Positions 1 to 64,000 of a stretch of 64,000 nucleotides of DNA are shown here, one piece after another. The stretch spans positions 36,954,001 to 37,018,000 of the forward strand of contig CM059432.1 of the NCBI GenBank assembly GCA_030390025.1. The letters run 5' to 3'. Source of the DNA: Squalus acanthias. Taxonomy: Eukaryota. The translations under genes and the position numbers were made by a program. Every line of letters begins with the position of its first letter. The first letter of the stretch is position 1. The notes under the pieces are model-generated. The model was not told the DNA's origin. It saw only the letters and a program-made list of their open reading frames with translations, and did no database searches.

Positions 1-900
1 GTGGGGATGTTTGCTGATGACTGCAGCGTTCAGTGCCATTTGCAACTCCTCAGATAATTTAACAGTCCATGCCTGCATGCAGCAAGACCTGGACGACATT
101 CAGGCTTGGGCTGATAAGTGGCAGGTAACATTCGCGTCATACAAGTGCCAGGCAATGACTATCTCCAACAAGCAAGCGTCTAACCACCGCCCCATGACAT
201 TCAATGGCATTACCATCGCCGAATCCCCCACCATCAATATCCTGTGGGTCACCATTGACCAGAAACTTAACTGGACCAGCCACTTAAATACTGTGGCAAC
301 AAGAGCAGGTCAGAGGCTGGGTATTCTGCGGCAAGTATCTCCCCTCCTAACTCCCCAAAACCTTTCCACCATCTACAAGGCACAAGTCAGGAGTGTGATG
401 GAATACCCTCCACTTGCCTGGATGAGTGCAGCTCCAACAACACTCAAGAAGCTCGACACCATCCAGGACAAAGCAGCCCGCTTGATTGGCACCCCATCCA
501 CCACCTTAAACATTCACGTCCTCCACCACTGGCGTACCGTGGCTGCAGTGTGTACCATCTACAAGATGCACTGCAGCAACTCGCCAAGGCTTTTCCGGAA
601 GCACCTCCCAAACCAGTGACCTCTACCATCTAGAAGGACAAGGGCAGCAGGCGCATGGGAACACCACCACCTCCAGGTTCCCCTCCAAGTCACACACCAT
701 CCTGACTTGGAAGTATATCGCCGTTCCTTCATTGTCGCTGGGTCAAAATTGTGGAAGTCCCTCCCTAACAGCACTGTGGGAGTACCTTCACCACACGGAC
801 TGCAGCAGTTCAAGAAGGAGGTTCATCACCACCTTCTCATGGGCAACAAATGCTGGCCTTGCCAACGACGCCCACACCTCATGAACGAGTAACAAAAAAC
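1..900 (+). mobile_element. 3' part of a non-LTR retrotransposon (CR1/L2-group LINE, family B): RT C-terminus and 3' tail
   Basis: ORF 11-619 reads QQDLDDIQAWADKWQVTF...LGILR...YKAQVRSVMEY, the typical RT C-terminal region. Very similar to 50190-51297. Confidence 0.85.
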
Positions 901-989
901 AACGTAACCATTATAGGTTATCTGCTCAATTATGTCATTACTGCTTGTATGATCTTGCTGTGCGTATATTGGCTGCTGCCTATAAAGAA

Positions 990-1450
990 AAGAAACACTT
1001 GCATTTATATAGTGCCTTTCACGACCACCGGACGTCTCAAAGCGCTTTACAGCCAATGAAGTACTTTGGAGTGTAGTCACTGTTGTAATGTGGGAAAGGC
1101 GGCAGCAATTTCCACACCGCAAGCTTCCACAAACAGCAATGTGATAATGACCAGATAATCTGGGTTTTTTTTGTGTTAGGTTGATTGAGGGATAAATATT
1201 GGCCAGGGAAACTCCCCTGCTCTTTTTCAAAATAGTGCCATGGGATCTTTTACTTCCACCTGAGAGCGCAGACAGGACCTCGGTTTAACGTCTCATCCGA
1301 AAGACGGCACCTCCGACAGTGCAGCACTCACTCAGCTCTGCACTGCAGTGTCAGCCTAGCTTTATGTGCTCAAGTCCCTGGAGTGGGACTTGAACCCACA
1401 ACCTTCTGACTCAGAGGCGAGTGTGCTACCCACTGCGCCACAGCTGACAC
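990..1450 (-). mobile_element. tRNA-derived SINE with Deu-like central domain (SacSINE1/DeuSINE-like)
   Basis: Minus strand has a tRNA-like head (gcgcagtgggtagc...gggttcaagtccc), a central gagacgttaaaccgaggtcctgtctgc...aaagatcccatggcactat domain and an L2-like tail. Copies at 8615, 12618 and 37165. Confidence 0.75.
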
Positions 1451-1896
1451 TTTTGATTATATTAAAAACAATAACAAGATTTCAAAAGTAATGCATTGGC
1501 TGTCAAGTGGTGAGGACATAAAAGGCACCGTCAAAAAGTCTTTATTTTATACAATTGGGCTCAGCAGCCCCAAGTTATGATGGAAGGGGTAAAAAAAAAA
1601 ATAGCCACGGTTCCCATTCCTGATAGCCGTCCACTGATTGCTGATGTAAAGTGGACGTGCGCACTTTGCTTAAAGGACAGGATTGGGCTCAGCAGGAATG
1701 GCCACTTGGGTAAGGTACAAGAGGATGACTGGAACCTGTGGAACTGTACCTCACCAAGAGTCAGCAACTCCAGGAGAGAAGGGGAGGAAATTGACAGGAA
1801 AAGAGAAAAATTTACTTGTAAAATGATTTGAATAAAATGTGACAAGGCAAGTTTTAAAGTCCGTTCTTTTACCAAGCAATTTATTTGGAAGCCACG

Positions 1897-2310
1897 ACAA
1901 CAACAACAACTTGTATTTATATAGTGCCTTTAACGTAGTAAAACATCCCAAGGCGCTGCACAGGATTTTTAGAAGACAAAAGGTTTGATACCAAGCCACA
2001 TAAGGATAAATTAGGGCAGGTGACCAAAAGCTTGGTCAAAGAGGTAGGTTTTAAGGAGTGTCTTAAAGGAAGAAAGAGAGTTAGCGAGGCAGAGAGGTTT
2101 AGGCAGGGAATTCCAGAGCTTAGGGCCGAGGCTGAAGGCACGGCCACCAATGGTTGAGCGATTATAATCAGGGATGCTCAAGAGAGCAGAATTCGAGGAG
2201 CGCAGATACCTGGGGGGGGGGGGGGGGGGGGGGGCTGAAGGAGATTACAGAGATAGGAAGGGGCAAGGCCATGGAGGGATTTGAAAACAAGGATGAGAAT
2301 TTTGAAATCG
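1897..2310 (-). mobile_element. L2-type LINE 3' end
   Basis: (ttg)n tail; near-identical to 7703-8100 and 51440-51800. Confidence 0.75.
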
Positions 2311-3059
2311 AACTACAAACCATGCATAGACATCGGCCATTCAGGACAGACGTGTTGCGATACCTCACTAATTCAATAGACCCCATTCTTCTGTTCTATT
2401 GTTTAGGCACATCTTGAAGATCACATAACATGACTGGAAGGGGAGCAGATAGTTCTCAGTATCCTGGACTTCATCAACCATCATGCAGAACAGGAGCTGG
2501 TCATTTAGTCCCATTGCTGCCGTTTGCAATATGGCCATTACATCTGCTTACATTGTAGTTGCTGCACTTCAAAGTAATTAATTTTGTGAAGCACTTTCAG
2601 ACATTTGAGAGCTATATAAATGCAGGTCTTATTTCCTTTTTGATCTTATGGCTAGAGGGGCCGTATGGCCTACTCCTGCTCCTAATTCTTATGTTCTTCT
2701 AAACTTTTTGCTACCCATCTCATCTGCTGGAAGATGCCATAGCCTCTGCTCAATGGCTCCCTGTTTGACAGAACTCATAGCAGCAACTGAACTCCATGTG
2801 TTGATTTAAAAAAATTCATAGATCGTATTTTTTGCTCAAGACAACAAATGTTAGTACTAGGGATTAGACCTCTTCCCATTTCAGAAACCCAACGTTGGCA
2901 TCAAGTAATCCCAGGTCAGGTACAGCGCAGCCAAATGCAGTGTAAACCTCCCTTGATTCTGTCCCAATAATGTGCGTCGGTCTCATCTTCAGCACCAGTG
3001 TGATTTCGCCCCTACCCCAACACTTCATACATCAGCGATCTGAAGGCTTCTGTGAGAAT

Positions 3060-3780
3060 GCTAATTAGTGAATGCCATCGTCTTCGACCCACACCACAAA
3101 CTGCATACCCTCATCACCAACTGCATCCTCCTCCCCTTCCACCATGAGTTTGAACCAGACTGTGATAACCTCAAAGTCCTATTTGACCACAAGCTGAGCT
3201 TCCAACCTCAAATCCTCTCCAGTACAAAGACCACCTACGGAACATTGGCTGCCTTTGCTCTTGCCGCAACCTATCTGCAGGTGAAACCCTCATCCATGCC
3301 TTTGTCAACTCCAGACTCGACTATTCCAATGCTCTCCTAGCCAGCCTCCAAACTCTGAACTTCAGCTCATCCAAAACTCTGGAAGCCTTATCTTATCCTG
3401 CACTAATTCCAGATCACCCATGACTGACCTTTGTTGGCTCCCAGCCCCCATATGGCTCAAATTTAAAATTCTCATCCTTGACTTTAAGTCCCTTTATGGC
3501 CACTCCCCACCCTATAATTAACGTCCAACAACCCTTGGAAAAATTTCACTCTGACTCTGGCCTCCTGTGCATCCTGCACTCCCTTCGTCCCACCATTGGC
3601 GGCTGTGCCTTCAATGCCTGTCTGCTCCCCTTCCAGTCATGTGATCTTCAAGATGTGCCTGAACAATGTGTGGGTCCTATGCTTCTCTCCCTGAACTTCA
3701 CCTCCCTCTCCTCCTTTAAGACCCCCCTTAAAGCCCACCTCTTCACTCAAGCTTTTGGACACCTCTCCTTGGTCTCAATT
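3060..3780 (+). mobile_element. Degenerate L2-type LINE 3' fragment
   Basis: Diverged match to the L2 RT C-terminus at 7821-8558 (ccagactcgactattccaatgctctcct, ctcatccaaaactct). Confidence 0.65.
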
Positions 3781-6700
3781 TTTTTTTTAAAGTAACGTAC
3801 TTAAGAGGCAAAAGCAAATATTGCAATGATGGGAGAAGAGTTGGGACGTAGTTATGTTCTGAAGACACTTTTGAAGGTTGAGTGATATCACAGCATAAAG
3901 GGTTCAGGGAGAGCATTACAGAGAATGAGGCCAAGATAACTGAATACTCTGCATCTGAAGAAGGAGCAGGATGGTGCTGAGGATACAAAGAAAATCAGAG
4001 TTAGAAGAGTAGAGGGCAGGTGCAGCTGGAAGAGGTTGCAGAGTTGGAGAGGGGATGAGGTCATGCAGAAACATGGAGATGAGGAAATGGATTTTGAGTT
4101 ACATGTGTTTGGAGATGGGAAACCACCAGGAAAGTTGGACCGGACAAGGGCGATAGGGGAGCAGGTCAGGTCGCGATCAGCGAAGTTTGAGGAGTTTGAA
4201 CTGGAGCTAGAGAGGCTGGCAAGGTGAGTGCGTGTAGGTGACTAAGTCATGAGGGTTTTCACAAGAAGTGGGATAGTACCAGTCTAATAGGTGCTTCAGT
4301 CAATATTTGTTTCTATAAACATAGTGAAGCACAGTGAAAAAACCCCACTTAAGTGGACGTTAACTCATTGCCCTTTCAATGTGTTGGAATGTAGATTCTT
4401 TTTTTAAAAAAACCTGGTGGTGGGGGAAGGGCAGGAATGATATTAAAGTAAACAACTTGATGTGATGTGGAGGGAAAACGTTAAAATAAACTTAGCTTTT
4501 ATTTTTACAACCAGCAGCTGCTGCATCACACTGGATATTCTGAGTTAAATGAAAAATGAAAAGATCCATTGATTAAAGCAAGGCAGGAGAAAGGAGCAGG
4601 AGTCAGGCTCTGCCGTTCCCAGTGACTGGGGACTGAGCGTTCACAGTCTCTACTACAGTTCCTGTTTATGTTGCAGGGCTTATCACACCACCATGACCTT
4701 GCAAAAAGTGACGCCCTCCGTCATGTGATTACACAAGGAAGAGGCCAAAAAGAATTTGCTTGGGTGAATTCAGAAGCTCGAGAAAATGCTTCTCACTCAC
4801 ACACATTCTGAGAGGCACACTGCAGCTGAATGCCAGATAAGCCCTATGGACCAGTATCCTGATAAAAAGAACCACATTTTCTTAAGTGCAACTATAAAGC
4901 CTCTCTGTTGTAAGTATTAGAGATAAAGGTCGGGGGTGGGGAGGAAAGTCAGGGTTTCTCTTGCTGTGTCAACGAGTTCATCAAAGCGAGTGGTTGAATC
5001 TAACAGAAAGGTCCAAGGTTTGATCCTGGCCAGTGCTGAGTTAGCTAATCCGAAAGCTTGTAAAATTAAATAAATCTGTTGGACTATAACCTGGTGTTGT
5101 GAGACTTCTCAATCTTAATCAGGACAGGGGAAGGGGGTGCTTCAAATGAGCACAGTGCCCCTGGGTCGTGAGGGGAGGGGGAGGAAGACAAAAAAATCAT
5201 CCACTTCTAACTTCTAATCAGCGACACCTGCTGGAAAGTGCCTTTGTTGGCCTCAGAACGGGAGAAGGCACATCTGTGATGCCCCCACAGTCAAATAGCG
5301 TGCCAGCACTCAAAAATTTGCATGGAAAAAATATAGCAAACAGTGGAGATCCTGAAATATAAAAAAGGAACCAGAAAATGCTGGAAACTCATGCACAAGG
5401 TTAGTCAGCATCTGGAGGAGAAATTTGGAATTCTAGTACTGGTTTTTCACCCACATTACCGGTTTTCACTTTCAGATGCTGACGGACGTATATTCCCTGC
5501 ATCAGGTTACTAATTTTGTTGAAAATTTTATATTCACTCCCCAGGTTTTCTCCTTTGCCCCATCCCCCATGAACGTACTTCTTGTATGTTTTAATAAACA
5601 CTGTCCTTTCACAGACTGGATTTAAAAAAATTGGAACAAAGATTCCACACACAACATACAAGGAGAGGAATTTCACAATCCAGTACCACTGGGAGTGGGA
5701 AGGAAAAAAAAAAAATGTTGCTTAACCAAAGCATCAGGCCAATAAAAAAAGTGAATGAGTATCCTGGACTGGTGTAATCATTCTGAAGTTTGGCAACAAT
5801 GGAGCTCAACATTTTGTTCTCTGTGTGAATCCATGTTTACAGACCCTGCCTACATTCAATTCCTAACAAGGCAACAGCCATCTTTGTTACAGCATGTTGG
5901 TTCAATAGCTATAAAAATCCACGATGGACAACTTAATTTAACAATATCAATTCGGCGATGGGGCAGGAAATCTCGTCAAGAGTCAGAAGATGCTGTCCTA
6001 CGGATGAGAGATTAAACCGAAGCAGTTTGGATAGTGCCACGGCATCAAGAAATGCTTGCAGTGTGCAAAATGGTTGCCACATTCACCCAAGGGGTGTTGT
6101 GAAAGGAACTGATCACAGCAGAATGATCAGCAAACAGCTCAATTCCTGACCTTACAATAGCGGGAAGATCAGTGATCAAGCAGCTTTTTTTCCCCATTCT
6201 GAGAAGGTTGGCGTCGCTGGCAAGGCTGGCATTTATTGCCTGTGCCTAGTTGCCAAAAAGGTGGTTGTGGACCTTTTTGAATCACATGTAGGCCAGACCA
6301 GGTAAGGACAGCAGGTTTCTTTCCCTAAAGGACAATAACTTAAGATGGTTGGACAAAGAACGCTTCCCCAAGGAACTCCAGTGCTGTTGCAGGGCGGTGA
6401 TGATTGGCCTCTGACAAGCTCAACCATCTTTTGCATTAGATGTGACTCCAGTCACTGGAGGGTTTTCCCGCGAACCTCAGTTTTGCCAGAGCTGCTTGGT
6501 GACATGCTCAGTCAAATGCTGCCTTGATGTCGAGGGCAGGCCTCTCCTCTGGCATTCAGCTCGTGTCCACTTTTGAATCAAATAAGGTAATAATATCTAG
6601 AGCCGCGTGCATCTGGTGGAACGCAAATTGAGCATTGGTAAGCAGGCAATTGGTAGGTGTTGCTTGATGGCACTATTGATCACTAAGCGGCTTAGACTCA

Positions 6701-7702
6701 CTATCTCAGCTCACAGATGGAGAATGGCCAGTTGGGCATGGTCAGCACCCATGGAACTGCACCCCAGTAACAGTCAATTCCCCTCCCTCTCCCCAACCTT
6801 CTCAGCTCGAGGAAGTACAAGCTCAGTTTATGCAATCTGTCCTTGTAATTTAACGTTATCTGCACTAGGGCATTTTAAAATGAAACATTTTGGACAGCAT
6901 CACATGGCGAGCTCAGTTTCTGGAGGGTATGGAAACTCAAAAGATTAATCTACAGATTTACACCTTTTATTTTCTTTAACAGACACTACAAACAAGGTTA
7001 ACAGCACTGTTTGCCAGCTTCAGATGCACAGTTCTGCCACCTCAACACTCCCAAACAAACCAACTTCTTAAGAACCTATGGCAACACAGTCCCAATTCAC
7101 TAGTGAGTCTTTCCACTTAACAGTCAGATAACCGGCCCACTAAATGCACAGAACTGGGGTCTCATATCTGTGGGCTTGTGATTTGACTCCAAACAGCAGC
7201 AATGTGCAAATCAAACACACTGAACTGGTTCAATGCCCACATTCTGCTTGGCTTCTTCCGACTGCTGGACTTTCAAAAAAATGTCCTTCCATTTCTACCT
7301 GCCTCACCCCCATCACCGCATATGTTCTGTGTATTGTACTGTCTTCATTTTGTTTGATTTTTCTCATTATGCCTCCTATGGTCTCGTATGAATGTTACTT
7401 TAGTCATTTAACCCTCTATCTTCCACTGAAGCACTTGACTGGTTATTTTATTTCTCCTCTTATATTTTCTGGTTACCCCTTCCCTCTGTTCTGTTTCTTT
7501 TTAAACACTGTTCTTCTATAATATCCTTCAGATTTGACCCGAAACATTAACTACTCTGTTCTCTCCAAAGATGCTTCCTGACCTGTTGAGCATTTCCAGC
7601 ATTTTCTGTTTTTCAGTTATGCAGTTTGCAAAAGGCAATGTGAAAGAAAGGATTGCATTTATATAGCACCTGTCATGACAACAGAACGTCCCAAAGCTCT
7701 AT

Positions 7703-8610
7703 TCAACAACAACAACTTGTATTTATATAGATAGTGCCTTTAATGTAGTAAAACATCCCAAGGCGCTGCACAGAGTATTTTAAGACAAAAAAATTTGACA
7801 CCGAGCCACATAAGGATAAATTAGGGCAGGTGACCAAAAGCTTGGTCAAAGAGGTAGGTTTTAAGGAGCGTCTTAAAGGAGGAAAGAGAGGTAGCGAGGT
7901 GGACAGGTTTAGGCAGGGAATTCCAGAGCTTAGGGCCGAGGCAACAGAAGGCACGGCCACCAATGGTTGAGCGATTATAATCAGGGATGCTCAAGAGGGC
8001 AGAATTAGAGGAACGCAGATATCGGGGGGGGTTACAGAGATAGGAAGGGGCGAGACCATGGAGGGATTTGAAAACAAGGATGAGAATTTTTAAATCGAGG
8101 CGCTGCTTAACCGGGAGCCAATGTAGGTCAGTGAGCACAGGGGTGATGGGTGAATGGGGCTTGGTGCGAGTTAGGACACGGGCAGCCAAGCTTTGGATGA
8201 CCTCAAGTTTACGTAGGGTGGGATGTGGGAGGCCAGCCAGGAGTGCATTGGAATAGTCAAGTCTAGAGGTAACAAATGCATGGATGAGGGTTTCAGCAGC
8301 AGATGAGCTGAGGCAAGGGCAGAGACGGGCGATGTTACGGACGTGGAAGTAGGCGGTCTTTGTTATGTTGCGGATATGTGGTTGGAAGCTAATTTCAGGG
8401 TAAAATATGACACCAAGGTTCCAAACAGTGTGGTTCAGCCTCAGACAGATGTAAGGGAGAGGGATGGAGTCAGTGGCTAGGGAACGGAGTTTGTGGCAGG
8501 GACCGAAAACAATGGCTTCGGTCTTCCCAATATTTAATTGGAGAAAATTTTTGCTCATCTAGAACTGTATGTTGGACAAGCAGTCTGACAATTTAGACAC
8601 CATGGAGGGG
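7703..8610 (-). mobile_element. L2-type LINE 3' fragment (RT C-terminus, 245-aa ORF remnant)
   Basis: ORF 7821-8558 reads NFLQLNIGKTEAIVFG...AFVTSRLDYSNALLAGLP...LHWLPVKQRLDLKIL; (ttg)n tail. Confidence 0.85.
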
Positions 8611-8614
8611 TACA

Positions 8615-9003
8615 ACCAATGAAGTACTTTTTAAAGTGTATTCACTTGTAATGCAACAAGTGCAACAGCAATTTGCACGCAGCAAGGTCCCAAAAACATG
8701 AAATAATAACCTCAATCTGTTTTAGTGATGTTGGTTGAGGGATAAATATTGGCCAGAACACCAGGAGAACTCCCTGCTCTGCTTCGAATAACGCTGAGAG
8801 ATTTTTTACGTTGACTTGGGAGGGAAGACGGGGCCTCGGTTTAACGTCTCATTTGAAAGACGGCACCTCCGACAGTGCAACACTCCCTCAGTACTGCACT
8901 GGTGTCAGCTTAGATTAAGTGCTAAAGTCTCCGGAGTGTGACTTCAACCCACGACCTTCTGATTCAGAGGCAAGAGTGCTACCAACTAAGACAAGGCCGA
9001 CAC
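8615..9003 (-). mobile_element. Deu-domain tRNA SINE copy
   Basis: Colinear with 990-1450. Confidence 0.7.
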
Positions 9004-9069
9004 CAATGGAACCATATGGTCTATAGCACCACCCGGTGGAGGGACAAAGGCTGCATCTTACATTTTGTT

Positions 9070-9233
9070 CCCTGAAAGATTGTATCTCTGCAGTTTCTGT
9101 GTTTATATTCTGTGAACTTTTGTAGATTCACTCATTGTAACTCTACCTGAGGAAGGGGCGATAGCTCCGAAAGCTTGTAATTTTAAATAAATCTGTTGGA
9201 CTATAACCTGGTGTTGTGCGACTTCTCATTTTT
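9070..9233 (+). mobile_element. Short 5'-truncated Penelope-like (pLTR) insertion with a 12-bp TSD
   Basis: ttacattttgtt is duplicated at 9058-9069 and 9234-9245. The tail aaataaatctgttggactataacctggtgttgtg also occurs at 5050-5110. Confidence 0.7.
9144..9179 (+). ncRNA. Minimal type I hammerhead ribozyme motif
   Basis: uac-CUGAGGA-a-GGGGC(gaua)GCUCC-GAAA-GCU-U-gua: both core boxes, stem II, palindromic AGCU stem III and a 3-bp stem I (uac/gua). Confidence 0.65.
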
Positions 9234-10589
9234 TTACATTTTGTTGACAGCAGGAGCTTCTCCATCCCCAATGGAGCAGCGAGTTTATTCAGTGAGGAGC
9301 TCAGACCAGGAAGACCACTGGATCGAACAGTGGTCTCTGATCAGTTAAATGATCTTAACTGAAGCACTGTTGCTGGCTTTTGGGGCAGGGGAAAATCAGC
9401 CAGGGTTCCCCCTTAGGAAACGTGATCCTTATTCGTTCTCATGATGTGGGCATCACTGGCAAGGCTGGCATTTATTACCCCCATCCCAAATTGCCCTAAT
9501 TTGATATAGTTGGTGTGGGACTGGAGGCACATATAAGCCAGACTGGGTAAAGATGACAGGTTTCCTTCCCTAAAGGTTATTAATGAATTAGTTGGGTTTT
9601 ACGACAATCAGATATCTTCATGGTCACTTGTACTGGGATTAGCTTTTTATTTCCAGATTTTCTTTCAACTGAATTATAATTCTTAAACTGGTGGGATTTA
9701 ACCTCATGTTCTCTGGATTACTAGTCCAGTAACATATCCACTACACTACTATACACAAACAGGTTGGGTGGCATCAAGGTCATCTGTGATGCCTGTACTC
9801 GTGAGATAACTTGCAGACAGTCACAATCTGGACTCACCTACGAGAGTCAGTGAGCTGCTGGAGAGTGATTGGCAGCTGTGGAACCATAAAGAGTCACTGC
9901 CTACAAGGTCGGAGACTGGAAAATTAGCCAAAAATATAAATTTAAATGTTGTTGTACTCAGTGTTTGGTAGGAATTTGAGAGTCAGTGCAAGATCAAGCA
10001 AAATAAATTTTTGAGTTTACAACTTCTCATTGACCCCCACCCCTCAGGTTACTACAAGTCTCTCAAAATGCTTCCAGAAAATGTTTCATGCGCCACTTTC
10101 TCTTCTCAATAACTTAAATTTCCTGTGTCCAAAGTAAGGGCTTTGCCAAAATATATTAAAAAGTTACATATTTCACAATAACATGATTAAATTTGCTTCT
10201 GTATCTTCTAATGCCTTCACTGAAATTTTTACGAAAAGGCCTCAGCCTCTCCTAAAGTAGAGTTGTTATTTTTTTTATAAGGGCTGTGACTTGGAGGTAA
10301 AATTTGGATTGTGCCTATTTTAATTGGATCAATAGAGTGGCAGAGTTACCCCAGTGTCACCAGCCCCATAAGTGCCCCCTCAATCTGCCCCACAAATAAA
10401 GTATTCTAACCCAAGGTCCAACCAAACTGAAAAAAGCTTAAAGTAAAACTAAATGAAGACCTCACTGTCGTGATTGAGTATACAGTTGATGTCCCGCGGT
10501 GCGCACTGGTGTGGAAGGCCTCAAATGTACTGGTGGGCACCTCATGGTCCTTGTGGATTGTGCAGTTTATATATTTTGCGCATATTTTA

Positions 10590-11045
10590 GCTGTGAGGAA
10601 AGATTGGATAGGTTGGGGTTGTTTTCTTTGGAACAAAGGAGGCGGAGGGGAGACTTAATTCAGGTGTATAAAATGATGAGGAGCCTTGATAGATTGGGTA
10701 AGAAGCACCTATTTCCTTTGCAGAGATGTCAATAACCAGGAGGTATAGATTTGAAGTAATTGATGGAAGGACCAGAGGGGAGATGAGGAGAACCTTTTTC
10801 ACCCAGAGGGTGGTGGGGGCCTGGAATTCACTGCCTGAAAGGGTGGTAGAGGCAGAAACCCTCAACACATTTAAAAAGTACTTGGATATGCACTTGAAGT
10901 GCCGTAACCTGCAAGGCTACGGACCAAGCGCTGGAAAGTGGGATTAGGCTGGATAGCGGGATTAGGCTGGAGAGCTCTATTTCTGCCGGTACAGACACAA
11001 TGGGCCGAATGGCCTCCTGTGCTGTAAATTTCTATGATTCTATGC
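10590..11045 (+). mobile_element. CR1-clade LINE 3' end
   Basis: RLGLFSLEQRRRRGDLI...FFTQRVVGAWNSLP; tail gggccgaatggcctcc...(tatgattc)n. Confidence 0.85.
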
Positions 11046-11069
11046 AGTCTGAGAATGTGCAGTGTCGGA

Positions 11070-11385
11070 TACAGTAGCATAATTGTTACATTACTGGACT
11101 AGCAGCAAAAAATGACCATGAATCTGTTGGGTTGTCATACAAACTCAACTGGTCCACTAATGTCCTTTGAGGGAAGGAAACGCGCCAACCTTACCCCATC
11201 TGGCCGATGTGACTCCCATCCCACATCAATGTGGTTGATTCTCAACTGCTCTTTGAAGTGTCCTAGCAAGCCAATCATTTGTATCAAACCGCTATCAGTG
11301 ATTCATTAAGGAGGCCCACCACCACTTTCTCAGGGCAGTAAATGACAGCCTTGCCAGTGATGCCCACATCCAGAGAACGAATTTT
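11070..11385 (+). mobile_element. SINE sharing its 3' tail with LINE family B
   Basis: Central gggaaggaaa...ccttacc...tctggcc...atgtgactcc domain plus the tail ccttgccagtgatgcccacatcc also seen at 51255-51280. Related copies at 6190-6340 (-), 9430-9750 (-) and 30140-30340 (+). Confidence 0.55.
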
Positions 11386-11674
11386 AAAAATCTGATTTCT
11401 CCAGTCAGCTGTACTGAGGAGTATTTTTTTCTTGAACATCGAGTAGTTTCTGCTCATAAGGTTTTCCAGAATTATTTCAAGAGAAGCTAGAGGCCAAAAT
11501 TCAAAAGCTTTCCCTGAGGTAAAATTCATTTGAAGTCTTATTTATTTATTTATTATAAAAAGGGCACCTTGCATGTCTGAGAGAAACAAATGGCAGTGCT
11601 CTGATTACACGCCTGTTGTCATCTTTGTTTTGTGTTCTAAAAATTTTAGACAGAGACTGAGGTTAGACAGGAGG

Positions 11675-12415
11675 AAGGGGATATTTCATAACTCTCAAAG
11701 ATATATTCCAGTAAGAAAGAAAGACTCTACAAGAAGGATGAACCATCCGTGGCTAACTAAGGAAGTTAAGGATGGGATCAAATTGAAAGAAAAGGCATAC
11801 AAGGTTGCGAAGATTAGTGGTAGGCCAGAAAATTGGGAAATTTTTTAAACCAGCAAAGGATGACTAAAAAAAATTATAAAGAGGGAGAAAAAAGATTATG
11901 AGAATAAACTAGCAAGAAATGTAAAAACAGACCGTAAGAGCTTCTACAAGTATATAAAAAGGAAGAGAGTAGCTCAAGTAAACGTTGGTCCCTTAGATGA
12001 TGAGACTGGGGAATTAATAATGGGAAACAAGGAAATGGCCTACTCCTGCTCCTATTGCTTATGCTCTTATAAGGGAAGAAAGTGTGTCTCTCTTGCATAA
12101 GAACCTAAGAAATCGGAGCTGGAGTCGGCCATTTGGCCCTTCGAGCCTGTTCCGCCATTCAACAAGATCATGACTGATCTATCTCAACTCCACCTTCCCG
12201 CACTATCTCCATATCCCTTAATTTCCTTTGTTCCCAAAAATTTATCGACCTCTGTCTTGAATATACTCAACAACTGAGCATCCACAGCCCTCTGGGGTAG
12301 AGAATTCCAAAGATTCACAAACCTTTGAGTGAAGAAATTTCTCCTCATCTCAGGCCTAAATGGCCGACCCCTTAATTCTGTGACTGTGACCCCGTGTTCT
12401 AGATTCCCCAGCCAG
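11675..12415. mobile_element. Two CR1 fragments, tail-to-tail (+ 11675-12070; - 12097-12415)
   Basis: MNHPWLTKEVKDGIKLKEKAY (ORF2 linker) on +; CR1 3' UTR on -. Confidence 0.7.
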
Positions 12416-12617
12416 GTAATGTTACTTCAGTTTTCAGAAAGAAGTTGAATTTTGAAGCCAATCAATTACCTAAAGATCAAAGCTAAAGGCTTACACCTGT
12501 GAGTTGGAGATGATCATTTCCAACATCTATGAGGTGGTATGGTGGAAAGAGAAACAAATGGAGAAAGGGAGACAAACAGTTTCTTTCTTCATTCTAATTT
12601 TTTTTATTACATTAACA

Positions 12618-15600
12618 GTCTCAGCTGTAGCTCAGTTGGTAACACCCTCACCTCCAAGTCAGAAAGTTGTGGGTTCAAGTCCCACCCCAGAGACTTGAGC
12701 ACAAAAAAATCTAGGCTGACACTCCAATGCAGTGCTGAGAAAGTACTGCTCTGTCGGAGGTGTCGTCTTTCAGATGAGACATTAAACCGAGGCCCTGTCT
12801 GCACTCTCAGGTGAACGTAAAAGATCCTATGCCACTATTTTGAAGATGATTAGGGGAGCTCTCCCCTGTGTCCTAGCCAATATTTATCCCTCAATCAACA
12901 TCACCAAAACAGATGATCTGGTCATTATCACATTGTTGTTTGTAGGAGCTTGCTGTGCACAAATTGGCTGCTGCGTTTACCACATTACAACAGTGATTAC
13001 ACTGCAGGAAAGATAGGGAGGGAAAAAGGGGAGGTGGAGTAGCTGTACTTGTTAGGGATAACATAATGGCAGTAGAAAAAAGTGACACAGATATCAGCAA
13101 GACAAAAATAGAATCCATATGGATAGAGATAAAAGATAATGAAGGATTAATCACACTCATAGGTGTAGCCTAGAGACCACCTAATAGTGGAAGGGAGGTG
13201 GAGGAAGAAATATGCAGACAAATCAGGAAAATGAGTAAAAAACATAGAATCATCATCATGGGGGATTTCAACTACCCCGATATTAATTGGACAGAAGAGG
13301 GGATAAGGGTTCCTTACAATATGTACAGGACTCCTTTCTAACCCAATATGTAAAAAGCCCAACAAGGGAGGATTCGTTATTGGATCTAGTAATGGAGAAT
13401 GAACCAAAGTAGATAAGAGAAGTAAAAGTAGGGGAACATCCAGGCAATAGTGACCATAATATAATACGCTTTAAGATGATAATTGAGAAGGACATAGGTA
13501 TGATGTAAACCAGGTTAAGAGATTGGAGAAAAGCTGATTGAGGGGCTGAGAATAGAACTTGGGAAAATAAAATGGGCAACAATATTAGCAATGTAGAACA
13601 GCAATGGTAAACATTTAAAACGGTGTTCAACAGAGTGCAGGAAAAAAATATTCTGCGAAACGAAAAGAACAAACTAAACAATAATGAGACTCCATGGATG
13701 AATAAAGCCATAAGGGAACAACTGAGGGTAAGTAAAGAGGCATACATTAAGTACATAGACAGCAGGGGAGTGCATGATAAGGGAGAATACGAAAAGATTA
13801 GGAGAGAAGTCAAAAAAAAATTAGGGAGCCAAAGAGGAACCATGAAATTAAATTATCAAGGAACATAAAACAAAATAGTTAAATATTTTATAGGCACATC
13901 AATAAAAAAAAAGGAAGGTTGGGATGGGAACAGGGCCATTAAGGGATTGACAGGATAATACCACAGGTAACGATAGAGAGATGACAGAAATATTAAATCA
14001 TTATTTTGCTTCAGTATTTACCAGGGAGATAGAACAGGTGGACATGACATTGGATGATGAGATCAGTAATACGATAAGTGCATTTAAAATTTTAAAAAGG
14101 ATATATTAAACTCAGAATAAAACCCCTGGTCCGGATGGATTGCATCCACACATTTTAAATGAATCTAGGGAAGAGATAGCAAAGGCATTATTACGCATAT
14201 TTAATAATTCGTTAGAAAAAGATGTAGTGCCAGAGGACTGGCAGATAGCTAACTTAATACCGATATTTAAGAAGGGAGATAGAACATGTCCAGGGAATTA
14301 TAGACCAGTCAGCTCAACGTCGGTGGTAGGAAAAATAATGGAATCCCTACTAAAGGAGAAAATAGAACATCTAGAAATCAAAACTATAATAATGAATAGT
14401 CAACATAGATTTCAAAAGGGAAAGTCTTGCTTGACCAACCTCACTGAATTTTTTTGAAGAGGTAACAGAGACAGCAGACAATGGTAATGCAGTCGATGTA
14501 ATTTATCTGGATTTTCAAAAGGCCTTTGATCAGGTACCCCATAATAGACTACTGAACAAAGGTCAGAGAATGCAGAGTCAGGGGACAAGTAGCAGAATGA
14601 ATTGCTGGCTGGCTTCAGGACAGAAAGCAGAGAGTAGGAGTAAAGGGTAGCTATTCACAGTGGCAGAAGATGGTAAGTGGTGATCCACAAGGATCAGTGT
14701 TGTTCACAATTTACATTAACGATTTAGACTTTGGAATCAAAAACACAATTTCTAAATTTGCGGAGGACACCAAATTTGGGGGGGGGGGGGGGGATAGTCA
14801 ATACTGAGGAGGACTGCAACAAATTACAGGAGGACATTAATAAACTTGCAGAATAGGCATATAATTGGCAAATGAAGTTCAACACAGATAAATGTGAGGT
14901 ATTACATGTTGGTAGGAAGAATAGGGAGGTCACTATTACTTGGAGGGTGCGAGTCTAGGTTGGGTAGAGGAACAAAGTGATCTCGGAGTACAAATACACA
15001 AATCACTAAAACTTGCAACACAGGTTGACAAGGCCATAAAAAAGGCAAACCAAGCACTGAAGTTTACTTCTAGAGGGATAGAATTGAAAGGTAGGGAAGT
15101 TATGCTAAACCTGTATCGAACCTTGGTTAGACCACACTGAGTACTGCGTACAGTTCTGGTCGCCATATTATAAAAAGGATATAGAGGCGCTGGAGAGGGT
15201 GCAGAGAAGATTTACAAGGATGATACCAGAAATGCGAGGGTATACATATCAGGAAAGGATTAACAGGCTGGTTCTCTTTTCTCTTGAAAAAAGAAGGCTG
15301 AGGGGTGACCTAATAGAGGTCTTTATCAAAATTTTTCCTAATTTTAGAGTGGATACAGAGAGAATGTTTCCACTTGTGGGGAGGAGCATAACTAGAGGCC
15401 ATCAATATAAGATAGTCACCAAGAAATCCAATCGGGAATTCAAAAGAAACTTCTTTACCCAAAGAGTGGTGAGAATGTGGAACTCGCTCCCACAGGGAGT
15501 GGTTGGTGAATAGTATAGATGCATTTTAGGGGAGGCTGAACAAGCATATGTGGGAAAAGAGGGTTATGCTGATAGATTTAGACGAGGAAAGACAGGAGGA

Positions 15601-15745
15601 GCCTCAAGTGGAGCATAAACACCAGCATGGACTGGTTGGGCCAAATGGCCTGTTTCTGTGCCGTATATCCTATGCAAAAAAGTACTTCATTGGCTGTAAA
15701 GTGTTTTGGGACATCCAGTGGTCGTGAAAGGTGCTATACTTTTTC
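12618..15745 (+). mobile_element. Deu-domain SINE split by a CR1 insertion (SINE parts 12618-13005 and 15676-15745)
   Basis: The SINE body stops at ...cagtgattacactgca and resumes at aaagtacttcattggctgtaaag after the CR1 tail. Confidence 0.7.
13006..15675 (+). mobile_element. Decayed CR1 LINE ORF2 (APE endonuclease + RT) and 3' UTR
   Basis: IIMGDFNYPDINW (endonuclease), PEDWQIANLIPIFKKG, NYRPVS, KSCLTNL and RFTRMIP...RRLRGDLIE; many stops and frameshifts. Confidence 0.9.
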
Positions 15746-16299
15746 TTTTCAAAAATAATTTGGATTTTGAATGTAATCAAAGTCTCTGGGAAACGGATAG
15801 GAGAGGAGGGGGAAGGGAGTCTCTGGCATCCTGCCACCTGCTCTTGAGGTATGCGAGTGAGCATAAGGGAATAGCTGGAGGGTTAGAGCAAGGCGAGCAA
15901 CAGGGTTGGATAAAGGAGTCAAAAAGGTGAGGCAGTAATGGAAGCGAGGATGTGGTAGGAGGGGCAAAGGATAATGGAAAGGTGAAGGAGAAACTGCCCA
16001 TCACTCTCGCATCATCCTGGAGATGAACGATAGCCTCCAGCCTCCTTTCTCCAACTACCTCTTAAACCTCTCTTCCTAGCCCCCTCCACCCTCAATTCGA
16101 ACAATGTGCAAGGAGCTCATGGATTCCTCTGTTACTAAGTTAGAGGGCAAACCCTTCAAATGCCTCGATTACTCCCCTTTACCAACAGCTAAGCATCCCC
16201 CTGCCCGAGCTCTGAACTCCAGCTTTCTCTGGTCTCCCACGCCACCATTCTCCTGCCAAGCTCATCTCATCCACGAGGCCCACCTCCTGCTCCCTTGAC

Positions 16300-17830
16300 T
16301 CCAATACCATGAATGTGACTTCCCAACTTCCCTTTCTGGCAATCATTGTTAAATGGTTCCCTCTCCTCGGACACTGTCTCACTCCTTTTGTAAACTATTA
16401 AACCCTCCCTTCAAGAAACACACCCATGACCTCTCTGTCCTTGCAAAATGCCACCCCAACTCCAACCTCCCTTTCCAAAGTCCTTGAAAGTATTGTTACC
16501 TCCAAAATCTGTGCCCATCTTGCCCGCAAATCCCTGCTGAATCCCTCCAATCAGGTTTTCATCCCTACAAGAACACCAAAACGGCACTAACCAAAGTCAC
16601 AAACGACATTTTCTGTGACCGTGGTGCATTATCCTTCCTTAGCCTCTCTCCTGCCTTGGACAGGTCAAGCACGCTATCCTCATCCAATGCCTCCCCTCTG
16701 CTGTGCAGCTCAATGGGACTGCTCTGGTTTGGTTCCACTCTTACTTATCCAATCGTAGCCACAGCACCTCGATCTATGGCTTCTCTTCTTACCCTCATCA
16801 CTTTAGGAGTACCTCAAGGGTCCATCATTGCTCCCCCAGCCTGCTCCTCTTCAACAGACTCCCCCATGGTGACATCACCTGCTGACAAGTCAACTTTCAA
16901 ATGTATGCTGATGACATCTAACTCTACCTCTCAACCAATGTTCCCTGGGATGCGGGCCATTCAAAATACTGCGCATGCGCGGTTTTTGTCATTGAAAAGC
17001 CAGCAAGCTGGCTGCGCAGGGTCCCTGGAGCGCTGCGCAGCTTACAGGGAACATTGATCTCAACCATCCTTCCCGACCCCTCCACTATCTCTGTGCTTGT
17101 ATGATATCCAGTCTCGCATGAGCCTCGATTTCCTCCAGCTAAACACTGGGCTTTGTACTCCTCCCTGGCCACTGTCTCAGACTCGGACTATTCAGAACCT
17201 CGGTGACTTATTCGATCCCGAGCAGAGCATCCGGCCCCATATCCTCTCCATCACAGGACAGCCTATTTCTACCTCTGGAACGTTGCCCCAACTCAGCCCA
17301 TCTGCCGCTGAAACTCTCATCCATACCTTTGTCACCTCCAGACTCAAATATTCTGATAAACTCCAAGCTGGCCGCCCTAAACTTCGGTTCATGAAAAACT
17401 CTACTACCTGTATTCTCTCCTGCAGTAAGTCCCACTCTCACATCACCCCTCTCCTCACGCAGCCACATTGGCTCCCAAGTCCCATAGAATTAAAAATTCC
17501 AATCCGTATGTTTAAAACCATCCATGGCCTCGCCAGTCTCCATCTCTAACCTCCTCCAGCCCTATAACCCAACCCAAACTCTCCGTTCCTCTAACTTTGG
17601 CCTTCAGCTGCCTCACGCTCTGGAATTCACTTCCTAAGCCTTTTCCCCACCTCTCTCTCCTCCTTTAAGACACTCCTTAAAACCCACTTCGACGAAGTTT
17701 TTGGTCACTTCCCGCCCCCCTGCAAATATCTCCTCCTTTGGCTTAGCATCCACTTGTTTCCTTGCACCCCTGAAGTTCCTTGGGGCTTTTCTTTTACATT
17801 AAAAGGCCAATATATAAATGTAAATTGTTT
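16300..17830 (+). mobile_element. Degenerate L2-type LINE RT region, interrupted by a hAT MITE
   Basis: ALVWFHSYLSNRS, GVPQGSI, YADD-like tatgctgatgac, AAETLIHTFVTSRL; L2 tail near 17800. Confidence 0.7.
16936..17056. mobile_element. hAT-type MITE (121 bp)
   Basis: TIR caatgttccctg / cagggaacattg; 8-bp TSD ctctcaac / atctcaac. Confidence 0.8.
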
Positions 17831-18329
17831 TTGGAGGGAAGCCACTGATGGCCACATTTTCCTCACAACCCCCACCATAAATGCAGCCTGCAGCGGTCAG
17901 TGGATTCTTCCTCCGCTGCACTACATTCAACCACCCACCACCTTCCAACCAAAAGGAAAAAAGAGAAGCAAAGAGTTAAAGGAAGAGAAGCAAAATGAAA
18001 GAAAGAGAAAGGTAGAGCAAAATGAGGTGAGGCAGAGAGAGGAACTGCAACATGAAGACAGCAGAAGACAAGTCAGAGAAAAGCCATATTCTCCCACTTG
18101 TGTGTAGCGCAACAGGAGATAGACTCGTAATCTTTTGAAAATTTTACATCTGCGCACAATTCTTAAAATGGAAACATCCACTTTTCTGGAAACTACCTAT
18201 GTAAACTAGTCACATTGTAATTACACACTCCTGCCAGTGGAGGTGCTGCAGTATGACAAGTTTACATAGTTTTTGTTTAAAATTTGGGTATAGGAACTTA
18301 CAAGAACACAAAAATTAGGAGCATGGGCA

Positions 18330-19483
18330 GCCTTTTGACAAAGTCCCGCATGGGAGACTGGTTCAAGAAGGTAAGAGCCCATGGGATCCAGGGCAATTTG
18401 GCACATTGGATCCAAAATTGGCTTAGTGGCAGGAGGCAGAGGGTGATGGTCGAAGGTTGTTTTTGTGACTGGAAGCCTGTGTCCAGTGGTGTACCGCAGG
18501 GATCGGTGCTGGGTCCTTTGCTGTTTGTAGTGTACATTAATAATTTAGATATGAATGTAGGCGGTATGATCAGTAAGTTCGCAGATGACACGAAAATTGG
18601 TGGAGTGGTAAATAGCGAGGAGGGAAGCCTCAGGCTACAAGACGATATAGACGGGTTGGTCAGATGGGCAGAACAGTGGCAAATGGAATTTAACCCTGAA
18701 AACTGTGTGGTGATGCATTTTGGGAGGACTAACAAGGCAAGGGAATACACAATGAATGGTAGCACCCTAGGAAGGACAGAGGATCAGAGGGACCTTGGTG
18801 TGCATGTACATAGATCCCTGAAGGCAGGACAGGTAGATAAGGTGGTTAAAAAGGCATATGTGATGCTTATATTCTATGCCTCGGCTAATGAAGGCAAGAG
18901 CAGGGAGGTTATGATGGAGCTGTACAAAATGCTAGTTAGGCCACAGCTGGAATACTGTGCAGTTCTGGTCGCCACACTATAGGAAGGATGTGATTGCATT
19001 GGAGAGGGTGCAGAGGAGATTCACCAGGATGTTACCTGGGCTGGAGCGTTTCAGCTATGAGGAGAGACTGGAAGGCTGGGGTTGTTTTCCTTAGAGCAGA
19101 GAAGGCTGAGGGGGGACCTGATTGAGGTGTACAAAATTATGAGGGGCATAGATAGGGTAGATAGAAAGAAACTTTTCCCCTTAGTAGAGGGGTCAATAAC
19201 TAGGGGGCATAGTTTCAAGGTAAGGAGCAGGAGGTTTAGAGGGGATTTGAGGAAAAACTTTTTCACCCAGAGGGTGGTTGGAATCTGGAACTCACTGCCT
19301 GAAAGGGTGGTAGAGGCAGGAACCCTCACAACATTCAAGAAGCATTTAGATGAGCACTTGAAACGCCATAGCATACAAGGCTACGGACCAAGTGCTGGAA
19401 AATGGGATTAGAATAGATAGGGCTTGATGGCCGGCGCAGACACGATGGGCCGAAGGGCCTCTTCCTATGCGGTATAACTCTAT
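18330..19483 (+). mobile_element. CR1 LINE, 5'-truncated (RT and 3' UTR)
   Basis: ORF 18284-18982 has [13 protein letters not shown]...KFADDTK; ORF 19082-19411 is the C-terminus. Confidence 0.9.
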
Positions 19484-19484
19484 A

Positions 19485-21190
19485 CTGCCCCTCAAGCCTG
19501 CTCCACCATTCAATAAGATCATGGCTGATCTTGGACCTCAACTCCACTTCCCTACCCTATCCCTTGATTCCTCTGGAGTCCAAACATCTATCTATCTCAG
19601 CCTTGAATATATTATACCCTTTGGGGCCAAGAATTCCAGAGATTCACAACCCTCTGAGTGAAGAAATTCCTCCTCATCCCAGTGTTAAATAGCCGACTCC
19701 TTATCCTGAGACTATGCCCCCTAGTTCTAGGCTCTCCAGCCAAGGGAAACAACCTCTCAGCATCTACCCTGTCAATTTTCTTCAGAATCTTGTATGTTTC
19801 AATGAGATTACCTCTCATTCTTCTAAACTCCAGAGAGTATAGGCTCAATCTCTCCTCTTATCCCAGGGATCAATCTAGTGAACCTTCTTGTACGGCCTCC
19901 AAGGCAAGTATATCCTTCCTCAGATAAGGAGACCAAAACTATGCACAGTACTCCAGGTGTGGTCTCACCAAGGCCCTGTACAATTGTAGCAAGACTTCCT
20001 TACTATTGCACACCAGCCCCCTTGCAATAAAGGCCAACATGCCATTTGCCTTCCTAATTGCTTACTGTACTTGCATGCTAACTCTGTTTCCTGTAGAATG
20101 ACACCTAAATCTCTGAACACCAACATTTAATAGTTTCTCACCATTTAAAAATTCTGTTTCCCTATTCTTCCTACCAAAGTGAATAACATCACATTTCCCC
20201 ACATTATACTCCATCTGCCACCTTATTGCCCACTCACTTAACCTGTCTATATCCCTTTGCAGGCTCTTGGTATCCTCCTCACAGCTCACCGATAGTAATT
20301 ACTTTAAGTTCCTCACTATCATTAGCCCCTGGGTTCCCCACTAATTTTTTGGTATGCTTTTTGTGTCTTCTACTGTGAAGACAGATACAAAATATTTGTT
20401 TAAAGTCTCTGCCAGTTCCTTGTTCCCTAATATAATTTCTCCTGTCTCAGCCTCGAAGGGACCAACACTTAATTTTGCTACTCTCTTCCTTTTTACCTAC
20501 TTGTAGAAGGTCTTACAATCGGTTTTATATTTTTTGAAAGTTTACGCTCATATTCTATTTTCTCCCTTATCAATTTTTAATTCATCCTTTGCTGGTTTCT
20601 AAGGCTCTCCCAATCCTCAGGCATACTACTATTCTTCGTAATATTATAAGCCTCTTCTTTTAATCTAATACTATCCTTAACTTCTTTAGTTAGCCACGGA
20701 TGGATCACGTTTCCCATGGATTTATTATTTCTCAATGGAATGTATATTCGTTGAGAATTTTGTAATATTTCCTCAAATGTTTGCAACAACTTATCTACTG
20801 TCATACCTTTTAATCTAATTTCCCAATCTACTTTAGCCAACTCGCCCATCATACTGATGTAATTGGCTTTATTTAAGTTTAAGACTCTAATTTTGGACTT
20901 AAGAATGTCACTCTCAAACTCAATGAGAAATTCTATCACATTATGAACACTCTTCCCGAGAGGATCCTTTACTATGAAATTACTAATTAACCCTGTCTCA
21001 TTACACAAAACAAGATCTAAAATAGCCTGTTCCCTGGTTGGTTCCATGACGTATTGTTCCAGTAAACGGTCTTGAAAGCCTTACATGAACTCATCCTCCA
21101 GACTATACTTGCCAATTTGATTTGTCTATATGAACATTAAAGTTGCCCACAATTATTGCATTACTTTTGTTACAAGCTTCTATTACTTCT
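19485..21190 (-). mobile_element. CR1 LINE with internal deletions
   Basis: ORFs 19612-19848, 20062-20289 and 20577-21047 (EPTREQAILDLVLCNE) are ORF2 segments in order. Confidence 0.85.
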
Positions 21191-22219
21191 CGTAAGAAAT
21201 ATATAGCGAACGGCATATGGCGATGCGCGGCAGCAGTGTTGTGGACGAATGTCACGTGGTTGGTGTGGTGCGAACGAGCGGCGGCTGAATGTGATCACAT
21301 GGATCGGGTCGGCGCAAAGAAGTCGTGCGTGGTAGTGGACGGCAGAAGTCCGGTGGGAGAGAGGTTCATGGGGCAGAAGGGAGGAGCTTGGGGAACACAG
21401 GTCAATGTAGGAAAAGTAGAGATCCAAGGCAATGTAGAGGAGAGAGGAGCTTAGGGTGAGAGGGAGAAGGAGGAGAGGAGCTCAGGGTCGGGAAGTAATG
21501 TAAAAAAGAGGGGAGCAATCCAGAAATTAGAGAGGGGAGCTCAGGGGCGAGATGTGAAAAAAGGGAAGAGCTCAGGGGCGAAGGAACAGAGTAAAATAAA
21601 GGGCAAAGTAAAAGAGAGGAACAGAGTAACAACCGAAAACCAGTCACTGTCACGGGCTTGAGTATTATTATGTAGTCTGTAATTCTATGTTCTGCAATAA
21701 CCAAGTCGCCACATTTAATTGACTATCTAAAAATTATGTGGGATCATTGTCAAAGTAGGAGATAAATAAAAAGGATTTGAGAACAAATGACGAATAAAGT
21801 TTAGTGATTAAGAAACCGGGCTTACTCTGGCCCCAGCAGAAAGTACCCGCTTCCCTAAGGGACAGAAATTCTTAACGACAGGAACAGGAGGGTAAATACG
21901 AATGCGATTATATCTATAAAAATGAATTTGTTCTGAATATATCCCAACAAAGACTGAATTTATATAATATAAACATACAAAAACAGTGACAAAATCTAGG
22001 ACTTTTGACAGGGACTGAATTACATATACATCTGAATTACTTATAAATTATAATGTCCTGTTCCAGTAATCTCCGCTTGCCTGGATGGGTGCAGCTGCAA
22101 CAACACAAGAAGCTCAAGACCATCCAGGACAAAAAAGTCCTCATCATCGGCAGCCCATCCACCAGCTGAAACATCCATCCCCTCCACCATCAGTGTACCG
22201 TGGCTGCAGTGTGTACGAA

Positions 22220-24022
22220 ATAACATAAGAAATAGGAGCAGGAGTAGGCACATAGCTGATCTTCTACCTCAACTCCACTTTCTTGCACTATCCCCATATC
22301 CCTTGATTCCCTTAATGTTCAAAAATCTATCGATCTCTGTCTTGAATAAACTCAAACGACTGAGCCTCCACAGCCCTTTGGGGTAGAGAATTCCAAAGAT
22401 TCACCACCCTCAGTGAAGAAATTTCTCCTCATCTCAGTCCTAAATGGCCAACCCCTTATTCGGAGACTGTGACCCCTGGTTCCAGACTCCCCAGCCAGGG
22501 GCAACATCCACCCTGCATCTACCCTGTCAAGCCCTGCAAGAATTTTGTATGTTTCAATGAGACCACCTCTCATTCTTCTAAACTCGAGAGAATATAGGCC
22601 TAGTCTACTCAATCTCTCCTCATAGGACAATCCCCCCATCCCAGGAACGAGTCTGGTGAACCTTCGTTGCACTCCCTCTATGGCAAGTATATCCTTCCTT
22701 AGGTAAGGAGACCAAAACTGTACACAATAGTCCAGGTGTGGTCTTACCAGGGCCCTATATAATTGCAGTAAGTCGTCTTATCCTCATATAATAAAGGCCA
22801 ATATAGCACTTGCTTTACCTGCATGTTAACTTCCAGTGATTAGTGTACAAGGACACCTAGGTCCCTCTGAAACACCAAAATTTCCCAATCTCTCACCATA
22901 TAAAAAATACTCTGCTTTTCTATTTTTCCGACCAAAGTGGAGAACTTCACATTTCATAACTTACACAATAGTCATAACTTACATTCCCACCTAGCTTTGT
23001 ATCATAAGCAAACTTGGATATATTACATTTGGTCCCCTCATCCAAATCATTGATGTGGATTGTGAATAGCTGAGGCCCAAGCACTGATCCTTGCGGTACC
23101 CCACTAGTTATAGCCTGCCAACCCGAAAATGACCCGTTTATTCCTACTCTCTGTTTTCTGCCCGTTAACTAATCCTCAATCCATGCTAGTATATTACCCC
23201 CAATCCCATGAGCCCTAATTTTGTTTAATAACCTATTGTGTGGCACCTTATCGAATGCCTTCTGAAAATCCAAATACACCACATCCACTGGTTCCCCCTT
23301 ATCTATTCTGCTAGTTACCACCTCAAAAAAGGCTAATAGATTCGTCAAACACAATTTCCCTTTCATAAATCCGTGTCAACTCTGCCCAATCCTATTATGA
23401 TTTTCTAAGTGCCCTGTTACCACGTCCTTAATAATAGATTCTAGCATTTTCCCGACTACTGATGTTAGGCTAACTGGTCTGTAGTTCCCCGTTTTCTCTC
23501 TTCCTCCTTTCTTAAATAGTGGGGTTACATTTGCTACCATCTAATCCGCGGGAACCATTCTAGAATCTATGGAATTTTGGAAGATGACAACCAATGCATC
23601 CACTATCTCCATAGTCACCTCTTTCAAAACTCTAGGGTGCAGGCCATCAGGTCCAGGGGATTTATCGGCTTTCAGTCCCATTAATTTCTTCAGTACTATT
23701 TTTTTACTAATACTAATTTCTTTCAGTTCCTCATTCTCGCTCAACCCTTGGTTCTCCAATATTTCCGGGAGGTTTTTTGCATCTTCTTCCGTGAAGACAG
23801 ACACAAAGTATTTGTTTAATTTCTCTGCCATTTCCTTATTCCCCATTATAACTTCTCCTGTCTCAGCCTGTAAGGGACCCACATTTACTTTCGCTAATCT
23901 TTTCCTTTTTACATACCAATAGAAGCTTTTACAGTTTGTTTTTAATGTCTCTCGCTAGTTTACTCTCCTCTTCTATTTTCCCTTTATCAATTTCTTGGTC
24001 CTCCTTTGCTGAATTCTAAACT
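22220..24022 (-). mobile_element. CR1 LINE inserted into a family-B LINE remnant (host parts 22060-22219 and 24023-24380)
   Basis: ORFs 22352-22672, 23169-23366 (YLDFQKAFDKVPH) and 23541-23882 (KSPGPDGLHPRVLKE). The host resumes at ...tacaggatgcac. Confidence 0.85.
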
Positions 24023-24782
24023 TCATTATATACAGGATGCACTTCAGTAACTCGCCAAGGCTTCTTCTAAGGCACCTCCCAAATCTGCAATCGCCACCAC
24101 CGAAAATGACAAGGGCAGCAGGTGCACGGGAACACCATCACCTCAGAGTTCCCCTCTAAGTCACATACCATCCCAACTTGGATATATATCGTTGTTCCTT
24201 CATCATCACTAGGTCAAAATCCTGGAACTCCCTACCAAACAACATTTTGGGAGAATCTTCACCACAAGGACTGGAGTGTTCAAGAATTAGGCCCATCACT
24301 GCCAACTCAGGGCACCTAGCGATCAGCAATAAATGTCAGCCTTGCCAGCAGTGTCCACATCCCGAGAATGAATTAAAAGAAATCACAGGAACCCTACTTC
24401 AACTGAAAGTCACTTTTGGTCTTAATCCCCATACAGTACCACGGAAGATCAACGAGTAGGAAAAAACAGCCGGTACACTTTAATATTATGTGATACACTT
24501 CTCATGCAACACTCTAAATTTGTCAGCTCAAATTGCTCCTATTGCTGCACCACCTGTAACCCCCGTGTTATACAACCCAAAATGTGATCTAGTCCTGGGT
24601 TATCCGAACAAGGTACCAAGATTTCACACACCCACCATGACATTTCACTAAAAATTCTAGTGACATTGCATTCTATCCTCAACCTACGGTCACCAACCAC
24701 GGCCACAAGGACCAAATGCAACAACTTCTAAATTACAAGCAAGCATTCAGTCACAGAACCAAGAACAGAGCGTGCAAGGCAC

Positions 24783-25052
24783 CTGCTGCTTTTTCTCCTT
24801 CATGCGAAGTTCTTCCAGTCCAGCCGCAGCATTGAGAAGCCAGTCGATGTAAATACCATTCCCTCACACGAACAGCTCCTCACCCGCTCCTGGTGCCATC
24901 ACATCGACCGGAATTCACTTTGTTGAAACAGATCCAGGATTCCACGTTGTAATTCCATGGACTGATAATGCTGGTAGGCCACATTCGGAGGAGACATTAT
25001 CAGGGCAGGTAGTACAAGTTTCACCTCCCCGAACTCTGCCCACGGGTCACCC
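24783..25052 (-). other. Candidate 270-nt internal exon of a minus-strand host gene (5' UTR-like; possible start M-K-E-K-S-S at its 3' end)
   Basis: Non-repetitive sequence bounded by a strong acceptor (tatttgttttctttcccag|G) and a donor CAG|gtgcct. All three frames contain stops. Confidence 0.5.
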
Positions 25053-26606
25053 TGGGAAAGAAAACAAATATATAAAGCATTGAGAACACCACAAGGAACA
25101 TTCCAATCACTAATTTAAACTTTAAAAAAAATTCACCTCCACTACTTACCTCTCTTTACTCAGTTATGGGTCACCCTTGCTGACTGGGCATTGTTTTTGG
25201 CAAGCCCAGACAGCAAATGTCTGCAAGATATTCAACTGCAGAGGGCATTACTGGTGGCCAATCCTGCCTTCACCCACAGAGCCACCTCTCAGCAATGTAA
25301 TCAAGAGCAGGAACCCTGATCAACTTTCCCATTCCTAGCCCAGGGCCACAGGAGCTAAACATATGCCTCTTGGCACTGCTTAGCAGGCCCATAAGATCAG
25401 GAGGTGAGGACCTCATCCCTCAGCAGGAAGCCCTTCACCGACAGGTCACAAGACAGATAAACAAAACCGGCTACTGTAACAGTCACACAATAGTTCTTGA
25501 AAATGCCCTCCACTCAAAGAATCCCGTTGAGATTTTATTTACACCAGAGCTTTAAACGCCAGGAGAAATATTCTCCAAGAACCAATATAAAACCAATTTG
25601 ATTCAGCTTTCTGGATACTTAAAAACACTTCAAATCTCATCCTATCCAACACCATGTCTGCTTGCATCTACCTCTAACATGTTCTACCTCCAACCTCACC
25701 TCCATCCTTTCATTCTCTCGACTTCCTGAGCTTACCCTATACAAACGCCAACTTGTCCAAAATTTAGTCACCTGCAACCTGCCACACACCAAGTCCCCAG
25801 TCACCCACCGACTTAGGCTCACCAACTCCACGTCATTTGATGCACTGAATCAAAGATTATCTTCTTCAATTCCATACACGGCTTTGCTCCACTTCACACC
25901 TCCAATCTCCTCCAACCCCATATCCTAGCCCCAGGCCCCTTTGGTCCACAGATTCTGCGTCTCTTCCCCACTCCTTCAATACGATCCCCAGTCTGTGCCG
26001 AGTAAACTGATCTCAAGCTGCAGTGGCACAAGAATTAACCTCAGCATCCCTAAGCTGGTAACGAGGAGGAAAAAAATAAACAGCACACAGCCAGGGTTCA
26101 TGTCCTTGACCGCTATCCAACAACCACCCCGCAGCGCCCCCAACCCAAGCTAAAAAGGGCCTGTGTGTCAGGATACGACTCAGCTGTGATGTTTCTTCCA
26201 TGGTGAAACAGCCTGCTGAAACTCTCGAATCAGAACCACACAGCACAGAAGGAGGCCATTTGACTATTCAATTAGTCCCACTCCCCCGCTCTTTCCTCAT
26301 AGCCCTGCAAAATTTTCCTTTTCAAAGTCAGTATCTAATGTCAATATATGAATGACAACATGGATGAGATTCCAGAAGAATCATACCCCAGCACTTGACT
26401 GCCTTCAGAAGGAGAGAAGGGAAACAGTTAAATCTCAATGAAGTCATCTATTCTTAGAGGCTGTTGGCAGGAAAATAACCTTACAGTGCCTAATTGTTAA
26501 TTAACTAACAACTAATTAACAATTTTAAAACAGTTGCAGGCAGTTTTGCAGATCCATTCTGAAGGAGCAGACAGCTGTATAAAATTCTTCTGAATCTTGT
26601 AGAGAT

Positions 26607-28848
26607 TAAGAACATAAGAATTAGGAGCAGGAGTAGGCCATACGGCCGTCGAGCCTGCTCCACCATTCAATAAGATCATGGCTGATCTTTAGCCGCAACT
26701 CCATTTTCCTGCCCGATCCCCATATCCCTTGATACCCCAAGAGTCCAAAAACCTATCTAACTCAGCCTTGAATATACTCAATGACTCAGCATACACAGCC
26801 CTTTGGGGTAGAGAATTCCAAAGATTCACAACCTTCTGAGTGAAGAAATTCCTCCTCATCTCAGTCTTAAATGGCCAACCCTTTATCCCGAGACTATGCC
26901 CCCTAGTTCTCGACTCTCCAGCCAGGGGAAACAACCTCTCAGCATCTACCCTGTCAAGCCCCTTCAGTATCTTGTATGTTTCAATGAGATCACCTCTCAT
27001 TCTTCTAAACTCCAGAGAGTATAGGCCCAATCGGCTCAATGTCTCCTCATAGGACAGCCCTCTCATCCCAGGGATCAATCTAGTGAACCTTCGTTGCACC
27101 GCCTCTAAGGCAACTATGTCCTTTCTCAGATAAGGAGACCAAAACTGTGCACAGTTCTCTAGGTGTGGTCTCACCAAAGTCCTCTACAATTGTACTAAGA
27201 ATTCCTTCCTCTTGTACTCCAACCCCCTTGCAATAAAGGCCAACATGCCATTTGCTTTCCTTATTGCTTGCTGTTCCTGCGTGCTAACTCCGTGTTTCCT
27301 GTACGCGGTCTCACTGAACACCAACATTTAATAGTTTCTCACCATTTAAAAAATATTCTGTTTTTTTATTCTTCCTACCAAAGTGAAGAACCTCACATTT
27401 CTCGACATTATACTCCATCTGCCACCTTCTTGCCTACTCACTTAACCTGTCTCTATCCCTTTGCAGACTCTTTGTGTCCTCCTCCCAGCTTACTTTCCCA
27501 CCTAGCTTTGTATCATCAGCAAACTTGGATACATTACACTCGGTCCCTTCATCGAAGTCATTAATATAGATTGTAAATAGCTGAGGCCCCAACACTGATC
27601 CTTGCAGCACCCCACTCGGTACAGCCTGCCAATTGGAAAATGACCCATTTATCCCTACTCTGTTTTCTGTCCGTTAACCAATCCTCTATCCATGCTAATA
27701 TATTATCCCCAACCCCATGAGCCCTTATCTTGCATAGCTACCATTTATGTGGCACCTTATCAAATGCCTTTTGGAAATCCAAAATCTACTAGATCCACTG
27801 GATCCCCTTTATCTACCCTGCTGATTACATCCTCAAAAAATTCTAATGAATTTGTTAAACACGATTTCCTTTTCATAAAACCATGTTGACTCTGCCTAAC
27901 CATATTATGATTTTCCAAGTACCCTGTTACCACTTCCTTGATAATGGATTCCACCATTTTGCTGACAACTGATGTCAGGCGAACTAGCCTGCAGTGCCCC
28001 CTTTTCTCTTCCTCCTTTCTCAAATAGCAGTGTTACATTTACTACCTTCCAATCAGCTGAGATCGTTCTAGAATCTGGGGAATTTTGGAAGATCACAACC
28101 AATGCAGCCACTATTTCTGCAGCCACCTCTTTGCGAACCCTCGGATGTAGTCCATCAGGTCCAGGGGATTTGTCGGTTTTTAGTCGCATTAGTTTCTCAA
28201 GTACTTTTTCTCTACTGATATTACTTTAAGATTCTCACTATTATTACCCCTTGGTTCCCCACTATTTTTGGTATGCTTCTTGTGTCTTCTGCTGTGAAGA
28301 CAGATACAAAATATTTCTTTAAAGTCTCTGCCATTTCCTTATTCCCCATTATAATTTCACCTGTCTCAGCCTCTACGGGACCAATGCTTACTTTTGTTAC
28401 GCTCTTCCTTTTTAAATACTTGTAGAATCTCTAACAATCTGTTTTTATATTTCTTGCTAGTTTACTCTCATTCAATTTCCTCCATTATCATCAATTTTTT
28501 GATCATCTTTTGCTGGTTTCTAAAGCTCTCCCAATCCTCAGGCTTACTGCTATTCTTCGCAACATTATAAGCCTCTTCTTTTAATCTCATACTATCCTTA
28601 ACTTCTTTAGTTAGCCACAGATGGATCACTTTTGCCGTGGATATTTTATTTCTCAGTGGAATGTATATTCATTGAGAATTTTGGAATATTTCTTCAAATG
28701 TCTGCCACTGCTTATCTACCGTCATAGCTTTTAATCTAATTTCCCAAACTACCTTAGCTAACTCAAAACCAATTACGTAGGTGTGAGGGGCAAGTTTAAG
28801 ACTCTCGTTTCGGATTTAAGTATTTCACGCTCAAACTCAATGTGAAAT
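26607..28848 (-). mobile_element. CR1 LINE, decayed ORF2 and 3' UTR
   Basis: ORFs 26689-27177 (VRPHLENCAQFWSP...), 27760-28023 and 27905-28189; (ttcttatg)n-type tail. Confidence 0.9.
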
Positions 28849-28849
28849 G

Positions 28850-29669
28850 GTAGTAATACAAGCACAATCCCGGCGGAATCGGCCAAACCAGCGTACAAGA
28901 TCGGAGAATTTTAAATGTAAGCGAGTTACACCCAAAATCCACTTACGTTCATGTTTTATGCTGGTCCAAGATTCAATTCACCGGAATCAGGCCCCGCCCA
29001 CAAAACAGGCCACACCTCCAGGTCAAATTCCCGAGATTCCACTGACTGCTCTGGTTAGGGAAGGCTCTTCAAATTGCGCTCATTTTCTTAGACATACAGG
29101 CACATTTAAAAAAAAAAATTTAATGTCAAAAAAATTAATTTTCTGAGAAACTGACTAGTGTACACCAATTAAATGTTCCAGTATAGTTTTTTTCTTAAGT
29201 AATTTTCATTGATTTTAAATCAGGTTACTCACAGGTGGAGAACTGGACACCAATGTTCCCTTTAAGATGCGCAGTCGCACAGCGCTCCAGAGGTCCCGCG
29301 CAGCCGGTGAGCTGGCTTTTAAATTGAAAAACCACACATACGCTGACATTTGAATGGGTTGTGTGGAGCAAAAAAAAATTTAGGGGGAGCATTGCTGGAC
29401 ACCCTAATTAAAAATGTTTATTTTTGCAGACAAACCCATTTTCAGCTGAGTTAATAAAACTGCACCAGGTTACCACTCTTAAATGAGGAATACGTTTTAA
29501 TGGAAAGACGAAAAAAAATACATACATTCTATTACGCTACCCAATTGCGCTGGTTCATGGAAGATTTTACATTTGTGATTATGCAAATTAATTTTAGCAG
29601 AAACTGTAACCTAACCAGCACAATTTGGGCGCAATTTCCCCGATTGCGCCCAAAGCTGAAACTCTGCTC
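28850..29669. mobile_element. Fragment of a putative non-autonomous DNA transposon (Harbinger-like terminus at the right end)
   Basis: CpG-rich ends and an AT-rich middle. The right end reads ggagcagagtttc on -, with a perfect 12-bp subterminal palindrome at 29624-29654. The left end abuts a CR1. Confidence 0.4.
29251..29394. mobile_element. hAT-type MITE (144 bp)
   Basis: TIR caatgttccc / gggagcattg; perfect 8-bp TSD ctggacac at 29243-29250 and 29395-29402. Confidence 0.85.
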
Positions 29670-30659
29670 CTTTGCCTTTACAAATAACCTTCAAATGTCT
29701 CAACAACAGTGCCATCTCGTGGGAATAACTGGAATATCAGCTTCATACACAGACAATATACATACACGGTGATTTATGTCTCCAATACAAGTGGCACTTT
29801 CCCGCCCCCCCCGTCCCCACAAACAATGTGGTCCCCTTTAATCCCTCTTCCAAAGGCACTGGCTGATGAGTTACAGATACAGACACCGGCTGTTCTCAGC
29901 CCCCACCGTCAAGTGGCTGTTATGTCAACACAAGACTGCACAGCAAGCATCAGTGACAGGAACCACAGCCAAGTTTGGTCCTTTCTAGATAGCGTCCCAA
30001 GTTCCAGGCCCTCTATTTCTAGCTTCAGATGAAGTGACAATACAGCTCCTACAATTTATCAGCGCCTTGGCTAGGAGGTCAATGGATTGCACCAATGCTG
30101 ACATGTGGAAGCTAACATTTGCAGTACAACAGTGACATTTACAAGAACCAACATGGTTGGCTCTTAACTGCCCTCTGAAGTGGCCTAGCAAGCCACTCAG
30201 TTGTATCACAGCACTACAATGAATTCAACAGCTCAAGGATAAGGTCCACCACCAGCACCTCAGGACAACTAGTGATGCACAATAAATGCCGACTTGGCCA
30301 GCAACTCCCACATCCGAAGAATGTTTTTCGTCTTTTTAAAAAAAAAAAATCCATTCCCAATTTGTGCAATCACCCACCAATGTCAGGAGGGGCCACTCAA
30401 AGGCCCAACCCAAAACCTGCCCCTGGCTCTCATATCAGCTGCTGTTGCATCAGTCATGCAATGTTAAAAATCCCACGAACATCAGCGTTCAAGCTCCGTT
30501 GCCTTTACTAAGGAGAGAGCAAGTCATCTCTCAGACCTAGAACTGTCCAGGAATGGCAGGCAGACTCTGCCTCAGTAGAAAACTAACAGTCCTCATCAGT
30601 GACACAAACATCAAACCCACAGAGCTGGGCATTTTTCTAAAGCAAGGTTGATGGAAATA

Positions 30660-30797
30660 CACAAGCAAAATACTGAGGAATCTGGAAACCCGATATAAAA
30701 ACAGAAAATGCTGGAAATACTCAGCAGGTCAGGCAGCATCTGTGGAGAGAGAAACAGAGTTAACGTTTTAGGTCGATGACCTTTCGTCAGAACTGCA
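30660..30797 (-). mobile_element. Penelope-like 3' tail with a hammerhead motif (G12 mutated to A)
   Basis: Minus strand reads cagttCTGACGAaaggtcatcgacctAAAACGTTaactctg...gatgctgcctgacctgctgag; same family as 60440-60565. Confidence 0.7.
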
Positions 30798-31708
30798 TGG
30801 AAATACATCAGTTTTCTAAAAGATAATTTCTTCCCCAGCTCTTGCTGTTGACACCATTACTGAGATACAGTTCCACGCACAGTTGTCACATTTTGCAGTG
30901 AATGGGCAAGCTGTTCCTCCACTGGGGCATCGCAGGAGAGGCTGATGCTGCCCTCACCCCAACGTCCATACACGTAGTTTTCAGCAGGGATTACCGGACA
31001 CCAGTAAGGAACGAAAGCCCCGGCTGGCTTTACCTCATCCAAGACTGGCTAACCTGGCATGCAGTAGGTTCAAACTTAGTTACTGGCCGATCTGTACAGC
31101 TCATGTTTTAGACCAAAATGATTGATAATGGCGGAGTAAGAAAATACCAACACTGTACCCACAGTGTTGTGTTTCTGTGCCAAGTTATCGATCAGAGCAG
31201 CAGTAGGGTGTCCTGCAGTTAATCTCAGTCTCCCAGAGGAAAGGGGGAATTATACAGGGAGCTCCCTCTTGATCTTGGGACGTTTTATTACGTTAAAGGC
31301 GCAATATAAATATAAGTTGTTGTTGTTGATGACTCAAACTGGGAGTGCCAATGAAGACAGGATTAAGCTCATACGTGATGCTCTCCATGGAGGAATAAGC
31401 TACTGACACACATCCTCCAGGCTCAATTGATAAATGTACACTTGGGCGAGGTACCGGAGGGAAGAATATTTGGGGAGGGTGGGAGGTAATCACATCAGAG
31501 TCCAATCCTGTTTTCACGCATCATTCACGTGCACACACTTTTCAGCAGGCATTGCTGAGCAGGGATCGAGAGGAGAGTGTGACTGATCACAACATCAATG
31601 CTACATCCAACCAAGTGTGGCACCAAGGAGCCCTAGAAAAACTGAGGTCAATTGGGTTCAAAGGAAAAATCTTCCAGTGGCTGGAGTCATAGCTTGCTCA
31701 AAGGAAGA

Positions 31709-32987
31709 TTATTGCTTAAGATAAAAAATCACGGGATTGGGGGTAATATTCTGGCATGGATAGAGGATTGGCTATCTAACAGAAGGCAGAGAGTTGGGAT
31801 AAATGGTTCATTCTCAGACTGGCAATCAGTAGCCAGTGGTGTTCTGCAGGGGTCAGTGCTGGGTCCCCAACTCTTTACAATCTATATTAACGATTTGGAG
31901 GAGGGGACCGAGTGTAACATATCAAAGTTTGCAGATGATACTAAGATGGGAGGGAAAGTAGTGAGTGAGGAGGACATAAAAAATCTGCAAGGGGACATAG
32001 ACAGGCTAAGTAAGTAGGCAGAGATTTGGCAGATGGAATACAATACTGGAAAGTGTGAGGTTATGCACTTTGGCAGGAAAAATAGTAGAACAAGTTATTA
32101 TCTTAATGGCAAGAAACTGGAAAGTACTAAAGTACAAAGGGATCTGGGGGTCCTGGTGCACGAAACTCAAAAGGTTAGTATGCAGGTGCAGCAAGTGATT
32201 AAGAAGGCCAATGGAATGTTGGCTTTCATTGCTAAGGGGATAGAATATAAAAATAGGGAGGTATTGCTTCAGTTGTACAAGGTATTGGTGAGACCGCACC
32301 TGGAATACTGCATACAGTTTTGGTGTCCATACTTAAGGAAAGACATCCTTGCTCTCGAGTCAGTACAAAGAAGGTTCACTCGGTTAATCCCGGGGATGAG
32401 GGGATGGACATATGAGGAGAGGTTGGGTAGATTGGGACTCTACTCATTGGAGTTCAGAAGAATGAGAGGCGATCTTATTGAAACATATAAGATTGTGAAG
32501 GGGTTGGATCGGGTGGATGCGGGGAGGATGTTCCCGATGATGGGTGAAACTAGAACTAGGGGGCATAGTCTTAGAATAAGGGGCTGCTCTTTCAAAACTG
32601 AGATGAGAAGGAACTACTTCACTCAGAGGGTGGTAGGTCCATGGAATATGCTGCCCCAAAAAGCTGTAGAAGCTACATCATTACATAAATTTAAAACAGA
32701 AAGAGACAGTTTCCTAGAAGTAAAGGGAATTAAGGGTTACGGGGAGCGGGCAGGAATTTGGACATGAGTCTAGGTTCGGATCGGTCATGGCCCTGTGGGT
32801 AGCGTAGCCGTGTAGCCTGATTCTGCTCCTATTTCGTGTGTCCAATTCTGTTAGGTTCAGGAGATGGTTCTGTGATAGTAGATTGGCGGTTAGGATCAGA
32901 TCAGCCATGATCTTATTGAATGGCGGAGCAGGCTCGAGGGGCCAACTGGCCTTCTCCTGCTCCTATTTCTTATGTTCTTATGTTCTA
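31709..32987 (+). mobile_element. CR1 LINE (RT and 3' UTR) inserted in a family-B LINE remnant (31585-34340)
   Basis: ORFs 31652-32017 and 32033-32767. The host reads ...caaaggaagat | aagatggctgtgg..., a 5-bp aagat duplication. Confidence 0.9.
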
Positions 32988-33199
32988 AGATGGCTGTGGT
33001 TGCTGTAGGCCAATCAGAGCCCCAGAACATTGCTGTAGTAATTTCTTCAAGGAACCACCCTTAGCCCAACCATCTTCAGCTGCTTCATCAACAACTTTGC
33101 CTCCAACATAAGGTCAGGAGTGGGGCTATTCATTGATTCTACACTGTTCAGCTTTATTCACATCTGCTCCGATAATGGAGCAGCCCCTGCCAGTCTACA

Positions 33200-33848
33200 G
33201 TTGATAGAACTGAAAAGCAGGGAGGTCATGCTAAACTTATATAGAACCTTGGTTAGCCCACACTTGGAGTACTGTGCACAATTCTGGTCACCATATTATT
33301 AAAAAAGGACATTAGAGGCATTGGAGAAGGTGCAAAAAAGATTTACAAGGATGATACCAGAACTGAGAGGATATAATTATCAGGAAAGTAAAGGCTGAAT
33401 AGACTGGGGCTCTTTTCTCTAGAAAAGAGAAGGCTGAGAGGTGACCTAATAGAGGTATTTAAGATTATTATAGGGTTTGATAGGGTAGACGTAGAGAAAA
33501 TGTTTCCACTTGTATGGGGCGGAGCGGGGGGAATCCAAAACTAGAGGCCAGAAATACAAGATAGTCACCAATAAATCCAATTGGGAATTCAGGAGAAACT
33601 CCTTTACCCAAAACGTGACAAGAATGTAGAATGAGCTACCACAAGGAGTAGTTGATGTGAATAGTCCAGTTGAATTTAAGGGGAAGCTAGATAAGCAAAT
33701 GCGGGAGAAAGGAATAGAAGAAGAATATGCTGAAAGGGTTAGATGAAGTAGGGTGGGAGGAGGCTCGTGTGGAGCATAAACATCGGCATAGTTGGCATTG
33801 GCCAGTTGGGCCAAATGGCCTGTTTCTGTGCTGTACACTCGATGTAAC
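33200..33848 (+). mobile_element. CR1 LINE 3' fragment, second insertion in the same host LINE
   Basis: IELKSREVMLNLYRTLVSPHLEYCAQFWSPYY and a CR1 tail; the host LINE resumes at ~33850. Confidence 0.8.
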
Positions 33849-35899
33849 ATGGTCTGGACGACGTCCAGGCTTGGCAGTCAAGTGACAGCTAACACTTTTT
33901 GACCATCTCCAACAAGAGAAAGCCAGCCATTCGCTACTTGTCAGCAACAGCATCACCACTGCCGGGTCCCTCGCCATCAACATATTAGGGTGATCACTGA
34001 CCAGAAGCTTAACTACATCAGCAGGGCAGAGGTTGGTGACTCAGCAATGAGTAGTTTACCTTCTAACCCCTCAACATCTATCCATGAGACTTAAGTTAAT
34101 GGGGTGATGGAATACTCACCGCTTGGCTGGATGGGTACAGCTGCAAAAATATTCAAAAAGCTCAACACCATCCAACTTAGTGCCATTTGATTGATCAGCG
34201 CCCCTGCCAGTGAATTCAATATCTGCCCCCTCTACCACCAGTGCACTATCGCTGCAGCATGTACAATTTACAGGATGCACAGCAACAATTCACCAAGGTT
34301 ATTTCTACGGCACCTTTCTAGCACTGGAACATCTACCACCTTCACTGTCACACATGAACACCAATCACTTGCAGCACCTCGTAAAGCTGGTCGTTAATTC
34401 TAAAAGAGACCTCACCCACTGCTCATTATCACAGTCGTATTGAAGGTTGATATTTCCAAATTACCTTACTTATGCTTTTCCCCTGCCCCACCCTATTCTA
34501 ATTTTATCCCTTTCGCCATTGACGCCTTCATCCACACTTTGGTGCCTCTTGCTGGAATTGCCTGGCACTCTCCTTGCCTTTCATAAACTACAATTCATCC
34601 AGAACTTCAGGTCCAGTCTCCTCACCCGCACCAAGGTCCCCAACTATCGTCCTCCTCAACTTCCGCTGGCTTCTCACATCCCAGAGAATCAACTTCAATA
34701 ATCTTATCCTCACCTTCAAATCCTGAAAGACCCGAGCCTCCACTGTCTCCTCCAGCCCCACTTCACGTTCTCCACTCTACCATCAGAAGACGCTCCTTCA
34801 GCCACCTTGCCCCTACCCTCTGGAACTCCCTTCTTCAGCATCTCCGTGTTGCCACCTCTCAAGATCTTCCTATTTAAATCATACTTTTGCCTCCTCCTAA
34901 CTCCCCCGGCTCATTGTTCACTCACTATCCACCACTGAGAGCTGTCTCTGCGGAATGAGTGCTACAGAAATTTAAGTTGTTAAAGGTGCAAAACCTCAGA
35001 CCATATATACTGGACCGTGGGTCTTCCAGCGCTTTGGTATCTCATCCAAGCAGCCTATCTGCAAGTGAACCTGGATATCAAGTCTCCGCCAGACTATTCA
35101 ACCAAGGGAGGGCATCACAGCTGAGCCCAATTCAGTCATCGTGCCAACATCCAAAGGGAGGGGGGGTATCACAGGATAGCTATTAGATGAGTAGAGCAGG
35201 CCAATTAGTCCCTCTCCCTGATCCAAGAGCGCCAAGATCAAATCTACCACCCTTTCTGTCTTGGCTGACAGCAAATAACTCAGCAGAGACCAGGAATTAA
35301 ACCTGGACCTTTCCCGGAGCAATGCCTCCCCACCCCCATCTTCAACTCAATAAATTGATGTCACAAACGGAAAAGAATGGGGAGGCAGATTCATTTTAGA
35401 GAATACGTAAAAAAGAAAATTGGAATTTGAAGGATAGAAAAAGGAAAAATGTACACAAGAAAAATACATTTTACAAGTCAGGAATCAAAATTCAACTCCT
35501 CGTACCCACCCCTCCACAGCTCAATAAGACTACCCACTGAGTAGCTGAGACACACACAGACCAGGAAAGTTCTGAGATTTACTGATGATCTGCACGGTTT
35601 GCTGATCTTTGATCAGCAGCAGAGTCGGGTAAACAGGGGAAAAGAAAGAAACCAGATCCTGCTCCTGACCACTACTGACCACAACATGTCCACTGCTGAG
35701 TGACCCGCTTCTGGAAAGTGCACGCGTGTGGTTGTCAGGTGAGAATACCACCAAGCTTGGTGGTCAAAGAGCTCTGCTGACACCCACCATCCAGGCTGAC
35801 CCTGTTTGATTCATCACTTAGGTGAGGTCCTGGAAGGCCGTCTGAACCATTTCACTCTCTGAATCTCTTTCACACTCTCCCCTGCAAGTTTGGATCATT

Positions 35900-36590
35900 A
35901 CATAATTACATAAAACTACAGCATAGAAACAAGCCAGTCAACCCAAATTGCTTACGCTGATATTTATACTCCACACGCTCCTCCACCCACTCTAATTACC
36001 TCTTCCTGCCCACCCCCATATCCCCTTCAAGTATGCAACGAGCCTCCCCTTGAATTCATCAATGCTATCTGCTTCAACCATCCATGTGTAAAGAAAGGCC
36101 TCCTAAATTCTTCATTTGATCTGTTAGTGGCTATCTTATATTTATGTCCCCTTGTTCTGAACTGACCCAGTAGAAACAATTTCTCCACATCCACCCTATC
36201 GAACCCCTTCATAATTTTAAAGACCTGTCGGGTCTCCTCTTTGTCTTCAAGAGAAAAAAAAAGCCCCAGCCTGTGCAATCTTGCTTCTACTCAATTCTGG
36301 CAACATCCTCGTAAATCTATTCTGCACTTTTTCCAGGTGCTTCAACATCCTTTTTGCAGTTATGGAGACCAGTACTGCGCATAGTACTCCAAAGGTGGTC
36401 TAACCAAGGCTCCATATAAATTTAACATTACCTCCCTGCTTTTGTATTCTATTCCTCTAGAAATGAACGCCCGTACTTTGTTTGCACTCTTTATCGCCTT
36501 ATCAACAACTAATTTAAAGTATCTTTATTCCCAGATGTTGTTCCTTCTCTACACCATTTAGTTTCTTGTCTTCCAAGGAATAACTGTACC
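35900..36590 (-). mobile_element. Degenerate CR1 3' fragment
   Basis: ORF 36027-36278 reads FKIMKGFDRVDVEKLF...RTRGHKYKI. Confidence 0.7.
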
Positions 36591-36973
36591 CTCTTGAGGG
36601 AGGATTGTGGGGGGGGGGGGGGGGGGGGGGGGGCAGGTGCAGGGAGAAAGGATTATTTTTTAAAAATTTGTGAATTTGCTTCTCGAAACAGAAATATTCC
36701 ACATTAAATATTAAATGTGCAACATGGAACACACTTCCAACAGGGTCAATCGTGCAGCTGCAATTTTTTTTTAAAGACATAAGCACACACACAGCCTCAA
36801 AATAAAACAAAAAGCAAAATATGCAGATGCTAGAAACCTGAAATAAAAATAGAAAATGCTGGAAACACTCACCAGGTCAGGTGGAGAGAGAAACACAAGG
36901 TTTATTATTCAGGCCGATGACCTTTCCCAACCTGAAACGTTAACCCTATGTTTCTACCTCCACACTTGCTGAG

Positions 36974-37136
36974 CAATGTTCCCCGTAATTTTTTTTGAGT
37001 ATGTGGCCCCTTTAAGGGGCTGTGCAGCCATTTCAGAGTTTCACGCATGCGCAAAATTGAACACTGGAAAAGTTGGTCCTGGGCTGCGCGGGACTGGCAG
37101 ACAGCTGTGCAGCCACGCAGCTCAGAGGGAACGTTG
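36974..37136. mobile_element. hAT-type MITE (163 bp) inside a Penelope-like tail
   Basis: TIR caatgttccc / gggaacgttg; TSD ttgctgag / ttgcggag. Confidence 0.8.
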
Positions 37137-37164
37137 TTGCGGAGTGCTTCCAGCATTTTGAAAG

Positions 37165-37595
37165 AACTTGCATTTATTTAGCACCTTTCATGACCGAAGG
37201 ACATCCTAAAGCTCTTAACAGCCAATCAAGTACTTTTGAAGTATAGTCACTGTTGTGATGTAGGGAAACGCAGCAGACAATTTGTGCACAGCATGGTCTC
37301 ACAATGAGATAATGACCAGATCATTTTTTTAGGTGTTGGTTGTGGGATAAATATTGGCCAGGACATCAGGAGAACTCCCCTGCTCTTCTACGAAATAATG
37401 CCATGTGGTCTTTTACATCCACCTGAGGGGGAAGACGGGCCTCATCCAAAAGACAGCACCACGACAGTGAAGCGTCCTTCAGTACTGCACTGGGAGTGTC
37501 GGCCTGGATTTTGTGCTCAAATCTCTGAAGTGGGACTTAAACGCACAACCATCTGACTCAAAGACAAGAGTGATACTACTGTGCCTCGGCTGACA
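37165..37595 (-). mobile_element. Deu-domain tRNA SINE copy
   Basis: Colinear with 990-1450. Confidence 0.7.
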
Positions 37596-38339
37596 TTTTC
37601 TGTTTTTATTGTAAAAACAATAAACCACAATTTCCCTTCCTCCCTCTTCAATAAATACTTACCCCACCCTCACCCCATCACCACCCCTCCTTGTTCAGTC
37701 ATTCAATGCACAGCAATGAGGCTGAACTCTGGCTGTGCTTCCAACACTTTAGGCCATCATTTCAAACAAATCGAGAAAAAGATTTTACAATTATAAAATC
37801 TAGTTTTAAAAAGTCTAATTTCAATGGCAGAGATGTTGACTTTGGTACAATTACAAAAGAGCAGATATAACATTAACAAGTCAAAGCCTAGACAGAATTT
37901 CTTTTGGAGGTGGGACAAGGAAATTGTCACACTTGGATGCAAGTATTTATATATAAAAACACACCTTACCAACCCCTTGAGTTTGCATCAATAATTGCAA
38001 GAGCAATTCCAAAGACAGAAAAATAAGTTTAGATTTTAATGGTGGGGGGTGGGTAGTAAGAGTTTGAGAGATATTAATTTTGTATTAAATATTATTTTGC
38101 AAATACAAGAGACAAATATACAGGATGCACTCACCCCAGGCATTGAATTTCCTACTTCTCTCTCTCCTATGTGAATAACAAAGAGAAATATTAACACAAA
38201 CTGCACTCAACAGATACCAGATGTCTATCTGCATTACTGCGAAGTTCTGGGGCTGATTCCCCCTTTGGGGTTTTTATCTATTTTTTATGATTATTCCACA
38301 AATAATCAGCCCCAACTGTCCAAGGCTGCAGGCTTTGGG

Positions 38340-38540
38340 CTTCCCATCCCGGATATCCCGCCCCCTCCTCCATCATTCTCGTCGCCCGTTGGACTCGCAT
38401 CTCGTTACCTTATCGCTTCCGAGGTCCGATTGGGTAAAGCTGCTGTCAGTCAGCTGCCCTCGCGTGACGCCTCATCCGTTGTCAAGTGGACGGAGGGCGG
38501 AAATTGCGTGAGCCATGCTGGGAATTGTAGTTTTTTCCCC
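38340..38540 (-). promoter_or_regulatory. CpG-rich housekeeping-type Pol II promoter with ZNF143/THAP11 (SBS) motif and first-exon donor
   Basis: ACTACAATTCCCAGCATG on - at 38514-38531, GC boxes (gggcgg, cccgccc), half-CRE tgacg, CCAAT (gattgg), ETS-like cggaa/ttccg, and donor AAG|gtaacg at 38409/38408. CpG density is high for unique sequence here. Confidence 0.7.
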
Positions 38541-38889
38541 CACCTTACTCTGCTAGTTGCTATGAAGGGAGCTGGCCCAATATGAAGGAGTTTGTTTTAG
38601 GAGGGTTGGGGAGTTACATGGGTCAATAGGTCCCTACAGAACTCACCTAAAAACACTGAATACAAAGCTGCCAATAACAGGGAGATGAAGGAAGGAGAAT
38701 TATCATCCAAAAGAGCATGAGAGATGAGACCACAAACCCACCTAAGGGCCTTGAATTACACTCTGCAGTTCAGTGTGTGAACACTGAACAAATTCATATG
38801 AAAATCGATGGTCTGCAATTTTAGCAAAGACAAAACTCATTTCATATAAAATCATAGAAACAAGCCCTTCAATGTGTTTTTCTCCACAT

Positions 38890-39370
38890 TAGCCATCCAG
38901 TCTAATCTCACCTTCCTGCTCAGTCCCCATACCCTTTAATATCCCACTCAGTCTAATCCCACACTCCTGCTTACTGCCCATACCCTTCAATATCCCACCT
39001 AGTCTAATCCCACTTTCCTGCTCACTCCCCACATGCTTTAATATCCTACCGAGTCTAATCCTGCTCACTTCCCAAACCAGTTAAAATCCCACAATTCTGC
39101 TCACTCCCTATACCCTTTAATATCCAACCTCGTCTCATCGCACGCTCCTGTTCACTCCCCATACCTTTTAATATCTCACCTAATCCCACCCTCCTGCTCA
39201 CTGCCCATCCGCTTTAATATGCCATTTAGTCTGATCCCACTCTCCTGCTTAGTCGCCGCGTCCTTTAATTTCCCAACCAGTCTAATCCCACGGTCCTGCC
39301 CCAAACCCTTTAATATCCCATTTAGCCAAATCCCATTGCATTGTTCACTATCCATAACCTTTAATATTAC
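38890..39370. repeat. Minisatellite, ~45-50-bp unit, about 10 diverged copies
   Basis: Recurring agtctaatcccac(a/t)ctcctgctcactccccataccctttaatatccc. Confidence 0.8.
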
Positions 39371-39552
39371 TCTTTTACAAGCAACTATCTAATCTCCTAA
39401 AAATATTTATAGATCCTGCTTCAACCGCGGTTCGTGGCAAAGAATGTCATTTTCTAACCCTCTGTGTAAAGCTTGTTTTTCTAACCTTTTCAGTGTCAGC
39501 CTTGACTCAGTTATGATATGCTTACTTCTGAGTCAGAAGGTTGTGTGTTACA

Positions 39553-39982
39553 TAATAACATAACATAAGAAATAGGAGCAGGCGTAGACCATACAGCACC
39601 TCGAGCCTGAATAAGATCATGGCTGATCTTCGACCTCAACTCCACTTTCCCGCCCGTTCCCCATATCCCTTGATTCCCTTAGAGTCCAAAAATCTATCAA
39701 TCGCAACCTTGAATATACTCAACGACTGAGCATCCACAGCCCTCTGGGGTAGAGCAATCCAAAGATTCACAACCCTCTGAGTGAAGAAATTTCTCCCTAT
39801 CTCAGTCCTAAATGGCCAACCCCTTATCCTGAGACTACGCCCCCTAGGTCTAGACTCTCCAGCCAGGGGAAACAATCTCTCAGCATCTACCCTGTCAATC
39901 CCCCTCAGAATCTTACATGTTTCAATGAGATCACCTCTCATTCTTCTAAACTCCAGAGAGTATAGGCCCATTCTACTCAATC
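39553..39982 (-). mobile_element. CR1 LINE 3' end
   Basis: ORF 39636-39980 reads GLYSLEFRRMRGDLIET...GERAGKWS. Confidence 0.85.
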
Positions 39983-40379
39983 CAGTATTGCCAACTCTCG
40001 CAAATTATTCGCGGGACACGCAATTTTTCATGAAGATTTACCACAACTCGTGATCTCGTGATTTGAACTGTGAAAACGCAAATTTTTTTCTGCTGTATTA
40101 ATCTTCGTCACACCTCCTGTGACTGGCTGCTGCTGGGACATGCGAGTTATCAATTGGGGGTCCGTGGCCCCGTGTTGGTTTGTCCCATTAGTCATCTCCT
40201 ACAAGTCGATTTTCCCATCATAAATCTCCTCTGCTCCCCTGTGTATTTGAGACAATTGGAAAATTCTCAGATACAAAGACTGTGCATGCGCACTGTTGGA
40301 CACCATTTGCAACACGTGTTGGGCGAGTTCACTGGCTTGAGGATTATCTTGGTAATATTTTTTGATTGAAACCCGAGGG

Positions 40380-41110
40380 CCAGGCGGGAAAATTACTGTT
40401 AGTCCGTGTGTCTCCTTTCATTCATCGTCAGCTTCCGAGAGCCATTTTCAGAGCTTGGGGCTGTTTTAAGGACTTTTAAATCCTTCGCATTTGCCCCTCT
40501 GACCGGGGTCTGTCTCCTCCTGGGATCGGGGGCTATTTTATTCTTTTCTGGGGTGGGAAAGCGAGCAGATTAAAAATAATTAGCTGGGAGAGAGAGGGAG
40601 AGGTCCGAGCGGAGAAACCGGTCCAAAGTTAGAAAATATGCAGAAAGGAATCCAACCTGCTCCGGGGAGAGTCTCGGCCAGAGTTGGGGTTTCACCAGTG
40701 GCAGAGAGAGTGACGGCATCAGGTCATTTGCCATTTTCGCCGGGAATGGCAGGCTACAGGAGGGGGCGGGGAAGAGCATCAGTGTCAGCAGCCTTGCGGT
40801 CCGGGTCTTCTCGCAAGCGGCAGCCGATGGCTGCTCAACTCCTCGCAGTGTGACGAACAAGACGAGACTGGCGGCGTCTGCTCCGGGAAGAAGGCCGCTA
40901 AATGAGAATTATTTTCCCCCTCCCAGTGGTTCGTTCCAGCAGCCTCGTGGGAAGGTGGGGGTTAAGGGTGGGGTAGACGAGGTCGGGGGGGACATCAATG
41001 CCCAATGTAACTATTTGAAGCTGTAGCCACGCAGCAGATACTTTAAGAATGTAACAATTTAGTGACTGCGCCATCATTGGAGAGTGCGCGTGGCACGTGG
41101 CCTTGGAGGG
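40380..41110. promoter_or_regulatory. Second GC/CpG-rich island: possible promoter or first exon, or the inside of a DNA transposon
   Basis: E2F-like ggcgggaaa (~40383), two YY1-like gccatttt (~40441, ~40730), GC box ggggcgggg (~40763) and a possible + donor AAG|gtgggg (~40954). Confidence 0.35.
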
Positions 41111-41732
41111 TGAAAGGCGGGTAGAAAGAAAGAGACTTTCCAGTCCCTGGACTTGCAGCAAGGCTGTAACCCAGTATTGAGATAAGAGGAAACAGGGGCT
41201 TTGAGACCAATTGTAGCAACACTACTGCCACCTAGCTCAGATCTGGTAACTCAGCATAGGCCAGGGATCGAACCCATGCACCTTCCTGCTCTTACATTAA
41301 GTAAGTAAACAAAAACAATAATAAATAAATATGCTTAATTGTATGACTAATTTTTATACAGGAAAAATATTCATTGTGTTATAGGGGCCCCCGAATTTTT
41401 TTATAACATGGGAGGGGGGCCTTGAAAGCAAGAGGCCCGAGGATCGATAGAAATCGGTTATCGGGCCACATCTGCACACTCGGGGTGAGCTACCAACACT
41501 GGTCACACATCCACGGGCAGCTTGCTCGAGCGAAGACATCAATGCCAGCACCATCCCTCAGGCAAGTCTCAGGAGAGGGCTTGCAACAACCTATGGGGCG
41601 GGGGAGGGGGGGGGGGTGATCGTGACTCCTTTCTCCATGGGAAGGTGTTTTTGATTTTTTTCCCCCAAAATTTACCTTTGGTTGGCACCTGCAAAGACTG
41701 CATTGCATGGTGGTTGTGTTGGATGCCAGGTG

Positions 41733-44700
41733 AATCATAGAATGGTTACAGCACAGAAGAATGCCATTCGGCCCGTCGAGCCCGTGCCAGCTCTCTGCAA
41801 GAGCACTTCAGCTAGGCCCACTCCCCTGCCCTTTCCCCGTAGCCCTGCAAATTTTTTCCTTTACGTACGTATCCAGTTCCCTTTTGAATGACACAATTGA
41901 GTCTGCCTCCACCACCCTTTCAGGCAGTGCATTCCAGATCCTAACCACTCACTGCATAAAAAAGTTTTTCCTCATGTCGCCTTTTGTCCTTCTGCCAATC
42001 ACTTTGAATCTGTGTCCTCTGGTTCTCAACCCTTCCGCCAATGGGAACAGTTTCTATCTACTCTGTCTAGACCCCTCATGATTTTGAACATCTCTATCAA
42101 ATCTCCTCTCAACCATCTCTGCTCTAAGGAGAACAACCCCAGCTTCTCCAGTCTATCCACATAACTGAAGTCCCTAATCCCTGGAGTCATACTCGTAAAT
42201 CTTTTCTGCACCCTCTCTAAGGCCTTTACATCCTTCCTAAAGTGCAGTGCCCAGAATTGGACACAATATTCCAGTTGAGGCCGAACCAGTGTTTTATAAA
42301 GGTTCATCATAACTTCCTTGCTTTTGTACGCTATGCCTCTATTTATGAAGCCCAGGATCCCGTATGCTTTTTTAATCGCTTTCTCAACCTGCCCTGCCAT
42401 CTTCAACGTTTTGTGCACATATACCCTCAGGTCTCTCTGTTCATGCACTCCCTTTAGAATTGTACAGTTTAGTTTACATTGCCTCTCCTCGTTCTTCCTA
42501 CCAAAATGTATCACTTTGCGCTTTTCTGCGTTAAATTTCATCTCCCACGTGTCCGCCCATTTCACCAGCCTGTCTATGTCCTCTTGAAGTCTATCACTAT
42601 CCTCCTCACTGTTCACTATACTTCCAAGTTTTGTGTCATCTGCAAATTTTGAAATTGTGCCCTGTACACCCAAGTCCAAGTCATTAATACATATCGAGAA
42701 AAGCAGTGGTCCGAGTACCAACCCCTAGGGAACACCACTGTGTACCTTCCTCCAGTCTGAAAAACAACCGTTTACCACTACTCTCTGTTTCCTGTCACTT
42801 AGCCAATTTCGTATCCATGCTGCCACTGTCTCTTTTATTCCATGGGCTTCAACTTTGCTGGCAAGCCTATTATGTGGCACTTTATCAAACGCCTTTTGGA
42901 AGTCCATGTACACCACATCAACTGCATTGCCCTCATCAACCCTCTCTGTGACCTCATCAAAAAACGGAATCAAGTTAGCTAAACACGAGTTGCCTTTAAC
43001 AAATCCGTGCTGGCTTTTCTTAATTAATCCACAGTTGTCCAAGTGACTGTTAACTTTGTCCCTGATTATCATTTCTAAAAGCTTCCCCACTACCGAGGTT
43101 AAACTGACTGGCTTGTAGTTGCTGGGTTTATCCTTACACCCTTTTATGAACAAGGGTGTAACATTTGCAATTCTCCAGTCCTCTGGCACCACCCCCATAT
43201 CTAAGGAGGATTGGAAGATTGTGACCAGTACCTCCCTCAATTTCCTCCTTAACTTCCCTCAGCATCCGAGGATGCATCCCATCCAGTCCTGGTGACTTAT
43301 CAACTCAGTACAGACAGCCTTTCTAGTACCTCCTCTTTATCAATTTTTACCCCATCCAGTATCTGCACTACCTCCTCTTTCACTATAACTTTGGCAGCAT
43401 CTTCTTCCTTGGTGAAGACAGATGCAAAGTACTCATTTAGTACCTCAGCCATGCCCTCTGTCTCCATGCGTAGGTCTCCTTTTTGGTCCCTAATCAGCCC
43501 CACCTCTCCTCTTATGTCCTGTTTATTATTTATATGCCTATAGAAGACTTTTGAATTCCCTTTTATGTTAGCTGCCAATCTATTTTCATACTCTCTCTTT
43601 GCCCCTCTTATTTTCTTTTTCACCTTTCCTCTGAGCTTTCTATATTCAGCCTGATTCTCACTTGTATTCTCAACCTGACATCTGTCATACGCACTCTTTT
43701 TCTGCTTCATCTTACTTTCTATCTCTTTCGTTATCCAGGGAGCTCTGGCTTTGGTTACCCTACGTTTCCCCCTCGTGGGAATGTACCTCGACTGTACTTT
43801 AAAGGCAGCCCATTGTTTGATTACAGTTTTGCCTGCCAATCTTTGATTCCAATTTACCCAGGCCAGATCTGTTCTCAACCCACTGAAATTTGCCTTCTTC
43901 TAATTAAGTATTTTTACTCTAGATTGCTCCCTGTCCTTTTCCATAGCTAATCTAAACCTTATGATTCTAAGATTACTGTTGCCTAAATGTTCCCCCACTG
44001 ACACTTGCTCCACTTGACCCACCTCATTTCCCAAAACCAGATCCAGCAATGCCTCCTTCTTTGTTGGGCCGGAAACATACTGATCAAGAAAGTTCTCCTG
44101 AACACACTTCAGAAATTCTTCCCCCTCTCTGCCCTTTACACTATTACTATCCTAGTCTATATTAGGATAATTGAAGTCCCCCATTATCACTACTTTATAG
44201 TTCTTGCACCTCTCTAATTTCCCTGCAAATTTGCTCCTCTATATCTTTCCCACTAGTTGGTGGCCTATAGAATACACTTAGTAGTGTAATGGCACCTCTA
44301 TTATTGCTTAACTCTAACCAAAAGATTCTGTCCTTGACCCCTCGAAGACATCCTCTCTCTCCAGCACTGTGACATTCTCCTTAACCAATACTGCCACTCC
44401 ACTTCCTTTCTTTCCTTCCCTATCTTTATGGAACACATTATATCCAGGAATATTTAAAACCCAATCCTGCCCTTTTTTGAGCCAGGTCTCCATTTTCGCC
44501 ACAACATCATATTCCCATGTGTCTATTTGCACCTGCAGCTCACCAACCTTATTTACCACGCTTTGTGCATTTACACACATGCACTGTAAACCTCTCTTAG
44601 ACCTTCTTGTATTCTCTCTTCGTCTGACCCCACCTAATACCTTACTATTTCTTACTCCCGGGCTATCTGTCTCTCCCAATCCTTTGAGCACTTTGTTTCT

Positions 44701-44925
44701 CCTTTCGAATGCTACATCCTGGTGCCCATCCCCCTGCCAGATTAGTTTAAACCCTCCCCAACAGCACTAGCAAATGCCCGCCCCCCCGCTAGGACATTGG
44801 TTCCGGCTCTGCTAAGGTGCAACCTGTCCGGCCTGTACAGGTCCCACCTCCCCCAGAATCAGTTCCAATGTCCCAGGAATCTGAAGCCCTCCCTCCTGCA
44901 CCATCTCTCCAGCCACGCATTCATC
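41733..44925 (-). mobile_element. Near full-length CR1 LINE (ORF1 esterase C-terminus + ORF2 EN/RT), frameshifted
   Basis: ORFs 44314-44691 (CMCVNAQSVVNKV...ETWL), 43300-43878, 42725-43240 and 42026-42721. The ORF1 tail (WLERWCRREG...DRLHL) is near 44780-44925. Confidence 0.9.
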
Positions 44926-45348
44926 TACCCCATCCACCACCTTAAACATTCACACCCTCCACCACCGGTGTACCGTGGCTGCAGTGTGTACCATCTACAA
45001 GATGCACTGCAGCAACTGGCCAAGGCTTCTTCGGCAGCACCTCCCAAACCTGCGACCTCTTCCACCTAGAAGGACAAGGGCAGCAGGCGCATGGGAACAC
45101 CACCAACTCCAAGTTCCCCTCCAATTCACACACCATCCTGACTTAGAAGTATATCGCTGATCCTTCATCGTCGTTGGGTCAAAATCCTGGAACTCCCTAC
45201 CTAACAGCACTGTGGGAGAACCTTCACCACACGGACTATAGCGGTTCAAGAAGGCGGCTCACCACCACCTTCTCAAGGGCAACTAGGGATGGGCAATAAA
45301 TGCTGGCTTTGCCAGCGGTGCCCAGATCTCATGAATGAATAAAAAAAA
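44926..45348 (+). mobile_element. Family-B LINE 3' end
   Basis: Near-identical to 490-890 and 50885-51297; ends in gaatgaataaaaaaaa. Confidence 0.8.
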
Positions 45349-45349
45349 G

Positions 45350-45806
45350 TCTTTGGGAAAATGCTGGAATCCATTGTTAAGGAAGTGGTATCAAGTCACT
45401 TAGAAAATCATAACATGATTAGGCAGAGTCAACATGGTTTTATGAAAGGGAAATCATGTTTGACAAATTTATTAGAGTTTTTTGAGGATGCAACTAGCAG
45501 GGTAGATAAAGGGGAACCAATGGATGTAGTATATTTGGATTTCCAAAAGGCATTCGATAAGGTGCCACATAAAAGGTTATTACACAAGATTAGGGCTCAT
45601 GGGGTTGGGGATAATATAGTGGCATGGATAGAGGATTGGTCAGATCTTGGCAGGCTGTAACTAGTGGGGTGCCGCAAGGATCAGTGTTGGGGCCTCAGCT
45701 ATTTACAATCGATATTAATGACCTAGATGAAGGGACCGAGTGTAATGTATCCAAGTTTGCTGATGATACAAACCTAGGTGGGACAGTAAGCTGTGAGGAG
45801 AACACA
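45350..45806 (+). mobile_element. CR1 RT internal fragment
   Basis: ORFs 45361-45660 (QHGFMKGKSCLTNLLEFF) and 45624-45860 (KFADDT). Confidence 0.85.
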
Positions 45807-46296
45807 ATTCAGTTGATTAGCGCCTCCCGTTTGTGCCCTAATGGGGCGCAAAGCAACTAGTGCCCGGGCACGGCGATGTTTGCACCGCTCGTGAAATTGA
45901 CCAGAGTTTTTGCGGCGGTGCTAAACTCTACCACCACGATCTCCTGCACCCACAGATCGTGACGTCAGTCGAGCGTGCAACGCCCCAGTAGCGCCCCGGA
46001 CCGGATATTGAGTGGTGCCCTCTTCCTTTCCGCCTGCTGCTAGCAACGACAGGTAGGGGGGACTATTTTGCAGTCGGGAAGGGGCTGGGGGAGCGTTATT
46101 TAAAGGCAGCCTCTTCCTGCCTTTTTTTGTCGGAGACATTTTTGCACTACGCATTCTGAGAGAGAGAGAGAGATTCTGAGAGAGAGATAGAGACTTCTGG
46201 AGAGATTCAACGCTGTGTGAAGGAGTTTTGGCTACTGAGCAGCACTTTGCAGATTCTTTTTGATTTGACCTTCCTTGCATCGATTTAGAAGAGACT

Positions 46297-47447
46297 ATGG
46301 GGGCTGCACTGATTTGGAGCGTCGTCCTGCACCTTCAGAATCGGAGGCATCAGAGACACAGGCAAACATGGCCAGAGGGAAGAGGGCCAACAGGCCTCTG
46401 CACAGGAGACCTTACCCTCCCAGCATATTCCGGGAACAATTCTCCTACTTTCATTTGTCTGAGGAGCAGTGTTTGCGCAGGCTGCGCTTCAGCAAGGAGA
46501 TGGTCACTGAGCTCTGCCACCTGCTGCAACCAGATCTGCAGCCTCAACTGAGGACCAGGACGTCTCTGTCGGTGGCAGTGAAGGTGACAGTGGCACTGAA
46601 TTTTTATGCCACCGGCTCCTTTCAAGCAGCTACTGGGGACACCGCCAATATCTCCCAGTTCGCTGTCCATTGCTGTATCCGGGAGATGACAAATGTCCTC
46701 TATAAAAGGAGACGCCAGTACATCTCTTTCCCCATGACCCGGGCCAAACAGCATGAACGCGCATGTGGCTTTGCTAGGATAGCGGGCTTCCCCATGTTGC
46801 ATGGCGCTATTGACTGCACGCATGTGGCATTGCGGGCACCGCATGAAAATGCAGAGGTTTTCCGAAACCACAAGGACTACCACTCCTTAAATGTCCAGTT
46901 GGTCTGTGACCACAGACAGCTGATACTCGCCGTCAATGCCCGCTATCCTGGCAGCAGCTACGATGTTTTCATCCTGCGCCAGACTGGTGTGCCAGACCTT
47001 TTCCAGGCACCGCATCACCCAAGTGATTGGCTCCTCGTGGACAAGGGTTATCCACTCTGCACCTGGCTGATGAGACCGCTCCGTAACCCCAACACCCCTG
47101 CCGAGCTGCAGTACAATTAGAGCCATCTCGCCACCAGGAACATTATTCAGCAGACGATCGGCGTGCTCAAGCAACGGTTCCGCTGTCTGGACCACTCAGG
47201 AGGAGCCCTGCAGTACTGTCCTGAACGAGTCTCCCTCTTCATAGTTGTATGCTGCATGCTTCACAACCTGGCAATCCTGAGGACCCAGCCAATGCCACCA
47301 GGGATTGGTGCACCACCGGAGTAGGAGGAGGAAGAGGAGGAGGAAGAGAAGGAGGAGGATCAGCAGCAGCACCAAGGTGGGAGGGAGGCCCACAATGTTA
47401 ACACTGCAAGGGCCGTCCGTCAATGGCTGATAACAAGCCACTTCTAG
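46297..47447 (+). pseudogene. Harbinger transposase / HARBI1-like DDE nuclease, disrupted
   Basis: GFPMLHGAIDCTHV...RNHKDYHSLNVQLVCD...RYPGSSYD...WLLVDKGYPL...YN*SHLATRNIIQQTIGVLKQRFRCLD...CCMLHN. In-frame TAG at 47118 and 47322, terminal TAG at 47445, and a likely frameshift between ATG 46297 and the main frame (track ORF 46275-47120). Confidence 0.9.
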
Positions 47448-47758
47448 GCCCCTACTCAGGAGATGGCTTCTGGCATGGAGAACAACATCATGGAAAGCAA
47501 CCCGCAACCCGGACAGCCGGCAAAAGCAGCAATGATTCCAAAGGCCAAACATGTACATTTGAATACAACTTTTTTATTTAACAAACTCTGTGTGTGTCAT
47601 TTATTCATGACAAACTAATAGAAACAAACACAACAAATCATTAATTAACATAACTGGTTCTCACAAGCTGGAGATAAAGGCCAAAACACCAAACAAAAGT
47701 TATCAGGCGAACCTCGACCTTGAATAAAAACATTCCCACCATTTCTTTAGACCTCCTA

Positions 47759-49627
47759 CTATTTGCCCTTCGAGGGTGATCTCCATCCCTTGCGCACTTC
47801 CCCCCTTCCCACCCTACTGCTGCTCCGTAATGGGGCCCCAGTGGCTGCAGCAAGGCTGGTGGAAGGCTGCTGAATGTCAGATCCTGAGAATACAGATGCC
47901 CTTGAAGTATGCCCTTGACCAGCTCTGGGCCTGGAGGCCGCGGCTGCAGACTGCACCAACTCTGCATGGGCGGCAGCAGTCTGGGCTGGCTGTGTTGCAG
48001 GCGGTGGCAAGTGCAATGGGGAAGTGCCAGTGGTGGGAGCAGGAATGCTGTCATCCTGAGAAAGAACAGCACCTCCCTGCTCGATCGACACACTGGCACT
48101 CCCACGGGGCAGCACCTCAGCATCCGGAGCAATCTGCTCGAGCACAGATTGCTGGCCTGCTGCGGCGCCGTGAGAGCCCCGGGGCAATGTGGCCGAACCA
48201 GCGACAATGGCAGCAGTCAGTGCTTGCATTACCTCAATCTGAGACTGCATGAGAGCAGTCTGAGATTGGATCGCAACAGCCAGTGACTGAATTGCAGCAC
48301 TAAGCCATTGCGTTGCGTCGGCCTGTGCTGCAGCGGAGTGCTCCACACTCCTTGCGAGTCCATCAATGCTTTCGGGCACCCTTCCCACTGCACCCATGAG
48401 CTCAGTGTGCATGTTCACCGCCTGGGTGTTCATTTCCGCGATGAGCCGCTCTTCCTCTATGTCCAGTGCAGCAGGACTCGCTGGCCTACTCTCCCTCCAG
48501 GGAGAAGGCCCCCGAGCTTCCCTACTCCCATGGCGTTGCTGCAGCCCCCTGGGTCCCGCAGCTTCACCCTCATCAGACCCTTCCCCCCCGCTCCCCTCCA
48601 GGGAAGACGTGGTCCCAGTGTAGGCTGGGCTCCTTCGGGAGACATTGGCACTGAGGGTCTGGCTTCCTCTTCCTCCTCGCCTGGGGCGTCGCTCCCACTG
48701 GTTGGTTGAGGGACAGACTACTCAGCTGGTGGTTCACTATCTGAAAGCAGGGAGGTACAAGAGTGGCTTTAGCGTCAGGACAGGGGGGCAGTAAGGGAGC
48801 AAGGACTGGAGAGATTTAGTAAGTTGGATTGAAAGTGTAAAAGGCTGGTGTTGTGAGGGACAAGTGGAATGAGAGAGGAGAGGAAGCTGATGAACCTACC
48901 ACTGCTGTACCCAAGGGGGTCGACCTCTCCAGTGGCCACGAGACCTATCACCTGGCTGGCAATGAATCGCCTCCAAATCGCTGAGGGTCTGCAGCTGAGC
49001 CGGCCCTCCACCCGTCCGTTGCTGCTGCCACCTATTATGAGATAGCTTGGCCTGCAAGAAAAAGGACGGTGTCTGAGTAAATGTGCAGCCATGTGCTTGC
49101 CTGATGTGCCTCCCATAGTTGAACAGCCCTTAATGTATGCAGCCATGTGCTTGCCTGATGTGCCTCCCATAGTTGAACAGCCCTTAATGTATGCAGCCAT
49201 GTGCTTGCCTGATGTATCTCCCATAGTTGAACAGCCCTTAATGTATGCAAGGTATGGAACATGCATGTGTGTTTTATGAGATGGCCATAGGTCTTGGATT
49301 AGTGTTGGGCATTTGGGGTTTTTACACCCTCTGGCCATAGAGTGAGGTTGAGATGGAGGGATGGAGAGGTATTGAAAAGCAGCCACACACCCTGACCACC
49401 CGAGTGAGGTCGTTGAACTTCTTCCGACATTGTGTGTGGGTCCTGGGCACCATGCTCCTGGAGGAGACGTGCTGAGCCAGCTCCCTCCACACTCTTCTAT
49501 AGTCGCGGGGCAATGGCCTCCTGCCACTCTGTGGGTAGAGTATTGATCTTCAGCACTCCACTGCACCAACCAGAACCACCAAGGCCCGGTCGCAGAAGCG
49601 CTGAGCTCATTCCCTGGGCCTCTCCAT
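47759..49627 (-). pseudogene. Harbinger Myb/SANT-like DNA-binding protein gene, 3 exons (49627-49391, 49051-48900, 48740-47759), disrupted
   Basis: Exon 1: MERPRE*AQRFCDRALVVLVGAVEC*RSILYP...RRVWRELAQHV...RTHTQCRKKFNDL (trihelix/SANT). Exon 2: AKLSHNR...RTGGGP. Introns are GT-AG with polypyrimidine tracts. Exon 3 is acidic, then Ala/Gln-rich helical (ORF 47759-48433). Confidence 0.8.
49085..49250. repeat. 54-bp tandem repeat x3 in intron 1 of the Myb-like gene
   Basis: tgcagccatgtgcttgcctgatgtgcctcccatagttgaacagcccttaatgta repeated three times. Confidence 0.9.
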
Positions 49628-50189
49628 TGTTCTTTGCAGCAGATTTGAAGTTGAGGTCTGTCCAGGCCGAGATTCAAGGCTGCAATGAGCAGGGTGTGGC
49701 TGGAGAGCAAGATCGACCCTCCCCTTTAAGAACTGGCCGGCACCAGTCTGTCTGTGTTCCATTGCTAACTGACATCACCTGAGCTTCGCCAGCGCTCTGA
49801 GTTAGCGCCTTGCTCCTCGGTGTTAGCACCTTAAGAGAAGTATGTAGCGCCTGATTTAGCGCTCCAATCACCTCCAGAGGCGATAGAAGTCAAGTTTGCA
49901 GTCCCTTTAAATGTTCTGCATGGCTGCTGCCCATGCGCGGTATCTTTTCCAGCGGCAGCAGTTGGTGAGCGGCCTGTGTGGGACCTCCCGATTGGTGTGC
50001 AGCCACACACCCACACACCTTAGGGTGAACATTGGCCATGGCTGATCTGTATCTCAACTTCATTTACCCACCTTCGCTACATTTTCCTTGGTACCCTTAC
50101 CTAACAAAAACCTATTGATCTCAGTCTTGAAAGCTCCAATAGTCCCAGCATGCACAATCTTTTGGGACAGATAATTACAGATTTACCCT

Positions 50190-51297
50190 CCTATCTGAAG
50201 TCAATAGGAATCGGGGGGAAAACGCTCCAATGGTTGCAGTCATACCTAGCACAAAGGAAGATGGTTGTGGTGTTTGAAGGTCAATCATCACAGCCTCAGG
50301 AAATCGCTGCAGGAGTTCCTCAGGGCAGTGTCCTAGGCCCAACCATCTTCAACTGCTTCATCAATGACCTTCCCTCCAACATAAGATCAGAAATGGGGAT
50401 GTTTGCTGATGACTGCACAGTGTTCAGTGCCATTCACAACTCCTCAGATAATGAAGCAGTCCATGCCCGCATGCAACAAGACCTGGACGACTTTCAGACT
50501 TGGGCTGATAAGTGGCAGGTAACATTCGCGCCACAGAAGTGTCAGGCAATGACTATCTCCAACAAGCGAAAGTCTAACCACCGTCCCTTGACATTCAACG
50601 GCATTACCATCACCGAATCCCCCACCATCAACATCCTGGGGGTCACCATTGACCAGAAACTTAACTGGACCAGCCACATAAATACTGTGGCAACAAGAGC
50701 AGGTCAGAGGCTGGGTATTCTGCGGCAAGTGTCTCACCTCCTGACTACCCAAAGCCTTTCTACCATCTACAAGGCACAAGTAAGGAGTATGATGGAATAC
50801 TCTCCACTTGCCTGGATGAGTGCAGCTCCAACAACACTCAAGAAGCTCGACACCATCCAGGACAAATCAGCCCACTTGATTGGCACCCCATCCACCACCT
50901 TAAACATTCACTCCCTCCACCACCGTGGCTGCAGTGTGTACCATCTACAAGATGCACTGCAGCAACTCGCCAAGGCTTCTTCGGCAGCACCTCCCAAACC
51001 CGCGACCTCTTCCACCTAGAAGGACAAGCGCAGCAGGCGCATGGGAACACCACCACCTCCAAGTTCCCCTCCAAGTCACACACCATCCTAACTTAGAAGT
51101 ATATCGCTGATCCTTCATCGTCACTGGGTCAAAATCCTGGAACTCCCTTTCTAACAACACTGTGGGAGTACCTTCACCACACGGACTGCAGCGGTTCAAG
51201 AAGGCGGCTCACCGCCACCTTCTCAAGGGCAATTAGGGATGGGCAATAAATGCTGGCCTTGCCAGCGACGCCCACATCCCATAAACGAATTTTAAAA
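50190..51297 (+). mobile_element. Family-B LINE (CR1/L2 group), 5'-truncated, RT domain
   Basis: ORF 50150-51019 reads WLQSYLAQRK...[20 protein letters not shown]...MFADD...WADKWQVTF. Confidence 0.85.
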
Positions 51298-51439
51298 ATG
51301 GCCTAGCTCTAGTTTTAAGATTATGTCCCCTCATTCTTGATAACCCATCACAGGAAGTAGTTTCTCTGCAGCTACCCTATTGAATCCTTTTAACATTTTA
51401 AACAACTCAGTTTTCTACACTGAAGTTTCTCATCGTTGT

Positions 51440-51800
51440 TTTCAAATCACCTCCATGGCCTCACCCCTTCCTATCTCTGTAATCTCCTTCAGCTCCTCTA
51501 ATTCTGCCCTCTTGAGCATCCCTGATTATAATCGCTCAACCTTTGGTGGCCGTACCTTCTGTTGCCAAGGCCCTAAGCTCTGAAATTCCCTGCCTAAACC
51601 TCTCCGCCTCTCTACTTCTCTTTCCTCCTTTAAGACGCTCCTTAAAACCTAGGAGCTTTGACCAAGCTTTTGGTCAGCTGCCCTAATTTATCCTTTTGTG
51701 GATCGGTGTCAAATTTTTTGTCTTAAAATACTCCTGTGCAGCGCCTTGGGACGTTTTACTATATTAAAGGCACGATATAAATACAAGTTGTTGTTGTTCT
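51440..51800 (+). mobile_element. L2-type LINE 3' end
   Basis: Reverse-complement match to 1897-2300; (ttg)n tail. Confidence 0.75.
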
Positions 51801-52231
51801 TGTTGAAGGGAATACAAGCCAACTTTATGCAACTTGTCCTCATAGCTTAATCCTCTAAACCCCAGTATCATTCTGGTGAATCTGCGCTGCACCCCTCCAA
51901 GGCCAATAGATCTTTCCTGAGGTGCGGTGCCCAAAACTGAACACAGTACTCATGATGGGGTCTGACCAAGGCTCTCCACAACTGAAGCATAACTTCCTCC
52001 CCTTTGTAATTCGGCCCCCTTGAGAAACTCTGTTTCTCTCTCCACAGATGCTTATTTCCAGCATTTTCTGTTTATATTTCAGATTTCCAGCAGCCGCAGT
52101 ATTTTGCCTTTTGTATTAATCAGACATGACTTAACTTTAACAAAGTCACGCGAGCTCTCTCTGATCAACTCATATTTGATCAATACCTCAGTCACTCTAT
52201 CCTTAATGACAGATTCTCGTAACTTCCCCAC

Positions 52232-52347
52232 CTATGTTCCCTGTAATTTTTTGGGGGGACGCGCGGACCATTCAAATTACCGCGCATGCGCGGTTTTTGC
52301 ATTGAAATGCCGGTAAGCCGGCTGCGCGCACCTTACAGAGAACTCTG
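52232..52347. mobile_element. hAT-type MITE (116 bp) inserted in a CR1
   Basis: Perfect 8-bp TSD ttccccac at 52224-52231 and 52348-52355; ends ctatgttccctgtaa / ttacagagaactctg. Confidence 0.8.
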
Positions 52348-52699
52348 TTCCCCACAACTGACATGAAACTGACCGGCCTGTAGTTACCTGGTTTCTCTCT
52401 CTCAACCTTCTTAAATAATGGAGTGCCATTAGCAATTTTCCAGTCTAACGGCACAATTCCCAAACTAATTTTTTTACCACTATTGAATACAGTAAAGTTC
52501 CTTCCCTTGATTTATTTTTAGTTTCCCTTCTATCACTGATACTTTATTCTCTTCCTCTACTGTGAAAAAAACCCAAAGTACTTGTTTAATAAATCTGCCA
52601 TTGTCTCTTACCATATCACCTGCATCTGTCTGTCATGGGCCCACATCTCACTTAGCTACTCTCTTACTCTTAATATATTGAATTAAATTTTTACTATTT

Positions 52700-54468
52700 G
52701 GACTAAAAATTCGATAAAGTCCGAAAACGGGCGGTGCCACCGGGGGTTTGGGCAGGGGGGAGGTGAGGTTTGCTCGCACCCACAAAAAGACCGCCGGCAG
52801 CACTGTTATTTTGGTGCTGCCTGCTGATTTAAATGATCGGAGCGCAGAACCTAATGTGCAATTCGCTGTTTCAGGCGGTGCGCTCAGCAGGAGGCCGAAG
52901 GGCAGGTCTAAACTACCTGTGCTGCATGATCAGGAAATTGAGATTTATGAAACTGAAGTGAAATGTTTCTGGTTAAGTTTCTCATGTTTTATAGGTTGAC
53001 AGAGAGGGTATGCAAGATAAATCAAAGCCTAAAAATGTACTAAGCTGTCAGATTTTAAACAAAGCAACCTGTAGTTTAGTTTAGTTTAATTCAACTGCTA
53101 ACACTCTCAATATCTAGCCGGCTAATTTGTCAAGTACAATTATTACTCAAAAAAAGTCATTATTAACTGATTAAATGACTGCAATTTGGGTGGAATCATT
53201 CTAGCAGTTTGAGGTTCCAAATACTTGAAGTTATGAAAAATCATGCAACATGTGTCATAAAATTTATGACTACACCATCTCGTGCAAACATTGGCCCAGA
53301 AATTCGGGTCCCCACGGGTGAGTACGCACTGTGTACTCACCCTTAGGGCCACCGGAAGTGCCGGTTTCGCGCATGCACGGAAAACCGGAACTTCCGGTAT
53401 CTTGAAGGAAGGGGTTCGCGGGTCAACCGCGTGCGCGGGAGAGGCAGCGCGTACGCATCGAACTTCCGCTTTTTTTACAGGTTTCTCCGTGCGGGTAAGT
53501 CCCTAGCAGCTGTGCGTGGAAAAAGCAGGCGCAAGGCCTGCTTTTAACAAGGTAAGAGGTGAATTAAGTAAAATTTAAACATTTTTTCCCAGGTTTATCA
53601 TTTTTAAATACTTTAAAGAAAGGTAAGTTTATTTTTAGCCCCGTTAAAAACTTTAATAAATTTTTTCAAAAATTAAAATTTTTGTTTAAAATAGTTAATT
53701 TATGTAATTTATAGTTATTTTAAAAATGTGATTTTTTTTAACATTTATTTGAAGTTTTACTTAGGTTTTGGGGCCGATCTCTATTCAAAGATTTGACAGG
53801 TCTTCCTGTCAAATCTATGAATGGAGATTCCCTGCTCCGATTGGCTCCCCATGGACCACGTGATCCCAGGGGACGGTGCGAACTAGTTGCGCCGCTGGGA
53901 TACGCGAGCACTGCATACCGGCAGCTGGAGGAGGCCCAGGATTGGAATCTCACGCGGGCCCAGAGCACAACGGCAGGCGCGCTATGTAAGTGCACCCGCT
54001 ATGCTTGCACCCGCGGGAAGCCTCCGACCCGAATTTCTGGGCCGAATATTATTTTAAACAGTGATCAGTTGAGAATGCAAACCTGTCACAGAGCCTGGGT
54101 TCGGTGGGGCTGCACATATTCTGCATAGTTATTGAACACTGAGAGATCAATAGATCTCCTACACTTTCTCCCGGATCTATGCGCTGGCAATGGCTGCACG
54201 CAAGGGTATGCATTGGAGAGGGCGTTAAAAGGAACGGCGACGCCCAAAATCGCTCAGTGTGCGTCAATTCGGCATTGCATGTCGATTGACGTCACCCTCT
54301 TGATCAATAAAACATTTGAGACGAGCACAGACAACAACAGCGCTGCTGACCTGCCCAATACGGCGGCCGCCACGTTCTGCGCCAGAAGTGGGCAGAAGCG
54401 AGGCAGTCGCCATTTTTTCTTCAAAACCGGCCTTAACGGCTGGCACTAAAGGTTCCAGTTTCTAGGCC
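52700..54468. mobile_element. Non-autonomous Harbinger-type element interrupting a CR1
   Basis: Imperfect TIR GGACTAAAAATTCG / GGCCTAGAAACTGG (rc), flanks ttt / tta. Minus-strand CR1 sequence continues on both sides. Confidence 0.6.
53293..54043. mobile_element. 751-bp MITE with perfect 18-bp TIR (Harbinger/Tourist-like), nested
   Basis: GGCCCAGAAATTCGGGTC at 53293-53310 and its exact reverse complement at 54026-54043; CpG-rich arms and an AT-rich core. Confidence 0.8.
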
Positions 54469-54629
54469 TTAGTCTTTATATTACTTGCAAGATTTTTTCA
54501 CATTCCCTTTTTGCAGCTGTTAGTATTTGCTTTGTGTCCTTTTGTTATTTTCAATATTTCTCCCAGTCCTCTGGATTACCACTTTTCTTGGCATTTGTGT
54601 AAGTCACTTGCTTTTGCATTATACTGTGT

Positions 54630-55517
54630 CTTACCTCAACCCCTCCACTGCATCTGATTTGTCACGCTGCTTGTCCGAGCAGAAATTTCCTCCAATTAAA
54701 TATCGAGAAGGCCAAAGCCATTATGCGTCTTCCTTTCTTTCTTTCATTGTCTTCTGCCCTCGCCACAAACTCTGTTCCCTAGCCACCAATTCCATCCTCA
54801 TCCCTGGTCACTGTTCGCAACCTTGGCATCCTATTTGGCCCTGAGCTGAACATCACCTTGACTGCCTACTTCCACCTCTGCAAACATCACTCGTCTGCAC
54901 CCCTGCCTAAGCCCACCTGTTGCTGAAACCCTCCTCCCTGCTTTTGTTAGCTCCAGAATCGACTATCCCAATGCTCTTCCCACTGGCCTCCCACGTTCTA
55001 CCCTCCGTAAATATGAGCTCATCCAAAACTCTGCTGCCTGTATCCTAACTCACACCAACTCTTGTTCACCCATCACCCCTGTGGTCACTGACCAACATTG
55101 GCATCCGGTTAAGCAATGCCTTCATTTTAAAATTCTCATCCTTGTTATCAAATCTCTCCATGGCCTCGCCCCTCCCTATCTCTGCAATCTACTCCAGCCC
55201 TGCAACCCTCCGAGATCTCTGCGCTCCTCAAATTCTGACCTCTTGTGCATCCCTGATTTTCATCGCTCCACCATTGGCAGCCGTGCCTTCAGCTGCCTAG
55301 GCCATAAACTCTGGAGTTCCCTCCCTAAACCTGTCTGCCTGTTTCTCTTCCTTTAAGACGCTCTTAAAAACCTACAGCTTTGACCAAGCTTTTGGTCACC
55401 TGTCCTAATAGCTCCTTATGCGGCTTTGTATCACATTTTGTCTAACGCGCCTGTGAAGCGATTTGGGATGGTTTACTATGTTAAAGGTGCTAAATAAATG
55501 CAAGTTGTTGTTGTTGA
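54630..55517 (+). mobile_element. L2-type LINE 3' fragment
   Basis: ORF 55081-55356 reads HWHPVKQCLHFKILILVIKSLHGLAPPYL; (ttg)n tail. Confidence 0.75.
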
Positions 55518-55609
55518 TCATGGTTGCTTGACTGTACAAGTGGAATTTTTGCTCTTATGGGGTATGTATTGGTCTTATATTGCACTAAATACTTTGTTGC
55601 ATACCTTAC

Positions 55610-56155
55610 ACTGTTTTTTGGTAGGTTTCCCTGTTAACAGTTCAGTCTGTGCTGGTGTTTATGCTCCACATGAGAAATAATCCTAATTTCATGTGCCTAC
55701 CCTGTTTCCATATCCCCTTATCCCCCTTTTCCTTTAACTACCTATCTAACTTATTCTTAAATTTTGACCTGCTCTCTGCTTCAATCACTAACTCTGGTCG
55801 TACATCTACAGACTCACAACCTTCTGTGTAAAAAGGATTCTCCTGCTCTCTGTCCTAAATTTTTTGCATTTAATCTTGTATCTATGTCACATTGTTTTAC
55901 ACCCCTCAACTACTGGCAACAGTCTGTTTCTATATATTCTGTCTCATCCCTTCATAATTTTAAAAACCATCAAATTACCCTGTATTCTCCTCTGTTCTAA
56001 TGAAAACAGCCCCAATTTTTCAAGTATTTCTTCATATTTGTATATTCTCGTAACAGGCAACTTCCCAGTCAATGTGTGCTGTACCTCTCGATTGCCTCAA
56101 CATGCTTCCGATAGTGTGGAGCCCACAACTGAACAAAGTACTCCAACTGTGGTTA
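55610..56155 (-). mobile_element. Degenerate CR1 3' fragment
   Basis: Diverged reverse-complement match to the other CR1 3' ends. Confidence 0.55.
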
Positions 56156-56713
56156 ACTTAATTGGCTGTAAAGTGCTTTGGGAGGCCCTGAGATCATGAA
56201 AGGCACTATATAAATGTAAATTCCCCATCCCTTCTTCCAATCTCACCACCTGCCATGTTTTCATTATCCCCTCTGACCTTCCCCTCTCTCAGTCCTCCGT
56301 CCTTCATCCCCTTACACCCCTACCTTAATGAATTTCGAGCTTGGCATGACGCTGATCTCTTCTTCCATCGTCTTCGCCTCCGCGCCCACCTCTTTAGTCA
56401 GGAGTCTTCCCCTGCACAGTGGACCCTTTTTCCCATCTTCAGAATTCTCGTTCCACCTGGACCCATCCCCTTGGCCTCTTACCCTCTCTTGATCTGTTCA
56501 TTGGGAACTGCTGGCGTGACATTGGTTGTCTCAATTTCTCTGCTCCGTTCACTCACTCCAACCTACCTCCGTCTGAACTTGCAGCACTCTGTTCACTCAG
56601 ATCCAACCCTAACGTTGTCATTAAAACTGCTGACAAGGGTGGCGCTGTTGTTGTTTGGTGAATTGACCTCTACCTTGCGGAGGCTGAACGCCAACTCTCT
56701 GACACCTCCTCCT

Positions 56714-59508
56714 TAAAAAGCAGGACCTCAAAGGTAGTAATCTCCGGATTACTCCCGGTGCCACGTGCTCGTGAGTACAGAATAGGAGGATAGAACAGAT
56801 GAATGCGTGGCTGGAGAGATGGTGCAGGAGGGAGGGCTTTAGAATCCTGAGGCATTGGGACCATTTCTGGTTAAGGTGGGACCTGTACAAGCTGGACGGG
56901 TTACACCTCAACAGAGCCAGGACCAATATTCTCGCGGGGAGGTTTGCTAGTGCTGTTGGGGAGGGTTTAAAAAAGCTTGGCAGGGGGATGGGTACCAGCA
57001 TACAGGAGTAGAAAAGAGGAATAAGGTGCATCAAAGAGTGAGTGTGTTGGATAGTACGAGAGAAGAAAGTAGTACTAGAGGCGGAAGTAGTACCATATTA
57101 GATAGGAGCAGACTAAGAAAGACTACGAAAAATTCAAAAATGGGTTTAGAATGCATGTACGTAAACACACAAAGTGTGGTGAATAAGGTTGGTGAGCTAC
57201 AAACACAATTAGCCGTGTGGCAATATGATGTTGTGGCAATAACGGAAATGTGGCTTAAAAAAGGTGAGGACTGGGCATTTAATATTCAAGGGTACAAGGT
57301 GTTCAGAAAAGATAGGGAAGGAAAAAAGGGAGTTGGGGTGGCAGTACTGATTAAGGAAGACATTGTAGTGTTGGAAAGGGAGGATGTACTTGAGGGGACA
57401 AGGATAGAATCCATTTGGTTAGAGTTGAGGAGCAAAAAGGGTATGATCACGCTATTCGGGGTATTCTACAGGCCTCCAAATAGTGAGAGGGAGGTAGAGG
57501 AACAAATCTGCAGGGAAATCACAGAGATATGCAAGAGCTATAGAGTGGTGATATTGGGGGACTTTAATTACCCAAATATCGATTGGGATAATGCTAGGGT
57601 AAAGGGAAAGGAGGGAGAGGAATTTCTGAAATGCGTTCAGGAGAATTTCCTTGACCAGTATGTTCTTGGCCCAACTAGGAAGGAGGCATTGCTGGATCTG
57701 GTGCTGGGGAATGAGGTGGGCCAGGTCGACCAAGTGTCTGTGAGAGAACACTTGGGTATGAGTGATCATCGTATTTTAAGATTTAGATTAGCAATGGAGA
57801 GGAGCAAGGAACAATCTAGAGTGGAACTTCTAAACTGGAATAGGGCTAACTTCAATGGGATGCAAAAGGATCTAGCCAGGGTAAAATGGAACCAAAGACT
57901 GACAGGAAAAACTGTAACGGAACAATGGGTGATCTTTAAGGAGGAGATGTTCCAAGTACAGGCTAGGTACATTCCAACAAGAGGGAAGGGTAAGGGAACC
58001 AAAGCAAGGGCTCCTTGGATGACGAGGGAGATAGAGAAGATGATGAAACAAAAAAAGAGGGTGTACGATGCATGTCAGGTGAATTCTTCAAGGGAGAACC
58101 AGACCAAATACAATAAGTTGAGAGAGGAAGTGAAGATGAAAATAAGATTGGCAAAGAGAGAATATGAGAGTAGAATGGCAGTTAACCTAAAATGCAACCC
58201 AAAAATCTTCTACTGGCATGTAAACAGTAAGCGGGTAGTAAGAGGCAGGGTGAGGCCTATTAGGAAGAAAGAAGGTGATATTTGCTTAGAGGCGCAGGGC
58301 AAGGCTAGAATACTCAATGAGTACTTTGTATCGGTGTTTACTAAGGAGGTGAATGCTGACAAAATATCGGTAGAAGTGGAAAAGGTAGAAGCAATGGAAG
58401 GGGTGAAAATTGATAGACAGGATGTACTAAAAAGGCTGGGTATGCTTAGAGTCGCCTGGTCCAGATGGCTTGCATCCCAGGTTGCTAAGGGAATTGGGGG
58501 AGGAGATAGCGGAAGGGTTTGCCATAATTTTCCAATCTTCCCTAGATGCGGGGGAGGTGCCTGAGGATTGGAAAGTGGCAAATGTGACACCATTGTTCAA
58601 GAAAGGGTGTAAGGACAATCCTAGTAACTACAGGCCGGTCACTTTAACATTAGTGGTGGGTAAAGTTTTAGAAACAATAATCAAGGAAAAAATTAATGGG
58701 CACTTGGAGAGGTTTAAGCTAATTAAGGAGAGCCAACACGGATTTGTAAAAGGCAGATCGTGTTTGACTAATCTAAATGAATTTTTTGATGAAGTAACAG
58801 GGAGGATTGATGAAGGGAATGCAATGGATGTTGTCTACATGGTTTTTCGGAAGGCATTTGACAAAGTATCACATAGAAGGCTGGTTAACAAAATTGTGGC
58901 TCATGGAATAGGTGGGTCAGTGGCAGCTTGGATAAGGAATTGGCTTAAGGACAGAAAACAGTGAGTTGTGGTAAATGGCTCTTTTTCAGACTGGAGGATG
59001 GTAGACAGTGGTGTTCCCCAAGGGTCAGTGCTGGGGCCACTGCTTTTTTTGATATAAATAAGTGACTTGGATATTGGAATACAGAGTAGAATTTCTAAAT
59101 TTGCTGATGACACCAAACTTGGGGGTGTGGCAAACAGTGAGGATGATATCAATCGACTGCAACAGGACATAGAAAGGCTAACAGAATGGGCAGACAAGTG
59201 GCAGATGAAATTTAATGCAGAGAAGTGTGAGGTGATGCATTTTGGCAAGAGATACAGGGGGATGTGAGGAAAAACTTTTTTATGCAGCGAGTGGTGAGGA
59301 CTTGGAACTCGCTCCCGACGGAAGTGGTGGAAGCGGACACACTCAATGTTTTCAAGGTGAAACTGGATAGGCACTTGAGGGAAATAAACTTGCAGGGCTA
59401 CGGGGATAGAGCGGGGGAATGGGACTGACTGGATTGCTCTATAGAGAGCTGGTTCGGACTCAATGGGCCGAATGGCCTCCTTCTGTGCCGTTATGACTCT
59501 ATGACTGA
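56714..59508 (+). mobile_element. CR1 LINE (ORF1 esterase C-terminus, ORF2 EN + RT) inserted in the Penelope-like element
   Basis: ORF 56799-57011 (NAWLERWCRREG...DGLHLN), the 512-aa ORF 57026-58564 (endonuclease: ILGDFNYPNIDW, SDH) and ORF 58470-58964 (RT). TSD ctcct at 56709-56713 and 59509-59513. Confidence 0.9.
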
Positions 59509-60003
59509 CTCCTACCTCCCCCTGGATCATGACCTCAGCACCGAACATTAAGCCATCATTTCCAAGAATGTCACTGACCTCACCTCCTCTGGGATCTTCC
59601 CTCCACGGCCTCCAACCTCATAGTCCCCCAACCCCGCAAAGCCCGCTTCTGCCTCTTTCCCAAGATCCACAAACAGGACTGCCCCGGTAAACCCATCGTT
59701 TCACCCTGTTCTTGCCCTAAGTTCTTCCTATCTTGATTCTATTTTTTCTCCCCTTATTCCTACCTACATCCACAACTCTTCCAAAGTCCTCCACAACTTC
59801 AACAGTTTCCAGTTTCCTAGCCCTAACCGTCTCCTTTTCACCATGGACGTCCAATCCCTCTACACCTCCATCCCCCACCAAGACAGCCTGAGGGCGTTCT
59901 GCTTCTTCCTTAAACAGAGGCCCAATCAGTCCCCATCCACCACCACCCTCCTCCGCTCCTCCGCCTGGCTGAACTTGTGATCACATTGAACCACTTCTCC
60001 TTT

Positions 60004-60567
60004 GAGCTTCTGGTCGCCTGTCACTTTAATTCACTGCTCCAATCCCACTCTGACCTCTCGGTCCTCGGCCTCTTACACTGTTCCGATGAAGCTCAATGTA
60101 AGCTCGAGGAACAGCACCTCATCTTTTGATTAGGCACTTTACAGCCTTCTGGACTCAACATCGAGTTCAACTATTTCAGATCATAACCTCTGCCCCTATT
60201 TTTTCACATGGCAGCTGTTGATGATTCTGCCATTCCCATTCACACATCTTCCAGACTCATCTCTTGTTTGTTCACTTGTCCCATTACCATCTCCTTTTGC
60301 TTTGTACTGTCATACCTTTTGTGATTGAAGCTCTCCTGCCTTCCACCCTAGCACAGACCTTCCCTTTTGTTCTTTCCTCCTCTCCCCCCTTTCCCTGCCC
60401 CTGCACTTGCTTAAAATCTGTTACATCTCTAACTTTTTCCAGTTCTGACGAAAGGTCATCGACCTGAAACATTAACTCTGTTTCTCTCTCCACTGATGCT
60501 GCCTGACCTGCTGAGTATTTTCTGTTTTTATTTCAGATTTGCAGCATCCGCAGTATTTTCCTTTTGT
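60004..60567 (+). mobile_element. Penelope-like 3'/pLTR fragment inserted within the Penelope RT
   Basis: Duplicates 61533-61990-type sequence plus the terminal tail; flanked by acttctccttt / acttttccttt. Confidence 0.65.
60440..60480 (+). ncRNA. Minimal hammerhead ribozyme motif (stem III palindrome decayed)
   Basis: agtt-CUGACGA-a-AGGUC(auc)GACCU-GAAA-CAU-U-aact. Sibling copies (30755-30797, ~36930) have the palindromic ACGU. Confidence 0.55.
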
Positions 60568-62104
60568 AACTTTTCCTTTAACTCCACTCACTTTCTCCAA
60601 ATTAAAGGTGTTGCTATGGGAACCCGTATGGGTCCTAGCTATGCCTGCCTTTTCGTGGGATATGTGAAACATTCCTTGTTCCAGTCCTACTCAGGTCCCC
60701 TCCCTCACCTCTTTTTCCGGTACATTGGTGCCATTTCCTGCTCTCACCCTGAACTGGAAAATTTCATCAACTTTGCTTTCCATTTCCACCCTTCCCTCGC
60801 CTTCACATGGTCCATCTCCGACTCTTCCCTTCCCTTCCTCGACTTCTCTGTCTCCATTTCTAGGGATAGGTTATCAACCAATATCCATTATATTCCCACT
60901 GACTCCCACAGCTACCTTGACTATACTTCCTCCCGCCCCGCTTCCTGTAAGGACTCTATTCCATTCTCCCAGATTCTCCATCTCTGTCGCATCTGTTCTG
61001 ACGATGCCACCTTCCATACCAGTGGTTCCGCTATGTCTTCGTTTTTCCTCAACAGAGGATTCCCCTCCACCATTGTTGACAGGGCCCTTGACCATGTCCA
61101 TTCTATTTCCCGCACTTCTGCTCTCACCCCTTCACCTCCCTCCCAGTTCCCCTTGTCCTCACCTTCTACCCCACCAGCCTCCACATTCAACTGATCATCC
61201 TCCGCCATTTCCGCCACCTCCAGCGTGATCTCACCACCAAAAACATCTTCCCCTCCCCTTTCAGCATTCCGAAGGGACCGTTTCCTCTGCGACACCTGGT
61301 CCACTCCTCTATCACCCCAACACCCACTCCTCTTCCCAAGGCATCCTCCATTCCCAACGTCCTGGGTCCCAAACACTCCTTCCAGGTGAAACAGTGATTT
61401 ACTTGTACTTCTTGCAATTTAGTATACTGTATTCGCTGCTCACGATGCGGTCTCCTCTACACTGGGGAGACCAAACGCAGATTGGGTGAGCGCTTTACGG
61501 GACATCTCCATTCAGTCCGCAAGCATGACCCTGAGCTTCCGGTCGCCTGTCAGTTTAATTCTCCGTCCCACTCCAACAATGACCTCTCTGTCCTCGGCCT
61601 CCAATGCTGTTCTAATGAAGCTCAACGGAAGCTCGGAAACAACACCTCATCTTTCGATTTGGCACTTTACAGCGTTCCAGTCTCAACAGTGAGTACAACA
61701 GTTTCAGATCATAACCACTGCTCCCATTTTTTCAGAAAAGGCAATTCATCAAAAAATTAAATTTACAAAACTGAACATTGCAGCTGTTGGTAATGATTCT
61801 GCTGAGGTCATTTACAGCTCCTCTAGATCTATCTTTTGTTTCTTTTCTTGACCCATTGCTGCCCACTTTTGCCTTGCCCCATCATTCCTTTTGTCATTTA
61901 ATCACACCTGCCTTCCATCCTATCAGACCTTCCCTTTTGTTCTTTCCTCCCCTCGCCCCGCCCCCCTTTCTGTTCCATTACAGCTACAACAAACCCTTAA
62001 TCTTCCATACTTGAGGGAATACAAGGCTAGTCCATGCAACCTGTCTTCATAATTTACGGAGTGATTATTTCCATGGTGTGTTGAGTTAATCTGTTCATGT
62101 GCCT

Positions 62105-63200
62105 AGGAGCTCGCAGAGGGGAGAGAGGAGCTGAGACAGGGGAGAGAGGAGCTCGCAGAGGGGAGAGAGGAGCTGAGACAGGGGAGAGAGGAGCTCGCAG
62201 AGGGGAGAGAGGAGCTGAGACAGGGGAGAGAGGAGCTCGCAGGGGGAGAGAGGAGCTCGCAGGGGGAGAGAGGATCTGAGACAGGGGAGAGAGGATCTCG
62301 CAGGGGGAGAGAGGATCTCGCAGGGGGAGAGAGGAGCTCGCAGAGGGGAGAGAGGATCTCGCAGGGGGAGAGAGGAGCTCAGACAGGGGAGAGAGGAGCT
62401 CGCAGGGGGAGAGAGGAAATCAGACAGGGGAGAGAGGATCTCGCAGGGGGAGCGTGGCGTTTGCACGGGGTAGAGGAGCTCAGAGAGGGGAGCTTGGAGT
62501 TCGAAGAGGGGAGTGAGGAGCTTGGAGAGGGGTGAGAGGATCTCGGAGGGTGGGGAGAATGTCAGGAACTCGGGGTGGGGGTGAGAGGAGCTCGCAGGTG
62601 GAGAGAGGAGCTCGCAGGGGGTGGGGCTTGGAGAGAGGAGCTCACATTGGGGAGAGAGGAGCTCGCAGGGGGAGAGAGGAGCTCGCAGGGGGAGAGAGGA
62701 GCTCGCAGGGGGAGAGAGGAGCTCGCAGGGGGAGAGAGGAGCTCGCAGGGGGAGAGAGGAGCTCGCAGGGGGTGGGGCTTGGAGAGAGGAGCTCACATTG
62801 GGGAGAGAGGAGCTCGCAGGGGGAGAGAGGAGCTCGCAGGGGGTGGGGCTTGGAGAGAGGAGCTCACATTGGGGAGAGAGGAGCTCGCAGGGGGAGAGAG
62901 GAGCTCGCAGGGGGAGAGAGGAGCTCGCAGGGGGAGAGAGGAGCTCGCAGGGGGAGAGAGGAGCTCGCAGGGGGAGAGAGGAGCTCGCAGGGGGTGGGGC
63001 TTGGAGAGAGGAGCTCACATTGGGGAGAGAGGAGCTCGCAGGGGGAGAGAGGAGCTCGCAGGGGGAGAGAGGAGCTCGCAGGGGGTGGGGCTTGGAGAGA
63101 GGAGCTCACATTGGGGAGAGAGGAGCTCACAGGGGGTAGAGGAGCTCGGAGAGGGGATCTTGGAGCTTGAAGAGGGGCACTAGGAGCTCAGAGAGGAGGG
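62105..63200. repeat. G/A-rich minisatellite, 20-bp core gagctcgcagggggagagag with higher-order variants
   Basis: Direct inspection; the variant block ggggtggggcttggagagaggagctcacattggggagagag recurs at least 5 times. Confidence 0.9.
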
Positions 63201-63902
63201 AGAATGTCAGGAACTCGGGGTGGGGGGAAGAAGGTCAGGAACTTGTTGGAGAACAGTGGGGAGAGGGAGGAATGTGATCCAGGTCTAAAGGAGGAGGGAA
63301 TGAGAGCAAGATCGTGATCCAGACGGGAAGATAGATCACGTTCTCCTGCCCCCTGTCAGGCCTGGATCATGTTCTTCCACCCCCACCCCCATCGACTTTT
63401 CACCTGCACCATGTTCTTGCTCTCCTCCCGTTCAACCTACCCCCCACCAAGACCGCAACGGTTCAAGAAGGCAGCTCACTACCACCCTCTCAAGGGCAAC
63501 TAGGGATGGGCAATAAATAAATACATTTAAAAAAAATTAGAGTATATTCTGTGTTGGTCCTACCAATATGCATGACATTACATTTATTTGGTATTTGCTG
63601 GACTCAACTATTCCAATGTTCTCCTGGCCAGCCTCCCATCTTCCACCCTCAATGAACTTGAGCTCATCCAAAATTCTGCTGCACCTATCCTAACACACAG
63701 CAAGTCCCATTCACCCATCAGCCCTGTGCTCGTTGATCTACATGGCTCATGGTCCACCACCAACACATATTAAACCCTTCCTATCTGAACTCGGCAGTTT
63801 GAGCGCTATGAGTGCTCCTAACCTCGGAGGGTGAGCCCTGTCTGTTCTCTGAAAGCAGTAGTGTTAGCACTGTGAGCTCTGGAGCCTGCCTGTGAAAATG
63901 AC

Positions 63903-63983
63903 TTGATTACTCCAGCAGGCAGGATCAAATTACACATTGCAAAGATCTTGATGACTCCAGCAGGCAGGATCAAATTACACATT
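63903..63983. repeat. 36-bp direct repeat x2
   Basis: ttgat(t/g)actccagcaggcaggatcaaattacacatt at 63903 and 63948. Confidence 0.75.
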
Positions 63984-64000
63984 CCAGACAAACTGTTGGG

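Follow-up and report, generated by a model that had tools for sequence, protein, structure and literature searches.

In a 64,000-nucleotide stretch of the Squalus acanthias genome (GenBank assembly GCA_030390025.1, contig CM059432.1, positions 36,954,001 to 37,018,000, forward strand; hereafter the window, numbered from its first letter), a frame for a HARBI1-like nuclease lies opposite scattered pieces of a second gene. Do these genes represent a host gene pair, remnants of two separate elements or a single transposon, and could that transposon still move? A preliminary description made from the sequence letters had proposed a decayed two-gene Harbinger element with a hidden spliced Myb/SANT partner. 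This identification holds, supported by both protein domains, the gene order, the first intron and a deletion derivative. We conclude, with a probability of about 0.93, that positions 45808-49903 are a decayed, end-damaged copy of a once autonomous two-gene Harbinger-type (PHIS) DNA transposon belonging to an elasmobranch family of very high abundance (Table 1).

Table 1. Features of the element and its flanks, in window coordinates
Feature	Position	Strand	Basis
Harbinger-type (PHIS) remnant	45808..49903	none	family contigs over all 30 bins in 4/4 runs; right end cut
Left flank, broken LINE reverse-transcriptase fragment	45343..45807	+	RVT_1 match; interrupted at element
Left subterminal and nuclease 5' region	45808..46296	+	CpG-rich first 293 bp; TAGCGCC at 45818 and 45989
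Broken DDE_Tnp_4 (HARBI1-like) transposase gene	46297..47447	+	Pfam match, stops, frameshift, homologue alignment
AT-rich gap between converging stop codons	47448..47758	none	AATAAA at 47723 (+), 47573 and 47600 (-)
Exon 3, acidic stretch then Ala/Gln-rich region	47759..48740	-	TAG 48720-48718; frameshift near 48625
Putative intron 2, phase 1	48741..48899	-	GTAGGT ... polypyrimidine-CAG; junction less firm than intron 1
Exon 2, 152 nt, TGGG motif, one frameshift	48900..49051	-	P0124 residues 140-166, 63%
Intron 1, phase 0	49052..49390	-	best-scoring junction 49391/49051
Exon 1, Myb/SANT trihelix domain, 79 codons	49391..49627	-	TGA stops at codons 7 and 26
Right subterminal and Myb gene 5' region, cut at 49903	49628..49903	-	TAGCGCC-type motifs
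133-bp tail outside abundant family	49904..50036	none	contig depth drop; another repeat starts at 50037

Two converging genes

The preliminary description placed a DDE nuclease on the + strand. A Pfam profile search matched the whole DDE_Tnp_4 profile (1-158) with 123.7 bits (cut-off 24.8), confirming the domain, but the 1151 nt are not a single frame: the ATG at 46297 and the DDE domain are in different frames, a frameshift lies near 46357-46369, and in-frame TAG stops occur at 47118 and 47322. Catalytic aspartates are kept at 46812 and 47040, and the third catalytic position (47148) encodes glutamine, with glutamate found in 30 of 50 homologues. Homologues accounted for 183 of 360 candidates; the best came from sharks and rays, with identities of 72% over a 249-aa query and 66% over 357 aa. 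All six matches to solved structures had E>=0.32 and none was meaningful, and no relative of the nuclease was present among 68 and 6 pattern matches in sequence collections.

On the - strand, the hidden three-exon gene was borne out by homologue P0124, which aligns successively with exons 1, 2 and 3. Exon 1 comprises 237 nt, exactly the length first reported, with GT directly after it. Its proposed trihelix/SANT domain was recovered by Myb_DNA-bind_5 (31.9 bits, cut-off 21.7), and the score for Myb_DNA-bind_4 was 25.7 bits, under the cut-off of 27. The TGGGP motif noted earlier is present in exon 2, where P0124 aligns from residue 140 at position 49051 and a frameshift is located within 48937-48967. 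Exon 3 aligned with P0124 residues 254-553 (39%, E 2e-30) and was matched at E<0.01 by five of the 46 Myb homologues (P0121-P0166, E<=0.001; P0121 is from Narcine bancroftii). As a lone query it had brought none of 8000 scored candidates to E<=0.001, and it was matched later via these Myb homologues.

Both the acidic stretch and the Ala/Gln-rich helix described for exon 3 are present, but in different frames, so that a frameshift is needed between them. It falls within 48609-48663, and contigs from public runs point to 48625, where an extra base makes up all of the depth in runs X17 and X19 and <1% in X1 and X2. The spliced Myb model, with its two compensating frameshifts (exons 2 and 3), is 1371 nt long and outscores the no-frameshift model for all five homologues. 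The gene further carries two TGA stops in exon 1 and a TAG in exon 3.

The junction 49391/49051 was the best of 70 GT-AG pairs scored against the three-exon homologue, with an AG preceding 49051. Intron 1 contains 3.1 copies of a 54-bp unit (49084-49249) and begins with GTGTGT in this copy; in 98-100% of contig depth the letter at +4 (row 49387) is A. The second intron is predicted from the GTAGGT after 48900 and a polypyrimidine-CAG acceptor before 48740. With only one frameshift allowed, this junction was absent from the ten best, and acceptors 48717 or 48720 came top (whole-model score 767); we set these aside because the model with 48740 and two frameshifts scores higher (789-793) and includes the polypyrimidine tract. 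The 15 joints listed out of 168, those of two presumed-RNA runs included, comprised no GT-AG or splice-like joint, a result that carries no weight either way. AATAAA signals had been placed near 47722 (+) and 47575 (-), and such hexamers do occur there, two of them on the - strand. When the 311-bp gap was shuffled 2000 times, such hexamers appeared on both strands in 3.6% of cases; those present may act as poly(A) signals that would give overlapping 3' UTRs to transcripts presumably spliced as modelled.

An abundant family and a deletion derivative

In four public runs, 94,689, 46,237, 1,946 and 2,368 contigs matched the element. A deletion derivative fuses 46310 to 49601, which leaves 14 nt from the start of the nuclease frame joined to 27 nt from the start of the Myb frame; its loose ends were seen in all four runs and its joints in three. 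Since the derivative joins both gene starts, the genes belong to one element and, as first proposed, travel together. Of the two outcomes that the preliminary description had named as refuting it, an exon 1 with no Myb/SANT match and genes that move separately, neither was obtained.

A chance mosaic, formed when a nuclease gene and a Myb gene of different elements came to lie tail to tail, would fit the lack of termini in this copy and the finding that both genes lie on no single listed contig, the longest listed piece being 450 bp. We nevertheless regard it as very improbable: the derivative is frequent and fuses both gene starts in 4/4 runs, cover of the element is unbroken across the bins, and both ends show enrichment of one motif, TAGCGC.

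Vertebrates have repeatedly domesticated Harbinger genes, according to the available part of PMC9392472, and some relatives in sharks and rays have the look of domesticated genes, with 88-90% identity among P0032, P0038 and P0071 from one ray and two sharks. Could the locus be a host gene pair like HARBI1 and NAIF1, with a cellular role kept or recently lost? This reading is scarcely credible, copy number and lesions having largely ruled it out. Against it stand the five stops and three frameshifts, variant contigs in numbers reaching tens of thousands in a run, the deletion derivative, and LINE fragments on both sides. In a tree of 50 hand-chosen sequences from 120 homologues, with no authenticated HARBI1 included, the window protein fell outside the short-branched cross-species clades and into a 22-row clade (97/94) otherwise made up of 21 diverse Pristiophorus models. 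Whereas a domesticated gene is expected to be single-copy, intact and under purifying selection, this locus is multi-copy and broken.

The lesions of both genes, with glutamine at the catalytic glutamate position in addition, leave the copy with neither two intact ORFs nor the complete DDE triad of an autonomous element. Decay had been recognized before but understated, the damage being heavier than first described. The exon 3 stop and the weak intron 1 donor are peculiar to this copy, with another letter in 96-100% of depth. Among the 40 best-supported of 654 rows of variation, coding substitutions change the residue in 21 of 26 rows and are silent in five, a ratio to be read as rough. Since its insertion the copy has drifted, and neither protein can be made from it. 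That it is nonetheless still competent, its lesions being assembly errors or bypassed by other splicing or read-through, we give almost no credence, since the compensating Myb frameshifts and the two kept aspartates are set against in-frame stops within both conserved domains, the lost third acidic residue, substitutions elsewhere that look unselected and a cut right end.

Ends of the copy and a candidate binding motif

The limits first given, 45807..49904, mark where family homology stops; no true termini were recognized at these points, and other copies run past 49903. Other window copies of the left-flank LINE, which we take to be CR1-like, end their match at 45807, and in public contigs LINE copies run on after this point (run X19, 17 contigs). 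On the right, element copies continue with different sequence after 49903 (run X2, 33 contigs). Contig depth at 49913-49923 was 78-138 (runs X1 and X2) compared with about 1e5-1e6 inside the element. The repeat that starts at 50037 is presumably a LINE 3' piece. No terminal inverted repeat (TIR) or target site duplication (TSD) was found in the copy at 45808-49903, and inverted pairs bracketing both genes were not above chance (31 at >=11/14, against 26-101 in ten control region pairs). As no termini were found, an active system cannot be obtained from this copy alone.

CpG observed/expected is 0.92 in the first 293 bp compared with 0.39 for the window. At the right end, TAGCGCC-type motifs lie at 49803, 49824, 49845, 49857 and 49879. 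TAGCGC occurs five times in the two end zones, a count reached in none of 2000 shuffles (mean 0.31), the motif having been chosen from the same zones. We infer that TAGCGCC is a candidate Myb-binding site. Scans of sequence collections yielded no other copy; a 21-nt motif had no match in metagenome and viral contigs.

By this reading, an intact element would carry two genes that are transcribed inward from the ends and converge: a DDE transposase without introns (about 383 codons) and a Myb/SANT protein encoded in three exons (about 456 codons). If the element worked as zebrafish Harbinger3_DR does, its Myb protein would bind repeated end motifs, probably TAGCGCC, and carry the transposase into the nucleus; the transposase would then excise the element and insert it elsewhere. 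The same two proteins would also mobilize the short derivative, which would keep both ends and lack 46311-49600.

Relation to known Harbinger systems

The locus is an ordinary example of a known element type, and a single copy of this kind, dead and from a known superfamily, matters little. What it adds for a thinly described shark group is the structure of the genes, a deletion derivative and a motif that the Myb protein may bind. The available text of two shark genome papers reports PIF-Harbinger as a repeat class only (PMC8455134, PMC12498223), and that of a 2022 survey gives no Harbinger in elephant shark and asks that other cartilaginous fish be checked (PMC9179366). At the level of titles and abstract openings, with subscription literature thinly covered, we found no detailed description of a shark Harbinger family; the supplementary repeat tables of PMC8455134 and PMC12498223 may bear on whether the family is already catalogued. 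Novelty is weaker than the preliminary description implied, because shark PIF-Harbinger had already been reported and related shark nucleases are common in protein databases.

Shark and ray models named 'putative nuclease HARBI1' (Pristiophorus japonicus, Heptranchias perlo, Heterodontus francisci and others) are the closest proteins, and many of those from Pristiophorus share the clade of the window nuclease; none exceeds 72% identity, and that collection holds no near-identical protein. The locus suggests that many such models are transposon copies under the name of a domesticated gene. A bolder possibility, which we put forward tentatively and think less probable than its opposite, is that the element represents an undescribed, very abundant elasmobranch Harbinger lineage in at least five organisms, marked by TAGCGCC at its ends and by a MITE-like derivative of its own, at least 0.8 kb long. 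From sufficiently intact copies elsewhere it might then be possible to rebuild a working two-component transposon with new binding and target specificity, and the wider group might be the source of domesticated shark and ray nucleases (the P0032/P0038/P0071 and P0003/P0014/P0015 clades).

Domesticated HARBI1 and NAIF1/MSANTD have the same two domain types and derive from such elements, but they are intact host genes (MSANTD syntenic), whereas the window element is multi-copy and broken (PMC9392472, available part). Two-ORF PHIS groups likewise combine a DDE ORF with a Myb/SANT ORF. They are separated by TSD, as far as the accessible text of PMC4482050 goes (PIF/Harbinger TWA, NuwaI CWG, NuwaII C|TNA|G, Pangu ANT), so this copy, which has no TSD, cannot be assigned to one of them; its length of about 4.1 kb compares with autonomous averages of about 4124 bp for PIF/Harbinger and 4462 bp for NuwaI in the same source. 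Harbinger-Snek of sea kraits, also a vertebrate Harbinger present in abundance, likewise encodes two proteins and has short non-autonomous variants; in the available part of PMC8437027 it is reported as recent and horizontally acquired.

In design the element resembles zebrafish Harbinger3_DR, reconstructed by Sinzelle et al. 2008 (as cited in the accessible parts of PMC9710019, PMC9179366 and PMC9392472). Both pair a DDE transposase with a Myb/SANT protein expected to be bound by a repeated subterminal motif; the copy here, in contrast, is broken and without termini, and TAGCGCC is its candidate motif. Should intact copies exist, the family could join Harbinger3_DR as another tool built on a vertebrate Harbinger.

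The two converging genes

Profile searches placed both genes where a preliminary description of the sequence had put them. The plus-strand nuclease, translated with X at stops, matched the whole Pfam DDE_Tnp_4 profile at 123.7 bits, and exon 1 of the minus-strand gene matched Myb_DNA-bind_5 at 31.9 bits (cut-off 21.7).

Features in and around the element (window positions)
Feature	Position	Strand	Observation
Element	45808-49903
DDE_Tnp_4 match	46371-47444	+
Nuclease TAG stops	47118, 47322	+
Gap between stop codons	47448-47758		311 bp
AATAAA	47723	+
AATAAA	47573, 47600	-
Myb exon 3	48740-47759	-
Myb intron 2	48899-48741	-
Myb exon 2	49051-48900	-
Myb intron 1	49390-49052	-
Repeat in intron 1	49084-49249		54-bp unit, 3.1 copies, 98% identity
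Myb exon 1	49627-49391	-
Tail	49904-50036		133 bp, GC-rich
LINE 3' pieces	44927-45271, 50885-51221		95-98% identical, ~5950 bp apart
RVT_1 frame	50105-51019		304 codons
Non-coding element	53293-54043		751 bp, internal palindromes
Terminus-like motif	54451-54468	-
Terminus-like motif	59805-59822	-

The single nuclease frame proposed earlier, 46297-47447, is not one frame, because its length is 1151 nt. A frameshift near 46357-46369 gave a higher alignment score for three of five homologues tested, and the ATG begins an MGA start resembling those of the relatives P0001 and P0002. Catalytic Asp 1 and 2 are retained; the third catalytic position is Gln, against Glu in 30 of 50 homologues. Protein search identified 183 nuclease homologues among 360 candidates, and the first 102 listed were nearly all shark or ray models called 'putative nuclease HARBI1' (two lacked a name). 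The best of those listed showed 72% identity (66% over 357 aa). In a tree of 50 homologues picked by hand from 120 listed, the window nuclease fell in a supported 22-row clade, the remainder all Pristiophorus models, separate from short-branched cross-species clades.

The Harbinger-type nucleases P0032, P0038 and P0071 (Pristis pectinata, Scyliorhinus canicula, Chiloscyllium plagiosum) share 88-90% mutual identity, and their branches in the tree are very short. Identity to the window nuclease is 52-55% for P0032 and P0038. The three may represent a domesticated gene in sharks and rays. A second conserved clade, P0003, P0014 and P0015 (Heptranchias, Narcine, Mobula; 72-85% identical), is another candidate domesticated nuclease.

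Exon 1 of the Myb gene has exactly 79 codons, as previously stated, and the splice signals named for the gene are all present. As a query in a library-wide search, this exon retrieved 46 proteins at E<=0.001; compared with the window at E<0.01, 44 Myb homologues matched exon 1, five exon 3 and one exon 2. The homologue P0124 aligned with all three exons in order, its residue 140 starting exactly at 49051, and the proposed intron 1 ranked first among 70 GT-AG pairs. Donor position +4 of this intron is A in 98-100% of aligned depth in four runs, the window copy having drifted there. The position of intron 2 is less certain: other junctions scored higher when one frameshift was allowed.

Without both introns the Myb frame measures 1371 nt and requires two compensating frameshifts. 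This model outscored one without frameshifts for five of five homologues, was 46% identical to P0124 over 439 columns and contains three stops. The exon 3 stop is missing from 96-100% of aligned depth. An extra base at 48625 occurred in all depth of the sequencing runs X17 and X19, and in <1% of X1 and X2. Some Myb homologues carry repeated domains (P0122 three, P0123 two, P0130 twelve short repeats), and these may be transposon pieces in tandem fused by gene prediction. The anticipated AATAAA signals were found in the gap; when the gap was shuffled 2000 times, each strand had at least one in 3.6% of cases, a result that is suggestive only.

Family, ends and flanks

Part of the stretch was contained in 20 of 24 listed public runs (seven studies), 16 of which (organisms A-E and three unlabelled runs) held 29-45% of its words. 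When contigs of four runs were aligned to the element at 85% likeness, 94,689, 46,237, 1,946 and 2,368 aligned per run, covering all 30 bins and most often 90-95% alike. So many variant contigs imply many divergent copies, the depth itself being no copy number. A recurrent joint, ~46310 to 49601, connects the starts of the nuclease and Myb genes (loose ends in four of four runs, joints in three), and the resulting deletion derivative retains at least 503 + 303 bp. Because it fuses both gene starts, both genes belong to one element, and they travel together. Among the contigs listed from the four runs, none spanned both genes.

An inverted-repeat search around the genes yielded no bracketing pair above chance. 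LINE copies run on past 45807 on the left and another repeat starts at 50037 on the right; no TSD was found around this copy, whose flanks are different repeat pieces. In X2, 33 contigs extend past 49903 with letters absent from the window, including further TAGCGCC motifs. The two end zones hold five copies of TAGCGC, whereas shuffles average 0.31 and none of 2000 reached five; since the motif was picked from those same zones, the enrichment is no more than a lead. TAGCGCC is a plausible Myb-binding site, its suggested counterpart being the 9-bp motif in the subterminal parts of Harbinger3_DR (PMC9710019).

The LINE 3' pieces flank the element, the right-hand one coming after the RVT_1 frame. 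The tail is missing from the abundant family, shares a 10-base motif at its far end with the junction 53286-53296 and may mark where another small element ends. The non-coding element has a perfect 18-bp terminal inverted repeat beginning GGCCCAGAAATT, and the 3 bases just outside one arm differ from those outside the other; the element resembles a Harbinger-type MITE from a different family. The two terminus-like motifs belong to the GGC..GAAACTGG type, with TAA before one and TAG before the other, and partner ends for them were not found.

Decay and comparison with known systems

The preliminary gene structure is real and well hidden, and its Harbinger identification is right. The window copy can make neither protein. 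In a selected subset of 40 of 654 substitution rows, 26 were coding, of which 21 alter the residue and 5 are silent. Unselected drift gives residue-changing and silent substitutions at about 3:1, and the observed ratio is close to this.

According to PMC9179366, the Harbinger Myb-like protein binds the ends, contacts the transposase and carries it into the nucleus, and transposition requires both proteins. By analogy, in an intact ancestor of the window copy the Myb-like protein would have bound the element ends, contacted the transposase and brought it into the nucleus, and both proteins would have been necessary for transposition.

PIF-Harbinger is listed in whale shark (PMC8455134), Tourist and Harbinger types are the most common DNA transposons in grey reef shark (PMC12498223), and PMC9179366 reports that no Harbinger was detected in the elephant shark. 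PMC9392472, PMC5741667 and PMC8437027 cover the domesticated genes, along with Harbinger expansions elsewhere among vertebrates. The window copy is neither an autonomous element nor a domesticated gene. It shows three defining features of a two-ORF PHIS element (transposase, Myb/SANT ORF, one multi-copy unit) and is placed at superfamily level only within PHIS, which groups PIF/Harbinger, NuwaI, NuwaII and Pangu (PMC4482050). As a decayed copy it is an ordinary representative of this known superfamily, from a family that is possibly uncatalogued.
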